Shown here piece by piece: positions 1 through 32,000 of a DNA stretch of 32,000 nucleotides. The notes under the pieces were generated by a model. It did not search any database. It worked only from the letters and a program-made list of their open reading frames with translations, and had not been told where the DNA came from. The stretch spans positions 150,001-182,000 of the forward strand of contig DIRZ01000001.1 in NCBI GenBank assembly GCA_002421785.1, written 5' to 3'. The translations under genes and the position numbers were made by a program. This DNA comes from Candidatus Saccharimonadota bacterium (GTDB lineage: Bacteria > Patescibacteriota > Saccharimonadia > Saccharimonadales > Saccharimonadaceae). Numbering within the stretch: position 1 is the first letter of the stretch; every line of letters starts with the position of its first letter.

Positions 1-52
1 AACCAGGGTAACAGTTATGCTTTAATAAGAATGTAAACGAATCAACAAAAAC

Positions 53-1327
53 ATGGCAAATCGCCCCCGCAGAAATAACCCAAATAGCTCTGGAAATAAC
101 GCACCAGTGCCAACGACTCCCGAACAGGGTCCACTTAGTGAGTACGACACAAAAATACTTGCTGCCCCTACGCCACTTGACCTCGCGCTTCTGCCTGGCA
201 GCGAAACAACATCATTTGCCGCGGAAGCAGCCTACAATGACGTACAGGCATCACTCGACACAACTGTGGATCTGTTGAAACAGCAATACCCCACTCCCGT
301 TGGCGATAAATACGTCAGTCCTGGAGGGCCTGGCATTGACATGCTCAACCTAATGGCGCTCATGGCCCATCGCAGACGTAACGAAAAAGGCAATTACACC
401 CCCGTGCAGGATCCGTCCGCCACGATGGCTCAGAATATTATTTGTGCCTATCCCAACCCCAAGCAGCTAATTGCAGATGTTTCCACGCACGCCAAAGCAA
501 TGCTCGAACGTAGCCGACACCAGGGCGATACATTTGACCCTGCGGGACTGCAAGAAAGCTTCGCGCGCCTCCTCCCTATTGTGTATGGGCCTCGCTACCA
601 AGAATACCGCGACCAGCACCGTGCAGAGCGTCACGCCACCGCAACCGTCGCCGCCGAACAAGCTGCCGTGGCTACACGCGAACAACAGGCACGGGACGAA
701 GAAGAGTCGCTAAAATACACAGGGCGCGAAATTCTTGCCAACTCAAAATCCGCTACCTTAAATCGCACCCAGCTTATCAATCAGTCGCTTATGTCATTAC
801 AGATGCGACAAGCCACCGCGCGCAATGCCCTTTCCACTCCTAAGCATGCGCTGCTTCAGTGGAACAAGAACCGCGCCGAAGCGAAGTACCTTCGCAAGCA
901 AGCCAAGGTGGGCTCCAGCATGTTCAAATTTATCAATAACCACCACGCCCGAGTCGCCACCAAAGCAAAGCGTACACTGGATGCGCGCAGTGGCGTCCTG
1001 AGCGCTCATCAAGCCTTGATAGATGGGCGGACGAGAACCGTGGAGGCGCAAGCAGCCGTTCGTGAGCGCGCCTACAAAGAAAAAATTAAGTTTTATAGCG
1101 AACAGAAGATTGCTGCAGAAGAATCGCGCATACAACGACGCGCCCTAAGACAGCGCGAACTACACGCGCGCAGCCAAGGCATGAACAAACACGAAAGCAA
1201 GCTATATGCCGCCAGGCTTACTCCCGAAGACAAACGACGCATCCGCCTTGTAGCAGTAACAGCCGCAAAACGTAATGCCATCCGGCAGGGCTATAACCCA
1301 GGAACAGACTATGACCGTGATAACTAA
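53..1327 (+). CDS. hypothetical protein; large Arg/Lys-rich predicted helical/coiled-coil protein (large partner, module copy 1)
   Basis: 424-aa ORF with ATG at 53. Low-complexity Pro/Asn-rich N-terminus, then long R/K/A/E/Q-rich stretches. No TM segment or signal peptide seen. Patchy similarity to the ORF at 1657-2973 (RRALRQRELHARSQGMNKHE...LTPEDKRRIRL vs RKSLRRELRSQGASWHE...IPQSERKRIGE). No family recognised. Confidence 0.7.
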   Translation: MANRPRRNNPNSSGNNAPVPTTPEQGPLSEYDTKILAAPTPLDLALLPGSETTSFAAEAAYNDVQASLDTTVDLLKQQYPTPVGDKYVSPGGPGIDMLNLMALMAHRRRNEKGNYTPVQDPSATMAQNIICAYPNPKQLIADVSTHAKAMLERSRHQGDTFDPAGLQESFARLLPIVYGPRYQEYRDQHRAERHATATVAAEQAAVATREQQARDEEESLKYTGREILANSKSATLNRTQLINQSLMSLQMRQATARNALSTPKHALLQWNKNRAEAKYLRKQAKVGSSMFKFINNHHARVATKAKRTLDARSGVLSAHQALIDGRTRTVEAQAAVRERAYKEKIKFYSEQKIAAEESRIQRRALRQRELHARSQGMNKHESKLYAARLTPEDKRRIRLVAVTAAKRNAIRQGYNPGTDYDRDN

Positions 1328-1607
1328 ACAACTCTTAGCCGATATCGGCATTTCGCTCGACGATTCCGCCTACGCGCAGTTTACCGAGCAATACGAAGCC
1401 GAGCTCGATAGCCGTATCGTCAATGAAATCGTCGATGAGCTAGATACCGAACAATTACGCGAACTAACAAGGTTCAAAGACAGCGGCGATGATGCAGAAC
1501 TACAACGATGGCTTGTCGAAAACGTCCCCGACCTCGATAAAATTGTAGAGGAAGAAATGGCAATTCTGCTGGGCGAGATTGCCGAAAACAGTGAATCATT
1601 TACCTAA
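1311..1607 (+). CDS. hypothetical small, highly acidic protein (small partner, module copy 1)
   Basis: Start re-called to ATG 1311 (MTVITKQLL...). An AGGAA SD lies 7 nt upstream, and the N-terminus aligns with the paralog at 2960 (MAILSKQLI...). By my count 26 D/E vs 7 K/R in 98 aa. Overlaps the upstream gene by 17 nt. Confidence 0.8.
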   Translation: MTVITKQLLADIGISLDDSAYAQFTEQYEAELDSRIVNEIVDELDTEQLRELTRFKDSGDDAELQRWLVENVPDLDKIVEEEMAILLGEIAENSESFT

Positions 1608-1656
1608 AGTCAATCCCTGCCCGTGACCCCACAAACACTAACCCAAAGGAGAACCC

Positions 1657-2973
1657 ATGTCAGAACGCGGCCCACGACACATCGTAACACAGGATGATGA
1701 GCCTATTCCGAATCCTGATACCAATCAGGATCAACTCCCTTTTGGTCCGCAGCCAGAAGCCGAACAATCAACTATCGTCGTACAACCACCGGAAGAATAT
1801 GCCGCACCGCCAGAGGCGACCGAACAACTCCTCACTCTAGAACAACAGCAAGATGCCGCTAACCGCTTTAACGACGCAGAACTACTCGGACGATCTTACC
1901 CCGTCAGGCGACTGGTTAAAACCATCGGAAACGAGCGTGTTCATGCGTGGGAATCCGCAAAAGCCGGTGTCGCTAACGCATGGGACACCCCTGGCAAGCT
2001 CATCCGCCAAGGCCTTCATGACCGCGCCAGTCGGAAAGTAGATGAAATAAACGCCAACCACAAAGCAGAACGTGAGGCAGCGCTCCAAGCCGGTGTATCA
2101 AATCGCCTCTTGCAGCATCGCCTGAGCCGCATCGACAAAAAATATAACCGAAAGAAAGCGAAATGGGGCAGCCGCCGCGACCGCCGCAAGCAATCACTGG
2201 ATACTCGTGTCAATCGAATGAACGCACGCACCGAATCGGTCAAGAGTAATCACGAAAAGCGACGCGCGGAAACCATCGCATTCTATAAGGCAAAGAAGGA
2301 AAAGGCACTTGCACGTAAATCCCTACGACGCGAACTGCGCTCTCAGGGAGCTTCATGGCATGAAACATTTGCCGTCATGAAAGACATCCCCCAGTCTGAG
2401 CGTAAGCGCATTGGCGAAGCGGCCCTTCGTGTCCATGCAAGTGAGCGGTCAGCTAGAAGCTCGGAGCGTTCAGCTAAGCAATCCGATCGTTATGCAAGCA
2501 GCGCCGAGAACTCGCTCCTAGCTAACTTCGCAAAGTCCGAGCGGCTCGCAAATCAAGCGAAAGAGGCCGATCAGACGATCGATGCAATAACAAGCGTTCA
2601 CCTACCTGAGGCGCGCGCTAGCCTTGACGCACTCCAAGAACAACTCGGTCAACTCCCTGAAGACAGCCCCGAGCGCAGTGATCTTCAGGTTAAAATACAA
2701 GAAACTGAAGACAAGATTAAGGTTTATGAAGAGCGCGAGCTCCCCTACTGGCACAGTGTTGCCAAAAAGTATCGCGAGCAAGTCAACACACTGCTCAGCG
2801 AACGTGCTAGCCTGCAGCAAATCTATCAGGGTCACCAAGAAACGGCTGCCCGTCACTCAGAGACCGCAGCGAACCAGCGCAGAGCTACTCAGGACTACGT
2901 CAATCAACGCAGAACCGAAACCAATACAGTACTAAACTCAGAAAAGGAACCAAGCACTCATGGCAATTCTTAG
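1657..2973 (+). CDS. hypothetical protein; large Arg/Lys-rich predicted coiled-coil protein (large partner, module copy 2)
   Basis: 438-aa ORF with AAAGGAGAA SD 5 nt before the ATG. Acidic/Pro/Gln-rich N-terminus, a very basic central region (KKYNRKKAKWGSRRDRRKQ...) and a heptad-like Q/E/R-rich C-terminus. Diverged paralog of 53-1327. Confidence 0.75.
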   Translation: MSERGPRHIVTQDDEPIPNPDTNQDQLPFGPQPEAEQSTIVVQPPEEYAAPPEATEQLLTLEQQQDAANRFNDAELLGRSYPVRRLVKTIGNERVHAWESAKAGVANAWDTPGKLIRQGLHDRASRKVDEINANHKAEREAALQAGVSNRLLQHRLSRIDKKYNRKKAKWGSRRDRRKQSLDTRVNRMNARTESVKSNHEKRRAETIAFYKAKKEKALARKSLRRELRSQGASWHETFAVMKDIPQSERKRIGEAALRVHASERSARSSERSAKQSDRYASSAENSLLANFAKSERLANQAKEADQTIDAITSVHLPEARASLDALQEQLGQLPEDSPERSDLQVKIQETEDKIKVYEERELPYWHSVAKKYREQVNTLLSERASLQQIYQGHQETAARHSETAANQRRATQDYVNQRRTETNTVLNSEKEPSTHGNS

Positions 2974-3250
2974 CAAACAACTTATCCAAGACCTCGGTAT
3001 TGAACTTAGCGAACAAGATTATGCATCACTTAGCGAGCACTTCGAAACCACTCTTCAGGAACGCGTCATCAACGAAATCACCATGGAACTGAGCCCAGAG
3101 CAAGCCCAAGAACTCGCAACCATGCAAAGCGCCAGCGATGAAGACTTGCTAGCATGGCTGCAAGCAAACGTTCCCGACCTTGCTGAAATCGTGTCCGATG
3201 AAGTCGACATTCTGCTCGGCGAGCTCGCAGAAAATAGCGAAGCAATTTAG
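2960..3250 (+). CDS. hypothetical small, highly acidic protein (small partner, module copy 2)
   Basis: 96 aa with AAAGGAA SD upstream. About half of its residues are identical to the 1311-1607 product over the full length (NVPDLAEIVSDEVDILLGELAENSE vs NVPDLDKIVEEEMAILLGEIAENSE). 22 D/E vs 2 K/R. Overlaps the upstream gene by 14 nt. Confidence 0.85.
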   Translation: MAILSKQLIQDLGIELSEQDYASLSEHFETTLQERVINEITMELSPEQAQELATMQSASDEDLLAWLQANVPDLAEIVSDEVDILLGELAENSEAI

Positions 3251-3264
3251 CGCCCACTCAACGT

Positions 3265-3293
3265 AAAAACCCGCTCATATGAGCGGGTTTTTT
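3265..3293. terminator. bidirectional rho-independent terminator
   Basis: Perfect palindrome AAAAACCCGCTCAT/ATGAGCGGGTTTTT(T), with A-run and T-run flanks. It lies between convergent genes ending at 3250 (+) and 3295 (-). Confidence 0.8.
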
Positions 3294-3294
3294 G

Positions 3295-3798
3295 CTACCA
3301 TCCACCGCGCCAACGGATGCGCTTCCATAACAATCCATCAAGTAATAGGTGGCTTAGGTACCCTACGACCGCCGCACCATAGTAAACGAGGCTAATCGGC
3401 AACATTTTTTCATCATACAAATACGGCACAAGTACAATCGGTAGCGGCACCAAAAATGCCGCCCATTTTGCATGAGTCCAGCCACGGTGGTGCGTCACGA
3501 TAGGCAGCATGGCAATCAACCCCAAGTATGCGGCAGCTTGCAGTTGACCACTCCAAATCAGCAGTACATCAAGCGGAAATACCGTCCAGAAGAATATGTC
3601 TTGCGCTTTACTATTTGTATCAACGTCGGGAAACAACGCGAAGAGCATGGCTATCACGAATACCGCTGCGAGCGGCTGCCAATCGCTAAGCAATGCTGCA
3701 TATTCCGCAAATTGCTCCACGGGGACAAACAGCATCAGCGCCGTATACCCCACCGCGCTGGCGAAGCCTCCGATTAAGTGCCCACGGTAGTTCGACAT
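3295..3798 (-). CDS. membrane-bound metal-dependent hydrolase, YdjM/DUF457-like
   Basis: 167 aa with multiple hydrophobic helices. Family-typical motifs: N-terminal RGHLIGG, HHRGWTH and C-terminal SHLLLDG. Confidence 0.65.
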   Translation of the reverse strand: MSNYRGHLIGGFASAVGYTALMLFVPVEQFAEYAALLSDWQPLAAVFVIAMLFALFPDVDTNSKAQDIFFWTVFPLDVLLIWSGQLQAAAYLGLIAMLPIVTHHRGWTHAKWAAFLVPLPIVLVPYLYDEKMLPISLVYYGAAVVGYLSHLLLDGLLWKRIRWRGGW

Positions 3799-3800
3799 GC

Positions 3801-5309
3801 TTATAGCTTCGCGTCTGGGTAGAGCGCCTTAGTCGTTTCGTCTATCTCATGACGCAACTGCGGAAATGGCACGCCTTCACGGGCAGTCACACCTTCAAAC
3901 ATCCAGAACACTCGCTCACTATGACCCCAGCCACAAGCAGGCGGCATGCCGTATTCCAGCATCTCCACAAAGTCGATGTCCAGCATCATAGCCTCATCAT
4001 CACCGCCATCACGCATGTTTTGCTGCTCCACAAAGCGGTCGTACTGGTCGATAGGGTCATTTAGCTCACTAAAGCCGTTGCCGAGCTCGCTGCCTAAAAT
4101 AATGGGCTGGAATCGCTGCGTGGTATGCGGATTGTCGACACTACTTTTGGCAAGCGGACTCACGAACTTTGGCGTGTTGATCAACCACACGGGGCCGACA
4201 ACGTCTTTACGGATATTCTTCCATAGCTTGTCGATACCACGTGGAACGCTATCAGTCTTCTCGACCTCCAGCTTGTGCTCTTTCAGCTTCGCGCTGACTT
4301 CTTCGATATTCGTGTTATAGACGTCGATGCCGTAGTGGTCTTTAATCACCGTGGCATAGTCCCAGACTTCCCACTGCTTACTCATATCTACTTCGAAGCC
4401 CCGCACGCTAAACTGGAGTGTTCCAAACGTTTCCTGCAGCACGTACGTGTACATTTCTTCCATGAATTTCATGCCATCCTGCCAATCGGCATAGGCCCAG
4501 TACCATTCCATAGCGACATGCTCCGGCAGGTGCTCGTCACTGTAGTTTTCGTTACGGAAACGAGGGCCGAGATCGTACACTTTTTCGAACCCAGCACCAA
4601 GCAAGCGCTTAAGCGGCAGCTCATGACTAATACGCAAGTAAAAGTCCTGATCGAGTGCATCCATATGAGTCACGAATGGATTTGCGTCTGCCCCACCGGT
4701 CGTGTGCTCGAGTACGGGAATATTAATTTCGTAGAACCCGTGATCATCTAGGAACTTGCGCGTGGCCTGCCAGAATTTGCTACGACGCACAAATCGCTCG
4801 CGAACGTCACGGTTGACGTTCATATCCACATAGCGGCGGCGGAAGCGCTCCTCTTTGCTGGTAAATCCTTCCTGGTCGGTTGGCATCGGTCGCAGGCTCT
4901 TGGTGAGTAGCCGCAACTCACGGACGTCCACACTTACCTCACCCGTTTTGGTGCGGATGACAGGTCCCGTCGCTTCCACAAAATCACCGGGGTCGAGCAG
5001 GTTGAGCTGCTCCATTCCAAGCCGCGATGTGGCAGCATCGAGTGACTCCACGGTGTCACTCTTCAAAAACAGCTGCACCTGCCCACTCATGTCACGCAGC
5101 ACGAGAAATGCGAGCTTCCCAAACTTTCGCGTACCCGTAAGGCGGCCAACAACCGTCACCGTCTGCCCCTCGAGCTCATCAAACTTCGACGTAATGTCCG
5201 CAATAGTATGCGTCCGTTTCGCCTCGGCGGGGTATGGGTTCACGCCCAAGCTTTTCAGCTCGTTAAGTTTTCGTATCCGTTCGTCGCGCAGTTCCTTGAG
5301 TGATGCCAT
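3801..5309 (-). CDS. lysS: lysine--tRNA ligase (class II)
   Basis: 502 aa. Has the N-terminal OB-fold anticodon-binding region and a class II core typical of LysS (RFRNE..., EHTTGGA, GWGHSERV-type C-terminal motif). Full-length similarity to bacterial LysS. Confidence 0.95.
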   Translation of the reverse strand: MASLKELRDERIRKLNELKSLGVNPYPAEAKRTHTIADITSKFDELEGQTVTVVGRLTGTRKFGKLAFLVLRDMSGQVQLFLKSDTVESLDAATSRLGMEQLNLLDPGDFVEATGPVIRTKTGEVSVDVRELRLLTKSLRPMPTDQEGFTSKEERFRRRYVDMNVNRDVRERFVRRSKFWQATRKFLDDHGFYEINIPVLEHTTGGADANPFVTHMDALDQDFYLRISHELPLKRLLGAGFEKVYDLGPRFRNENYSDEHLPEHVAMEWYWAYADWQDGMKFMEEMYTYVLQETFGTLQFSVRGFEVDMSKQWEVWDYATVIKDHYGIDVYNTNIEEVSAKLKEHKLEVEKTDSVPRGIDKLWKNIRKDVVGPVWLINTPKFVSPLAKSSVDNPHTTQRFQPIILGSELGNGFSELNDPIDQYDRFVEQQNMRDGGDDEAMMLDIDFVEMLEYGMPPACGWGHSERVFWMFEGVTAREGVPFPQLRHEIDETTKALYPDAKL

Positions 5310-5346
5310 ATTCTCTATAGTATATCAAACACTAAAGGAATATTCT

Positions 5347-7662
5347 CTACATGTAGCCGGTTCGGCTCGTCGAGAACGCAGCCTGACGACCCATTTCAAG
5401 CGCTAGTTTCTGTAATGCAGTCTTTGGCCCTTCGATGTATGGACTATGGAGCGGATTCGCACCATGGTCATTTCGAAATCCAAAGCGTTCTTTTATTTGC
5501 TTATCGCTAAAGTAGCCATCAGCCACTTTGTACTTCACGAGCGCCTGCTCACCCATAATCTCAATCTGTGGTGGAAGCCCTGCACCAACATGAAGCATCA
5601 CGATACTGTTGGCCGATCGAAGATTGCGTTCGTATTCGAAACCAGTCATGCCGTTTAGCGATCCTGCGCCAACATAGAGCTTATTTCCCCCAAGCATATA
5701 ATTCGCGTGGTGGTAATGGCCAAATAAACCTACGTCGACACCTTCGCGGAGTTCGCCAAGCCCTACCGATTGACGGTGTCCCGCAAAGGCTGGCGGTTGT
5801 CCGCCCGTGCCCTTCCCGGCTCCGAAGAAGTGACGAAGCTCAAAGCCCATCTCACCTACCTTAAATACAGTGGAGTAGGTCTTGACGGGCTCACCACGTG
5901 GCGTCACGATGGTGTCCTGGAACTGAACTCGAGCTCGCGCATCATCAAGCGAATATCCGCGTGCCATAAATGCTGCCTTATACGGATCGATAAACGGATC
6001 AGCAAACGAATATCCGTTTACCTTCATCGTACCGCTGTTCCATTCATGGTTACCGATCGTGACCTTTACAAAGAGGTTGTCGAGTTCTGCTTTCGTCATT
6101 TGCTCAAGTGAACGCTCAATCATATCTTTGACATACTCGATCTGCTGGTCCATTGCGCCAAGTCCCGTACGACCACTTTCGCGGTTAAAGTCGAAGTAAT
6201 TTCGTCCTTCGACCATGTCCCCACCAAGCGCAAGGTACACGGGGGCACGACCAAGGCGTCGCTTCACCAAATCAAGCTGCTTCAGCTGATAGTCTGGTCG
6301 AGAAGCCAAGTTCCCAGCTTGCCAATCACACTGCAACATCACCGTTGTGCGCTCTGGTATACTTTCAGATACTTCCCAGAGGTGCTTATTAAACAGAGTG
6401 ACGACCTGAGTACCATCATTCCTGCGTTCAATCGCCGTTGCGCTTGGGTCGTGGAATCGCCCGCGTCCAAAGATTGGGCGCGCCACAGTATTAGCGGTAG
6501 ATGTAAGAATATCACCATCTTCAAGTAGGGCTTTATTGGGGTTCTGCAGTCCACCAATGGAGTGAATAGCCTTATTGTCCGGTCGCAAAACGCCGCCTGC
6601 TTCTTGTTGGCCAGTTATGATGATATTGTCATAACGATCAACGCCTTCTGCGGCAAGCGTTCCGCGAACTTGCGCGGGCGTCCTAAAGTAATTAGCAAGC
6701 TGCGCATTGGAAGTCTGCATTTTATGACGGACGAGATCTGTATATTCATTTTCGCCACGCGTCGTCACGACATGTTCAAAGTCGCCAACGATAGTCAGTC
6801 CATTGCCATCTTTCAAAGCCGTGCGGTCAAGCACCTGTAAGTGCTTTGGCAGTAGTCGCTGGCCCTGAGATGCGCGCCGGTAGGCGTCAAAGAGTATCTC
6901 ACGTTCAGGCTCATTGTATTCCCCATCGGTCGCTGCAGCAATCGCATCCGCATCGCGCAATTCATGTCCGGTTCGTACGCAGTACGGAAATGCAACGTAT
7001 TTAGTAAAACGATAATACTCTGGCCAGTTGGGGTGCGCCTTTGCCTTTTCAAGACCCGAAAGCTGTCGCTTCATATCGATATCTTCAGACTCTTTCGCGT
7101 GCTTCCGCGCAAGTACGTCCATCTGATGAAATGCATCGTATGTCATCTCTTCGATAATGTCGGTGTCGTTATCGCTTCGCGCGTAAACGACCGGGATACC
7201 AAGATTACGTAGTTGATCGAGTTTCTCTTTTCCCGCTCTGAACTGATCCTCGAGTGTCCGAAGCCCAGGCTTCAGCATCCATTTCGAGTTCTTCTTGCGT
7301 CCACCAAAGTCCCCCATATACAGCCCACTCATGACAATTTCATCAGGCTTCATATCTTGAGGAAGGGCACCGACACGTTCAACAACCTGGTTAAAGAAAG
7401 TGTGGTCGCTATACTTACTCCCGACAAGTAGCTCTGAGAGATAAAGAGTATTCTGCGAATTCGCATTTCCTCGTCGCCGCTCGACCGTACGCATGCCGTC
7501 AACGTTCGCATCATCATCCATTATTTCGTCATAGGTCTTGCCAGTAAAATCTACCTTATCGGTCAGGTAGCCAAATGCTTTAACAGCTCTTGGATCAAGT
7601 CCGCCCTTATCCATTGAATCATCTTCTTGTGTTTGCGCTTTGCGTGACAGACCTTCGGCCAT
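5347..7662 (-). CDS. large metallophosphoesterase-domain protein (C-terminal calcineurin-like phosphoesterase; N-terminal ~450 aa uncharacterised)
   Basis: The ORF-track start at 7713 is TTG. ATG at 7662 (MAEGLS...) is preceded by AGGGGA. MPE motifs lie in the C-terminal third: GGDMVEGRN (about 6199-6225), GNHEWN (6037-6054) and GHYHH (5707-5721). The exact start is uncertain. Confidence 0.75.
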   Translation of the reverse strand: MAEGLSRKAQTQEDDSMDKGGLDPRAVKAFGYLTDKVDFTGKTYDEIMDDDANVDGMRTVERRRGNANSQNTLYLSELLVGSKYSDHTFFNQVVERVGALPQDMKPDEIVMSGLYMGDFGGRKKNSKWMLKPGLRTLEDQFRAGKEKLDQLRNLGIPVVYARSDNDTDIIEEMTYDAFHQMDVLARKHAKESEDIDMKRQLSGLEKAKAHPNWPEYYRFTKYVAFPYCVRTGHELRDADAIAAATDGEYNEPEREILFDAYRRASQGQRLLPKHLQVLDRTALKDGNGLTIVGDFEHVVTTRGENEYTDLVRHKMQTSNAQLANYFRTPAQVRGTLAAEGVDRYDNIIITGQQEAGGVLRPDNKAIHSIGGLQNPNKALLEDGDILTSTANTVARPIFGRGRFHDPSATAIERRNDGTQVVTLFNKHLWEVSESIPERTTVMLQCDWQAGNLASRPDYQLKQLDLVKRRLGRAPVYLALGGDMVEGRNYFDFNRESGRTGLGAMDQQIEYVKDMIERSLEQMTKAELDNLFVKVTIGNHEWNSGTMKVNGYSFADPFIDPYKAAFMARGYSLDDARARVQFQDTIVTPRGEPVKTYSTVFKVGEMGFELRHFFGAGKGTGGQPPAFAGHRQSVGLGELREGVDVGLFGHYHHANYMLGGNKLYVGAGSLNGMTGFEYERNLRSANSIVMLHVGAGLPPQIEIMGEQALVKYKVADGYFSDKQIKERFGFRNDHGANPLHSPYIEGPKTALQKLALEMGRQAAFSTSRTGYM

Positions 7663-7799
7663 TGCATCCCCTATAGTTAAAAGACATGTCATGCTACCAC
7701 CCGACACATCCAATGTTATTACTGTTCAGTGCACCTCCAGCACTTCTTCAGTTCTTATAGTACCATTCCGCCATGCCGATACCTAGCGTGTCGCTTATG

Positions 7800-7837
7800 T
7801 AAAATAAACAATACCCCACTAGATATGGGGTATTGTT
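7800..7837 (-). terminator. rho-independent terminator downstream of greA
   Basis: 12-bp perfect stem AACAATACCCCA/TGGGGTATTGTT (7807-7837) with a 7-nt loop, followed on the minus strand by TATTTT. Confidence 0.75.
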
Positions 7838-7852
7838 TCTAAAAAACGCGAA

Positions 7853-8308
7853 TTAAGCGATTGATACGACAGTGTAAGTAGTGTCGCCTTTTGGCGTGGT
7901 AATTGTGGCCTTGTCGCCAACAACTTTCCCAAGCAGCGCAACACCAATAGGTGATTCGTTGCTGATTTTGCCACTCAATGGGTCTGCTTCAACTGGACCG
8001 ACCAGGATGTAGCTAAATTTCTTCGCACCGCTTTTTAGTTCGACAGTGCTACCCAGCTGAACTTTACTCGATTTACGAGCTTTAATCTCTTCAGCGTTCA
8101 TCAAAATATCTTCAATTTCAGCAACACGCGTCTCGACAAGTCCTTGCTCTTCACGAGCGCTGTCGTATTCTGCATTCTCGCTCAGGTCACCATAGTCACG
8201 GGCCTCTGCGATTTTAGCAGCAATATCACCCCGTCGGCTTTTTAGTTCGGCGAGTTCGGCTTCAAGTTCTTTGCGACCTGATTCTGTGATTTGATATGCT
8301 TTTTTCAT
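7853..8308 (-). CDS. greA: transcription elongation factor GreA
   Basis: 151 aa. Contains the coiled-coil N-terminus with the conserved DLSENAEYD motif and the C-terminal globular domain. AAGAGG SD upstream. Confidence 0.95.
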   Translation of the reverse strand: MKKAYQITESGRKELEAELAELKSRRGDIAAKIAEARDYGDLSENAEYDSAREEQGLVETRVAEIEDILMNAEEIKARKSSKVQLGSTVELKSGAKKFSYILVGPVEADPLSGKISNESPIGVALLGKVVGDKATITTPKGDTTYTVVSIA

Positions 8309-8391
8309 AATTTTACCTCTTAGTACTATACAGCCCGATTGAAGGACCTAATCTGTTTGATTAGCGTTGATCCCTCCAAGACGTCTGTAAG

Positions 8392-9633
8392 TTAGTTCAG
8401 TTTACCAAGTAACTCTTCGTGTGTCAAGAGCTCGCTTTCACCCCTGTCCCGAGCCGAAAATTCATACTTATTTTCCGATAGATTTCGATCACTCACCGTG
8501 ACGCGGAATGGGATTCCCATCAACTCTGCATCAGCGAATTTTGCACCCGGGCGTTCATCGCGATCATCATAAATGACCTCAATTCCCTTGCCCATCAGCT
8601 CATCGTATAGCTCGTCTGCCTTAGCCCGTGAGTTATCGCTGCCAATTTGCACCAAATACACTTTGGCTGGCGCTAAGTTCACTGGCCACACCAGTCCCTT
8701 GTCGTCTGCGAATTTCTCAACAACCACGCCCATGACACGTGTAATACCAATTCCGTACGATCCCAAATAGACCGGGCGCGGTTTCCCCTCGGCATCGGCA
8801 AAAGTAACGCCCATTTGCTCGCCTTTTTCCGTGCCAAAGTTAAAGATATTACCCACTTCTGCTGTTTTTACGGGCTCAAGTTCCTCGCGCGAGATTCCCA
8901 GTTCTGCAATCGCATCATCAATGACTTCTTCGTTAATTGCAATATTCTTTTCACGATGCAAATAGATAACATCTTCGCCGGCATCACAGACTGTCTGGAA
9001 TTCATGGCTAAATTTCGTAAATGCCCCACCACTCGCGAATGTTACATATGTATCGTCACCGATACCAAAGCGGTCGTAGCAGCGTTTATAGGCGTCGATA
9101 ACGGCATTATAGAATGCATCCAGGTCTTCAGCTGTCGCGTGTAGCGAGTACATATCTTTCATTACAAATTCACGGCCGCGCATAATGCCACTTTTCGCGC
9201 GTAGCTCATTGCGTAGCTTGGTTTGGAACTGATACACCTTCGCGGGCAAGTCTTTGTAGCTCTTTACATATTGTTGCATCATCTCCATAATCGGTTCTTC
9301 ATGGCTCCACGCCAGCCCCAGCTCCGTCCCATCCTGAAGCTTTGTCTTGAACCATATATCGACAACATCTTCACTCCAGCGCGTCGTCGTTTCCCAAGTT
9401 TCTTTGCGTTGCAGGTTCGTCATAATAAGTTCCTGGCCGCCGACTGCATTCATCTCTTCGCGGACAATTTGCTTAATATTCTCAAGTACCCGAAGTCCCA
9501 GCGGAGTATACGCATAGACACCGGCCATTACTTTGTACACGTAACCAGCGCGTATCAGCAGCTGTGCATTCTTAGACACCTCATCTGCAGGTGCGTCTTT
9601 AAGGGTCTTTGTAAAGTTTTGTGATAATCGCAT
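8392..9633 (-). CDS. proS: proline--tRNA ligase, bacterial-type N-terminus but lacking the INS editing domain
   Basis: 413 aa. MRLSQNFTKTLKDAP...LLIRAGY matches the bacterial ProRS N-terminus, and motif 2/3 regions are present (RGREFVMKDMYS, GSYGIGITR). Only about 35 aa lie where the ~180-aa INS domain sits in E. coli ProRS. Confidence 0.9.
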   Translation of the reverse strand: MRLSQNFTKTLKDAPADEVSKNAQLLIRAGYVYKVMAGVYAYTPLGLRVLENIKQIVREEMNAVGGQELIMTNLQRKETWETTTRWSEDVVDIWFKTKLQDGTELGLAWSHEEPIMEMMQQYVKSYKDLPAKVYQFQTKLRNELRAKSGIMRGREFVMKDMYSLHATAEDLDAFYNAVIDAYKRCYDRFGIGDDTYVTFASGGAFTKFSHEFQTVCDAGEDVIYLHREKNIAINEEVIDDAIAELGISREELEPVKTAEVGNIFNFGTEKGEQMGVTFADAEGKPRPVYLGSYGIGITRVMGVVVEKFADDKGLVWPVNLAPAKVYLVQIGSDNSRAKADELYDELMGKGIEVIYDDRDERPGAKFADAELMGIPFRVTVSDRNLSENKYEFSARDRGESELLTHEELLGKLN

Positions 9634-9642
9634 AATTGCCCT

Positions 9643-10383
9643 TTATTGTACAATTTTTGTGCCCGCTTGACCAGCCAGCGCCGCCTGCAATGCTCGCTCG
9701 GTCGCCGCATGCGCCACGTATACTTCCACGCCCGACGCTACAGCTCTGCGCGCAGCAAGTATTTTGCTTGATGCCCCACCCTTCCCAAGCGATGATTTTG
9801 TGGGCATAATATGCGCCTCAACGTCATGAATTGACACCAGCCCCAGGCGACGCTGCTCAGCAGTGCCAAATGCGGCCTGTATACCATCCTGATCCGTTAA
9901 AAGCACCAAACGTTTAGCACCCAGCACAACCGCAACCTCGGCTGCTAACTGATCATTATCCCCGAATGAGATTTCCTCATGGCTCACCGCGTCGTTCTCA
10001 TTCACAATCGGCACTGCGTCGTATTCCCATAGCTGCATGACACTGGCGCAAAAGCTTTCACGAGTCGACGCTGCAGCCATGTCATGCCGGGTCAGCAATA
10101 CTTGGCCGATAGTTATCCCCTCAAATGCTTCGCGCCACCTGCGAAGCAGACCAACCTGCCCTATCATCGAAAGCGCTTGTAGCTGACTAATATCTTGAGG
10201 CCGCATGCTCAGCCCAAGCTGCACAACACCAAATCCAATCGCCCCCGAAGTCACTAGAACAACACGATAATCATGCATCAATTCACGAATACTTGCTGCA
10301 ATGTAGTCAAAACTTTTACTTGGTGCTTCGTGCGTGCCGAGCAAGGTGCTCGTCCCTACCTTTACTACGAGGATGTCTTTCAT
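9643..10383 (-). CDS. proB: glutamate 5-kinase (amino-acid kinase domain only, no PUA domain)
   Basis: 246 aa. Motifs VVKVGTS, VLVTSGAIGFG, GQVLLTRHDM, VPIVNENDAV...FGDNDQLAA and LLTDQDG match ProB rather than PyrH. Confidence 0.8.
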   Translation of the reverse strand: MKDILVVKVGTSTLLGTHEAPSKSFDYIAASIRELMHDYRVVLVTSGAIGFGVVQLGLSMRPQDISQLQALSMIGQVGLLRRWREAFEGITIGQVLLTRHDMAAASTRESFCASVMQLWEYDAVPIVNENDAVSHEEISFGDNDQLAAEVAVVLGAKRLVLLTDQDGIQAAFGTAEQRRLGLVSIHDVEAHIMPTKSSLGKGGASSKILAARRAVASGVEVYVAHAATERALQAALAGQAGTKIVQ

Positions 10384-10389
10384 AGCGGC

Positions 10390-11121
10390 CTATCCTACTG
10401 TGCCCTGCATGAGCATATATACTGCAATAAATGCGACGGCATTCTTGACCATATGGAGCAGCACTCCAGCCCAGATACTCCCCGTGATGTGACGCAGGTA
10501 GCACGCCACCATACTCATACAGAACACGTCCAGGCCGACATTCAGCTGACCATGCGCAACACCGAATAACACGCTGACCGCAAGCGCGGCAGGCCAAAAC
10601 GGCATGCCCGACTCGCGTAATTTACCGTACATGAACCCACGAAAAATCACCTCTTCAACAAAAGGGATAATGACGACAAGTGCCACAAACGCCACAAATC
10701 GCTCTAGTCCAAACAACGCCGTGGAGCCGAGCTGCTGCGGCTGCGCCACATCAAAAAACGGGAGCATACGCGCGATACTGAGGAGCAATGTCGCAGATGC
10801 CACGTATACAACCGCCCCAGCAACGGTCAGCGCCAAATCTTTCCAAAATGGCAGGCGGTCCAATCCAAGCGTCCTCAGAGTAACTCGCCCCGCTTTCATT
10901 GCATAGGTCGCCGCTATAACAATAACCAATGTGAGTACCGCAGTAATGGCACGCGCCCCCAATAGAACGGCCGACGTAATACGCACTTCGCCCGGGAACG
11001 CAGCGGCCATAAGGTAGAGCCCGCCCATGACTATGTAGGTCGCGACAATATAACCGATAATGATGATGACGGTCCACGTGAGCCACTGGCGAATGTGTCG
11101 GCCGATACTCACCTCTGCCAT
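10390..11121 (-). CDS. CPBP family intramembrane glutamic endopeptidase (CAAX protease/Abi-like)
   Basis: Polytopic membrane protein with EEVIFRG and FGVAHG motifs. The ORF-track start 11130 is TTG. ATG at 11121 (MAEVSIG) lies 1 nt after the rseP stop. Confidence 0.8.
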   Translation of the reverse strand: MAEVSIGRHIRQWLTWTVIIIIGYIVATYIVMGGLYLMAAAFPGEVRITSAVLLGARAITAVLTLVIVIAATYAMKAGRVTLRTLGLDRLPFWKDLALTVAGAVVYVASATLLLSIARMLPFFDVAQPQQLGSTALFGLERFVAFVALVVIIPFVEEVIFRGFMYGKLRESGMPFWPAALAVSVLFGVAHGQLNVGLDVFCMSMVACYLRHITGSIWAGVLLHMVKNAVAFIAVYMLMQGTVG

Positions 11122-11122
11122 C

Positions 11123-12283
11123 TTAGCCAAGCTTTCCGATGTCAGCGATTGTAATGAGAATCACAAGCCCCATAAGCACCATAAATCCGGTGCCGTGTAT
11201 TTTTTCTTCAAGATCCTTGCCGAGCGGCTTTTTGAATAATTTGAACATCGCCGTCACAAACCATCGCCCACCATCGAGCGCGGGTATCGGGAGGATATTC
11301 ATGACCGCAAGTGTCAGCGAAATGATTGCTGCGAGCATAATGACGTGAGTCGGCCCCGCTTTTTCTGCGGCCGGAAATATGATGCCAAATATTCCTACCG
11401 GTCCCGCCACGCTGTCACCGACTGTCGCCAGCTTTGCGTTTGCCACAGCTTGGTCATCTTTATTAGGGCTGAGTTTCATCGCAAGACCGCTCACGCCATT
11501 TGCTACTACGTCGCCAAGGCCCTGTATCGTCACCCAGGACATCTGTGCTGTTGTGGCGATGCCCACAATTGGGGCAGACCAGCTTGCCTTGATAAGCTCA
11601 AGCTGCGATGGGCTCGCTCCTAAATAGCCCTTCTTATCTTGATTATCAGTACGAAGCATGACCTTCGTGCTATGTTCGACATTTTGGCGTGAATAAATTA
11701 TTTCAATTGTCTTACCGCGCTCTGCTTTCGTCAGCTCAGAAAGCGCCTGTGCGTTTTCTAGCGGTGCGCCATTTACACGTAGAAGCTTATCCCCCTGCTG
11801 CAGTCCCGCCTTCGAGGCTGGCAGCCCAGGCGTGACAGACACGAGCTCGACAGGCTGGCTAATAATTTGCGCGTCCGCCGGAACGTAAAACTGGTTTTGC
11901 AGAATATTTGGAATACCAAAGGTGGCAAGTATCGATAGCAGTACCGCCGCCGTCAGCCAGTTCATCACTACCCCAGCAAGGAGAATCTGTGTCTTTTGCC
12001 AAAACGTCGCTGCACCATAGTCGCCCTTTTTATCCGCTGCGTCGTGTTCGCCCTGCAGCTTAACGAACCCACCAAGCGGTAGCCAGTTTATGCTATATTC
12101 GACATTTTTACCCAATATGCTACGAGGAATTTTCTTACTCCAGGCCTTAGGGGGAAACCCAATACCGAATTCCTCAACAATCACGCCGTGCTTTTTCGCG
12201 ACAAGACCGTGCCCTAATTCATGAATCACTACGAGGATCGTTAATACAATAATCCCAATAATCACACCAGCAATAATATCCAT
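11123..12283 (-). CDS. rseP: RIP metalloprotease RseP (site-2 protease, M50) with one PDZ domain
   Basis: 386 aa. Has HELGH in the first TM helix, a PDZ segment (GLPASKAGLQQGDKLLRVNG) and the C-terminal NILPIPALDGG motif. Confidence 0.9.
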   Translation of the reverse strand: MDIIAGVIIGIIVLTILVVIHELGHGLVAKKHGVIVEEFGIGFPPKAWSKKIPRSILGKNVEYSINWLPLGGFVKLQGEHDAADKKGDYGAATFWQKTQILLAGVVMNWLTAAVLLSILATFGIPNILQNQFYVPADAQIISQPVELVSVTPGLPASKAGLQQGDKLLRVNGAPLENAQALSELTKAERGKTIEIIYSRQNVEHSTKVMLRTDNQDKKGYLGASPSQLELIKASWSAPIVGIATTAQMSWVTIQGLGDVVANGVSGLAMKLSPNKDDQAVANAKLATVGDSVAGPVGIFGIIFPAAEKAGPTHVIMLAAIISLTLAVMNILPIPALDGGRWFVTAMFKLFKKPLGKDLEEKIHGTGFMVLMGLVILITIADIGKLG

Positions 12284-12970
12284 CTATCCTCCAAATCGGC
12301 GCTTACGGCGCACATATTGCTCCAGTATAGCGGTTATGTCGTCGTTTGTCATGCTCGGCCACGGCTTATCAACGAACAACAGCTCGCTATATGCGCTCCG
12401 CCATAGCATAAAATTGCTCAAGCGCTGTTCGCCACTGGTTCGAACGATTAAGTCGCAAGCTGGCACATCTGGCGCGTACACATACTCACCAACCAGCTCG
12501 GGCGTAACCTCATTCGCCGCGACCCCCGCTTCAATCATCTTTTTTACTGCATCTGAAATTTCAAGCTGACCGCCATAGTTCAAGCATATCAGTGCCTGTC
12601 CGCCCGTCAAATGAGCCGTCTTGCTCTCCGCCTCATCAATCGCCCTCAGAACAACTCTGCTCAATTTATCGCGACTACCCAGTACTCGAATCCGGATATT
12701 CTTTTCCATAAACAGGTGTAAATCTTCCCGCAAAACACGTACGAGTAGTGCCATAAGCCACTGTACTTCAGCTTTTGAGCGCTTCCAGTTTTCGGTACTG
12801 AACACGTATGCACTCACATAGGGCACCCCCCTTTCGAGCGTTTCAATCAACACCGTCTTGAGAGCTTCATACCCGGCAGTGTGACCTGCTTTTGCAGGAA
12901 GCCCTTGTGCTTGCGCCCAACGACGATTTCCGTCGATGATATACCCAATATGGGTCGGCAGGTCACTCAT
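12284..12970 (-). CDS. uppS: di-trans,poly-cis-undecaprenyl-diphosphate synthase
   Basis: 228 aa. Contains HIGYIIDGNRRWA, FSTENWKR and RTSGEQRLSNFMLWRSAYSE motifs. Its stop abuts the rseP start. Confidence 0.95.
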   Translation of the reverse strand: MSDLPTHIGYIIDGNRRWAQAQGLPAKAGHTAGYEALKTVLIETLERGVPYVSAYVFSTENWKRSKAEVQWLMALLVRVLREDLHLFMEKNIRIRVLGSRDKLSRVVLRAIDEAESKTAHLTGGQALICLNYGGQLEISDAVKKMIEAGVAANEVTPELVGEYVYAPDVPACDLIVRTSGEQRLSNFMLWRSAYSELLFVDKPWPSMTNDDITAILEQYVRRKRRFGG

Positions 12971-13524
12971 TATATCGTCAAGATTTCTTTCTCTTTTGCT
13001 TTGGATGCTTCTTCGATCTTGCCTTGGTATACACTCATGAGTCGATCAAACTCTTTTTCCACTAGCTTCAGATCGTCTTCGGACAGTTCTTTGTTTTCCT
13101 TCTTGTGTTTGGCGTCTTTCAGGCCATCCTGACGAACAGTGCGCAGCGCAATGCGGGCTTCTTCTGATTTTTCATTCGCCTGTTTTACCAGACCGCGTCG
13201 GCGCTCTTCAGTGAGCGCGGGTACGGGTACGCGGATGATGCGACCATCGTCACTCGGGTTAAGGCCCAGGCCTTGATCATTTCGGATTGCAGCCGAGATT
13301 TTTTGAATCGTGCTCGGATCGAAAGGAGTAATCTGCAGCAACTGCGCTTCAGGTGCTGTCACATTCGCCACTTGATTAAGGGGCATTTCAGTACCATATG
13401 CTTCCACGCGAACGCCATCGAGCATTCCAGGGTGCGCGCGACCAGTTCGTATCTTCCGTAGCTCTTCGTCATAGTGCTCCAGTACGCCCGTCATTTTTAG
13501 TTCATATGGATCTGTGTCAAACAT
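12970..13524 (-). CDS. frr: ribosome recycling factor
   Basis: 184 aa with full-length RRF similarity (LRKIRTGRAHPGMLD..., LTEERRRGLVKQ). Its stop overlaps the uppS start by 1 nt. Confidence 0.95.
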   Translation of the reverse strand: MFDTDPYELKMTGVLEHYDEELRKIRTGRAHPGMLDGVRVEAYGTEMPLNQVANVTAPEAQLLQITPFDPSTIQKISAAIRNDQGLGLNPSDDGRIIRVPVPALTEERRRGLVKQANEKSEEARIALRTVRQDGLKDAKHKKENKELSEDDLKLVEKEFDRLMSVYQGKIEEASKAKEKEILTI

Positions 13525-13550
13525 GTCATTATCTCCCTTGGTTAATTCCC

Positions 13551-13559
13551 ATTATAGCA
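13551..13559 (-). promoter_or_regulatory. candidate extended -10 promoter element upstream of frr
   Basis: Minus strand reads TGCTATAAT (TGn + perfect TATAAT). It is followed by a ~26-nt leader containing an AAGGGAGA SD before the frr ATG. No good -35. Confidence 0.4.
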
Positions 13560-13571
13560 TTCACTCACCCG

Positions 13572-14018
13572 TTACGCCCACCATACACCACGCTCCACGC
13601 GCGCCGCCGTAGCATGCGCAACAAGCATTTTTTCGATCATACCAATCATAATCGTGGCTTCATCGTATTTTGGGTCACTCGTATCCAGCTGGCTTCTCTG
13701 CTGCACAAGCTCCTCGAGCACCCGCGCCAGCTTTTCAACAGCATCCGCTGCATCCTCGCTGAGTGCCGTCATCATACTATTAACTGCCGTGACTGCCCAG
13801 GGGTTGGCTTCACTATGGCCAAGCAAAATTGAACGCGCTTTATCGGCCTGCGCCTTATCGATATCAGTCAGCATATCAAGAGTTAGCTCACCTGACTGGG
13901 TCAAGTCGTAGAGCTCGTTGTTGCGTTGACGTAAATCGTATTCATGACCACTCGCGTAGTTCATGCCCTGATTGAGCTTGCGTAGCATCCCTTCGACGAT
14001 TTCAGAATTCTCGCTCAT
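13572..14018 (-). CDS. hypothetical acidic helical protein occupying the pyrH position of the conserved cluster
   Basis: 148-aa ORF with an ATG start. No recognisable motifs. It sits between tsf and frr, where UMP kinase is normally encoded. Confidence 0.65.
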   Translation of the reverse strand: MSENSEIVEGMLRKLNQGMNYASGHEYDLRQRNNELYDLTQSGELTLDMLTDIDKAQADKARSILLGHSEANPWAVTAVNSMMTALSEDAADAVEKLARVLEELVQQRSQLDTSDPKYDEATIMIGMIEKMLVAHATAARVERGVWWA

Positions 14019-14024
14019 ACCCCC

Positions 14025-14030
14025 AGTATA
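14025..14030 (-). promoter_or_regulatory. candidate -10 box (TATACT) 6 nt upstream of the ATG of the 148-aa ORF (leaderless configuration)
   Basis: Minus strand reads TATACT-GGGGGT-ATG, immediately after the tsf terminator. Confidence 0.4.
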
Positions 14031-14042
14031 CGCCGAGACTCA

Positions 14043-14073
14043 TAAAAATACCGCACAGCTGCCTGCGCGGTAT
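14043..14073 (-). terminator. rho-independent terminator downstream of tsf
   Basis: Minus strand reads ATACCGCGCAG-GCAG-CTGTGCGGTAT (11-bp stem with one mismatch) followed by TTTTTAT. Confidence 0.7.
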
Positions 14074-14097
14074 TTCGTATCGGCCAAAACCCGTTAA

Positions 14098-14694
14098 TTA
14101 TTCAGTAACACCAAGCTCAATTCGCTTAAACTGGCTCACGCGAACGTTTTCGCCACTTTTTGCAATTTGCTCTTTAATTCGTGCACCGACAGTCATCGTG
14201 TCATCGAGTACAAAAGCCTGCTCAGTAAGCACTTGCTCTGCAAAATACTTCTTTAGCTGACCTTCAACGATTTGCTCACGCATATTCTCGGGTTTCTTTT
14301 GCAAGTCATCACTTGCGAGCAGTTCCTGCTTTTTCGCCGCGTACACATCAGCTGGAATATCTTCCATCGTCGAGTACTTTGGGCTCATCGCAGCGATTTG
14401 CATCGCAATCTGGTGGGCAAATTCCTTAAATTCAGGAAGACGCGCCACAAAGTCAGTCTCACAGTTTACTTCCACAACGACACCAATGCGGTTCGAGTGC
14501 ACATAGCTTTCAATCAGGCCTTCGCGAGTTTCGCGGTCGCCTTTTTTCTCAGCCTTTGTTAAGCCTTTTTTACGCATTTCTTCAAGTGCTTTGTCAAAGT
14601 TGCCATCAGCAGCCACAAGAGCCTGTTTAGCGTCGGTCAAACCAACACCTGTCAGCTCTTTTAGCTTTTTAATGTCTTCGATTGTTACGCCCAT
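14098..14694 (-). CDS. tsf: translation elongation factor Ts (short form)
   Basis: True start is ATG 14694 (MGVTIEDIKKLKELTGVGLTDAKQAL..., a UBA-like N-terminus), 1 nt after the rpsB stop. The longer ORF-track version overlaps rpsB and has no homology support. 199 aa. Confidence 0.9.
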   Translation of the reverse strand: MGVTIEDIKKLKELTGVGLTDAKQALVAADGNFDKALEEMRKKGLTKAEKKGDRETREGLIESYVHSNRIGVVVEVNCETDFVARLPEFKEFAHQIAMQIAAMSPKYSTMEDIPADVYAAKKQELLASDDLQKKPENMREQIVEGQLKKYFAEQVLTEQAFVLDDTMTVGARIKEQIAKSGENVRVSQFKRIELGVTE

Positions 14695-14695
14695 C

Positions 14696-15403
14696 CTAGT
14701 TCTCCTCTTTCTTTGCTGAACCAGCACCTTCCTGAATCGCAGCGACAAAGTAGTCGAGGAACAGTTGGAGCCCCTTGATTGCATCATCATTACCAGGAAT
14801 GACATAGTCAATCGCGTCAGGATTCGCGTTTGTATCTACCACACCAACAACAGGTACACCAAGTGTCTTTGCTTCACGAATAGCGTTTGCATCGACAAGT
14901 GTATCAAGCACAATTACTGCGCCAGGATGACCGTTTAGGTCTTTGATACCGCTATACTTTAGGTTTAGGCTATCAATTTCTTCCTGGAATCGCTGTACTT
15001 CAAGCTTGTTGTAGCGCTTTTCAAGGTCGCCACTTGCCATGCGTCGCTCAAGGTCTTTGAGTTTCTTGATCTGCGCGCCTGTCGTCGTAACGTTTGTCAG
15101 CATGCCGCCAACCCATCGTTCAACAACATATGCCTGGCCAGCTTGCTCTGCAGCAGCCTTGACGGCTTCTTTTGCTTGCTTCTTGGTGCCAACGAATAGA
15201 ATCGTTTTGCCACTAGCAGCAACTTTTGTCAGGAAAGGCAGTGCCTTGTCGAGACCTTCAACGGTTTTTGTCAGGTCAATAATGTGACTGTCCTGACGTT
15301 TGCTGTGAATATATGGCGCCATCTTTGGGTGCCAACGGCTCGTTTTGTGTCCGAAATGAACACCAGCTTCGAGCAAAGCCTTGATATCAACCTCTACGGC
15401 CAT
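14696..15403 (-). CDS. rpsB: 30S ribosomal protein S2
   Basis: 235 aa. MAVEVDIKALLEAGVHFGHKTSRWHPKM matches the canonical S2 N-terminus. GGGAGAAGGA SD upstream. Confidence 0.95.
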   Translation of the reverse strand: MAVEVDIKALLEAGVHFGHKTSRWHPKMAPYIHSKRQDSHIIDLTKTVEGLDKALPFLTKVAASGKTILFVGTKKQAKEAVKAAAEQAGQAYVVERWVGGMLTNVTTTGAQIKKLKDLERRMASGDLEKRYNKLEVQRFQEEIDSLNLKYSGIKDLNGHPGAVIVLDTLVDANAIREAKTLGVPVVGVVDTNANPDAIDYVIPGNDDAIKGLQLFLDYFVAAIQEGAGSAKKEEN

Positions 15404-15420
15404 GATATCCTTCTCCCTTC

Positions 15421-15454
15421 ACGTGCACACCTATAACAGGATATCCGTGCACGT
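15421..15454 (-). promoter_or_regulatory. stem-loop in the rpsB 5' region (possible autoregulatory leader element)
   Basis: ACGTGCAC (15421-15428) and GTGCACGT (15447-15454) form an 8-bp perfect inverted repeat around an 18-nt loop. The loop contains GGATATCC, and GGATATC recurs overlapping the rpsB SD/start. Confidence 0.35.
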
Positions 15455-15502
15455 TGTTTCGTTAAATTTATTACTCGACTATCGTAGCAGATACTCCTGC
15501 CT

Positions 15503-15530
15503 TTGACAAGAGGTCGACCATCTGCTATGA
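15503..15530 (+). promoter_or_regulatory. sigma70-type promoter of rpmE2
   Basis: TTGACA (15503-15508), 16-nt spacer, TATGAT (15525-15530). The ATG lies 10 nt after the -10 with no SD, implying a 2-4 nt leader. Confidence 0.6.
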
Positions 15531-15540
15531 TGGTACGGTT

Positions 15541-15861
15541 ATGAAAAGCAGTATTCACCCACAAGACTATCGCCCGGTCGTATTTAGCGACGAAGTAGCG
15601 GGCTTCGCGTTCTTGACTCAGTCAACAGCGCAAACGAGTGAAACGATTAAATGGGAAGACGGCAACGAATACCCACTAGTCAAAGTTCACATCTCAAGCA
15701 AATCTCACCCATTCTTTACGGGTGAAGAGAAGATCATCGACACCGAAGGTCGTGTTGATCGCTTCAAGGCTCGCGCCGCAGCAGCCGAAGCTCGCAAAAA
15801 TGAGCTTGCCGCTAAAGCAAAAAAAGCAAACGCCAAAAAAGCAGCGAAAGCCGACAAATAG
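15541..15861 (+). CDS. rpmE2: 50S ribosomal protein L31, type B (zinc-independent), with Lys/Ala-rich C-terminal tail
   Basis: [15 protein letters not shown]...[10 protein letters not shown]. Both CxxC positions of type A L31 are replaced ([10 protein letters not shown] vs CSKCHPFFTG). The tail reads [31 protein letters not shown]. Confidence 0.9.
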
Positions 15862-15870
15862 TCGTCTCTG

Positions 15871-15908
15871 TATCAAAAGACCGTCCTTCACCGGACGGTC
15901 TTTTGATA
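15871..15908 (+). terminator. rho-independent terminator downstream of rpmE2
   Basis: 16-bp perfect stem TATCAAAAGACCGTCC/GGACGGTCTTTTGATA with a 6-nt loop. The T-run is embedded in the 3' arm. Confidence 0.8.
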
Positions 15909-15933
15909 CAATAGAAAAAACGTAAGGAATTTT

Positions 15934-16266
15934 ATGCAACCATCTCAACAACCATATACGCCCCTTCCACCCGAACAATCAAGCTATACGCCCGAGCAGC
16001 AATCTGCAATTCGTCGATCAAATAAATTAAAGCTCACGTGGGGGCTCATCTGTTTAATCGCCCCAACAGCGCTTCTTATTCTCAGCGTGCTCATCTATGC
16101 GATTTTTAGTTTTGTATTCTCTTCGTTTGATTCGGCATCCGGCGCGTCCTCGCCCAACGCCATTGTTAATATTTTACTCTTCCTCGTGGGCGGGCTTGCC
16201 GTACTCACCTGGCTTCCTGGTATCATTGTGGGAATTATTCTTCTTGCGACGCGAAAAAGTGTTTAA
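15934..16266 (+). CDS. hypothetical small membrane protein (Pro/Gln-rich N-terminus, two predicted TM helices)
   Basis: 110 aa with an AAGGA SD 5 nt upstream. Two long hydrophobic segments (LTWGLICLIAPTALLILSVLIYAIFSFVF and ILLFLVGGLAVLTWLPGIIVGIILLA). Confidence 0.65.
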   Translation: MQPSQQPYTPLPPEQSSYTPEQQSAIRRSNKLKLTWGLICLIAPTALLILSVLIYAIFSFVFSSFDSASGASSPNAIVNILLFLVGGLAVLTWLPGIIVGIILLATRKSV

Positions 16267-16302
16267 CCGACATACTACCCCTGTAAATTCCCGCGTACTT
16301 CT

Positions 16303-16310
16303 GGTATAAT
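16303..16310 (+). promoter_or_regulatory. candidate extended -10 promoter (TGGTATAAT) 8 nt upstream of the prfA ATG (leaderless configuration)
   Basis: TG at 16302-16303, perfect TATAAT at 16305-16310, ATG at 16319. No usable SD in between. Confidence 0.5.
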
Positions 16311-16318
16311 GCAGGTAT

Positions 16319-17392
16319 ATGCCAAAGATAAGTCTCAACATCGCCGATCTCCAAGCCGAAAAACAAGCCCTCGGTGATTTTTTGGCACGCCCCGATGCCT
16401 ACAACGATCCCGAATTCGGTACCAAAAACCGACGACTCTCCGAGCTAGAAGACGTCATTACAAAGGCCCAAGAGCGCGAAACACTCGAGAGTAACCTTGT
16501 GGATGCACGTGATCTCGCAAACGGCGGTGACGAGCTGGCTGAGCTCGCAAAGGCCGAAATCATCGAAAGCGAGGCACGTCTTGCTGAGCTTGAAAATGAG
16601 CTTTTCATTATGCTAACCCCCAAGGACCCTAATGATGAAAAAAACATCATCATGGAAATTCGTGCGGGAGCGGGTGGCGATGAAGCGAGTCTCTTCGCTG
16701 CCGAACTTTACCGTATGTATCTCCGCTACTGCGAAGCGACCGGCTACCGTACAGAACTGATGAGTGAAAGTGCTAATGACACGGGCGGCTACAAAGAAGT
16801 TATCTTTTCTATTAAGGGCGATGCTCCCTACGCGCGGCTCAAATTCGAAAGTGGCGTTCACCGCGTCCAGCGCGTGCCCGCAACAGAGTCCCAGGGTCGA
16901 ATTCATACCAGCACCGTGACCGTTGCAGTGCTGCCCGAAGCCGAAGAAACAGATATCGCCATTAACGCCAATGACCTCCGCATCGATGTCTTCCGCAGTG
17001 GCGGCCATGGCGGGCAAAGCGTCAACACTACCGATAGCGCCGTCCGCATTACTCACCTGCCTAGCGGTATGGTCGTCACCAACCAAGACGAAAAGTCCCA
17101 GATAAAGAACAAAGAGAAAGCCATGAGCATCCTCCGTGCCCGCCTGCTGCAACAGAAGATTAACGAGGAAACCGCCAAACTAACAGCCGAACGCCGTGGG
17201 CTCATCGGTAGCGGTGACCGAAGCGAGAAAATTCGTACGTACAACTTCCCGCAGGATCGCATTACGGACCACCGCATCGGCTACAGCCGCAGCAATATCC
17301 CCGTGGCTATGAATGGTGATATTAGTGATATTATCGAGCATCTGCAGAGTTATGAGCGTGAGCTAAAAGCCCAGGGCGCAAGCGAGGCCTAG
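16319..17392 (+). CDS. prfA: peptide chain release factor 1
   Basis: 357 aa. Has the GGQ motif ([12 protein letters not shown]) and the PAT tripeptide ([14 protein letters not shown]) diagnostic of RF1. Confidence 0.95.
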
Positions 17393-18198
17393 TGATTATT
17401 CGCATTTGGATACGCGACGCCGCCGAGCAGCTGGCCAATGCTGGCATTACAAGCGCCCTACTCGATGCTGAAATTATATTAGCGCACACACTGCGCAAAA
17501 GCCGCACGTGGCTGCACGCTCATGATAATGAGTCGGTACTACCACGGGAGCTCGAAATCGCGAACGCGCGACTCGACTTGCGACTCGACCGCACCCCTAT
17601 CGCGTACATCGTTGGCCACAAATGGTTTTACGGCCGATTGTTTAAAGTGTCGCCCGCGACACTTATCCCACGTCCTGAATCTGAAGTGTTAATTGAACTA
17701 TTGAGCACATATATTACTCAGGGGGTGAAGACCCTTATTGACGTCGGAACTGGCTCGGGTTGCCTGGGAATTACCGCAAAACTGGAATATCCCCATCTGA
17801 CCGTCACGCTCAGCGACATTAGCCGCCACGCCCTCAGCGTCGCTGCCACCAATGCCGCCACTCTCCACGCAGACGTAGCACTACTTCGCAGCGATTTGCT
17901 CGATACAACCCCCCACTACTACGATATTATCCTTGCCAACCTACCCTACGTGGATCGCACATGGGAACGGTCGCCAGAAACCAATTATGAACCCGAACTG
18001 GCACTTTTCGCTGACAAAAACGGCATTGCACTCATACAAAAACTTATAGCCCAAGCGTTCCCAAGGCTGCGCAGCGCCGGCCTTCTGATTCTTGAAGCCG
18101 ACCCTTACCAGCACCCGCGCCTTATAAAACTCGCCGAATCAGGCGGGTTTCAGCACATAGAAACCAAGGGGTACGGCCTCGTCTTCCGCAAACCCTAA
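17392..18198 (+). CDS. prmC: release factor glutamine N5-methyltransferase PrmC/HemK
   Basis: GTG start overlapping the prfA TAG by 1 nt. SAM-binding motif LIDVGTGSGCLG. The catalytic tetrapeptide reads NLPY instead of the usual NPPY. Confidence 0.9.
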   Translation: MIIRIWIRDAAEQLANAGITSALLDAEIILAHTLRKSRTWLHAHDNESVLPRELEIANARLDLRLDRTPIAYIVGHKWFYGRLFKVSPATLIPRPESEVLIELLSTYITQGVKTLIDVGTGSGCLGITAKLEYPHLTVTLSDISRHALSVAATNAATLHADVALLRSDLLDTTPHYYDIILANLPYVDRTWERSPETNYEPELALFADKNGIALIQKLIAQAFPRLRSAGLLILEADPYQHPRLIKLAESGGFQHIETKGYGLVFRKP

Positions 18199-19337
18199 TC
18201 GCTGTAGGCTTCTAGTGTTGCCTTTAGCGTCAGTTCACGCCCATCGCGCAACACAAGCAAGGAGACGGTATCTCCAGGGGCATACTCACCAATCAAACTT
18301 GATACGCCACCCTGTGGCCCAACCGTCATGTTGTTTACCTTCTTAATGATATCCTTTTCACGAAGCCCGGCTTTGTCGGCAGGACTACCGGGAAGCACTC
18401 CGGGCCTACCTTCGGCGCCAACAATATAAGCACCCTGAGTCACGGATACCTTATATTGCTTTGCAACATCAGGGGTTAATGTGACATACCTCAGTCCTAG
18501 GTAAGAACGCTCCACCCCCTTGCCAGCGAGCACTTGCTTCAAAGCACCCTTTGTCGCGTTTATTGGGATAGCAAAACCAATACCTTGCGCATTTGCGGCA
18601 ACCGCAGTGTTCACACCGATCACTTGCCCGCTGCGGTTAAGTAAGGGCCCGCCAGAATTTCCGGGGTTAATGGCAGCATCCGTCTGCAGCAGATCCGTGA
18701 GGGATTCTGTCTCACCTGTTCCTTCGCTGCCAGCGGTAATCGGACGGCCCTTTCCCGAAATAATACCGCTTGTTACTGTCGTCTGATACTGTCCGAGAGA
18801 GTTACCGATTGCCACCACCTCTTGGCCAACACGCGTCGTTGCTGAGTCGCCTAGCTCTGCGGGGCTTAGATTATTCACACCATTTATTTTAAGGAACGCG
18901 ATATCATTCAGCGGATCAGAACCCACGACTGTCACATTCGTGTACGATGTGCCGTTCGACAAAACCACCTCTACCTTATCTGCACCACTCACAACGTGCT
19001 TGTTCGTTAATACGTAGCCATCTTTACTCACAATAATGCCCGTTCCCGCGGCCTCTCCCTGCGCAGCTCCAAAGATTGTTTGCGTCGTTACGTTTGTCAC
19101 AATCGATACAACACTTGGCGACACGTTTTCTGCGATACTCGTAATAATCTCTTCGTTGGTCGTTGTCTGTAAATTACCGTCGGTCTGAGGAACGTTACGC
19201 TCCGCAAGTGGCGCGCTATTCGTATACGTCATATACCAATACAATGCACTAGCAACCACTATACCAAGGGCCACAAGCACTCCAATCATCTTAGCTTTTG
19301 CCATAGACTTAGATCGATTCTTCTTCGCGTCGTTCAT
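18195..19337 (-). CDS. htrA: HtrA/DegP-family serine protease (S1C) with one PDZ domain and an N-terminal membrane anchor
   Basis: Start re-called to ATG 19337 (AGGAGG SD upstream). Catalytic triad contexts TNKHVV, NDIAFLKI and GNSGGPLLN. PDZ segment GSPADKAGLREKDII. Confidence 0.9.
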   Translation of the reverse strand: MNDAKKNRSKSMAKAKMIGVLVALGIVVASALYWYMTYTNSAPLAERNVPQTDGNLQTTTNEEIITSIAENVSPSVVSIVTNVTTQTIFGAAQGEAAGTGIIVSKDGYVLTNKHVVSGADKVEVVLSNGTSYTNVTVVGSDPLNDIAFLKINGVNNLSPAELGDSATTRVGQEVVAIGNSLGQYQTTVTSGIISGKGRPITAGSEGTGETESLTDLLQTDAAINPGNSGGPLLNRSGQVIGVNTAVAANAQGIGFAIPINATKGALKQVLAGKGVERSYLGLRYVTLTPDVAKQYKVSVTQGAYIVGAEGRPGVLPGSPADKAGLREKDIIKKVNNMTVGPQGGVSSLIGEYAPGDTVSLLVLRDGRELTLKATLEAYSD

Positions 19338-19353
19338 TTTTATCCCTCCTTTT

Positions 19354-20133
19354 TTACAATGCGTCTGTGCCATTAATAATCGCGAACACATAGGTCGCAA
19401 CCATAATACCTATCGTCAGCAGAATGGGCATAATGACATCGGAACGGCGCACAGCGCCATGTTTGTGATAACTTGCGTATGCGCGCTCTGCGATAAAGCT
19501 ATAGAGCGTTATGAATAACGCAAGCTGTGAGAACTGAATAAGCTGGAACCCGGGAATAGGATAAGCCATCAAGTAGTGGAAGCCAATCCAGCCCATTTCA
19601 GCAAAAATTGCGCCCGAAACCAAGCTGTAAATATGCGTGTGGGGCTCTTCATAGCTCCCCAGCACATGACGAGTTGAAACAAACCCAATCACCCACATGG
19701 CCAGAACAAATAGGAAGGCGTCCCACGAAAATGAGACCATAGATAGCGCCGTAATTCCCAGAAAAATCGCACATCCAGCCTGCACAGCAACGTATGAACG
19801 CCGTGAACGCGGCTTAATGAAGAGCAGCCAAACGATATAAAGTAATGTAATGGCAAACTGCAGCCACTGCGCACCTGATGCGCCGCAAAGGAGTACCACA
19901 ATGCTGACGCCGACGATAATGTCGACCATATTCGCTACCAGGTTAGCGAACCAGAAACGTGGACGAACCGCCAGGGCGCGCCACTTACTCATCAGCACCA
20001 CGGCAAATGCTAGCCATGGAGACTGCACTGCTAACACGATAACAAGAAGCGTCACCGCCAGTCCGACATTCAGAGCAATATAAGCTGACTCGCTTAGTCG
20101 TGTTCGTCGTTTGTGTGCTTTCAACAAATCCAT
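19354..20133 (-). CDS. hypothetical polytopic membrane protein
   Basis: 259 aa with about 7-8 hydrophobic helices. No motif recognised. Lies between the LCP gene and htrA. Confidence 0.7.
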   Translation of the reverse strand: MDLLKAHKRRTRLSESAYIALNVGLAVTLLVIVLAVQSPWLAFAVVLMSKWRALAVRPRFWFANLVANMVDIIVGVSIVVLLCGASGAQWLQFAITLLYIVWLLFIKPRSRRSYVAVQAGCAIFLGITALSMVSFSWDAFLFVLAMWVIGFVSTRHVLGSYEEPHTHIYSLVSGAIFAEMGWIGFHYLMAYPIPGFQLIQFSQLALFITLYSFIAERAYASYHKHGAVRRSDVIMPILLTIGIMVATYVFAIINGTDAL

Positions 20134-20145
20134 ATACTGTCCCGT

Positions 20146-20154
20146 ATTATACCA
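20146..20154 (-). promoter_or_regulatory. candidate extended -10 promoter (TGGTATAAT) 12 nt upstream of the membrane-protein ATG
   Basis: Minus strand reads TGGTATAAT-ACGGGACAGTAT-ATG with no SD. Lies just after the LCP gene stop. Confidence 0.45.
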
Positions 20155-20157
20155 CAG

Positions 20158-21825
20158 TTACTGCGTCGATTCACTGCCGGCCGGAGGGTCGACGATAATC
20201 AACACGAAGTCGGTTGTTCCGAGGACAGTAACCGGAAGTTCCGTCGTCCGTACGACAGCCCCATACGTCTGCGTCAACTTTGCAAGCGACAGCGGCTGCT
20301 TTTTAGTTGGATCAACCTGGTACAGAATATTTTTCGTATAGGTTCCGCTCGCCGGAGCGTTATCGACATCATCAATCTCCATCCCAAGCGCCATCAATTT
20401 GTCTGCCTCTGTTTGCGCGACACCGGACACTCCAGATGCATTCAGCACGATAACATGTGCTTCTTCGCGCGACAATGGACTCGAGTTGAGTGATTTTTTA
20501 ATGAATGCCTGTATCTGAGTAAAGTTGTATCGACCAGCGAGCGGTTGCGCATCGCCACCTACCAAATCGTTATCGATGAGGCTGATACTTTGGATTGCCG
20601 TTGATGGGATATCAGTCCCTAGCGTCATAAGTGTTCGTATTTCACTTGTATCAAAGTTGGTACGCAGATTATTGCCCAGCGCATCAACAAGCCCCGTCAC
20701 CTTACCAAAATTCGTTAGCGTCCCAGTACTCATCGCTTTGTCCTTGATTGCTACCAAAATCTTTTGCTGATTCTTTTCTCGTTCAAAGTTTGAGTTAGGG
20801 AATCCCCAGTTTTCCGCATCCCCACGCGCCTGCGCCAGATATAGTGCGTGCTCTGCGTCAAGCTCGACTGGTCCGTTTGGATAATCGATAAAGTGTCCTC
20901 GTGGCGGACAGTTTTTTATACGCTTCGCATACGTATCGCCGCACTTCCAGTCAAAATTGGCATCCATTTGCCCCCTCGGATCAGGACTTTCAATCGTTAC
21001 AGTAATACCACCAAGAGCCTTGACGACGTCGCGCATCACCGTATAGTTCACGTGCACACTGTACTGAATATCCAACCCCACGATATCACCAAAGAACTTG
21101 CGCGACTCCGCCTGGCGCTCGTCTTCCGCAGACGCACTATCCCAATCGTCGTTCACACACTGGAAGAATGCATTTACTTTACCTGCATAGCCAGGCAAAC
21201 ACGCTTGACCATATTTTGCCTCGAGGTCTCGGGGAATACTAATCATATAGGCATTCTTATTCTTCTGATCCACACTCAGCACCATAATCGAGTCCGTAAG
21301 GTGCGCGCCCTCATGCCCCGGGTCATCTTCAGAGGTACCGAGAATCAAGATATTACTTCGTCCGTTGGCGTCCATTTTTAGTTCTTTTTGCTGAATGAGA
21401 CCGAATACGTCACCTTTAAATACTGATCCGCCGGCAATCAATGCTTTCACTCCCAGCCAGCCCGCCATCACCACGCCCACGAGCAGCAGTAATAAAATAA
21501 TTCGCTTAACGATTTTGCCCCGACCCGGTCGCCCACCCCGACGGGGGTTGCGTCGTGGAGTCTGCTTTTCAGCGTCGATATCACGAAGTGATTCGTCGAT
21601 ATCTGATCGTACGCTTGGCTGGGGACGCGAAAGTCCGCTGGTTGTTGGGGTAAGGGCGTTTGTCGTTATCGATTCGCGCGTATCTACAGGAGCAAGCGGC
21701 TCATGACGAACAAGCCCAGACACATCAGGGCGAGGTAGTGTCCTCCTGTCATGAACATGATGCTCCCCGATTACCCCCGGTGAGCGTCTAGGAATAAAGC
21801 CGTCGACTGATGGTTGTTTTGCCAT
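20158..21825 (-). CDS. LytR-CpsA-Psr (LCP) family cell-envelope glycopolymer transferase with C-terminal LytR_C-like domain
   Basis: 555 aa. Pro/Arg-rich cytoplasmic N-terminus, one TM helix (IILLLLLVGVVMAGWLGV), an LCP core (ILILGTSEDD...HLTDSIMVLSV...ISIPRDL) and a C-terminal VIVLNASGVSGVAQTEADKL domain. Confidence 0.85.
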   Translation of the reverse strand: MAKQPSVDGFIPRRSPGVIGEHHVHDRRTLPRPDVSGLVRHEPLAPVDTRESITTNALTPTTSGLSRPQPSVRSDIDESLRDIDAEKQTPRRNPRRGGRPGRGKIVKRIILLLLLVGVVMAGWLGVKALIAGGSVFKGDVFGLIQQKELKMDANGRSNILILGTSEDDPGHEGAHLTDSIMVLSVDQKNKNAYMISIPRDLEAKYGQACLPGYAGKVNAFFQCVNDDWDSASAEDERQAESRKFFGDIVGLDIQYSVHVNYTVMRDVVKALGGITVTIESPDPRGQMDANFDWKCGDTYAKRIKNCPPRGHFIDYPNGPVELDAEHALYLAQARGDAENWGFPNSNFEREKNQQKILVAIKDKAMSTGTLTNFGKVTGLVDALGNNLRTNFDTSEIRTLMTLGTDIPSTAIQSISLIDNDLVGGDAQPLAGRYNFTQIQAFIKKSLNSSPLSREEAHVIVLNASGVSGVAQTEADKLMALGMEIDDVDNAPASGTYTKNILYQVDPTKKQPLSLAKLTQTYGAVVRTTELPVTVLGTTDFVLIIVDPPAGSESTQ

Positions 21826-21884
21826 ATACTCCCATCACTATATCCGATTTGAGCCGAAAATGGAACGTTTGCGCTCATGTCTTT

Positions 21885-21913
21885 TTGTATTTCCACCCAC
21901 GTAGCTGTATAGT
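21885..21913 (+). promoter_or_regulatory. sigma70-type promoter of lepB (leaderless configuration)
   Basis: TTGTAT (21885-21890), 17-nt spacer, TATAGT (21908-21913), then 7 nt to ATG 21921. A divergent TATAGT for the LCP gene lies on the minus strand at 21837-21842, 11 nt before ATG 21825. Confidence 0.5.
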
Positions 21914-21920
21914 AGAAGGA

Positions 21921-22532
21921 ATGGAAGCAGGCTTTCTTGATCGCCACCCTCACGTACGAGACATACTCAATTTTTTTGTGTTTATTGTCATCGTCTTCAT
22001 TGGCACAGTCATCATCAACACTTTCGTGTTCCGTAGCTTTTCCGTTTCCGGTCATAGCATGGATTACACTCTTCACGACGGCGAACGACTCATCGTCAAC
22101 CGCATCCCCCTAACAGTCGACCAGTTACAAAATAAAACCTACCAGCCCGATCGAGGTCAGATTATTGTTTTCAAGAATCCGCGCTTTGTTCAGGGAGACC
22201 GCGACGAATATATCGTCAAACGAGTTATCGCCTTTGCCGGCGAACGCGTTACTGTAACCGACGGCGTACTAACTGTCTTCAACGCCGAGCACCCGGACGG
22301 CTTTCAGCCTGATGAAGCCTACCGAAAGGATGGCTACGGTCCGCAATCACCTTCTAGTGGCGAAGGGACGGATATGATTGTCCCTGATGGCACTATTTTT
22401 GTGAGCGGCGACAACAGAATAGGCACAAACTCCTACGATTCACGCACTGGCCTTGGCACTATCCCGCTTTTTGACGTTGTTGGGCCAGTATCACTGCGCA
22501 TATGGCCAGTAACCAAATTCAGCGCGTTCTAA
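21921..22532 (+). CDS. lepB: signal peptidase I
   Basis: Start re-called to ATG 21921 (MEAGFLDRHP...). TM anchor, catalytic Ser box VSGHSMDYTL, Lys box KRVIAFAGERV and GDNRIGTNSYDSR box. Confidence 0.9.
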   Translation: MEAGFLDRHPHVRDILNFFVFIVIVFIGTVIINTFVFRSFSVSGHSMDYTLHDGERLIVNRIPLTVDQLQNKTYQPDRGQIIVFKNPRFVQGDRDEYIVKRVIAFAGERVTVTDGVLTVFNAEHPDGFQPDEAYRKDGYGPQSPSSGEGTDMIVPDGTIFVSGDNRIGTNSYDSRTGLGTIPLFDVVGPVSLRIWPVTKFSAF

Positions 22533-23410
22533 CCAAGCAGTTTTGAAATACGCTGGAACTCGCTGTCATTTTTGAATTTAATGACAATTTGTCCCGCGCC
22601 TTTTGCGCTCGTACGAATCTCAACTGGTGCAGCAAATCGCTTCTGAAGGAGCGACGTCTCGCTAGTATATTTAGCTGGCCTTGCTGTTGGCTTCTCGGGT
22701 GACGCCTCACCCTGCTTTTTCAATCGAGCGATGTATTGCTCAACTGCGCGCGAACTCCACTCTTCCTTTAGGATAACCGGCAGTAGCTTTTCGATCGTCG
22801 CCTCGTCGACATTCACCAGTGGCCTTGCCTGCCCCTCATGTAATCGCCCGTCTGCTAGCGCTTCGCGTACAATCACGGGAAGCCGTAAGAGCCGTAGCGT
22901 GTTGCTGACGGCAGCAACCGATTTACCGCCCACTCGTTGCCCGATCTGATCGAGCGTTAAGTTAAACTGATCGCGTAGTTTCAAATATGCCGTGGCTGTT
23001 TCTAGCACGTTCAAATCACGTCGTTGCAAATTTTCAATCAGTGATAGCTCGAGCTTATGCTGATTGGTGAGAGTACGTACAAGTGCGGGAATCTTATCGA
23101 GTCCTGCGCGCTTGGCGGCGTGGAATCGGCGCTCACCAGCAACAATCATATAGCCGTTCTCATGAGGCGTCACTACAATTGGCTGCAGTATACCGTGTTC
23201 ACGAATAGATTCTGCGAGCTCCTCAAGTGACACTTCCTCGAAGGTCCTCCGTGGCTGATCTGGGTCCGGCGTAATTTGCTCGAGCTTCAAGTGCCGCAAA
23301 TCGCTGACCTGCTCATCTTGCGCTGCCGTCGGGTCGAATTCTTCGTCAAGCAGTTCAGTAGGTATTAATGAGTCAAAGCCTCGACCGAGGCCCATTTTTT
23401 TAGCCGACAC
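22529..23410 (-). CDS. parB: chromosome partitioning protein ParB
   Basis: The ORF-track start is TTG 23416. GTG 23410 lies 9 nt after a strong AAGGAGG SD and gives MSAKKMGLGRGFDSLIP, a typical ParB N-terminus. ParB box GERRFHAAKRAG and HTH region are present. Confidence 0.9.
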   Translation of the reverse strand: MSAKKMGLGRGFDSLIPTELLDEEFDPTAAQDEQVSDLRHLKLEQITPDPDQPRRTFEEVSLEELAESIREHGILQPIVVTPHENGYMIVAGERRFHAAKRAGLDKIPALVRTLTNQHKLELSLIENLQRRDLNVLETATAYLKLRDQFNLTLDQIGQRVGGKSVAAVSNTLRLLRLPVIVREALADGRLHEGQARPLVNVDEATIEKLLPVILKEEWSSRAVEQYIARLKKQGEASPEKPTARPAKYTSETSLLQKRFAAPVEIRTSAKGAGQIVIKFKNDSEFQRISKLLG

Positions 23411-24164
23411 GTTCAATCACCTCCTTGGTTACAGCCTTGTATGCGCGTGCGCCTTTGCTAAATCGATCATACACACCGATAGGCACGCCATGGCTTGGCG
23501 CTTCAGCCAAGCGGACATTGCGTGGAATGGTATTCTTAAATACCTTCGCTGGGAAATGTTTACTAATTTCAGCAAGCACCTGGCTCGAAAGCGAAGTGCG
23601 GCTATCAACCATGGTCGGCAGGACACCCACCAAATCAAGTGTCGGGTTGAGATTCTTGCGAATCAGCTTCATGGTCTCAAGCAGCTGCCCTAGCCCCTCG
23701 AGCGCGTAAAACTCCGCCTGTACGGGCAATAGCACATAACGCGCCGCAATAAGCCCATTCACGGTGAGCAGGCTCAAGCTCGGTGGACTATCGATGATAA
23801 TAAAGTCAAATTCCCTTGGGCAGTTCTGAATAGCAAATTTAAGCCGACTAAAGCGATGGTTCGCCTGAGCAAGCTCCACCTCGGTATTCGCAAGTGTGGG
23901 GGTCGACGGAGCTAGCCACAAATCCTTGTGCTCAGTTGCAATAATTACGTCCGCGAGCTGCTTTTCGTTCAGCACGACATCCGCCATCGTTGCTTCAAGC
24001 GACTGCTTGTCAACACCGAGCCCGCTCGTCGCATTTCCTTGAGGGTCAAAATCAATCAGTAGCGTGCGTTTGCCCATTTTCGACAGATAGTAAGCAATGT
24101 TAATCGACGATGTCGTCTTGCCCACGCCGCCCTTTTGATTTGTCACTGCAATAATTGTTGACAC
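23400..24164 (-). CDS. parA: chromosome partitioning ATPase ParA/Soj
   Basis: 254 aa with a GTG start. Deviant Walker A motif NQKGGVGKTT. Full-length Soj-like similarity. Confidence 0.95.
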   Translation of the reverse strand: MSTIIAVTNQKGGVGKTTSSINIAYYLSKMGKRTLLIDFDPQGNATSGLGVDKQSLEATMADVVLNEKQLADVIIATEHKDLWLAPSTPTLANTEVELAQANHRFSRLKFAIQNCPREFDFIIIDSPPSLSLLTVNGLIAARYVLLPVQAEFYALEGLGQLLETMKLIRKNLNPTLDLVGVLPTMVDSRTSLSSQVLAEISKHFPAKVFKNTIPRNVRLAEAPSHGVPIGVYDRFSKGARAYKAVTKEVIERVG

Positions 24165-24192
24165 TACTATTTATTTCCCCTTATTTATTCCC

Positions 24193-24198
24193 ATTATA
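24193..24198 (-). promoter_or_regulatory. candidate -10 box (TATAAT) upstream of parA
   Basis: Minus strand has a perfect TATAAT about 29 nt upstream of the parA GTG, downstream of the rplU terminator. Weak -35. Confidence 0.4.
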
Positions 24199-24237
24199 CT
24201 ACACCATGAGCATATTTGTTTTCACGGGGCTACAAAC

Positions 24238-24260
24238 AAAAACCCGCCTGTGCGGCGGGG
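24238..24260 (-). terminator. rho-independent terminator downstream of rplU
   Basis: Minus strand reads CCCGCC-GCACA-GGCGGG followed by TTTTTGTTTG. Confidence 0.7.
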
Positions 24261-24267
24261 TTCTTGG

Positions 24268-24573
24268 CTATTTGATTGAAGTAACTTCGATTTTTGTATA
24301 CTTCTGGCGGTGGCCCGTTTGGGTGTTCACGCGTTTTTTACTCTTGTATCGAATAATACGGAGCTTTTCGCCTGCGACCTTAGGGTCAACAACTTTTGCT
24401 TTAAGCTTTACGCCCTTGACTACAGGTGTACCAACAGTGACATTGTCACCATCAATCACCATGAGTACGTCGAGATCGAGCTCTTTTGTGCCTTCAGGGA
24501 GGAGGTCCACCATGAGGGTCTCTTTTTCAGCAACAACATATTGCTTGCCACTGATTTTCACGACTGCTTTCAT
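24268..24573 (-). CDS. rplU: 50S ribosomal protein L21
   Basis: 101 aa. MKAVVKISGKQYVVAEKETL matches the canonical L21 N-terminus. AAGGAAA SD upstream. Confidence 0.95.
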   Translation of the reverse strand: MKAVVKISGKQYVVAEKETLMVDLLPEGTKELDLDVLMVIDGDNVTVGTPVVKGVKLKAKVVDPKVAGEKLRIIRYKSKKRVNTQTGHRQKYTKIEVTSIK

Positions 24574-24606
24574 ATATTTCCTTGATTATTAACGTTTCAA
24601 CTAATT

Positions 24607-24635
24607 ATTGTAACAGAGACGTGGGCCTTTTTCAA
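24607..24635 (-). promoter_or_regulatory. sigma70-type promoter of rplU
   Basis: Minus strand reads TTGAAA (24630-24635), 17-nt spacer, TACAAT (24607-24612). Confidence 0.55.
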
Positions 24636-24651
24636 GCCCATACCTCGCCTG

Positions 24652-24897
24652 CTAGTCTTCGGCGAAATCAAACCAATCTGGGTCTTTTTTCAAATCATCT
24701 TCGACCGTTGTCCAAAAATCATCAAGCCCCTGAACATCCGGCGTGTTATCAAGAGTCCAGTTTGCATCATCATGATCGTGCTCAATTGCCCCTATGAGCT
24801 CATCACTCTCACTGCGCACCGGACTTAACTCAAGGTGAGAGGTAGAATGCAGCTGGTGCGGAACGGGGAGATGAAAGTTATGATTTATTTTTAACAT
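24652..24897 (-). CDS. hypothetical small protein, His-rich N-terminus and very acidic Trp/Asp-rich C-terminus
   Basis: 81-aa ORF with a single ATG and no SD. A candidate promoter lies on the minus strand: TTGACT (24949-24954), 17-nt spacer, TTAAAT (24926-31). Coding status rests on ORF length only. Confidence 0.5.
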   Translation of the reverse strand: MLKINHNFHLPVPHQLHSTSHLELSPVRSESDELIGAIEHDHDDANWTLDNTPDVQGLDDFWTTVEDDLKKDPDWFDFAED

Positions 24898-24959
24898 GTG
24901 TTTGTTTTCTACTATTCCTAATAGTATTTAAGCACAAACACTACAAAAAGTCAAGAGAA

Positions 24960-25148
24960 CTACGGCTCTTCGGGAATCACAACCCACAGCACGAGGTATG
25001 GCAACAGGCCTGGCAGCCCACCAGGCAGCAGCATCAAAACGAAAACGACACGCACGATAGTAGGGTCGATATTGAAATACCTTCCTAGCCCTCCACATAT
25101 CCCGGCGATTTTACGGTCAGTTTTTGAACGATATAATGTCTTTGCCAT
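24960..25148 (-). CDS. PspC domain-containing membrane protein
   Basis: 62 aa. LYRSKTDRKIAGICGGLGRYFNIDPTIVRVVFVL is the PspC-domain signature, followed by one TM helix. AAGGAG SD upstream. Confidence 0.8.
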   Translation of the reverse strand: MAKTLYRSKTDRKIAGICGGLGRYFNIDPTIVRVVFVLMLLPGGLPGLLPYLVLWVVIPEEP

Positions 25149-25158
25149 AGCAACTCCT

Positions 25159-25860
25159 TTATTCCATTATACAGCGTTCGACAAACGCACGGTACATGTG
25201 CACACCGGTCAGGTCTGACTCGGGGTGCCACTGCATACCAAAATGCCAATCTCCCACTTTTGCCGCTTCCACGATACCATCTTTCGTCGTTGCGCACACA
25301 TCAACGCCGCGCCCCAGACGGCCAATTGCTTGGTGGTGACGCGATGCGACCATGCGCGATGCCCCAGCCTCGATTCCCAAAAAGTTTTTCTCAAAAAATA
25401 CTTCATGCTCTACCCTATCATGGCCAACATTTTCGCCAAACTCCGTATCAATATCCTGCACTAACGAACCCCCATAGTGAATATTTAGCCGCTGAAGACC
25501 ATAGCATATGCCGAGGATTGGCATTTTATGCTCGTCGCACGCTTCGATGATACGCTTCTCCCACTCGAAGCGCTCTACTGGCTCAATATTACGAATCTCT
25601 TTAATGGGTTGCTCGTTATATAATCGCGGGTCGATGTCGTCACCACCCGAAATAACAATGCCGTTACATAGCTCAAGCACATGCTCGATACTCATTTCTG
25701 GTGACAGAATGAGCGGGACTGCACCGACCTGTGCAAATGCGTGCAAATAATCACGCCGTATATATACGCGCTGCACCCCAGGACCGCCAGCAGAAATAAC
25801 CGTACCATCATCCATCGATGGAATAATACCGATAATTGGAAGTGAGACAGTCGTCGCCAT
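25159..25860 (-). CDS. class I glutamine amidotransferase-like, gamma-glutamyl-GABA hydrolase (peptidase C26/PuuD) family
   Basis: 233 aa. Nucleophile elbow ILGICYGLQ and His-Glu context GMQWHPE. Confidence 0.85.
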   Translation of the reverse strand: MATTVSLPIIGIIPSMDDGTVISAGGPGVQRVYIRRDYLHAFAQVGAVPLILSPEMSIEHVLELCNGIVISGGDDIDPRLYNEQPIKEIRNIEPVERFEWEKRIIEACDEHKMPILGICYGLQRLNIHYGGSLVQDIDTEFGENVGHDRVEHEVFFEKNFLGIEAGASRMVASRHHQAIGRLGRGVDVCATTKDGIVEAAKVGDWHFGMQWHPESDLTGVHMYRAFVERCIME

Positions 25861-25865
25861 GAGCC

Positions 25866-28802
25866 TTACTGCGCCACTGGCGATTTCGTGAGCGAGATAT
25901 TGAGTGCAGCACCTTCAACGATGACAGATTCTACATACTCTTTGGCGCCTTCTGCGCCCAGACTGACGGCTAGTGTCTCAGCCTGAATCGTTTCACAGTG
26001 CTCGTCTATGGCAGCCCTTAGGTCATCACTGTCGGTTGTCAGCACCAACTCGATACGATCGTCAACGTTCAGCCCGGCTTTTTTACGTACCGATTGTATG
26101 TGACGCACCACTTCACGCATTATACCTTCGCGTTTCAACTCATCAGTAATGTGCCAGTCAATATCCATCATCTTCCAATCAATTCCAAGTGTAGAATGAG
26201 GCAGCTCTTCGCTGGTATTTACTTTGAACTCAAAGTTTATATTTGTCTCTTCAACAATCATAGCCTTTAATTCATCACGTAAATCGACACCGTATTTCTG
26301 GATTATATAAGAAGAACCTGCCAATCTTTGACGAACTTTGTAAGTTGGGCCTTGCTCTGCGCGTCGAGATAAGGCAATATTGATAAGCTCTCGGGCGTAC
26401 GTCATCTCATCCAGCACAGCCTTATCAACGTCTCCCGCGGCCATCCAGTCCTTTAAATGAACCGATTCGCTGTCGCCGGTGAGGTTATGGTACAACTCCT
26501 CCGCGAGGAATGGCGTGAACGGAGCCATGACATACGCCAGGCGCACCAACACATAGTGCAGTGTCCTATACGCGTCATTCTTGTCGCCATCATCTTCACT
26601 CTTCCAAAAGCGACGACGGCTTCGACGAACGTACCAGTTACTCGCATCATCAAGGAACGGCAAAATTGGATTGAGGGCATCGGGAATATTATAACCGTCC
26701 ATGTGGTGCTCAACCTCGCCAATCAGCTGGTGCAGGCGAGACACAATCCAGATATCAAGCGGATTTGTCAGTTCTGTCAGCGGGTCGGTAAAGTTTCCAT
26801 CATATTCCCAGCCATCAACCTCTGCATACATCGTAAAGAAGTCGTACATATTCCATATCATGCCGAGCTTGCGCGCCACATCGCCCACTTCTTTGTCGTG
26901 AAGCGCAAAGTCCTCGCCGTTCAGTAGTGGCGAGCCAAGCAACAAGAACCGGAGTGAATCCGCCGAAAACTTATCCATTAGTTCATTCGGATCAGTATAG
27001 TTACCATAGCTTTTGCTCATTTTGCGGCCATCATTACCGGCAACGTTACCCGTGACAATCACGTTCTTGAATGAGTTTTCGCCAAAAAGCGCGACGCTCA
27101 TTGCATGCATATAATAGAACCACGCTCGCACCTGCCCGATGTACTCCACGATAAAATCACCAGGGAAGTTCGCTTCAAACTTCTCCTTATTTTCGAACGG
27201 GTAATGGAACTGAGCGAACGGCATGCTACCCGCCTCGAACCAGCTATCCATTACCTTATCGGTGCGCCGATACTCAACGCCATCGATAGTAAAGGTAATG
27301 TCATCTACCCATGGGCGGTGATAGTCATCGAGTTCTACGCCAGATAGTTCCTTCAACTCGGCGTACGAGCCCACAACGCGAACATGCTCTTTGCCTTCAG
27401 CGTCCGTTCCCTTCCATACTGGCATCGCCGTCGCCCAAAAACGGTCACGAGAAATATTCCAGTCAGGCGCCTGTTCAACCGTCTTCGCGAATCGCCCTTC
27501 TTTCACGTGTTCGGGGAACCATGTAATAGGCTCGTTCTTTTCGAGCATCATTTCGCGCTGGCCATCAATGTCCATAAACCAGCTTGGGTGCGCACGATAC
27601 ATAAGCTTGGTACCACATCGATGACAGTGTGGGTAGCTGTGACGAATGTAATCAATCTTCCAAACGACGCCTCGCTCCTTCAGGTCCTTAGCGATCTGTT
27701 TGTTCACTTCCCATACGTTTGCCCCTACCCAATCACTTTCCGTAAAGTCACCATTTTCATCAATCGTGTGCACCACCGGAATTTTATGCTCCTTCGCAAG
27801 CGCGAAGTCCTCTTCACCATATGCTGGCGCAATGTGCACAATGCCCGTACCATCTTCGTGACTAACATAGTCCGCCGCCCATACTTTATGCGCATTTTCA
27901 CCACGGTTATTTCCTAGCAGTGGCTCATATGACACTCCAACCAGTTCGCTCCCTGCGAGTTCACGCAACACCTTATAGTCTAGCGGATGATGTTTCTCAT
28001 CTTGCAGCACCTTGCCCAGCAGTTCCTTCGCCAGGATAAATATCTCTCCGCCCACCTCTACCTCGACATATACGAGCTTTTCATTCACCGCCAGTGCAGT
28101 GTTGGCGGGGAGCGTCCACGGTGTCGTCGTCCAAGCAAGGAGCGTCGATCCGCTTTCAAGTTTAAATTTCACGTACACGCTCGGGTCTGTAACATCCTGG
28201 TAGGCGCCCGCGTCCATCGTTACTTCTGCTTTACTGAGCGGCGTCGCATCCAGCGTACAGTACATCAGTACTTTTTCACCCTCATAAATCTTGCCCTTTT
28301 CGTACAGGGTCTTAAATGCCCACCACACACTTTCCATGTAGCTCTTGTCCATCGTCTTGTAGGCACCCTTGAAATCAACCCAGCGGCCAATGCGGTCCAC
28401 AGTTGACTCCCATTCGCTACTCGTCTGCACCATATTTTCCCGACATGCGATAATATACTTTTCGATACCGTACTCAATGACTTCCTCGCGGCTTTTTATT
28501 CCCAGCTTCTTTTCGGTATAACGCTCCGCAGGCAGACCATGACAGTCCCATCCCCATACGCGCTCGACGCGCCTCCCCTTCATTGTCTGGTAACGAGGTA
28601 TGGCGTCTTTCACAATACTTGAAAGCAATGTGCCGTGATGCGGCACGCCGGAAATAAATGGTGGCCCATCATAAAAAACGTATGAGTTGTCCGCTGGACG
28701 ATTTTCAACCGATTTTTCAAATGTGCGATTCGCCTTCCAGCGCTGCACCCAATCCTTTTCATATTCGAGTGCTCGTCGTCGATTGCCAGATGTAAACTTC
28801 AT
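25866..28802 (-). CDS. ileS: isoleucine--tRNA ligase, type 2 (eukaryote/actinobacteria-like)
   Basis: 978 aa. FYDGPPFISGVPHHGTLL (HIGH region in its type 2 form), the CP1 editing region and KMSKS (GRKMSKSYGNY). AAGGAG SD 7 nt upstream. Confidence 0.95.
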   Translation of the reverse strand: MKFTSGNRRRALEYEKDWVQRWKANRTFEKSVENRPADNSYVFYDGPPFISGVPHHGTLLSSIVKDAIPRYQTMKGRRVERVWGWDCHGLPAERYTEKKLGIKSREEVIEYGIEKYIIACRENMVQTSSEWESTVDRIGRWVDFKGAYKTMDKSYMESVWWAFKTLYEKGKIYEGEKVLMYCTLDATPLSKAEVTMDAGAYQDVTDPSVYVKFKLESGSTLLAWTTTPWTLPANTALAVNEKLVYVEVEVGGEIFILAKELLGKVLQDEKHHPLDYKVLRELAGSELVGVSYEPLLGNNRGENAHKVWAADYVSHEDGTGIVHIAPAYGEEDFALAKEHKIPVVHTIDENGDFTESDWVGANVWEVNKQIAKDLKERGVVWKIDYIRHSYPHCHRCGTKLMYRAHPSWFMDIDGQREMMLEKNEPITWFPEHVKEGRFAKTVEQAPDWNISRDRFWATAMPVWKGTDAEGKEHVRVVGSYAELKELSGVELDDYHRPWVDDITFTIDGVEYRRTDKVMDSWFEAGSMPFAQFHYPFENKEKFEANFPGDFIVEYIGQVRAWFYYMHAMSVALFGENSFKNVIVTGNVAGNDGRKMSKSYGNYTDPNELMDKFSADSLRFLLLGSPLLNGEDFALHDKEVGDVARKLGMIWNMYDFFTMYAEVDGWEYDGNFTDPLTELTNPLDIWIVSRLHQLIGEVEHHMDGYNIPDALNPILPFLDDASNWYVRRSRRRFWKSEDDGDKNDAYRTLHYVLVRLAYVMAPFTPFLAEELYHNLTGDSESVHLKDWMAAGDVDKAVLDEMTYARELINIALSRRAEQGPTYKVRQRLAGSSYIIQKYGVDLRDELKAMIVEETNINFEFKVNTSEELPHSTLGIDWKMMDIDWHITDELKREGIMREVVRHIQSVRKKAGLNVDDRIELVLTTDSDDLRAAIDEHCETIQAETLAVSLGAEGAKEYVESVIVEGAALNISLTKSPVAQ

Positions 28803-28838
28803 AAATGCTCCTTATCGTTTATTATATTTGTGATAAAT

Positions 28839-29015
28839 AAAAAACTACTGCTTTTGACTACGAGAACCGAATTATCCGGTGGTACCATCTCGTTTCCAAA
28901 AGAAGTAGTTCTTTTAGCGCTCTGTTGTTCGCTTTGTCGCAGCGTTCGCGGTGAGTTCTACTTGGGCGCACCCTTTCTTCCCACGACTCGTGGTTGATAG
29001 CCACTCAGACGTCTT
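28839..29015 (-). promoter_or_regulatory. structured ileS leader; candidate T-box-like tRNA-sensing riboswitch ending in a hairpin plus U-run
   Basis: Minus strand 28860-28893 reads ACGAGA/UGGUACC/ACCG-GAUAAUU-CGGU/UCUCGU, i.e. helix, 7-nt bulge, helix, loop. A 14-bp outer stem (28897-28910 with 28843-28856) is followed by U6. AUC-A lies at 28995-28998. No covariance-model test was possible. Confidence 0.4.
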
Positions 29016-29021
29016 AGCCCT

Positions 29022-29027
29022 ATTATA
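29022..29027 (-). promoter_or_regulatory. candidate -10 box (perfect TATAAT) of the ileS leader promoter
   Basis: Minus strand reads TTGTAT, 16-nt spacer, TATAAT, directly downstream of the DoxX terminator. Confidence 0.5.
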
Positions 29028-29047
29028 CCTCTCGCCTCTCCAAATAC

Positions 29048-29079
29048 AAAATACACAGCTTGCGGTAGCTGTGTATTTT
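29048..29079 (-). terminator. rho-independent terminator downstream of the DoxX gene
   Basis: 13-bp perfect stem AAAATACACAGCT/AGCTGTGTATTTT with a 6-nt loop. A/T runs on both sides give it a bidirectional shape. Confidence 0.8.
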
Positions 29080-29094
29080 GAATAGTCAGTAAAA

Positions 29095-29607
29095 CTACCA
29101 GAGCCAAGGATTCTTTTTGACCGTTGGGGTCTGAAGCCATGTATCAAGTAGGCTAAACTTACGCGGCGCAAGCGCAGCAACCCACAGTAGTACCGAATAC
29201 ACAAGGTGTTCGTCGATAAGTGGATTATTCTTGAGCGGAAGCTGAGCCGCCCACATCATTACAAGCAGCGCTGTTCCTGCAACTGCAGCAACACGCAACC
29301 CGATACCAAGGATTAGTGATACACCCAAACCAAGAAGACCAAGCATAAACAGCCAATCAACGAGCACGTTACCCGCAAGTCCATTGAACATTGCAGCGAA
29401 CGGACTCTCGGGGTTGACGCCAAACTTCAGAAAACCTGCTGTTGGCGATACACCGTTGACCCATGATTCGCCGTATTTTGTTGCGAACCCAAGGCCCATC
29501 GTCTTATCGAGGAATGCCCACAAAAAGACGAAACCGAGCATAATTCGCGCAACCGCAATTGCTGTCCATGCATGGTCATATGTTACGTTTTTCTTTGCTT
29601 TTACCAT
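29095..29607 (-). CDS. DoxX family membrane protein
   Basis: 170 aa with four hydrophobic helices and a DoxX-like N-terminal pattern (ARIMLGFVFLWAFLDK). AAAGGAGGG SD upstream. Confidence 0.75.
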   Translation of the reverse strand: MVKAKKNVTYDHAWTAIAVARIMLGFVFLWAFLDKTMGLGFATKYGESWVNGVSPTAGFLKFGVNPESPFAAMFNGLAGNVLVDWLFMLGLLGLGVSLILGIGLRVAAVAGTALLVMMWAAQLPLKNNPLIDEHLVYSVLLWVAALAPRKFSLLDTWLQTPTVKKNPWLW

Positions 29608-29682
29608 TTTACTGTGCCCTCCTTTAGCAAATGGGTTATGCGTATACTGTACGCTAACGTATCCAAAAAATAAAGCCTAAGC

Positions 29683-30312
29683 TTAAAATAGGTACGGGCC
29701 ATACTTAGCCAAGATAGCCGCGACTAGCACAAAGACAATCGTGAACAATGCCATTTTGTCATAATCCTTGTCGATGAAACGATGTAGCGCTTTCTCTAGG
29801 CCGGCACTTAGATACAGATTACCTTCGCGAATGTTATAGCGCGTAATCGCAAACCATACAAACGTCGTTGTCGCCGTCACCAGCAGACACCATGGACATA
29901 GCGCGCCAATCACGAAATAACTTGTACCGAATAGCCAAAACGCAAAAATCAGTCCCAAGGTGTAAAAAATTTGTGCAACAAACATAAATAGTCGTGGGAA
30001 TTTCGTCCCCGCGAGCCCAGCAATCGCGACGGTGATAACGATTGGCTCCGCGATGAGCCCAAGGAAGCTATTAGGAAAACCAAACAAATGCGCCGATGGG
30101 TGTAGCCCCACTGTTGCACAGTTCAAAACAGCGTTAAAATTACAAGCCAGCACTGCATCAGCATTCTTAGCGAGTTCAACCGCCTCAACAGAGAGTACAA
30201 ACGAGGCAATCAAGCTAGCTATCGCCCCCACAAGCATACTGGCAAATATCCACCGATTATCACGCAGCTTTTTATCTTCATGCGTAAAATACTCTTTAAT
30301 CCTGCGAAACAT
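29683..30312 (-). CDS. vitamin K epoxide reductase (VKOR) family protein, DsbB-like
   Basis: 209 aa with a polytopic topology. Loop cysteine pair C-x7-C (ACNFNAVLNC) and membrane-embedded CPWC (CxxC), as in VKOR homologs. Confidence 0.85.
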   Translation of the reverse strand: MFRRIKEYFTHEDKKLRDNRWIFASMLVGAIASLIASFVLSVEAVELAKNADAVLACNFNAVLNCATVGLHPSAHLFGFPNSFLGLIAEPIVITVAIAGLAGTKFPRLFMFVAQIFYTLGLIFAFWLFGTSYFVIGALCPWCLLVTATTTFVWFAITRYNIREGNLYLSAGLEKALHRFIDKDYDKMALFTIVFVLVAAILAKYGPYLF

Positions 30313-30562
30313 AGTAACTCACCTCGTTTATCGTGGGGAGAATAGCACCTCTCCACATATTTTGTAATTGGCCATCATTGCTCAGAGCGATAATGGTTGG
30401 GTATTCCACGACATCATACGCGCGACAAAATAATTCACCTTCGGTAGATTCGGGGTCGAGCACTTCTATCGTTCTGCCTGTTTGACGCGCAAAATCTGCT
30501 AGAAAATCATCCACGATTCGCGTATAATCCTGATCGTTTTTATATACTACCACCACGCGCAC
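30296..30562 (-). CDS. hypothetical protein, thioredoxin/NrdH-glutaredoxin-like fold suspected but without CxxC
   Basis: 88 aa. GTG start 8 nt after an AAGGAG SD. MRVVVVYKNDQDYT resembles the NrdH/Grx N-terminus (..YTRNDCVQC) with CxxC replaced. YPT (cis-Pro position) is retained. Overlaps the VKOR start by 17 nt. Confidence 0.55.
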   Translation of the reverse strand: MRVVVVYKNDQDYTRIVDDFLADFARQTGRTIEVLDPESTEGELFCRAYDVVEYPTIIALSNDGQLQNMWRGAILPTINEVSYYVSQD

Positions 30563-30564
30563 GA

Positions 30565-31026
30565 CTACTTCTCCTTCCTGCTTACTCGGCGTTGCTCGAG
30601 GATTTGCACGAAATCGTCGAGTGTCTTAAATTTATGAAACACGCTTGCGAAACGAACATACGCAACCTCATTCTTTGCCGCCAGCTCATCCAGCACAAGC
30701 TCACCGATTTGCCCTGAAAGCACTTCGCTCTCGCCTAATTCATACAATGCCTCTTCGACATTGTTAATAATCGCCTCAATTTCCACTTCACTCTTAAAGA
30801 ATTTGCCCACAGACCGGCGTATCGCTGTTGTTAGCTTTTCACGATCAAACAACTCCCGTGCCCCATCCTTCTTAATAACGGCCAAGTTTGGATGTTCAAT
30901 GCGTTCGTATGTCGTAAATCGGTGCGTGCCATCCATTGTTTCGCGGCGGCGTCGAATCGTAATTCCATCCGCACTTTCGCGCGATTCAAGTACTCGGCTA
31001 TCGCCGATTTTGTAGTTATGTGCCAT
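30565..31026 (-). CDS. nrdR: NrdR-family transcriptional regulator with ATP-cone; zinc-ribbon cysteines all absent
   Basis: 153 aa. DSRVLESR...IRRRRE....HRFTTYE plus an ATP-cone (VIKKDGARELFDREKL...VAYVRFASV) align with NrdR. The positions of the four Zn-ligand Cys are H3, K6, T30 and G33, and the protein contains no Cys at all. Confidence 0.85.
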   Translation of the reverse strand: MAHNYKIGDSRVLESRESADGITIRRRRETMDGTHRFTTYERIEHPNLAVIKKDGARELFDREKLTTAIRRSVGKFFKSEVEIEAIINNVEEALYELGESEVLSGQIGELVLDELAAKNEVAYVRFASVFHKFKTLDDFVQILEQRRVSRKEK

Positions 31027-31042
31027 GGGCTGTTATCCCTTC

Positions 31043-32000
31043 CTAAGATTCGTCTGATTGCTTGTTTTTGTTGCGGCGACGGAGAAATGCCGGCGTATCG
31101 TCGTCATCGTCGCTTTCAGCCGGCTGATTCCAAATATTGCCTGATGGCTCTTCAGCAAAATGCTTCGCTGCATCTGCATGATTGAGGTCCATATCGATAT
31201 CCTTGACGGCATTGTCATCGATTTGTGCGGTCGCCGCACTCGCAGTTGACTTATCGAGTTCTTCGGCCTGCTGATGGAAATACGCGCTATCAAAGCCTGT
31301 CGCGATAACCGTAATAATCAGCTCATCCTCAAGCTCTGGCTTCAATGTTGCACCAAAGATGATGTTGGCATCAGGGCTCACCGCGCTCGTAATGATTTCA
31401 GCCGCTTCCTGAATCTCACTCATGCTCATGTCGTAGCCACCGGTAACGTTGAACAGAACGCCCTTAGCACCGTCAATTGATACTTCAATAAGCGGGCTTT
31501 CGATGGCTTGCTGTGCTGCTTGCGCAGCACGATCATCACCACTGGCGCGACCAATACCCATCAGCGCACTACCAGCGTTGCTCATAATAGCTTTTACGTC
31601 CGCAAAGTCGAGGTTGATCAAACCATGCTCAGTAATGAGCTCAGAAATACCCTGAACGCCCTGACGCAATACGTCATCGGCAATTTTGAATGTTTCCAGC
31701 AGCGGCGTCCTGCGATCGATTGTCTGCAGTAGCCGGTCGTTAGGAATCGTAATGAGCGTGTCAACCTGCCTACCGAGCTGAGCAATTGCCCACTCTGCAT
31801 TTGAACGACGCTTTTCGCCTTCAAAACTAAAGGGTTTTGTTGCTACACCGACAACCAATATACCAAGCTCACGGGCAACTTCTGCAACCACGTGGCCCGC
31901 ACCACTTCCGGTGCCTCCACCTGCACCAATGGTAACAAATACCATATCAGCGCCTTCAAGCGCATCTTTAATCTCATCAATCGATTCGCGCGCCGCAGTC
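31043..32000 (-). CDS. ftsZ: cell division protein FtsZ (3' part; N-terminus lies beyond the window end)
   Basis: GGGTGSG tubulin signature. The reading frame stays open to position 32000 (…[17 protein letters not shown]…). C-terminal linker and the conserved DTPAFLRRR peptide are present. Confidence 0.95.

Follow-up and report, generated by a model that had tools for sequence, protein, structure and literature searches.

The classic chaperone layout places the gene of a small, acidic, helical protein next to that of a coiled-coil protein. In chaperones of the VirE1 type, such a co-translated neighbor stops its larger partner from aggregating or from binding nucleic acid prematurely. For the locus described here, VirE1-VirE2 of Agrobacterium serves as a working analogy only, without implying membership: it shows no sequence or fold similarity to the pair, VirE1 precedes VirE2 whereas the small gene comes second here, and no secretion system lies near the pair.

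The small proteins of the locus are assigned below to DUF5663 (PF18908), a family that is already catalogued in Pfam and uncharacterized. In the literature searched, DUF5663 was not mentioned in the text of any paper, nor was a steady link to a charged helical protein encoded upstream found. In Southlakia epibionticum ML1, a DUF5663 protein of 101 aa, SEML1_0221 (Wang et al., 2023; Cell, PMC10633639, Tables S1 and S2), is encoded beside serS in a same-strand cluster, 3′ of two unannotated genes. Co-culture Tn-seq classed SEML1_0221-0223 as non-essential (NE) at T0-T2, with 12-15 transposon insertions in SEML1_0221 (Wang et al., 2023, Table S1). By annotation and synteny only, SEML1_0221 is likely an ortholog of the small gene studied here; serS also adjoins the module in two of the related loci (L001 and L004), and the Southlakia upstream genes are shorter than A and B (247 and 110 aa). 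A second locus of Southlakia, SEML1_0161-0163, is another combination of a large protein (SEML1_0161, 767 aa) with DUF5663 (SEML1_0162 and SEML1_0163, 142 and 144 aa). Its first two genes were called essential (GD/ES/ES for both), and SEML1_0163 was called NE/GD/GD (Wang et al., 2023). The same study flagged DUF5663 as core and Patescibacteria-enriched, its partners not being core families (Table S1), and found the type IV pilus genes to be mostly class I essential (Wang et al., 2023).

Here, we describe a conserved, uncharacterized module of Patescibacteria. Judging from sequence comparison, it is a two-gene operon characteristic of Saccharibacteria (TM7), present in two paralogous copies at this locus, and the observation added to the Pfam entry is the constant pairing of DUF5663 with an upstream charged helical protein. 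The likeliest reading, put forward tentatively, is a co-expressed, charge-complementary complex of the large protein and the DUF5663 protein.

Organization of the Locus

The window, i.e., the whole stretch of DNA analyzed (32,000 nucleotides), belongs to the genome of a Candidatus Saccharibacteria member and covers a housekeeping region, with translation and transcription genes around the pair. Four genes on the + strand, A, S1, B and S2 (Table 1), form two pairs of the same layout, as the initial annotation had described. Their open reading frames (ORFs) agree with public gene calls made independently for close relatives and for a contig of 100% identity, which likewise comprise genes of 424, 98, 438 and 96 aa. 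Also as first annotated, each small gene carries its own Shine-Dalgarno (SD) sequence and begins within the end of the large gene, the overlaps being 17 nt (A/S1) and 14 nt (B/S2). In related contigs, a divergent MacB/FtsX-type ABC transporter operon lies ~90 nt upstream of A.

A single terminator, placed after S2, serves A-S1-B-S2 and separates the convergent S2 and ydjM-like genes. The strong bidirectional terminator proposed at first was borne out by folding: the hairpin (centroid −18.6 kcal/mol) is flanked by an A-run on its 5′ side and a T-run on its 3′ side, and the 53-nt stretch around it folds with an MFE of −20.7 (z −5.4), a stability reached by 0 of 200 shuffles. A simple terminator scanner did not pick it up. 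One transcript would supply both proteins of a pair in near-stoichiometric amounts.

Table 1. Features of the four-gene unit and its borders, in window coordinates.
Feature	Position	Strand	Basis
Leader/intergenic part 5′ of the four-gene unit	1-52	+	sequence and related contigs
Gene A, 424 aa, pI 9.95, net +21	53-1327	+	ORF, profile searches, charge count
Basic helical module inside A, residues 217-404	701-1264	+	module HMM, charge profile, BLASTP block
SD-like AGGAA, 6 nt 5′ of S1 ATG, within gene A end	1300-1304	+	sequence reading
Gene S1, 98 aa, net −19, pI 4.05, DUF5663 A-linked subtype, predicted five-helix	1311-1607	+	Pfam, alignment, AF2
SD AAGGAGA of gene B, within 49-nt S1-B spacer	1646-1652	+	sequence reading
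Gene B, 438 aa, pI 9.47, net +10, widespread partner type	1657-2973	+	ORF, profile searches
B residues 1-56, acidic, Pro/Gln-rich, predicted disordered N-terminus (pLDDT < 50)	1657-1824	+	AF2, composition
Basic module in B, residues 66-260, including predicted antiparallel hairpin H83-144/H149-229	1852-2436	+	module HMM, AF2
B residues 246-427, predicted second long antiparallel coiled-coil hairpin H246-332/H338-427, B-type-specific	2392-2937	+	AF2, PDB profile search, module HMM
SD-like AAGGAA, 10 nt 5′ of S2 ATG, within gene B end	2944-2949	+	sequence reading
Gene S2, 96 aa, net −20, pI 4.05, DUF5663 B-linked subtype	2960-3250	+	Pfam, alignment
Bidirectional intrinsic-terminator hairpin AAAAACCCGCUC-AUAU-GAGCGGGUUUUU	3265-3292	.	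RNA folding
ydjM-like gene, convergent to S2	3295-3798	-	ORF list, Pfam

The Large Basic Proteins

The large proteins had been noted to share patches only, and alignment of A with B gives one common block of ~145 aa (32% identical, E 2e-6) that holds those patches. Common to both is a basic helical module of ~180 aa with a net charge of +23 to +29 (+23 over A residues 241-400, +29 over B residues 81-280). K+R content reaches 15 of 40 residues in the modules and is 14-29% over the whole proteins of the divergent relatives. In A, a Pro/Asn-rich N-terminus and a ~200-aa A-type-specific N-terminal region precede the C-terminal module; in B, the module is followed by a second coiled-coil hairpin of ~170 aa in place of this extra region (167-178 residues after the module in most B-type relatives, full range 167-315). 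The two architectures differ, and the paralogy of A and B is old and does not reflect a recent tandem duplication. The initial description of a tandem duplication overstated the similarity of A and B.

Neither A nor B matched any Pfam or NCBIfam family, A had no PDB sequence match, and the B model had no significant PDB match. The maximum Kyte-Doolittle 19-residue mean stays below 0.9, in keeping with the earlier view that they lack transmembrane (TM) segments and signal peptides. We picture the large protein, of ~430 aa, as highly charged, all-alpha and located in the cytoplasm. In the AF2 model of B (pLDDT 82), residues 1-56 are disordered, and helices of 62-90 residues form two antiparallel hairpins. 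The suggestion that such a protein forms filaments was not upheld, since the PDB profile and Foldseek matches reflect generic coiled-coil similarity only. The PDB profile matches of B (60 listed of 68) are tropomyosin-like and compositional, and searches for DivIVA, EzrA, ZapA/B and similar proteins gave no family profile match, just scattered sub-threshold coiled-coil ones, such as a ZapG-like match (E 0.037) in 1 of 28 B-type proteins.

The predicted long helical hairpin architecture recalls that of PspA, Vipp1 and ESCRT-III proteins. A membrane-remodeling polymer of this kind, with a membrane-binding basic hairpin and the small protein as an accessory like PspAB, is nevertheless a very improbable reading. 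It can draw on the short helix that precedes the long hairpins in the predicted B structure and on weak PspAB (PF22742) matches, in a common register, in 6 of 15 DUF5663 proteins. However, these score 12-16 bits (best 16.3) against a gathering score of 27, and neither PspA_IM30 nor Snf7 was matched in 28 B-type proteins (E ≤ 0.1) or 30 other partners (E ≤ 0.05). Of 68 PDB profile matches 60 were listed, and of 625 Foldseek matches 50; no PspA, Vipp1 or CHMP chain is among those listed. The system to which PspAB belongs also includes a membrane-associated metallopeptidase (Ravi et al., 2024; PMC11237479), whereas no gene for such an enzyme adjoins the pair here.

The Small Acidic Proteins and DUF5663

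S1 and S2 are identical at 46 of 97 positions (47%, E 2e-29), close to the half first estimated, and their D/E versus K/R counts (26 versus 7 in S1, 22 versus 2 in S2) are exactly those on which they had been called hyper-acidic. It had also been suspected that they belong to an uncharacterized DUF family. Indeed, S1 scores 27.9 bits against PF18908 (E 3.6e-6; gathering score 23.7), and S2, 47% identical to it, scores 23.0 bits, 0.7 bit under the gathering score. Precomputed PF18908 matches were present in 38 of 38 homologs found, and 15 of 15 aligned family members also match; by these profile matches, S1 and S2 are members of DUF5663. A search of the family returned 728 representative clusters at E ≤ 1e-3, with lengths of 93-110 aa for nearly all of the 150 listed, and the homologs are single-domain, all-alpha, acidic proteins of ~100 aa. 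In another class of DUF5663 proteins, which are longer, the preceding protein (544-594 aa) is acidic and not basic, so charge neutralization is no general rule for the family.

The AF2 model of S1 (pLDDT 82) is a single five-helix unit without a significant PDB match by Foldseek. The top PDB matches were the Sus1-type chains 4mbe_C and 4wa6_B (E 4.6 and 5.8, TM 0.45 and 0.34, not significant), articulated helical proteins of ~96 aa that wrap a partner helix and whose helix lengths are like those of S1. This likeness might at most hint at the way in which a protein as small and helical as S1 could clasp a long helix.

Two alignments contain 23-25 invariant columns, including a C-terminal WL..NVPDL..IV..E..ILLGE.AE.S motif. 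These columns bear on a distinctly unlikely variant, in which the basic module would bind DNA or RNA in a nucleoid-associated or RNA-scaffolding-like manner and DUF5663 would titrate it as a mimic or anti-factor; VirE1-VirE2 and DMP12/HI1450-HU provide the analogies. The very high K+R content of the modules, the about equal and opposite charge of the small partner, the apparently cytoplasmic, TM-free nature of the proteins and the translation and transcription genes around them are consistent with such a role. Yet the invariant residues are mostly hydrophobic and do not form a conserved acidic array, no known nucleic acid-binding domain was found in ~58 large proteins scanned, and in a streamlined genome the gene neighborhood tells little.

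Pairing Across Relatives

Co-occurrence was surveyed in 77 DUF5663 genes from related loci and this window, comprising 73 non-redundant pairs. Large and small genes are neighbors in 77 of 77 cases, so that the co-occurrence in related genomes on which the initial annotation had staked its reading holds: an ORF of 120 aa or more on the same strand ends −20 to +105 nt from the small-gene start in all of them, and the start lies within 43 nt of the upstream stop in 75. True overlap is a minority state (16/77). The upstream ORFs of the 73 pairs are 134-571 aa long, and ~60 match the type-B, type-A or shared-module HMM; the rest are equally charged and too diverged to match. The charge complementarity proposed for this locus extends through the family, with a small-protein net charge of −14 to −31 in every pair and a mean of +21 for the most basic 160-aa window of the partner. 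Of the 73 partners, 3 lack a strongly basic window, and whole-partner charge spans −14 to +41.

S1-like proteins follow partners with a C-terminal module in 6 of 6 cases, and S2-like proteins follow B-type partners in about 50 of 50; the S subtype thus tracks the partner type. The minimal unit is, by this comparison, B-S. The doubled A-S1-B-S2 layout occurs in few lineages only, and genomes of the A-B-S layout lack a separate small gene for type A. Among 67 genome loci, the source labels read Saccharibacteria/Patescibacteria or generic “bacterium” in all but one, which is labeled Acidobacteriota. lysS, greA, proS, serS and the MacB-type ABC transporter recur as neighbors across the class, and the genes past the pair are ordinary housekeeping genes that differ between lineages.

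This distribution weighs on the earlier suggestion of a toxin-antitoxin-like logic; such a module, or another kind of defense module, with a toxic large protein and a small acidic antidote is highly improbable. Two coupled genes of opposite charge would suit such a module, as would a TIR domain fused to DUF5663 repeats in a conflict-system-like locus of an unrelated organism. The pair, however, has a fixed housekeeping place throughout Saccharibacteria and is not patchy. DUF5663 was the sole family matched, with no toxin or antitoxin domain from PADLOC, PHROG, Pfam or NCBIfam, and a DNA-binding antitoxin domain is missing. The likely Southlakia ortholog of the small gene also tolerates insertions (Wang et al., 2023, Table S1).

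Selection and Proposed Function

With dN/dS values of 0-0.34, mostly ≤0.12, A, S1, B and S2 are under purifying selection and are real, constrained genes. The dN of the large genes is several-fold above that of the neighboring lysS and ydjM-like genes. In one relative, B has undergone localized allelic replacement (60-77% nucleotide identity versus 82-100% in the flanks; dS 3.3 versus 0.03-0.67). Fast evolution and replacement of this kind could point to an effector exported to the cell surface or the host bacterium, with the small protein as a cytoplasmic, T3SS/T4SS-like chaperone. The small acidic helical gene beside a coiled-coil partner suits this idea but is not specific to the family, and the weak coiled-coil-level matches to IpaB/SipB translocators are below threshold and compositional. 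Export is made quite unlikely by the lack of a signal peptide or TM segment in the large proteins, by the housekeeping setting with its recurring neighbors, and by a window in which no secretion-system genes were found (25 ORFs compared with Pfam, 23 with only housekeeping-type families). Moreover, Southlakia co-cultured with its host does not require the likely ortholog, whereas the majority of its type IV pilus genes rank as class I essential (Wang et al., 2023).

Mean pairwise identity is 0.56 among the small proteins and 0.27 among their partners. This roughly twofold higher conservation is unexpected if binding a fast-evolving partner were the sole job of the small protein, and it favors an additional conserved target. 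DUF5663 may therefore be the conserved functional unit that docks on a conserved cellular machine, with the variable large protein recruiting or positioning it as a scaffold or regulator. The disordered N-terminus of the large protein would then be a regulated, possibly phospho-dependent handle. The N-terminus of B differs in length and sequence among lineages, and in one relative (L020) it holds an inserted FHA phosphopeptide-binding domain. The many invariant columns, the TIR fusion, which fits an interaction module, and the core, Patescibacteria-enriched status of DUF5663 but not of its partners (Wang et al., 2023) agree with this role. No candidate third partner was found, however, the genes past the pair being housekeeping and lineage-variable, and we consider the role rather unlikely, though less so than the other alternatives. 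It partly overlaps with the charge-complementary complex, as binding to the large protein is compatible with it.

In the charge-complementary complex, the DUF5663 protein would bind the product of the gene immediately upstream, on its basic module and probably at 1:1 stoichiometry. As a dedicated partner with a chaperone or regulator role, it would neutralize the charge of an elongated, sticky scaffold and keep it soluble, and it may control when the scaffold assembles with itself or attaches to a polyanion (nucleic acid or acidic membrane, for instance). Counted against the complex are the higher conservation of the small protein, the acidic partner of the longer DUF5663 class, the range of partner charge, the three partners without a strongly basic window, the A-B-S genomes and the non-essentiality in Southlakia. 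Counted in its favor are the obligate neighborhood, the opposite charges, the cognate subtypes, the coupling, the predicted structures, the purifying selection and one natural fusion (P0166), in which a charged N-terminal stretch is joined to DUF5663.

Organization of the Two Gene Pairs

The four genes form two consecutive pairs, in each of which a large basic helical protein (A or B) precedes a small acidic one (S1 or S2, respectively). ORF calls on the window confirmed the four consecutive plus-strand reading frames of the initial annotation, and public gene callers returned the identical four genes on the locus L082 (ENA ERZ27315056, 100% identical to the window) and on three relatives.

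Coordinates of the two gene pairs, other features of the window and related loci of the second DUF5663 type
Feature	Position	Strand	Description
Gene A	53-1327	+	424 aa ORF
Gene S1	1311-1607	+	98 aa ORF
Gene B	1657-2973	+	438 aa ORF
Gene S2	2960-3250	+	96 aa ORF
Terminator hairpin	3265-3292		12-bp GC-rich stem
ORF adjoining lysS	5347-7713	-	788 aa
ORF between htrA-like and LCP-family genes	19354-20133	-	259 aa
Second-type DUF5663 loci	L060:1565-3811, L061:1117-3259, L068:944-3097 (minus strand); L074:3858-5429		

The geometry is that of a co-transcribed, translationally coupled unit. As had been described, the small genes overlap the large ones by 17 nt (S1) and 14 nt (S2), and each has its own SD-like site (AGGAA 6 nt before the S1 ATG and AAGGAA 10 nt before the S2 ATG). 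Folding bore out the proposed strong terminator as a hairpin with an A5 and a U6 run on its two sides, located where S2 meets a convergently transcribed ydjM-like gene (centroid -18.6 kcal/mol; MFE of the 53-nt stretch -20.7, z -5.4); a simple terminator scan passed over it.

The small proteins are alike from end to end (47% identity, E 2e-29), and the short patches noted as common to the large proteins sit in the sole block shared by A and B (~145 residues, 32% identity, E 2e-6). The reported charge counts are correct, with 26 D/E and 7 K/R in S1 and 22 and 2 in S2, and both proteins have a pI of 4.05. Their partners are complementary in charge: A carries a net +21 and B a net +10, with the positive charge clustered in residues 241-400 of A (+23) and 81-280 of B (+29). 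The hydrophobicity profile is nowhere near transmembrane level, in agreement with the stated lack of a TM segment. Comparison with close relatives shows purifying selection on all four genes (dN/dS 0-0.34, mostly ≤0.12). The observation that prompted this analysis is real and well described.

Small Proteins of the DUF5663 Family

The suspicion that the small protein belongs to an uncharacterised DUF proved right: S1 and S2 score 27.9 and 23.0 bits, respectively, against Pfam DUF5663 (PF18908; gathering score 23.7). This is the only family assignment that either half of the pair received; it places the small proteins in a family that is catalogued, though uncharacterised, and the literature searched contains no mention of DUF5663 in paper text. 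Among 1.84 billion representative proteins, a search by profile detected 728 DUF5663 clusters, nearly all of them, among the matches listed, stand-alone proteins of 93-110 aa. The AlphaFold2 model of S1 consists of five confidently predicted helices (pLDDT 82, pTM 0.64). Neither PDB structures nor viral models gave it a significant structural match, Sus1 ranking first at E 4.6 and TM 0.45. Likewise, the DUF5663 profile found no solved relative and no credible match among PDB sequences.

Exceptions to the stand-alone form are rare and include a protein with a charged N-terminal extension (P0166), a tandem pair (P0189) and a fusion of a TIR domain with two DUF5663 copies (P0143, 639 aa). In P0143 (L075:6001-7920), the TIR domain is N-terminal and the two repeats follow. 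The organism is unrelated, and the gene is flanked on one side by that for a DUF4062-TPR protein of 1375 aa and on the other by that for another TIR protein, which gives the locus the look of a conflict or defence system. P0189 (L076:5001-5549, 182 aa) has no upstream partner on the same strand, and the pairing rule described below therefore fails outside Saccharibacteria. Its gene is divergent from those for a 56-aa protein, an M10-like peptidase and a protein of 713 aa; murD and Rv3785-like genes are on the same contig.

Among the DUF5663 proteins P0031-P0038, weak matches recur in a consistent register both to PspAB (PF22742; residues 10/26-80 on profile positions 31/48-102) and to Sdh5/SdhE (residues 39-77 on 25-63). 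All are far below threshold and may reflect either a common acidic-helical composition or very remote similarity. The PspAB matches led us to consider a polymer of the PspA/ESCRT-III kind with a partner resembling PspAB. This reading has a little support and more against it, since the matches reach just 12-16 bits and the large proteins showed no PspA signal, either in the Pfam scan of 28 B-type and 30 other partners or among the PDB profile matches listed; it was rejected at the sequence level and is very improbable.

Architecture of the Large Proteins

The large proteins constitute a family that is so far outside Pfam and NCBIfam; neither A nor B has a match in these collections, in PADLOC or in PHROGs. 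A Pfam scan of 28 B-type and 30 other partners gave one FHA domain, one LysM domain and otherwise scattered sub-threshold coiled-coil matches only. Alignment with relatives resolves two paralogous architectures around one common basic module. Type A has an additional N-terminal region of ~200 aa and carries the module at its extreme C-terminus, followed by a tail of ~20 aa. In type B, a variable, acidic, Pro/Gln-rich N-terminus leads into the module and then into a further coiled-coil region. The large partners also have a conserved region reading LRRELR..GAS..E...IP....KRIG, and the C-terminal helix of their DUF5663 partners is invariant.

According to the AlphaFold2 model of B (pLDDT 82), residues 1-56 are disordered and helices 83-144, 149-229, 246-332 and 338-427 form two long antiparallel hairpins. 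The underlying alignment had only 13 rows, because a third round of homologue searching, with a profile of 28 sequences, was saturated by low-complexity words and contributed a single new sequence. The region after the module comprises 167-178 residues in most B-type relatives (full range 167-315); as this holds in most of ~50 loci despite ~20-30% identity, the length of the second hairpin appears constrained. Among the matches listed, Foldseek on the B model returned just generic long-helix proteins, and the B-type profile matched only tropomyosin, P22 gp26, keratin and designed coiled coils in the PDB, through its C-terminal half; both sets were judged compositional. Gene A had no match in the PDB.

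Individual relatives add further detail. One large partner (L020:4556-5992) has an FHA domain in its N-terminal variable region (Pfam E 4.6e-7), and another (L057:4285-6000) shows an FHA-like 'STNGT' segment by eye. An FHA domain in this region hints at phosphothreonine-dependent regulation of the large-partner family.

In the locus L083, the B gene (3345-4643) has only 60-77% nucleotide identity to that of the window (dS 3.3), and the flanking A, S1, S2 and ydjM-like genes have 82-100% identity (dS 0.03-0.67). The pattern resembles a local allelic replacement with borders in the S1-B spacer and at the S2 start. Such a replacement, together with the fast evolution of A and B, is the reason for considering an exported effector with its chaperone; the balance of evidence lies against that reading, which we regard as improbable.

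Conservation of the Pair across Saccharibacteria

HMMs for type A, type B, the common module and the small protein were run on all ORFs of the fetched loci. All 77 DUF5663 genes have an ORF of ≥120 aa before them on the same strand, with its end at -20 to +105 nt relative to the DUF5663 start; 75 of these distances are within 43 nt, and in 16 cases the two genes overlap. The module is recognisable in ~60 of the 73 non-redundant upstream ORFs, and the others (270-537 aa, K+R 14-29%) are alike in charge and too diverged for the HMM. It is a firm and new result that, throughout Saccharibacteria, DUF5663 follows a charged helical-module protein, for which the architecture described here provides a domain map.

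By far the commonest arrangement is a single B-S pair, as in Nanosynbacter. An A-B-S order occurs in several lineages, and the doubled A-S1-B-S2 order is confined to the lineage of the window, L005/L006 and L007. The subtypes co-vary: S1-like proteins stand behind partners with a C-terminal module in 6/6 cases and S2-like proteins behind type B in about 50/50.

The small protein has a net charge of -14 to -31 in every pair. The most basic 160-aa window of the partner averages +21 (three partners lack a strongly basic one), and whole-partner charge spans -14 to +41. A nucleic-acid-binding large protein with an acidic mimic would draw a little support from the available data and meets more against it, and is quite unlikely. 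Mean pairwise identity is 0.56 for the small protein versus 0.27 for the partner, a roughly twofold difference in conservation. In the main competitor to the model favoured below, itself unlikely, DUF5663 would be the conserved working part that docks onto a conserved machine, with the variable large protein as scaffold or regulator. Such an arrangement would account for a small protein far more conserved than its partner, for the acidic partners and for the TIR fusion.

Proposed Mechanism and Significance

Our preferred model, put forward tentatively, is that A or B and its DUF5663 protein form a complex. The DUF5663 protein would bind the basic hairpin module of the large protein and act as a dedicated charge-neutralising partner, and might thereby control whether an elongated scaffold stays soluble, self-associates or binds polyanions. 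The likeness to chaperone-client pairs of the VirE1-VirE2 type is one of working logic only.

Many core families of Saccharibacteria and other Patescibacteria, DUF5663 among them, lack an assigned function. Through the present analysis, an orphan DUF becomes part of a defined two-component system, amenable to experiment in the genetically tractable Southlakia and Nanosynbacter, and the unannotated large partner receives its first family definition. Natural competence is on record for Southlakia epibionticum and Nanosynbacter lyticus (PMC10633639). A true lineage-specific scaffold or cytoskeletal system would bear on the organization and division of ultrasmall epibionts; a soluble storage or chaperone pair would be of local interest.

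Counterparts in Southlakia epibionticum

Southlakia epibionticum has three DUF5663 genes, each marked both as 'core family' and as 'Patescibacteria enriched' (Wang et al., 2023; PMC10633639 supplementary tables). In a cluster adjoining serS, SEML1_0221 (101 aa) lies behind a 247-aa and a 110-aa gene, both unannotated (PMC10633639), and this locus is likely the counterpart of the window pair. All three genes were called non-essential at T0-T2 in co-culture (PMC10633639); this dispensability of the likely orthologue is the nearest genetic evidence. A toxin-antitoxin-like logic had been suggested in the initial annotation and, extended to defence modules, has a little support. The distribution of the pair, the absence of such domains and the Tn-seq result contradict it and led to its rejection as extremely improbable.

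A second locus follows infB and comprises SEML1_0161 (767 aa) and the DUF5663 genes SEML1_0162 and SEML1_0163 (142 and 144 aa) (PMC10633639). The Tn-seq calls are GD/ES/ES, GD/ES/ES and NE/GD/GD, respectively, the first two genes being essential (PMC10633639). Some related loci hold the same type, in which 138-156-aa DUF5663 proteins with a repeated C-terminal motif stand behind a 544-594-aa acidic protein. The LysM match, found in one of 30 scanned partners, probably belongs to one of these acidic proteins, as judged by eye.

On a more speculative and improbable reading, DUF5663 proteins would be dedicated assembly partners of previously unrecognised, fast-evolving, Patescibacteria-specific helical-hairpin scaffolds. 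Together they could form a lineage-specific cytoskeletal or envelope-organising polymer for the division or cell organization of ultrasmall epibionts, with kinase-dependent control through disordered or FHA-bearing N-terminal tails and with the essential SEML1_0161/0162 as a second instance.

Genomic Setting

Homologues that carry a name, like nearly all of the 67 related loci, derive from assemblies of Candidatus Saccharibacteria (TM7) or Patescibacteria, oral Nanosynbacter included. L063 (JBLMYW010000026.1), a contig labelled as coming from an Acidobacteriota MAG, has a B-S pair typical of Saccharibacteria (type B E 1.3e-89) and is probably a binning contaminant. Elsewhere, the window carries housekeeping genes (lysS, greA, proS, pyrH, a CPBP protease, rseP, uppS, frr, tsf, rpsB, prfA, prmC, htrA, an LCP protein, lepB, parB, parA, ileS and ftsZ); Rfam and tRNA scans found no RNA genes in the window. 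In relatives, a divergent MacB/FtsX-type ABC transporter lies upstream of A.

Two further minus-strand ORFs of the window lack a Pfam match. For the one flanked by the htrA-like and LCP-family genes, this holds at E≤0.001. The one adjoining lysS has no NCBIfam match either; related loci have a big unannotated gene at the equivalent place (783 aa in L001), and the C-terminal half of the window ORF shows, by eye, metallophosphoesterase-like motifs (GDMVEGRNY, GNHEW and GHYHH).
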